Made by a program: the position numbers and the translations under genes. A DNA stretch of 17,489 bases from Gemmatimonadota bacterium (GTDB lineage Bacteria > Gemmatimonadota > Gemmatimonadetes > Gemmatimonadales > GWC2-71-9), in the NCBI GenBank assembly GCA_039586365.1, contig JBDHKN010000095.1, positions 1 to 17,489 on the forward strand. The letters run 5' to 3'. The notes under the pieces were generated by a model that was not told the origin of the DNA, did no database searches, and saw only the letters and a list, made by a program, of their open reading frames with translations. This document shows, one piece after another, positions 1 to 17,489 of the stretch (its first letter is position 1; each line of letters starts with the position of its first letter).

Positions 1-263
1 CCCCAGGTGTAAGAATCCTTGGCTTTCAACGCACTGATGACTGCCTGTAGTGCAGCGTCATTCAGTGGATTCGCCGACGAGGCACCCGCGGCGGCGCGCG
101 TTGCCCCCCGCTGCCTTTCCCACCGGGCCGACTGGGCGGTGCGATCCAACCTCCCGCTGCGGGCCCAGCTTATCCGGCGCCGCGGCCCCGCCGGCACCGG
201 TCCCCACCCTAGGACGATTCCTTTAGCCTGCGGCACTGCCAAGGTCCTGCGTTGCCTGTCCAC
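1..263 (-). CDS. HD-GYP domain phosphodiesterase, N-terminal part only (runs off the left edge)
   Basis: Manual translation shows a GTG at 263 with an AAGGAG RBS at 277-272 and an open frame to the window edge. It ends ...NDAALQAVISALKAKDSYTWG, matching the 'AL.AKD.YT.GHS.RV' start of HD-GYP domains. It is not in the ORF track, and the HD and GYP motifs lie outside the window. Confidence 0.8.
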   Translation of the reverse strand, partial: MDRQRRTLAVPQAKGIVLGWGPVPAGPRRRISWARSGRLDRTAQSARWERQRGATRAAAGASSANPLNDAALQAVISALKAKDSYTW

Positions 264-362
264 GAAACACGCTCCTTGCTGCACACCGGATCTGAGGTTG
301 AAGGCGCTGTCACACAGTGTCGACTGCGCGCCACACTGTCCGCAGTACCCAGGGGGCAAGGA

Positions 363-587
363 TGGGACCGTTTGTACCACCGCTCGAAGTAATTGTCAGA
401 CAACAACTTGTGAGCTTCATACCGCACCGCACCGTGGTACGAATCGTGCGTACTGGTACGAAGTGAACCGGTTGGCGCGATCGAAAACAACTCCGATGGG
501 AGATTCGCATGGACCCAGCTCGAGTCAGCCAAGACGCAGCGACGGAGCTGGTACGGACTGTTACCCGGTGGTACGAAGTGAACCACC
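363..587. promoter_or_regulatory. Cluster of five imperfect TGGTAC-N5-GTACCA palindromes (putative enhancer/operator sites)
   Basis: 363-379 TGGGAC-CGTTT-GTACCA; 435-451 TGGTAC-GAATC-GTGCGT; 454-470 TGGTAC-GAAGT-GAACCG; 549-565 TGGTAC-GGACT-GTTACC; 569-585 TGGTAC-GAAGT-GAACCA. The 16-mer TGGTACGAAGTGAACC occurs exactly at 454 and 569. Confidence 0.65.
435..449 (+). promoter_or_regulatory. Possible sigma54 (-24/-12) promoter
   Basis: TGGTACG-AATC-GTGC fits GG-N10-GC and resembles TGGCACG-N4-TTGC. It overlaps one operator-like repeat, so the match could be coincidental. Confidence 0.35.
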
Positions 588-678
588 CAAAAAGCCCGGC
601 CGCTCCCGCTAAGTTGTTTTCCCATATGGGATTACAATGCAGTAGCTGGCGGGAACGGATTCTGCCCCGGAGGTCAAG

Positions 679-2019
679 GTGAACAGGCTGAGGATTCTTG
701 TGGTGAGACTTTCCGATTCCTTCACAGACGCTTGGGACGAGCTGGCGCGCGACGTCGGCGGCGAGATCTCCTATTGTGACAACGGCGACCTCGCAGCCGA
801 CCCGCTCAGGACGGCGGCAGTGTTGGTCGCCGCCGGTGGGGTCGAGCGTGAAGCCATGGAATGGCTGGAAGGTCACGATTGGCCTGCGGGTGTTCCGCTG
901 TATGTCGTCGGTGCGGACCCCAGTCGCCGCACGGGGACTCAGATAGCCGCGGGCGGCGCAAGTGACTACTTCGCTTTCCCCGAAGATCTCGAGTTGGCGC
1001 GCAACGCGTTGGGATCGGCAGTGTTGCGGCGGACTGAGGCGCTCGGGCGAGTGGAGGCACTCGTACAACAGCCGAGAGCCGAAGCGTTCTCAGCAATCGT
1101 GGGTGAGAGCAGAGCACTGAGGGAGCTACTCGCCCGGGCCGCCCGTGTCCTGCCCCATTCAGATGCTACGCTGTTGATCATTGGTGAGACAGGTACTGGC
1201 AAGGAGTTACTCGCTCAAGCCATTCACCACGGTGGTCCCCGCCGTGGTGCGCCCTTCGTCGCCGTCAATTGCTCAGCTCTACCTGACAATCTCATCGAAT
1301 CTGAACTATTCGGGCATGAGCGCGGGGCCTTCACGGACGCCCACTCGGCCAAGCCGGGTCTCTTCGAAGTGGCTGACGGTGGCACCCTGTTCTTGGATGA
1401 GGTTGGCACCTTGCCTGTGACGCTACAAGCAAAGCTGCTCAGGGTATTGCAGGACAAGCAGGTTCGCCGCGTGGGCGGGACCAGAACTCGCAACGTGGAC
1501 GTGCGGATCGTCGCGGCCACCAATGAGGATCTCAAGCACGCCCTCAAGAGCGGAACGTTCCGTCAGGACCTGTATTTCCGGCTCGGCGTGATCACCCTGG
1601 CATTGCCGCCGCTGCGGGAGCGATCAGATGACGTGATCTTGATAGCCGAAGCCCTGCTCGCAGACCTGGCCGCACAGCATGGCCTTGACGTACCAGAAGT
1701 GACCCCTGAGGCTCGTCGCCTCCTGGTGGGCTACCATTGGCCCGGCAACGTCCGCGAGCTCAAGAACGCCGTTGAGCGGGCACTGCTATTGTCAGCATCC
1801 GGAGCACTGGACCTGCAAGAACTCCTGCCGCCAGCAGATGTCGACACCCCCGGGACCGGGCCGATCCCGTTTCCGGCTCAGCTGGACGAGATCACGGCTG
1901 CTGCAGCTCGGGCCACAATCGATCTATTTGACGGCAACCGCAGCAGGGCTGCACGGCGTCTGGGGATATCCCGCCAGCGCCTCAGGCGGTTGCTCAACGA
2001 AGAACGCATGAGCGCATGA
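679..2019 (+). CDS. Sigma54-dependent Fis-family transcriptional activator (bEBP) with degenerate receiver-like N-terminus
   Basis: Walker [24 protein letters not shown], Walker [23 protein letters not shown] and a C-terminal HTH ([13 protein letters not shown]). GGAGG RBS at 669-673 before GTG. Confidence 0.95.
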
Positions 2020-2042
2020 AGCCATTACAGAGGAGAAGCCTA

Positions 2043-2714
2043 ATGTCTCGGATCGCCCCATTACTCTGCTGCAGCGCGGCAGTCATGCTGCTGTCGTGTA
2101 GCGACAGTACCGGGCCACCGGACTTCCAAGATCAGCCGAGTCTTGGAACCATCGCCGGCCCCGGTGTCAGCGGGTCGCAGCTGCATCCGCTGAGTCACCG
2201 GATGCACGTGGTGACTTCAGACAGCGAGCGCCTGTTCCAGCAAGTGTTCTTGCAGGCCGCCAGCTCAGAACTGCAGGAGGCGTCTGAGATGAGCTTCTGG
2301 GCTGTGCGGGGTGAAGAGCGGACGTTCGAGATCGGCTACCAGAGCGCCGGGGACAGCGCGACCAGTGAATTCCTCCGCTTCCACATCCCGGCTGCAGCAC
2401 TGTTGTTGCGGCCGGACGGAACGGCGTTCGCGGCCGGCGACTCGGTTCTCATTACGGTCACCATCGACCCGTCTGAATTCCACCTGGAGTTTGGGCCGTC
2501 GGGATTGGTGTTCAACGATCAGGCGCCCGCGCAACTGGAACTGTGGTACAGCGCGGCTGAGGGTGACATACCCCAACCCCAGCTGGGCCTGTGGTACCAA
2601 CAGGAAGCAGGAGCCCTGTGGTATCCGATCGTTTCGCAGCACGAACTCGATCGAATGTGGTTCAGGACGGTCCTGTTCCATTTCTCGGGCTACGTGATTT
2701 CCTGGAATCAGTGA
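2043..2714 (+). CDS. Putative lipoprotein with ZU5-like domain and C-terminal HFS motif
   Basis: AGGAG RBS at 2031-2035 favours ATG 2043 (alternative 2016). Signal/lipobox ...VMLLS-C. The F.IP..AL / FGPSGLVF..PA.L.L.Y pattern resembles ZU5. Ends FHFSGYVISWNQ. The domain call is by eye only. Confidence 0.7.
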   Translation: MSRIAPLLCCSAAVMLLSCSDSTGPPDFQDQPSLGTIAGPGVSGSQLHPLSHRMHVVTSDSERLFQQVFLQAASSELQEASEMSFWAVRGEERTFEIGYQSAGDSATSEFLRFHIPAAALLLRPDGTAFAAGDSVLITVTIDPSEFHLEFGPSGLVFNDQAPAQLELWYSAAEGDIPQPQLGLWYQQEAGALWYPIVSQHELDRMWFRTVLFHFSGYVISWNQ

Positions 2715-3703
2715 GACACATAATGCTTAACTCACTGGTAGATCTAAATAGAGTGCGCCAGCTCGCCGAGACCGGTCAGTACGCCGCCCTGGTGGATCGT
2801 CTGAGCGGGCGGTCGCGCGAGGCACTGGAAGACTCACCGACTCTGGCCCTGCTGTACGGAACGGCGAGTGCTCGGCTGGGTCGGCACGAAGAAGGCGAAC
2901 GTTGGACGGAATTGGCGCTCAAGCGATCCCGCGAGCGGATAGATCGGACGATCGAAGCTCGCGCACTGAACGTCCGTGGAGCAATCTGCCTGGCCGGTGG
3001 ACGGATCGACGAGGCGGCCCAGTACTTCACACAAGCGCTTGCGACCTCTGAGCGAGAAGGCGATCACGCGACGGTTGGCCGCTGCTCCAACAACCTCGGC
3101 ATCATCAACAGCTTGCGTGGGCAGTACGCTCGAGCGATCGGCTCTTACACCATGGCGCTCGCTGCTTTTCAGCGGGCTCGTCTCACACACGGCGTGGCCG
3201 AAACCCGTCCTAACCTCGCATTCACATACTCCTACATGGGCGACCACGACCGTGCCCTCGAGGAGGCAGATCACGCAGTGCGAGAGGCAGCCGAGACAGG
3301 AGACGAGACCCTCGCCGCCCAGACGTTGCGCGTCCGGGCCGAGATCCGAGTCCTGCGCGGAGACGTGAAGATCGCCCAGTGCGAGATCCAGCGCGCCCTG
3401 ACGACTCACCGGAAACTGGGCGACGAAGTCGAAGAGGCCCAGGATCTCCGTATCGTTGCCGCAGTGATGACCGCCAATGGTGAGACGGCTGAGGCTGAGC
3501 ACACCCTGCGCGGCGTCATCGAACGCGCCCGGGCGCTGGGGCAACCCCTGCTCGCGGCAGACGCGACGCGCGACCTCGCACACCTGTTGAGGACCGTGGC
3601 GAGGAACATAGAGGCGAAAGAAGCTGCACGCGAAGCTCGCGCGTTGTTCACCAAGCTCGGAGCCGAGGCCGAAATCCGGAAGCTGGACCGATACCTCGGG
3701 TAG
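2711..3703 (+). CDS. Stand-alone tetratricopeptide-repeat protein (MalT/TPR_12-like), cytoplasmic
   Basis: ~40-aa helical repeats (ARALNVRGAI, GRCSNNLGII, AETRPNLAFT). Start is probably GTG 2711 (GTGA overlap with the upstream stop) or ATG 2723 rather than 2591. No signal peptide. Confidence 0.88.
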   Translation: MRHIMLNSLVDLNRVRQLAETGQYAALVDRLSGRSREALEDSPTLALLYGTASARLGRHEEGERWTELALKRSRERIDRTIEARALNVRGAICLAGGRIDEAAQYFTQALATSEREGDHATVGRCSNNLGIINSLRGQYARAIGSYTMALAAFQRARLTHGVAETRPNLAFTYSYMGDHDRALEEADHAVREAAETGDETLAAQTLRVRAEIRVLRGDVKIAQCEIQRALTTHRKLGDEVEEAQDLRIVAAVMTANGETAEAEHTLRGVIERARALGQPLLAADATRDLAHLLRTVARNIEAKEAAREARALFTKLGAEAEIRKLDRYLG

Positions 3704-3985
3704 GCAGGACCTGACTGGGCGGAGGTGACACTACGACTTCCGACTCAGCACGGGTGCCCCCCAAAGCACCCCCCTAACCCAAGCAAGCTGCGACACACCA
3801 AATAGTCCGCAGTCGCGCCGTGGCAACTGACCGACCCTCCTGCTTACCCTCTCCAAACAGCGAAATGTGGCTAAGTTGTATGAACTGGTTAAGCATCGCT
3901 GCTCCGATGCAGGATGCCTTTCTCCAGTCAGTCACCGCTTACAGATGGATTCTCGTCTTCAATACACGAACAGGGAGGCTCGGTC

Positions 3986-6076
3986 ATGAACCTGCCGCTG
4001 CGCGAACGATGCAGACTGCGGCTGAACCGGCTGACTACTGCGCTGAGCGTGCTGCTACTTCTGGCGGCTGTGCAGTCCACAGAGGCGCAGCGAGTGCGAA
4101 TCGATTTCGACGAGTATCACGGCTATGACGCCACGGTCGACTATATCAGGGGAGTCGCCCGGGCTTATCCCAACATCACTGAGCTGCTCGAGATCGGCCG
4201 ATCCAACATGGACCGCCCGATCTATGTGCTCGTGATCTCGAACATGAACAATGGGACCACCATAGACCGGCACGTCGAGCTGCGGAACAAGCGCCGGGAA
4301 GGCGTTGAGAACGTCACCCCGATGAAATCCTATATCGGCAAACCGGGCATGTGGATCGACGGGGGAACGCATGGCAACGAATACACCGGGACGGAGGTGA
4401 GCCTGTACACGATCGACAAACTGACTTCCGGGTACGGCTCCGACGGTGAGATCACCCGCTTGATCGACGACAATGTGTTCTACATCTGCCCCATCGTGAA
4501 CCCTGACGGAGTGTACAACTCAGTCGATCGCGGGATCTCGCAACGGCAGAACTCCATGCTGGTCGACGACGACGAGGATGGCGCAATCAACGAAGACGGA
4601 CCGGACGACCTGAATGGAGACGGCCGTATCACGAGCTTCCGTTATCCGGACCCCGAAGGCCGCTACGTCATCGACGATGTCGATCCGCGCCACATGGTTC
4701 GAGTGGAACAGGACGACGAGGACACGACTGAGCAGAGATACTCAGTGATCCGCGAGGACAGGGACAACGACGGCGACGGGGAGCGGGGAGAGGACTCGGA
4801 GCGGGGCATCGACGTCAACCGGAATTTCCCCGAGGGATGGTTCAGAGACGACAACTCACAGGGTGGCAGGGGATACTACCCGGCTTCATCCCCGGAAGCC
4901 CACGCCATTCTCGAGTTCTTCACCAACCACACCAACATCCTGATGGTGCAGTCATATCACACCTCCGGCGGATTCACCTACCGGCCGCTCGCGCGCTGGC
5001 CCGACGACCGGATCGAGGCCAAAGACCTGGCGGTGTTCGACAGGGTCATGGGCAAGAAGTACCTCGAGTTGAACGGCGCGGAGATCCCCGAGGCGTGGCA
5101 AGACCCAGCGCTGGAAGCCGTGGGGGGTGGACCTCCTGCTAGCAGCACCGGGCGCGGCTACGAGCCTCCCAGGTTGTGGAGACACCCCTACAACGACTCT
5201 GAGGACCGGCCCTATGGATACGGCATCTTCCTGGACTGGGCCTACGCGCAGTTCGGCACCTATTCGATGTCGACCGAGCTGTGGAACTGGCAGCGGGACA
5301 CGAGAGGTGTGCCCGGCTATGAAGGTGAGGAAGACCGTAACGTCTGGTACCGGGCGCTGCTGACGTACCAGGATACAGCCCTGGATGGTGAGATGTTCGT
5401 GCCTTGGAGAGGCTACACCCATCCGGAACTCGGCGAAGGTGAGGTCGGCGGCTGGGTCTCCACCTTCGGCGGCGGCAACGCGCTGCCGGGCGAATCGCTG
5501 CGGCATGTGTGCGAGATCCACTGGCAGTTCGAGCTGTTCAAGGCCGGCCTGCTGCCGAAACTCGAGATCACCGACGCCGCGGCCGAAGTGCTCTATGCGA
5601 CTGACAACTCGAGTGCCGCACGGGCTGTGAGCGACGGAAACACGGTCACGATCCGACCAGGTCGGACTATTGGCCGCTACAAGGTCGTCAAGGTGACCGC
5701 CACTGTTACGAACACCGGAGCCCTCGCGACGCACGTTGCAATAGGTGCGAGTCTGGCGGGCAATCGCCAGGATGCCATCTGGCTGATCGGTGACCGGGAC
5801 AAGATCAAATTCCTGCAGGGCAGCACCTGGCAGAGTCTCGGTGTGATCGACGGATCGATGGAGATACCTGGTTACTCCATCGCGACGAGCGCGACACCGC
5901 GCACGATGCGGCAGCCTGCGAGACAGCAGGGTGACGCGCAACAGGAAGAGGATGAACAGGTCGGCAACCAGCGTGAAGTAACCTGGTTGATCGCAATCGA
6001 AGGCGACACGCCGCTCAAGCTCGTCCTCACGTCGCAAAAAGGCGGCACAACGGTCAGGGAACTCTCAGTCCGCTGA
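3986..6076 (+). CDS. Secreted M14-family zinc metallocarboxypeptidase (paralog A)
   Basis: GGGAGG RBS before ATG 3986. Signal peptide ending TEA-Q. HGNE zinc motif, NPDG, DVNRNF, SYHT and STELW, plus DxDxDG-type Ca-binding loops. Confidence 0.92.
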   Translation: MNLPLRERCRLRLNRLTTALSVLLLLAAVQSTEAQRVRIDFDEYHGYDATVDYIRGVARAYPNITELLEIGRSNMDRPIYVLVISNMNNGTTIDRHVELRNKRREGVENVTPMKSYIGKPGMWIDGGTHGNEYTGTEVSLYTIDKLTSGYGSDGEITRLIDDNVFYICPIVNPDGVYNSVDRGISQRQNSMLVDDDEDGAINEDGPDDLNGDGRITSFRYPDPEGRYVIDDVDPRHMVRVEQDDEDTTEQRYSVIREDRDNDGDGERGEDSERGIDVNRNFPEGWFRDDNSQGGRGYYPASSPEAHAILEFFTNHTNILMVQSYHTSGGFTYRPLARWPDDRIEAKDLAVFDRVMGKKYLELNGAEIPEAWQDPALEAVGGGPPASSTGRGYEPPRLWRHPYNDSEDRPYGYGIFLDWAYAQFGTYSMSTELWNWQRDTRGVPGYEGEEDRNVWYRALLTYQDTALDGEMFVPWRGYTHPELGEGEVGGWVSTFGGGNALPGESLRHVCEIHWQFELFKAGLLPKLEITDAAAEVLYATDNSSAARAVSDGNTVTIRPGRTIGRYKVVKVTATVTNTGALATHVAIGASLAGNRQDAIWLIGDRDKIKFLQGSTWQSLGVIDGSMEIPGYSIATSATPRTMRQPARQQGDAQQEEDEQVGNQREVTWLIAIEGDTPLKLVLTSQKGGTTVRELSVR

Positions 6077-6094
6077 GGCTGACAGGAGCATACA

Positions 6095-7999
6095 ATGCAT
6101 TCGAGAATGAGACTGATGATTCTGCCGGTGTGTACCCTCGTCGTCTGTCTGCTTGCGGCGGGCGCCGCGCCGGCATTTGCACAGATCAAACAGCAGCCGA
6201 GCCCGGGCGGCTACCACGGCGAACTGGACTTTCCCATCAGTTGGAAACGGTACTATTCCTACGCCGAGTGGACTCAAATAATGCACGAGATGCAGGAGCA
6301 GTATTCTCATCTCGCCGACATCGAGAGCATCGGGACGAGCCGCATGGGCCGCGACCAGTACCTCATCACCATTACCGCGGAATCCACTGGTGACCATAGC
6401 GAGAAACCGGCGATGTGGGTGGACGGAGCCATTCACGGCAACGAGGTAAACGGCATCATGTGCTCGCTGTACCTGATGTGGTACTTACTGACGCGGTACG
6501 ACTACGACCCCTACGTGTACGATCTCGTCAACAGTACCACCTTCTATATACTGCCGGGCCTCAACGTCGACGCCAACGAGTCTTGCGTCAGTTTTCCCAA
6601 TACACCGAACAACCCTCGCGAGCCGTACCGCCCCGAGGATAACGATGGCGACGGGTTGTACGACGAAGACCAGACCGAGGACGTCGACGGCGACGGCGAG
6701 CTGTCGACGATGTACATCGAAGACGCGGAAGGGCCCTTTAAACTGTCTGCAGATGGACGGCAGTTTGTTGCGGTGGCGGATTCGACTGAACGAGTGCTGC
6801 GATTCCGCCGCATCGGCGCCGAGGGTTACGACAACGACGGTGACGGCAGGATCAATGAGGACGACATCGGTGGGCCCGACCCCAACAGGAATTTCCCGTA
6901 CGGATGGAGCCTGCAGGCCGGCAACCCCTACCCGATGTCCGAGCCCGAGACGCGCAACGTATATGAGTTTCAACGCACGCATCCCAACATCTTCGCCAGT
7001 TTTCACTTTCACAATACCGGCCGGCTAATCATGTTCCAGGCTCCTCCTGCCGTACAGGCGCAGACGCGGACACAGGCCGGAGGGGGCGGGGGCGGATTCG
7101 GAGGTGGCCGGCAGATGTCCTTTGAGGACAGCCTGGCTTTCCTGCGGGAGAGTAACAAATATGCGCAACTGTTCGAGCGGCAGGTGGCACCGGAATACCA
7201 GCACGACATGGATGTTCAGACCGCGATCGTCACGGCGGGCGCCAGGATACTCAAGAACTACAGACCGACCATCGGCGGCCTGAGCGGCCAGGCACACGCA
7301 GCCACGTACTACATGCTCGGCGCATACAGCTATCTGATCGAGCTGTGGGGTGCACCGACATTTGCGGCCGATCAAAACGACGATGGGCGCATCACCGACG
7401 AGGAATACTTGCTGTGGATCGACACCGAACTGTCCGGCGAGGGTTGGATAGAGCCCCATCGGTTCCAGCATCCGGATCTGGGTGAGATTTGGATCGGCGG
7501 ATCGCGCAAGAAACACACGACTCGAACCCCACCGGCGAGATACATCGAGATGGAAGCCCAGAAGAACTCCGATTTCGTCATGTACTGCGCCAGCCAGTTC
7601 CCGCGGGTCGAGATCGATGAAGTCACTGTGACACCCGAAACAGGAAATCTCTTCTGGGTCGACGTTGCCGTGAAGAATGACAGAATCTACCCGACGGCCT
7701 CGGACCGCGAGAACGAGCTGGGCAGCGCCGTACTGGATCAGCTCACTTTCAGTTCGTCGAACAACATCGAGGTGATAGCGATCCCTGAAGAGGAGACGCG
7801 GATCGACCCGCTGAACAGCAGCTCTGCAGCCACTGCGGCGAGCGACGAGACGACTGAGTTCCGACTCAAGGGCAAAGAGACACGTTCATTCCGCTATCTA
7901 TTCGGAATGTCCGGCGCCAGCGGATGGGTAGAGTTCGAGGTTGTCTCCTATCACGGTGGTACGGCCACCCAGAGGGTTGAGCTACGAACCGGCAACTAG
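6095..7999 (+). CDS. Secreted M14-family zinc metallocarboxypeptidase (paralog B)
   Basis: AGGAG RBS. Signal peptide ending AFA-Q. HGNE, DPNRNFP, FHFHNTG, LIELW, HPDLGEIWIGG and DNDGDG repeats. Confidence 0.92.
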   Translation: MHSRMRLMILPVCTLVVCLLAAGAAPAFAQIKQQPSPGGYHGELDFPISWKRYYSYAEWTQIMHEMQEQYSHLADIESIGTSRMGRDQYLITITAESTGDHSEKPAMWVDGAIHGNEVNGIMCSLYLMWYLLTRYDYDPYVYDLVNSTTFYILPGLNVDANESCVSFPNTPNNPREPYRPEDNDGDGLYDEDQTEDVDGDGELSTMYIEDAEGPFKLSADGRQFVAVADSTERVLRFRRIGAEGYDNDGDGRINEDDIGGPDPNRNFPYGWSLQAGNPYPMSEPETRNVYEFQRTHPNIFASFHFHNTGRLIMFQAPPAVQAQTRTQAGGGGGGFGGGRQMSFEDSLAFLRESNKYAQLFERQVAPEYQHDMDVQTAIVTAGARILKNYRPTIGGLSGQAHAATYYMLGAYSYLIELWGAPTFAADQNDDGRITDEEYLLWIDTELSGEGWIEPHRFQHPDLGEIWIGGSRKKHTTRTPPARYIEMEAQKNSDFVMYCASQFPRVEIDEVTVTPETGNLFWVDVAVKNDRIYPTASDRENELGSAVLDQLTFSSSNNIEVIAIPEEETRIDPLNSSSAATAASDETTEFRLKGKETRSFRYLFGMSGASGWVEFEVVSYHGGTATQRVELRTGN

Positions 8000-8133
8000 A
8001 ACTCCGCTGTGCGGAGCGGTGTGATCCGACCCTGGCCTGCGGCGCGAAGTCGCGGCGCACGGCCAGGGCGTGCTCCGGTAGCTTGGCTGAACCAGCTTCG
8101 GCTCCGCACGATAAGACCGGATAGAACCCGCCG

Positions 8134-9126
8134 GTGAGCCACACGCTTCGCTGGGGCATCCTCAGCACAGCCAATATCGGACGCGCAGCGGTCATCCCGG
8201 CAATCCACAAGTCCACCAGTGGAGCGGTGATCGCCGTAGCGAGCCGGGATGCCCGCCGCGCCCAGGAGTTTGCAGCGGCAAACGGTATCCCCCACGCCCA
8301 CGGAACCTATCAAGCGCTGCTGGAGGACGAGCGGATCGACGCAGTGTACATTCCGCTGCCCAACAGCCTACACCGCGACTGGACAATCCGGGCAGTCGAG
8401 GCTGGCAAGCACGTGCTGTGCGAGAAGCCGCTCGGCCTGAGCGCAGCAGAATGCGACGCAATGGCCACCGCGGCAGATGCGGCCGGCGTGGCGTGCATGG
8501 AAGCGTTCATGTACCGGTTCCACCCCCGCATCGATCGAGTGCTGGATCTCGTCGCCCAGGGAGCAATCGGCACACTTCGATCGGTCTACGCAGTGCTCAC
8601 CTTCAAGGTCACCAAGCCCGATAACATCCGTTTGAGTCCGGAATTGGGTGGCGGCGCGCTGATGGATGTGGGGTGCTATTGCATCAACGCCGGCCGCACG
8701 ATCATGCGGAGTGAGCCCGAGGAGGTCCACGCAGTCGCCCTGTGGACCGATCGGGGAGTGGACGAGCAGATGGTGGGCATGCTGCGCTTCGAGGGAGGTG
8801 CGGTCGTCCAGTTCGACTGTGCCCTCTCGCTGGAGCGGAGAGAGTGTTTCCACGTGGCGGGCACCGACGGTCATCTGGAGGTCACCAACGCGTACCTGCC
8901 CGGCACTGCAGACGTGACTATCGAGGAGTACCACGGGCCACGCGAAAAGACGTCTCACGCCGTGGCCGGAGTGGACGAGTACCAACTGATGGTGGAACAC
9001 TTTGCCGAGTGCGCGTTGTCTGGCGCACCCGTACGTTACCCTCTCAGCGAAGCCGCGGCCAACATGCGAGTGATTGAAGCGCTGTACCGATCGGCCCGAA
9101 ACGGAGGGAAGCCGGAATTGGTGTAG
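8134..9126 (+). CDS. Gfo/Idh/MocA family NAD(P)-dependent oxidoreductase
   Basis: LRWGILSTANIG Rossmann start, DAVYIPLPNSLH, AGKHVLCEKP and GGGALMDVGCY. Confidence 0.95.
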   Translation: MSHTLRWGILSTANIGRAAVIPAIHKSTSGAVIAVASRDARRAQEFAAANGIPHAHGTYQALLEDERIDAVYIPLPNSLHRDWTIRAVEAGKHVLCEKPLGLSAAECDAMATAADAAGVACMEAFMYRFHPRIDRVLDLVAQGAIGTLRSVYAVLTFKVTKPDNIRLSPELGGGALMDVGCYCINAGRTIMRSEPEEVHAVALWTDRGVDEQMVGMLRFEGGAVVQFDCALSLERRECFHVAGTDGHLEVTNAYLPGTADVTIEEYHGPREKTSHAVAGVDEYQLMVEHFAECALSGAPVRYPLSEAAANMRVIEALYRSARNGGKPELV

Positions 9127-9159
9127 TAGCGTCTTCCAGCCGATGCCGAATGACCCTGC

Positions 9160-9435
9160 TCACTGCAGCAACCCCTCACTGCGCAGCACACCACAGGTGG
9201 TCTCCTGCGTGAGACCCTGTATTGGGTGAACGCCGTCGACGGCAGCCGTGTCGGCTGCTGAAACCGCGCCGGAGTAGAGCTGGATGCATTCCAAGACGGC
9301 CATTGTGTCAGCCCGCCTGGGTCTCAGCGTGTACCACGTCCAGATCGCAACGAGCAAGGCAAGCGTCGCTGCAATCACGAGCCTGCGGCCGTTTCTGCCA
9401 ACCCAATCGCGAACTGCCGGTGGCCCTGGCTTCAT
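9160..9435 (-). CDS. Small membrane-anchored hypothetical protein with one Cys pair
   Basis: Single hydrophobic helix (LVIAATLALLVAIWTWY) followed by C..LY..A..AADTAAVD...CG.LR. Co-oriented with its neighbours and fills the gap. Confidence 0.65.
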   Translation of the reverse strand: MKPGPPAVRDWVGRNGRRLVIAATLALLVAIWTWYTLRPRRADTMAVLECIQLYSGAVSAADTAAVDGVHPIQGLTQETTCGVLRSEGLLQ

Positions 9436-9515
9436 GACTCAATTGGAGACAAGACAGCCAGTTGGCACGTGTCGATCACGTGGGCTAGCTCCCAACCATC
9501 GCCTGACATCATCAG

Positions 9516-10322
9516 TTAGTTCCAGGCACACCCCGTCCAGTACAGATCCAGTCCGGTGTCAGTGTGTGGCTGTTTGCGTTGACCATCTCTGGTATCGAGG
9601 ACGAGCAACGAATCCCTGGTGTTTGCGAGCAAAACCAGTCCATCCGGTGTGAAGCAGACGACTCGATCGTCAGCGGTATTCCCTGTGGTGGAAACCACGG
9701 AACCATATTGTGCCTTGCCCACAAGATCAAACAGCGCGTAGCGACCGGTGGCAGCTCTGCTGGATCGACGCGTTGTAGGCACGCCGGGCTCCCAGAGAAC
9801 GTTCGCCATAATCGGCTGGTTACCAAGGTCAGGCTCGATCAATTCCTGGAACAGTACCTTGGATTCACCGTACAGCGGATACGCGGCACTGAACACAAAA
9901 GGGGCGTTGATCGACAAGATCCTTGTCCTCATTTCTTGTCGCTCCACGCTCTGGACTCCGTCCAGCCTGAGACTCGACTCTGTTCCTGACTGCATGTCCG
10001 GAACCGCAACTGCCAAGACCTTCGTGGGGATGCTGTCGTCATTCGCCCCTTGGATGGGCTCAGTCTGAACTACGAGTAGGAGTCTGTCGGCCCCAGCTTC
10101 GTACCAGCCACGGCGGATCGAACAACCGTCCCGCACCTGCGACGGCAAAGTCGTATCGATCTCGGAAACGTGACCACCTGCTTGCAGCGACAGACCGCTG
10201 CCGTCAAGCCGCGTGACCGTTCCGAGACAGTCGAACAGATACACATCACTTGCGCGACGCTCGCATCCAGATCCATAGACGACCAGCAACGTAAGTAAAA
10301 TCAGTAGCCGTGTTGCTTTCAT
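9516..10322 (-). CDS. Hypothetical lipoprotein
   Basis: The internal ATG 10322 gives MKATRLLILLTLLVVYGSG-C, a lipoprotein-like signal. The body is beta-rich and no family was recognised. Confidence 0.6.
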   Translation of the reverse strand: MKATRLLILLTLLVVYGSGCERRASDVYLFDCLGTVTRLDGSGLSLQAGGHVSEIDTTLPSQVRDGCSIRRGWYEAGADRLLLVVQTEPIQGANDDSIPTKVLAVAVPDMQSGTESSLRLDGVQSVERQEMRTRILSINAPFVFSAAYPLYGESKVLFQELIEPDLGNQPIMANVLWEPGVPTTRRSSRAATGRYALFDLVGKAQYGSVVSTTGNTADDRVVCFTPDGLVLLANTRDSLLVLDTRDGQRKQPHTDTGLDLYWTGCAWN

Positions 10323-10338
10323 TCGTTTTCCCAGGCAG

Positions 10339-10484
10339 GGCGAACTGGACCGGCACGGGAGCCGCGGGCACCCAGCACCTATGCCGGTCATCGTTTCGGC
10401 AGAGTTCATGAAGGCCCTTGTTGCCCGGGGTGACCTCCCCCGTTTGCTAATAGCCCAGCTAGCTCGTCGCTGCCCTCATTCGCG
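10339..10484 (-). repeat. Degenerate attC-like spacer
   Basis: Ends GGCGAAC ... ATTCGCG (5/7 complementary). GCCCGGGGTGACC matches GCCCGCTGTGACC of the 12137 copy at 11/13. Confidence 0.4.
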
Positions 10485-10494
10485 CCGCGAGTAA

Positions 10495-10896
10495 CTAAGG
10501 TCCACTGACGGTGAATGTGGTTGTGGCTACCACGGTGCCATCGGCTGTCCGCACTTCGAACGTCCACTGCCCAGTCCACTCGGCCGGAATGTTCTTGGTG
10601 CTCCACACCCGCCAAGGCGATCCCCCAATGTTGATCGGAACAACGAGTTCATGCTCCTGATAGCGCCACACATGCTCAACCGTCGTGTTTGCCGCGCCAG
10701 TCACTTTCGTCCAGGCAAACAGCTGGCCCACGTCCGCGGGAAACGCCTCTGCGGCGCCAACCGGTTCGCGATCCTCCACGTTGAGGGCGATGACGACGTC
10801 GGCCGAGACTGCCACCTGTGTTTGCTGCTGCGCAGCAAGTCCCGCAGTAGCGAATCCAAGCAGCGCGATGGGTGGGATGAACATTCTCATTGGCAT
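10495..10896 (-). CDS. DUF2914 domain secreted protein
   Basis: GGGAGG RBS (10906-10901), signal peptide, and DREPVG / HVW / WR.WS.K.I..EWTGQW..EV motifs. Start is 10896 or 10890. Confidence 0.85.
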   Translation of the reverse strand: MPMRMFIPPIALLGFATAGLAAQQQTQVAVSADVVIALNVEDREPVGAAEAFPADVGQLFAWTKVTGAANTTVEHVWRYQEHELVVPINIGGSPWRVWSTKNIPAEWTGQWTFEVRTADGTVVATTTFTVSGP

Positions 10897-10929
10897 GATA
10901 CCTCCCAGAAAGGAGTGGTTGTGTTTCAG

Positions 10930-11071
10930 ATCGAACGCCGGCCGGCCTCGCAACCACGATGGCCACGGCGTGTACGCCACATGGCGCCACTACTCAGCTG
11001 TCTGCCTCTCGTCCCGGCGCTCGAGCTCCGAACGTTCACCTACCTACGGCTCGCAGCATCGTGTCCTAGAC
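10930..11071 (-). repeat. Degenerate attC-like spacer
   Basis: Minus-strand GTTCGAT R'-like end at 10936-10930. The other end is ambiguous (GGTGAAC at 11040 or GTCTAGG at 11071). Confidence 0.3.
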
Positions 11072-11585
11072 CGCCCACCTCGTCCAGTTGATCGACATAC
11101 GCACCCGCGACCAGTGCATCCTCGTGGATGCCGAGCACGCTCATCAATCGCCGCGCCTCTGCCACGCCGACATCGGTTGGCTCCTCCTCATCCAGCACAA
11201 CCTCCAGTTCTAGGAAGCTGCCCAGGTCCCTAACCTCATCCAGGTGAACGCGTGTGCGTCCTACCCAATACACCAAACGACGCTTGGTGACCCGGCCACC
11301 GACACCCAGAGCCGCGGCCAGCAAGTCACGTAGTGCCTGCGGATCTGCGACGGCCGCGCGGTGGTACTGTGATTCTGTCGGTTCGGTGGTGTCTGGACGC
11401 CGGTAGTAGATCAGCTCGGCTGGCTCGTCAGCGAATTCGCGGAGCTTGAGACGGCCGACTCGGACCTGGAAGAACGTATCAGTCTGCATCAGGGTCTCCG
11501 GCCCACAACCGGCAACTTCAGCAACCAGCCGACGCATCCTCTCCAAGTCCTTGATGTGAGCCTTTATCTCTACGTTGCGCGCCAT
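11040..11585 (-). CDS. CYTH domain protein (class IV adenylate cyclase / CyaB-like triphosphate tunnel enzyme)
   Basis: MARNVEIKA (ExK), QTDTFF, GRLKLR, LIYYRR, V.KRR, RVHLDEV..LG.FLELE and AY. Start moved to ATG 11585. Cyclase activity cannot be inferred from sequence alone. Confidence 0.9.
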   Translation of the reverse strand: MARNVEIKAHIKDLERMRRLVAEVAGCGPETLMQTDTFFQVRVGRLKLREFADEPAELIYYRRPDTTEPTESQYHRAAVADPQALRDLLAAALGVGGRVTKRRLVYWVGRTRVHLDEVRDLGSFLELEVVLDEEEPTDVGVAEARRLMSVLGIHEDALVAGAYVDQLDEVGGLGHDAASRR

Positions 11586-11687
11586 GCTTATGAACCCGTG
11601 GACTAGGCTCACTGCAAGACCCGCCTGCCCGACCCTGCAGCTTGCCATATTGCTTTGCCGGTTGACCCATGGACGTGGCCCACAGAC

Positions 11688-12110
11688 TCACGAATCCGGA
11701 AAACAGAACTCCTGCACTGGACCCAGCAGCCGGCCACACGACCCGTCCGCTGGAAGCTGCACGGCATCACATACACCTGCTCGCCACCGCACCGTCCCAA
11801 GGATCTCCCGTCGCCTCGGCACTCCCGCGCAGAAACCCGGTGTCGCTTGGCTCGACGCAAGACAGCCCGTGAGGAAAACCTGAACCGATAGTTCGCAGCT
11901 GAACCCCTCACAGTCAGCAACCCGTTCCAAGGCAACGGCGACGCAGCCAGCTTTGTCACCGGTCTCGCCGAATGCCCTACCCTCCTCCATCGCCTGTTGC
12001 CCGGCCTCGACGAGTTCCTCTCCGTTGACACGCCACCAGATGTAACCCACCCCACCCGCACCGAGCAGCAACGCAAAGACAACACCACTGATTATCAAGA
12101 TAATTCGCAT
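11688..12110 (-). CDS. Hypothetical membrane-anchored Cys-rich protein
   Basis: N-terminal TM helix (MRIILIISGVVFALLLGAGGVGYIWW) followed by a helical domain with eight Cys. Confidence 0.7.
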   Translation of the reverse strand: MRIILIISGVVFALLLGAGGVGYIWWRVNGEELVEAGQQAMEEGRAFGETGDKAGCVAVALERVADCEGFSCELSVQVFLTGCLASSQATPGFCAGVPRRREILGTVRWRAGVCDAVQLPADGSCGRLLGPVQEFCFPDS

Positions 12111-12136
12111 AACAGCCACCGGATGTCGTGTGATCC

Positions 12137-12284
12137 GCCGAACCCTTAGCCTAAGTACGTCTCACCGGCACAGCCAATGACCTGCAGGCGACTCGTCACC
12201 AGCAGTAACGACTTACCGAATCGGCCCGCTGTGACCCTGCGCACAAATCAGCCTTTCGCCGCGCGACTTCAGCGCTAGTCCGAT
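12137..12284 (-). repeat. attC-like site (best preserved copy)
   Basis: Plus strand GCCGAAC..TAAGT (12152-56) ... ACTT(C)A (12266-71)..GTCCGAT, i.e. R- and L-box-like inverted repeats with one extra base in L. 148 bp. The interior is homologous to the copies at 14250 and 15650. Confidence 0.6.
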
Positions 12285-12298
12285 TGTGAGCCTGCGGT

Positions 12299-12772
12299 CT
12301 ATGGCATCAGTCTCTTTTCCATACGAACACAAGGCAGCTCGCATTCGTTGGGCAGCATATTCGTCGCCGGCCCACACGAAACAAACCCGCGACGCTCGTA
12401 GAACGAGACCGAGTTTAGCGTCGCGTGAAGCCACAACTCAGTAACCCCTGCTGACCCAGCTTCCGCCTCTAGTTCGCGCAGAAGCTCGCTGCCGACTCCA
12501 ACTCCAGCGTAACCCGGCTGAACATACAAGGCTAGAACGAGCCCTTGATCCCAGTCTGCCATCGCAAAGCCGACGATCCTACCGTTGTGCTCCGCCACCA
12601 ACGTCGACATGGATCGGATGGTCCGTTCGTACTCCTCTGGATGCCTCGGATCGGCCCAGGCGGCGATCTGTTCCGCTGTGTAGTGGCCGCTGCAGAGCTC
12701 CACAATCGATGCTTTGTGGACCTCGCACATCTCGGCTCCGTCTCCAGACACCGCATTACGTACGCTAACCAC
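12299..12772 (-). CDS. GNAT family N-acetyltransferase
   Basis: LVAEHNGRIVGF, LYVQPGYAGVGVGSELL (motif A) and ATLNSVSFYERRGF (motif B). Start is uncertain (GTG 12772 or TTG 12796). Confidence 0.92.
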   Translation of the reverse strand: MVSVRNAVSGDGAEMCEVHKASIVELCSGHYTAEQIAAWADPRHPEEYERTIRSMSTLVAEHNGRIVGFAMADWDQGLVLALYVQPGYAGVGVGSELLRELEAEAGSAGVTELWLHATLNSVSFYERRGFVSCGPATNMLPNECELPCVRMEKRLMP

Positions 12773-12779
12773 CGCCGAC

Positions 12780-13682
12780 CTAACCCCCTCCCGCAAATAC
12801 GAACCGCAGGCCGTGCGATACGGCTAGGGGAAACACCGTTCGGTGTGTCTCGTCGGGAAACAGCCTCACTCTGTACTGCAGTCCCTCGTAGCTCCTGGCG
12901 GCGAGGACTTCTTGCATGCGCTGCAGGTCACGCAGAATGGCGCTCCCGTCTTGCTCCCCTGCAGCTAGGAAGATCCGAGCCGGCAACGTCTTGCTCCGGA
13001 TCCAACGATCTGACTCGTAGCGAAATACGACGCCGTCGTCCCACCACAACGATGGGCTCACGATCACGTAACGGTTGAACAAGTCCGATTCTGTAAAGAG
13101 AAGGTAGCTTGAGAACAGCCCACTGAACGAGAGCCCCATGATGGTCCTATCGTCCGGGTCCACTCGGTACGTCCTGTTGATGAACGGTACCAACTCCTGA
13201 CTGAGAAACTGTGCGAAGGATGCCGCATGGCCCGCATTGGGGAACTCATCCAGGTGGGCCGCAGTCGGCGTGAAATCCCGCTCCCGGCGCCGATAGTACT
13301 CATCGTAGGGAACTTCGTAGGCCACACCTACCAGTAGTACAGGTGGAATCAGGCTGTCCTTGACCATGCGGCGAATGGCGTACGCCACGGCGCCGAAACT
13401 GTACTCGGCATCCAGCAGATAGACCACCGGGAGGAAATCCATCATCTCAGCGTAGCCACGGGGGAAGTACACGTGGATCTTGAAGACATCAGCCACAAAG
13501 TCGGAAGCCAACTCGCGCCGTTCCGAGTCCTCGATTGCGACCTGCGGGAAAGCGGTGGGCGTGGCGTCGGTCTGAGTGGGTTCCCGCTGTTGGCTGATGT
13601 CGGACGGGACGCATGCCAGCGACAACAGAATGCCCCACTCAAACACTACAGTGGCAGCAGGCACTCCATTCGTTCGCGTCAT
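12780..13682 (-). CDS. Alpha/beta hydrolase, IroE/BesA-like esterase
   Basis: LPVVYLLDAE, RRERDFTP, F..FL.QELVPFI, nucleophile elbow GLSFSG, SPSLWW and FPDETH. Confidence 0.9.
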   Translation of the reverse strand: MTRTNGVPAATVVFEWGILLSLACVPSDISQQREPTQTDATPTAFPQVAIEDSERRELASDFVADVFKIHVYFPRGYAEMMDFLPVVYLLDAEYSFGAVAYAIRRMVKDSLIPPVLLVGVAYEVPYDEYYRRRERDFTPTAAHLDEFPNAGHAASFAQFLSQELVPFINRTYRVDPDDRTIMGLSFSGLFSSYLLFTESDLFNRYVIVSPSLWWDDGVVFRYESDRWIRSKTLPARIFLAAGEQDGSAILRDLQRMQEVLAARSYEGLQYRVRLFPDETHRTVFPLAVSHGLRFVFAGGG

Positions 13683-13698
13683 GAAGACCGATCGCTGC

Positions 13699-14235
13699 CT
13701 AGCGAATCCGCTTCAGCAACATCGTTCGGCACGCCACAAACTCCTCGCCTGGTTCCGCCAGGTCCAGCACCATCTCGTAGGTGTCGGGATCCTGGAACAC
13801 GAGTCGCATTCGGGCGCGCAGCCCCGCAGCGCTCTCTGCCTCACGATAGGCGAACTCGATCTCCCGCTGGCTCCCATCATGCAGTGTCACATCATAGGTG
13901 TTCACGTAGCCTTCCGAAAAGAACTGTCGAAAGGCAAAAGCGTCCCGATCCGTATCGCGACTCAGGTAGCCGACGTCCTCGTGAATCTCGTCCGAGCCAT
14001 CCGATCCTTGAGATACGGACCGCGTGCGGAGTCGCAGGAATTGGTCCGCCAACACGAACTGCCACGCATGTGAAACGGTGGAAGTGACGCCGAATCCCGA
14101 GCCCGGACCTTCCCATGTGCCAACAAGGGAACGCAGCAGCTCCCACCGATCAGTCTGGCCGTGCAACCGAGGCGAATTCACCAGGGTCGCTGCCGCCACA
14201 GAAAGGGCTGCGACAAGACACTGAACTGCTCTCAT
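13699..14235 (-). CDS. Secreted hypothetical beta-barrel protein (THAP4/DUF1579-like)
   Basis: Signal peptide from ATG 14235, then L..LVGTWEG.G, typical of calycin-like barrels. Family assignment is tentative. Confidence 0.65.
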   Translation of the reverse strand: MRAVQCLVAALSVAAATLVNSPRLHGQTDRWELLRSLVGTWEGPGSGFGVTSTVSHAWQFVLADQFLRLRTRSVSQGSDGSDEIHEDVGYLSRDTDRDAFAFRQFFSEGYVNTYDVTLHDGSQREIEFAYREAESAAGLRARMRLVFQDPDTYEMVLDLAEPGEEFVACRTMLLKRIR

Positions 14236-14249
14236 GCTACGCTCTCTTT

Positions 14250-14401
14250 CATGTTGCCCCCGCTGAGCTGCTGCGGGGAAACTGCTCTCGCAGCCTCCAG
14301 GCGGATACACTCCAATACTGGTAGGCTACGGGATCCACTCGATGTCACCCTGCTTGCATCTCACAAGTTGTCCCCGTACCTGTCGGCGTTAGCTGTTGGG
14401 A
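14250..14401 (-). repeat. Degenerate attC-like spacer
   Basis: 14294-14353 aligns without gaps to 12181-12240 (36/60). 14325-14348 matches 15726-15749 at 21/24. The R' GTT is not recognisable. Confidence 0.55.
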
Positions 14402-14430
14402 CACGCAGCAACCTGTGCCGCACGGTGCCG

Positions 14431-14937
14431 TCAAGGACGGGGCCGCGGTTGCGATGCGTGGCCCAACAAGAACTTCCAGCCATCCACTCGCTCGACTGCA
14501 ACCAGCGTGATATAGCCATCTGTCTCGAACCGCCCGCCCGAAGTGTCCGCGAAAACCTGGCTGTATGAAACCGTCACGGCGGCAACACCTCGTGCCAGGG
14601 GCACGATACGCGGTTCGCCCAGCTCCAACTTCACTTCGCTGACACTCGACTGCAGGGCGCCAAAGGCTTGCTGCACCGAGGCATACGAATCGTATGCTAC
14701 TCTTCCGTTCTCCACCCAGTGGAACTCTGGGTCGTCAGCATAGAACTGGGTGATTCTAGGTAACTCACCCGAGTTGACTGCCCGGACGTAGTCGGACAAC
14801 GCAGCGCGAACATTCTCTACGATCGTCACACGTTCAGATTCGCTCAACGACGGCATGCTGTCTCCCCCACACGCGGTGGTCGTTGCCACGATAGTGGCGA
14901 CGAGTGCAGCAGTGCGTTGGTTCATGGTAGATCGCAT
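14431..14937 (-). CDS. NTF2/SnoaL-like (DUF4440-type) lipoprotein
   Basis: Lipobox TTA-CGG, Y..AVN.G......FYADD and C-terminal DGWKFL.GHAS. Start is 14937 or 14925. Confidence 0.82.
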   Translation of the reverse strand: MRSTMNQRTAALVATIVATTTACGGDSMPSLSESERVTIVENVRAALSDYVRAVNSGELPRITQFYADDPEFHWVENGRVAYDSYASVQQAFGALQSSVSEVKLELGEPRIVPLARGVAAVTVSYSQVFADTSGGRFETDGYITLVAVERVDGWKFLLGHASQPRPRP

Positions 14938-14958
14938 TCCTACTGGGCCAGGGGCGGG

Positions 14959-15639
14959 TCACCCCGCCCGCCAATCCCGGTCTGATAGCCAGCGTGGCAC
15001 CTCGGCGGCGCTCTCGAGAATTACAGTGTGCGGCACGGCGCTGAGCTGCAGTCGGTCATGGGCGCCCGTAAGCACCCCAATGCTAGCGCCTACACCGGCC
15101 GCTGCCGCAGCTCGCAGATCGTTGGCCGTGTCTCCCACCACCACCACTGTGTCACCGCGCTTTACGTCCACCCGGTGCATCGCAGCAAAGATCAAGTCAG
15201 GTGCCGGCCTTCCTTGCACCACATCATCCGCCGTCACTATGAAGTCCACCACCCCCTCCCAATCGAGCTGTTCGAGCACCACATCCATAATCCTGGTGTC
15301 AAAGCCGGTTGTCAGCACGACCTTGATCCCGTTGGCCCGGAGCCGATCAAACGCAGCTGCGACACCAGGAACCGCCTCGACACCGCATGTCGTGAGCGCC
15401 TCGATGAGCATTCCCTGAAACACCCGATACACCTCGCCAGGGTCCGACAGCACATTGGCACTCCTCAGCAACTGAGCGATGACCTCCCGCTTAGAGGCTC
15501 CCCGCGACTCCTCTATCTTGCCCGGTAAAACCGCTATCCCGTACTGCTCGAGTGCTGCCCTGAATATCGTGGCCACGTCTGCAGTGTCCCGCACAGCGGT
15601 TCCGCCCACATCGAACACGGCCAACCTGGCTCGCGTCAT
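14959..15639 (-). CDS. HAD-superfamily phosphonatase-like hydrolase
   Basis: Motif I VFDVGGT, LTTGF, GRPAPDLI and VVGDT.ND. The DxxGT and GRP variants match the phosphonatase-like subgroup. Confidence 0.88.
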   Translation of the reverse strand: MTRARLAVFDVGGTAVRDTADVATIFRAALEQYGIAVLPGKIEESRGASKREVIAQLLRSANVLSDPGEVYRVFQGMLIEALTTCGVEAVPGVAAAFDRLRANGIKVVLTTGFDTRIMDVVLEQLDWEGVVDFIVTADDVVQGRPAPDLIFAAMHRVDVKRGDTVVVVGDTANDLRAAAAAGVGASIGVLTGAHDRLQLSAVPHTVILESAAEVPRWLSDRDWRAG

Positions 15640-15649
15640 GCCGAGTCCG

Positions 15650-15814
15650 GCCTGACATCAGGACCTGGCCACGATCCAACCGAACTGCGCCCAACATGCA
15701 GCCGACTCGTCGCCGGCTCCAAGGAGCTACGGGAACGATTCGATGTCACTGGCACCAAACCATCCATTCCTCTCGCACCTTCGGGTTCATGTGCAGGTTC
15801 TCCACTTCTTCGGC
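15650..15814 (-). repeat. Degenerate attC-like spacer
   Basis: Ends GCCTGAC ... CTTCGGC flanked by CCGGCC/GGCCGG. 15697-15749 aligns without gaps to 12183-12235 (36/53). Confidence 0.55.
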
Positions 15815-15836
15815 CGGAAGCCCACCTGCATACCAC

Positions 15837-16310
15837 TCACTCAACCCTGGCCAGGTGCTGCTCGAAGTCCCGCACGAACCGGCGGCTCCCTTTGGCGACG
15901 ATCTCATGACCTTCCGCCTCCAAACGCGACTGCTGACCCAGCACTCCGCCAGGGTACTTCGGGTTCACTTCCCCACCGGCCTTGAGGGTGCGCCAATAGG
16001 GTGTTACTCGCTCTCTCCCGTCCGCTTCATCCTCGCCCGCTGCCCCAGCCGCTATCCGAGCCAGGATCCCGGTGGTTATCGGACATCCTATGGTCGCTCC
16101 GTGTCGTAGCGCCACGGCGTCGCGGATCTGGTTGATCGTGATGAGCTTGCCTTCGGGAACCTGCCGCATGATTGCGTCGACTTCATGAGGAGCGGGTATG
16201 ACGATAGTCCCTTTCCCCCACCTCTTGCTCATGCCCTCAGGGATCGGCTCCACACGCGGAAGATCCTTGCTGTCGGCCAGCTTTTCACGGAAGGTCTTCT
16301 TCTTGTACAT
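15837..16310 (-). CDS. MGMT/alkyltransferase-like DNA-binding protein lacking the PCHR active site
   Basis: VPEGKLIT, GCPITTG, TPYWRTLK.GG and LEAEG. GAGGGTGG purine tract upstream. Confidence 0.82.
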   Translation of the reverse strand: MYKKKTFREKLADSKDLPRVEPIPEGMSKRWGKGTIVIPAPHEVDAIMRQVPEGKLITINQIRDAVALRHGATIGCPITTGILARIAAGAAGEDEADGRERVTPYWRTLKAGGEVNPKYPGGVLGQQSRLEAEGHEIVAKGSRRFVRDFEQHLARVE

Positions 16311-16370
16311 TGTCCCACCCTCTACGCTTCAGTTCATGTTCGCAGCGCGTCAGGACACTGGCGGATCGGT

Positions 16371-16486
16371 GCACAACGCCGGCAGCTAGGCAGCAGCCGC
16401 TGCAATGTCACAGCCATCATCGTTCTCTTCTACTGCAGAGTCCCAAGAACAACAAGCGCCACCATCGCTTCATCTAACCACTAGAC
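16371..16486 (-). repeat. Degenerate attC-like spacer
   Basis: Plus strand GCACAAC..TAGGC (16387-91) ... GCTT(C)A (16467-72)..ACTAGAC. 116 bp, immediately after the stop at 16500. Confidence 0.45.
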
Positions 16487-16499
16487 GCGCCGAGTCCCC

Positions 16500-17196
16500 C
16501 TACGGACGCATCTGGGCGACCGCTTTGTGGCGGGTCCATATCACGATGGAGCACGCGCCGTAGCGCGCGGGAGCGGAACCCGCACTGTCATAGATCTCTA
16601 TCGCCAAAATGTCCAACGCATCTACTGCCTCATCAATAGGTACGTCAGCAATGAGGGGTATGTCGTCTATGTAGAAGCGTGGCCTGCCACACCGGAGCCT
16701 CAGTACCCTGCCCGATCCCGCCAAGAAACCGTAGTCCACGCGAACATGCGGCAGACCAACCATGAAGTCGGTGAACCGGTGCGCAAAGTAGCTCCGCTTC
16801 TCCACGGCGACCGGATCGAGATGGCGCCCCGTAGTCGCTCTTTCACGGTGATAGAACCCCTCCTTCTGCAGGTACCGCACGTGGGCATATTGCACTGCCG
16901 CCTCTGCTTGCACCACCACCGGGTCCATGCCGGTAGCCCAATCGCACGATAGATACGATAAAGGCACCCCAATCTGTGGCAGTGACCACAAACGTCCCAT
17001 CCCTTCGAGACACATCGCTTGCCACGGTGTCGCCATATGAGTCCAACAAGGTGACACGGGCGCTCGCGACTGGACTGCTGGTTGTCGAATCCCGGATCGA
17101 ACCACGTAGGGTCTGACCTACCGACCGGGAGGGTGGGAGTAGCGCTAGCGACAAGCCAAACAGCGCGCAGAGCGAAACAGCACGGCGTGGACTCAT
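16500..17196 (-). pseudogene. Split gene: signal + carboxypeptidase-regulatory-like domain + plug-like domain, frameshifted near 16930
   Basis: Frame 1 (from 17196): signal, GQTLRGSIRDSTT..PV.SA.V.L...DGTF...RLGY. Frame 2 (from 16928): DPVVVQA...GFY.R...C.PRFYID...I.AIEIY...APARY..C.IVIWTR. These are the two halves of one protein architecture. Confidence 0.75.
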
Positions 17197-17311
17197 AGAT
17201 CTAGCCAGCCCCAAAGACTGATGGGCTGAGACCTCTGCGCCGTCTGCGTCAGTTTCGCGTGGCCGGCACGCGCGATCGAAGCCAAGGTCATGTCCCTTGC
17301 GCCGTGGCCGC

Positions 17312-17489
17312 TCATATTGCGACCGCGAACGGATTCATTGCGTCTCCGATTATAAGCATGTCGACGCCAGCGTGTACCAGAACAGGCGCCAACACACTGC
17401 CCGTGTATCGCATGAGCCACCCCCACAATAAACCGAGGAGAAACACCACGATCACAAAGGCTGGCAACGCCGTGGTGAACTGAACACCC
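17312..17489 (-). CDS. CPBP family (CAAX/Abi) intramembrane metalloprotease, C-terminal part only
   Basis: Manual translation from 17488 gives GVQFTTALPAFVIVVFLLGLLWGWLMRYTGSVLAPVLVHAGVDMLII...AI*, containing the TGS..AP...H...D/N motif. Not in the ORF track. Confidence 0.8.
   Translation of the reverse strand, partial: GVQFTTALPAFVIVVFLLGLLWGWLMRYTGSVLAPVLVHAGVDMLIIGDAMNPFAVAI

Follow-up and report, generated by a model that had tools for sequence, protein, structure and literature searches.

The window, by which we mean the whole stretch of 17,489 nucleotides analysed here, is one entire contig from a sediment-dwelling member of the Gemmatimonadota phylum. Three close-packed genes on its forward strand lie divergent from a fourth. 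The first (679..2019, GTG start at 679, 446 amino acids) encodes a sigma54 activator (bEBP). The second (2043..2714, 223 amino acids) encodes a lipoprotein with Cys19 (2097–2099) and a β-sandwich of the ZU5/GAIN superfamily (residues about 80–223), and the third (2723..3703, 326 amino acids) a stand-alone cytoplasmic TPR protein of eight helix pairs with a 40-residue period. Of the divergent gene only the 5′ end is present (1..263, reverse strand; start codon inferred), since the end of the contig cuts it after at most 87 codons. The lipoprotein may start at ATG 2016 (ATGA overlap) or at ATG 2043 (23 bp gap), the latter being where its homologues begin; the TPR protein may start at GTG 2711 (GTGA overlap) or at ATG 2723, with an 8 bp gap that is also found in three other loci (L027–L029). 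This arrangement had been proposed from the sequence alone (the sequence-only reading) and is confirmed by the coordinates and open reading frames. Inspection revealed no histidine kinase among the open reading frames of the window, six of which were scanned against Pfam. The junction regions between activator and lipoprotein and between lipoprotein and TPR protein are bridged by independent sediment contigs (X3, 1717–2207; X2, 1913–2233; X1, 2709–2881).

The three-gene unit is conserved over many genera and several families. Among 301 Gemmatimonadota genomes, 86 contain both activator and lipoprotein, 12 the lipoprotein only, two the activator only and 201 neither. The scan for loci across genomes used the receiver alignment, the lipoprotein alignment having no conserved stretch; 78 of the 80 activator loci are labelled Gemmatimonadota, one is unlabelled and one comes from a Chloroflexota MAG. 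Where there is sufficient downstream DNA, 57 of 62 activator loci carry both lipoprotein and TPR genes and 61 carry the TPR gene. All 60 lipoprotein loci contain a TPR gene, directly downstream in 58, and the TPR gene begins at most 24 bp beyond the lipoprotein stop codon in 92 of 113 pairs. The pairing of these two genes is kept without a nearby activator in 14 of the 60 loci (within the stretch fetched), activator and TPR protein occur together without the lipoprotein in C43 and L046, and some loci contain arrays of up to 5–6 precursor genes with differing tails. C43 is a paralogous pair in this same genome, with neither a ZU5 gene nor an operator pair alongside. Relatives of the short ZU5 subfamily were found neither in plasmids and viral contigs nor in this genome, the assembly of which is 86% complete. 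A second match to the lipoprotein profile in this genome (C12, E = 6.5e-6) has no tail. The ESM Atlas returned clusters from Gemmatimonadota, a single one that carries a Bacillota label on the strength of three records, and ZU5 only at 0.88, and is uninformative on range. The four genes first proposed do not always go together: activator, lipoprotein and TPR protein make up the core, whereas the divergent gene, a transcriptional target, is swappable and encodes an HD-GYP protein in 25 of 59 loci. That the composition is undescribed also holds up: the module is conserved, and searches of the literature found no description of such an activator–lipoprotein–TPR system.

The intergenic region contains the predicted operator array, now resolved as paired dyads between two divergent sigma54 promoters. 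The left −24/−12 promoter, that of the divergent gene (CGGTCCCATCCTTGC; 356..370, reverse strand), is aligned in relatives, and the genome encodes RpoN. Its GG-N9-TGC element lies 66 bp from the first operator pair, and 66–70 bp from it in 32 of 40 homologous regions with a pair. Operator (enhancer) pair 1 (435..470) consists of two TGGTNC-N5-GNACCA dyads 19 bp apart and is the best paired match in the genome to a matrix built from sites of other genomes, with a score of 31.2; pair 2 (549..585; dyads 20 bp apart), aligned in close relatives, is second with 29.9, and the next match outside the window scores 19.2. The spacing is 19–20 bp in 47 of 59 pairs. Sites resembling GGTAC-N5-GTACC number five in 364–584 and 13 in the entire window, where 5.5 are expected by chance. 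The right promoter, that of the activator–lipoprotein–TPR operon (GGGAACGGATTCTGC; 651..665, forward strand), has its GG and TGC columns conserved in 13 of 13 aligned upstream regions and lies so near the activator start codon that its transcript would have almost no leader. The promoter counts leave out seven of 130 upstream regions, which had a coordinate error at locus edges. Two AT-rich tracts, one at a conserved position between left promoter and operators (388..400) and one separating the right promoter from operator pair 2 (610..637), are weak candidates for IHF-type bend sites; the exact IHF consensus has no match in 264–678. Paired operators between divergent sigma54 promoters imply autoregulation.

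The activator consists of a pseudo-receiver (about 679–1083), an AAA+ domain with a GAFTDA loop and a Fis-type HTH, and Pfam assigns Sigma54_activat (PF00158, E = 1.7e-68), the AAA lid and HTH_8; no NCBIfam equivalog reaches its cut-off. GAFTDA is the commonest form of the loop in the family (63 of 122; GAFTGA in 19 of 122), and with this GAFTGA-type loop, the HTH and −24/−12 promoters with upstream enhancer sites the protein is a sigma54 bEBP. It is not an NtrC-type response regulator. By profile comparison the N-terminal domain resembles a receiver (8svz, E = 4.7e-6), and the loss of phospho-acceptor residues noticed at first sight is real: the phospho-Asp position is A52 (Ala in 114 of 124 homologues, then Val in four, Gly in three and Ser in two), the β4 Thr/Ser position is G78 (Gly in 120 of 124), the β5 Lys position holds a hydrophobic residue and the acidic pocket position is L11-S12. 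This dead receiver conserves a new surface, with S12, F15, E56, R84, Y97 and D103 kept in 120–124 of 124 sequences.

The fragment of the divergent gene product includes only about 20 residues of its HD domain. These last residues of the fragment (LQAVISALKAKDSYTW) match complete HD-GYP proteins from syntenic loci at their start, and the fragment, ending ALKAKDSYTW, matches ALDAKDSYTWGHS of these proteins; its HD, HHE and GYP motif positions lie beyond the end of the contig, and neither Pfam nor NCBIfam calls the fragment itself. The syntenic homologues keep the HD, HHE and RPY motifs, often with GFP or GLP in place of GYP, and HD_5 is called for one of them (L035). The HD-GYP assignment of the sequence-only reading rests on this match to syntenic proteins, with the qualification that only the start of the gene lies in the window and that the output is common but swappable: in the four same-genus relatives with a divergent gene it is a PAS (hybrid) histidine kinase. 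GGDEF genes adjoin 18 loci, and kinases or receivers adjoin 13.

The lipoprotein is hydrophobic at its N-terminus, its Cys19 does not vary across 44 aligned rows, and the sequence supports its being exported and lipid-anchored. It is not matched by Pfam or NCBIfam, and its homologues are mostly 160–260 amino acids in length. The suspected ZU5-like fold is supported by comparison of the AF2 model (pLDDT 84) with ankyrin ZU5 domains (Z = 9.6–10.1, r.m.s.d. 2.4–2.9, 109–116 residues aligned). In VIA-align the best match is 6m3q (Z = 10.1, r.m.s.d. 2.6, 116 residues), followed by ankyrin ZU5 at 9.8 and 9.6, UNC5b at 7.4 and GAIN and FIIND at 5–7; in Foldseek the top eight rows are all ankyrin ZU5, but with E values of only 2e-3 to 2e-2. 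Module loci also contain a second, distant ZU5 sister subfamily that shares the tail motif and gives weak Pfam ZU5 matches in five of 18 members. The predicted self-cleavage site (2679..2711, forward strand) is H213-F214/S215, an H-x-(S/T/C) motif at the turn before the last strand, which would leave the C-terminal peptide SGYVISW(NQ) (2685–2711). The alignment to the NLRP1 chain that ends at F1212 stops at F214 of the model, and NLRP1 F1212A/S1213A are cleavage-dead (PMC7483925). Across 417 homologues (four of 421 rows, gapped at the site, were left out), the residue after HF is Ser in 292, Cys in 65, Thr in 59 and Ala in one, that is, a nucleophile in 416, while four other Ser-rich columns taken for contrast have Ala 11–161 times and Cys at most six times. 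This column, together with a tail of exactly seven residues in 331 of 417, is the signature of self-cleavage, and sequence and model strongly support the prediction that the domain cuts itself at HF/S. His at −2 is found in 335 homologues and is missing in 82 (Gly in 57), which have no substitute conserved His. A DxDxDG loop, which we take to resemble a calcium-binding motif, is present in 298 of 421 homologues and absent from the protein in the window.

The tail ends in Trp, Tyr or Phe in 308 of the 331 seven-residue cases. The family consensus is S-x-Y-A-V-S/A-W; the putative signal of the family is a heptapeptide, and the NQ extension seen here is clade-specific. Fifty-two long tails carry the unit twice; Trp is retained at the terminal copy in 41, with Phe, Glu or Ala at that place in the first copy, and the terminal copy outscores the first in only 32 of 52 and is lower in 18. 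The tail has an entropy of 1.35 versus 1.34 for core strand 134–141, and part of its conservation can therefore be put down to structure alone. It varies little across genera (SGYAVSW occurs 45 times), unlike kin-specific pheromones. Two M14 carboxypeptidases encoded downstream were considered as peptide trimmers and dropped; relatives carry other genes there, such as an M6 peptidase.

The TPR protein (TPR_12, E = 2.9e-22 in Pfam) has no signal stretch, and 23 distinct TPR–HD-GYP fusions in module loci place the family in the cytoplasm as a sensor. The proposed Asn ladder is supported by conservation of N83, N123, N124 and N164, next to R51, R80, R120, E160, E207, R205 and R243. The solved folds nearest to the model are LGN/Pins, RapJ–CSF (TMq 0.62), phi3T Rap and NprR; by sequence, LGN/Pins and kinesin light chain are closer than Rap. 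When the expected co-variation between tail and groove was examined, the best co-varying TPR column lay at a groove offset for five of six tail columns, versus 11 of 131 other lipoprotein columns, a preferential pairing that no other six-column window of the lipoprotein matches, the groove set being defined by helix register and partly after the data had been seen. The Val at tail position 4 in the window pairs with P163 instead of H163. Tree-aware tests of five tail–groove pairs, with 2–7 independent pairs each, gave none significant, there being too few changes; the strongest single pair, S220–F149, lies outside the groove and has the look of a clade marker. The groove-biased co-variation lends support to a peptide that would bind the TPR groove. 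Mutual information between receiver and TPR protein (64 pairs) gave no usable signal, the top pairs being clade-marker columns.

The question of how a peptide would enter the cytoplasm, raised by the sequence-only reading, now has a candidate answer in an Opp/Dpp-type system, suggested by gene context. Of 28 distinct SBP_bac_5 genes adjoining modules, 25 fall in one clade, and the orthologue of that clade in this genome is the first gene of a complete operon of five genes for a peptide ABC system. Neither here nor in most loci does the importer adjoin the module (it does so in 16 of 80 and 13 of 60).

We propose that the module forms a one-component circuit for peptide signalling in which the precursor processes itself, and we give this a probability of roughly 0.62. 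The lipoprotein would be exported and lipid-anchored, and its ZU5 domain would cut itself at HF/S by an N-to-O/S acyl shift. The last β-strand, a seven-residue peptide, might then come free, either of its own accord or when the anchored part is turned over or unfolds, enter through the Opp/Dpp-type ABC importer and bind the co-translated TPR protein in its groove lined with Asn, Arg and Glu. Judging from context, this protein would control the activator through the non-phosphorylatable receiver domain. The activator, on its paired operators, would drive both divergent promoters, its own operon forming a positive feedback; this promoter anatomy is supported, and the output is presumably a lowering of c-di-GMP by the HD-GYP phosphodiesterase. 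In other genomes the putative TPR sensor is fused directly to HD-GYP. Co-occurrence, conservation of the nucleophile and the seven-residue tail, the terminal Trp of tandem tails, the second ZU5 subfamily, groove-biased co-variation, the TPR–HD-GYP fusions, the SBP_bac_5 clade and the conserved promoter architecture speak for the circuit. Against it stand the stable association of MAIN cleavage products, given which release would need a trigger, the missing His, the entropy and low diversity of the tail, the tandem tails in which the terminal copy does not outscore the first, the C43 pair without ZU5 gene or operators, the mostly non-adjacent importer, the receiver–TPR co-variation without signal, the non-significant tree-aware tests, the off-groove strongest pair and the partly post hoc groove set.

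The same parts and the same peptide–TPR binding could also serve as a same-cell sensor of envelope stress or mechanical load, a variant that we hold to be rather unlikely and whose weight is counted within that of the circuit. The peptide would remain within the domain after the cut, and nothing but force, unfolding, proteolysis or the loss of a metal ion would set it free; it would then report the state of the envelope and not cell density. A preprint on bacterial MAIN domains describes their cleavage products as staying stably together (bioRxiv 10.64898/2026.05.12.724683); the association of MAIN/GAIN products until force is applied, the low tail diversity across genera and the DxDxDG loop of the homologues all fit such a sensor. 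The autoregulatory promoter layout, the arrays of precursors with differing tails, the tandem duplications and the tail–receptor co-variation are instead typical of pheromone systems.

It is less probable that the tail is just a structural last strand, the lipoprotein being a target of the regulon in the envelope (an adhesin, a scaffold or a protein cleaved for turnover) and the TPR protein binding another ligand or simply tuning the activator. The equal entropy of tail and core strand, the 20% of homologues without the His, the activator–TPR paralogue without a ZU5 gene and the tree-aware tests agree with this. It leaves unexplained the fixed seven-residue length with a free aromatic end, the conservation of the terminal copy in tandem tails, the groove-biased co-variation and the lipoprotein–TPR coupling without a near activator. 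Less probable still is peptide–TPR signalling in which the TPR protein acts on HD-GYP, GGDEF or kinase partners and the activator, constitutive or sensing a small molecule such as c-di-GMP, merely transcribes the operon. The fusions, the neighbouring GGDEF, kinase and receiver genes, the lipoprotein–TPR pairs for which the fetched stretch contains no activator and the silent receiver–TPR co-variation would suit it; the persistence of activator and TPR protein together without the lipoprotein, the TPR gene in 61 of 62 activator loci and the conserved new surface of the dead receiver argue against it. Chance neighbours or an assembly artefact, for which nothing speaks except the contig ending inside the HD-GYP gene, are hardly credible, being refuted by synteny and opposed by conservation across genera and families and by the independent contigs at both junction regions.

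RRNPP systems, known from Firmicutes and their mobile elements, combine a Sec-secreted propeptide of 10–100 amino acids, matured by exopeptidases, with a TPR receptor of 250–500 amino acids encoded by a direct neighbour (PMC10075063). The module would work like RRNPP/Rap–Phr but is not a member. As in Rap–Phr, the gene for a secreted precursor lies beside that for a cytoplasmic TPR receptor of this size, the putative peptide is short, C-terminal and at times repeated, and the receptor, structurally similar to RapJ–CSF, phi3T Rap and NprR and without a DNA-binding domain, would act on a response-regulator-like protein. Unlike RRNPP, the precursor is a folded 223-residue domain with its own predicted cleavage site, exported but anchored by a lipoprotein-type signal and with maturation predicted to be autocatalytic; the host phylum is diderm, and the putative target, a sigma54 activator, has a receiver that is dead. 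Sigma54 activators that are controlled by a protein or have an atypical receiver include PspF–PspA, NifA–NifL, FleQ and VpsR, and the activator of the module resembles them in being an AAA+/HTH protein not controlled by phosphorylation. To our knowledge, none of their described partners is a peptide-binding TPR protein.

The lipoprotein shares with the autoproteolytic ZU5/GAIN/FIIND/Nup98 superfamily (PIDD1, NLRP1, CARD8 and the GAIN domains of adhesion GPCRs with their tethered agonist) the fold, the position of the predicted scissile bond, the H-x-S/T/C nucleophile and a putatively signal-bearing strand after the cut. It differs in that nothing follows this strand, so the C-terminal product would be a free 7–9-mer, and in that the proposed receptor is not a fused 7TM or CARD but another protein, located in the cytoplasm. 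HFS self-cleavage has been predicted for ZU5 autopeptidases of polymorphic toxins (PMC3482391) and shown for MAIN domains of bacterial secreted proteins; the lipoprotein, as a bacterial secreted protein with an HFS site, resembles both. In the MAIN preprint, these proteins are arranged as signal peptide, cargo domains, MAIN and C-terminal surface anchor, the large N-terminal cargo is shed and the C-terminal fragment is not linked to signalling; the words Gemmatimonad, ZU5, lipoprotein, TPR and quorum are absent from its main text (bioRxiv 10.64898/2026.05.12.724683). Unlike these, the lipoprotein has an N-terminal lipid anchor and no cargo, its chain ends nine residues after the site and the released part would be the peptide itself.

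If the circuit is real, bacteria with two membranes would have a kind of peptide signalling not described before. Signalling by imported peptides and TPR receptors has been described for Firmicutes and their phages and would extend to Gemmatimonadota, an abundant, poorly studied soil and sediment phylum; a self-cleaving domain in place of a processing protease would be a new route of signal making. It would give a bacterial function to the C-terminal strand of the ZU5/GAIN fold, left open by the MAIN preprint, and would thereby touch on how tethered-agonist signalling arose in adhesion GPCRs and NLRP1. The module is made of small, portable parts. More tentatively, self-cleaving ZU5 lipoproteins may be pheromone precursors throughout the phylum, with the last strand travelling between diderm cells, dedicated Opp-type import and decoding by co-evolving TPR receptors, which would feed either into sigma54 transcription, with positive feedback, or straight into c-di-GMP turnover, by analogy an adhesion-GPCR tethered agonist set free. 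In one RNA sequencing run, two contigs of 151 nt are identical in sequence to the activator gene, insufficient as proof of transcription, and three DNA runs from estuary and marine sediment contain 25–36% of the words.

The gene layout first read from the sequence proved correct: a sigma54 activator (679..2019), a lipoprotein (2043..2714) and a TPR protein (2723..3703), all on the forward strand, lie divergent from an HD-GYP gene (1..263, reverse strand), and comparison with homologues favours ATG 2043 and ATG 2723 as the starts of the lipoprotein and TPR genes. The HD-GYP gene is truncated at the contig end, and its catalytic motifs thus fall beyond the window; the final 20 residues of the fragment align with the start of the HD domain in complete syntenic proteins. 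Conservation was examined in three ways. Among the best 80 of 256 loci matching the receiver pattern (one genome per species), 62 have at least 2.5 kb of downstream DNA, and of these 58 carry the lipoprotein gene, 61 the TPR gene and 57 both. In 60 mostly higher-scoring regions taken around the 150 lipoprotein matches listed, the TPR gene is always present, directly downstream in 58 and beyond an interposed activator gene in the other two; the activator is found in 46. Across 301 Gemmatimonadota genomes, the lipoprotein and the pseudo-receiver activator occur together in 86, the lipoprotein alone in 12, the activator alone in two and neither in 201, these genomes being related and the anchor sets overlapping, so that the co-occurrence counts are not independent events. 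The four-gene module of the sequence-only reading therefore stands for the activator, lipoprotein and TPR genes but not for the HD-GYP gene, which is variable and lies divergent in 25 of the 59 activator loci whose upstream sequence is long enough (same best 80 of 256).

Matches to the module are spread over the family and also occur in further families of its order and in other orders, and the labelled homologues belong to Gemmatimonadota. One module (L117) lies on a contig labelled Chloroflexi, with gene order and tails closely like those of a Gemmatimonadales locus (L116); this label is probably a binning error. The window is an entire contig (C24) of a genome that is 5.4 Mb in size and 86% complete, and the public sequencing runs that best match the window are metagenomes of estuary and marine sediment. 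Immediately downstream of the module, positions 3914-7999 encode two tandem secreted M14 zinc carboxypeptidases with DxDxDG repeats; in relatives these are not conserved beside the module.

The lipoprotein gives no family matches in Pfam or NCBIfam. Its AF2 model is a β-sandwich (pLDDT 84) that most closely resembles the ZU5 domains of ankyrins (Z 9.6-10.1, rmsd 2.4-2.9 over 109-116 residues), followed by UNC5b, GAIN and FIIND domains (Z 5-7.4); Foldseek returns the same ranking, although with weak E-values. When the model is superposed on chains that had already been cut, namely those of NLRP1 (ending at 1212), GPR56, GPR97, GPR110 and latrophilin-3, the alignment ends at model residue F214; the last four chains end at the GPCR cut sites. 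In an alignment of 417 distinct homologues (421 less four gapped at the site), the residue following this Phe is Ser in 292, Cys in 65, Thr in 59 and Ala in one. Other Ser-rich columns of the protein accept Ala freely and Cys rarely, and the column after Phe is therefore, by its substitutions, of catalytic-nucleophile pattern. The NLRP1 mutants F1212A and S1213A are cleavage-dead (PMC7483925). Of the 417, 335 have the His preceding Phe; in the other 82, where Gly mostly takes its place, no substitute conserved His was found. By fold and motif the lipoprotein belongs to the ZU5/GAIN superfamily, which upholds its ZU5/HFS-like assignment; its architecture is the reverse of that of the MAIN proteins (bioRxiv 10.64898/2026.05.12.724683), and it is unlike the ZU5 domains of toxins (PMC3482391). 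A DxDxDG loop, presumably calcium-binding-like, occurs between model residues 174 and 176 in 298 of the 421 homologues and is deleted in the window's lipoprotein.

The tail that follows the predicted cleavage site has seven residues in 331 homologues, of which 308 end in W, Y or F; in the window's clade it is longer by two. The tail unit is doubled in 52 proteins, where the terminal copy retains W in 41 and drift is seen at positions 4 and 7 of the first; the terminal copy outscores the first in 32 and scores below it in 18. Four lipoproteins (L037:8977-9819, L129:8415-9248, L122:3054-3785 and L113:8257-9234) bear a perfect or near-perfect terminal double SGYAVSY/F, and the His before their first copy is gone. 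A second ZU5 subfamily (HHalign probability 97.7; over 1,600 relatives) occurs in the same loci with the same terminal motif. In four loci (L177, L179, L162 and L150) five to six ZU5 lipoprotein genes form an array together with one, two or three TPR genes, in the manner of a multi-channel cassette.

The most likely reading, to which we assign a probability of roughly 0.6, is that the lipoprotein strand, once cut off, would serve as ligand for the TPR protein and that the latter in turn would gate the activator. No signal stretch was found in the TPR sequence. Its model comprises eight helix pairs (pLDDT 94.7), and its closest solved structures are peptide-binding solenoids, namely LGN/Pins, RapJ with CSF (TMq 0.62), phi3T Rap and NprR, TPR likeness alone being unspecific. 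The proposed Asn-lined groove is supported: among 73 single-domain homologues N83, N123, N124 and N164 are 94-100% conserved and R51, R80, R120, R170, R205, R243, E160 and E207 78-97%, these residues falling in a 40-residue register. A purely structural tail is one of the two main alternatives, which we regard as unlikely; in its favour, the mean entropy of the tail is no different from that of a core strand, which cautions against over-reading tail conservation. Co-variation was analysed between lipoproteins and TPR proteins encoded side by side (71 pairs, effective number 52). For five of six tail columns the TPR column with the strongest co-variation lies at a groove offset, versus 11 of 131 other lipoprotein columns (4/6 versus 5/131 with a stricter groove set), the offsets being derived from the helix register and fixed partly after the co-variation list had been seen. 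This bias holds across three weighting thresholds, and none of 127 other six-column lipoprotein windows attains the tail's groove count. The tail-groove co-variation is present as a bias; the strongest single pair is off-groove, and tree-aware tests of tail-groove pairs were not significant, there being too few changes to reach significance. By this analysis tail position 7 is predicted to sit close to TPR residues 43-51, position 5 close to residue 87 and position 4 close to 163/200. The unusual P163 of the window's TPR protein recurs in the three relatives whose tails have Val at position 4.

The activator N-terminal domain is a receiver by profile, and profile alignment bears out the loss of its phosphorylation residues, which extends throughout the family. 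S12, F15, E56, R84, Y97 and D103 are conserved in 120-124 of 124 homologues, a replacement set as expected for a putative binding surface. The operator array proposed between the divergent genes is also recovered. Its repeats resolve to the dyad TGGTNC-N5-GNACCA, which occurs at least twice in 38 of 123 upstream regions, versus 2.75 in shuffles, and is limited to part of the family; 47 of 59 pairs (40 regions) are spaced by 19-20 bp. With a matrix built from other genomes' sites, the two highest-ranking pairs of the entire genome are those of the window, so that the regulon appears to be local. In 32 of the 40 regions the first operator pair has a leftward sigma54 site 66-70 bp away, and a rightward one is conserved immediately ahead of the activator gene; single promoter assignments are tentative, since the dyad itself resembles a sigma54 site. 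This layout implies that the activator would drive the output gene as well as its own operon. In the window (651-679), the rightward site would place the transcription start within a few bases of the GTG, downstream of GGAGG; the activator transcript arising there may lack a leader, or else there may be a second promoter.

Some HD-GYP gene is found in 40 of the 59 activator loci. In four same-genus relatives a PAS histidine kinase, hybrid where complete, takes the divergent position; elsewhere there are 23 distinct fusions of the TPR protein to HD-GYP, or the TPR protein is doubled or flanked by GGDEF genes (18 loci). Because the divergent gene varies and such fusions and flanking genes occur, c-di-GMP turnover is, as judged from gene content, a recurring yet exchangeable output. 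The other main alternative, a TPR protein that acts on c-di-GMP enzymes and not on the activator, is quite improbable. In 15 loci (for example L109:6218-6910) the divergent gene belongs to an unnamed family of about 190-230 residues with a helix-turn-helix-like start, for which a Pfam search gave no match.

With the strand as TPR ligand, the module would work like Rap-Phr, from which it departs in precursor size and host group when set against the RRNPP criteria (PMC10075063). No published description of this gene set was found in the literature searched, mostly outside subscription journals, in keeping with the composition being undescribed. Whether the peptide would travel between cells or report on the cell's own envelope state is about even. 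A candidate import route is an Opp/Dpp-type ABC system: SBP_bac_5 genes, in at least four arrangements, accompany 16 of the 80 activator loci (best 80 of 256) and 13 of the 60 lipoprotein loci (among the matches listed). One clade (at least 40% identity) accounts for 25 of 28 distinct such proteins; two of its members had served to make the search profile, although the profile also finds other binding proteins in this genome. Here the ortholog is the first gene of a full five-gene operon on another contig (C68; L217:2307-7845) encoding the binding protein, two permeases and two ATPases. Family 5 binding proteins also transport nickel and other solutes.

A further contig of the same genome (C43; L001:6526-10685) carries paralogues of the pseudo-receiver activator (51% identity) and of the TPR protein (31%) with no ZU5 gene; this pair may represent an orphan receptor, or it may indicate that the peptide is not essential. 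A Ser/Thr kinase gene follows the pair. Ahead of it lie two lipoproteins from a different unnamed family with distant likeness to DUF4382/MbnP (Atlas), members of which also lie beside 16 of the 60 lipoprotein-anchored loci (among the matches listed).
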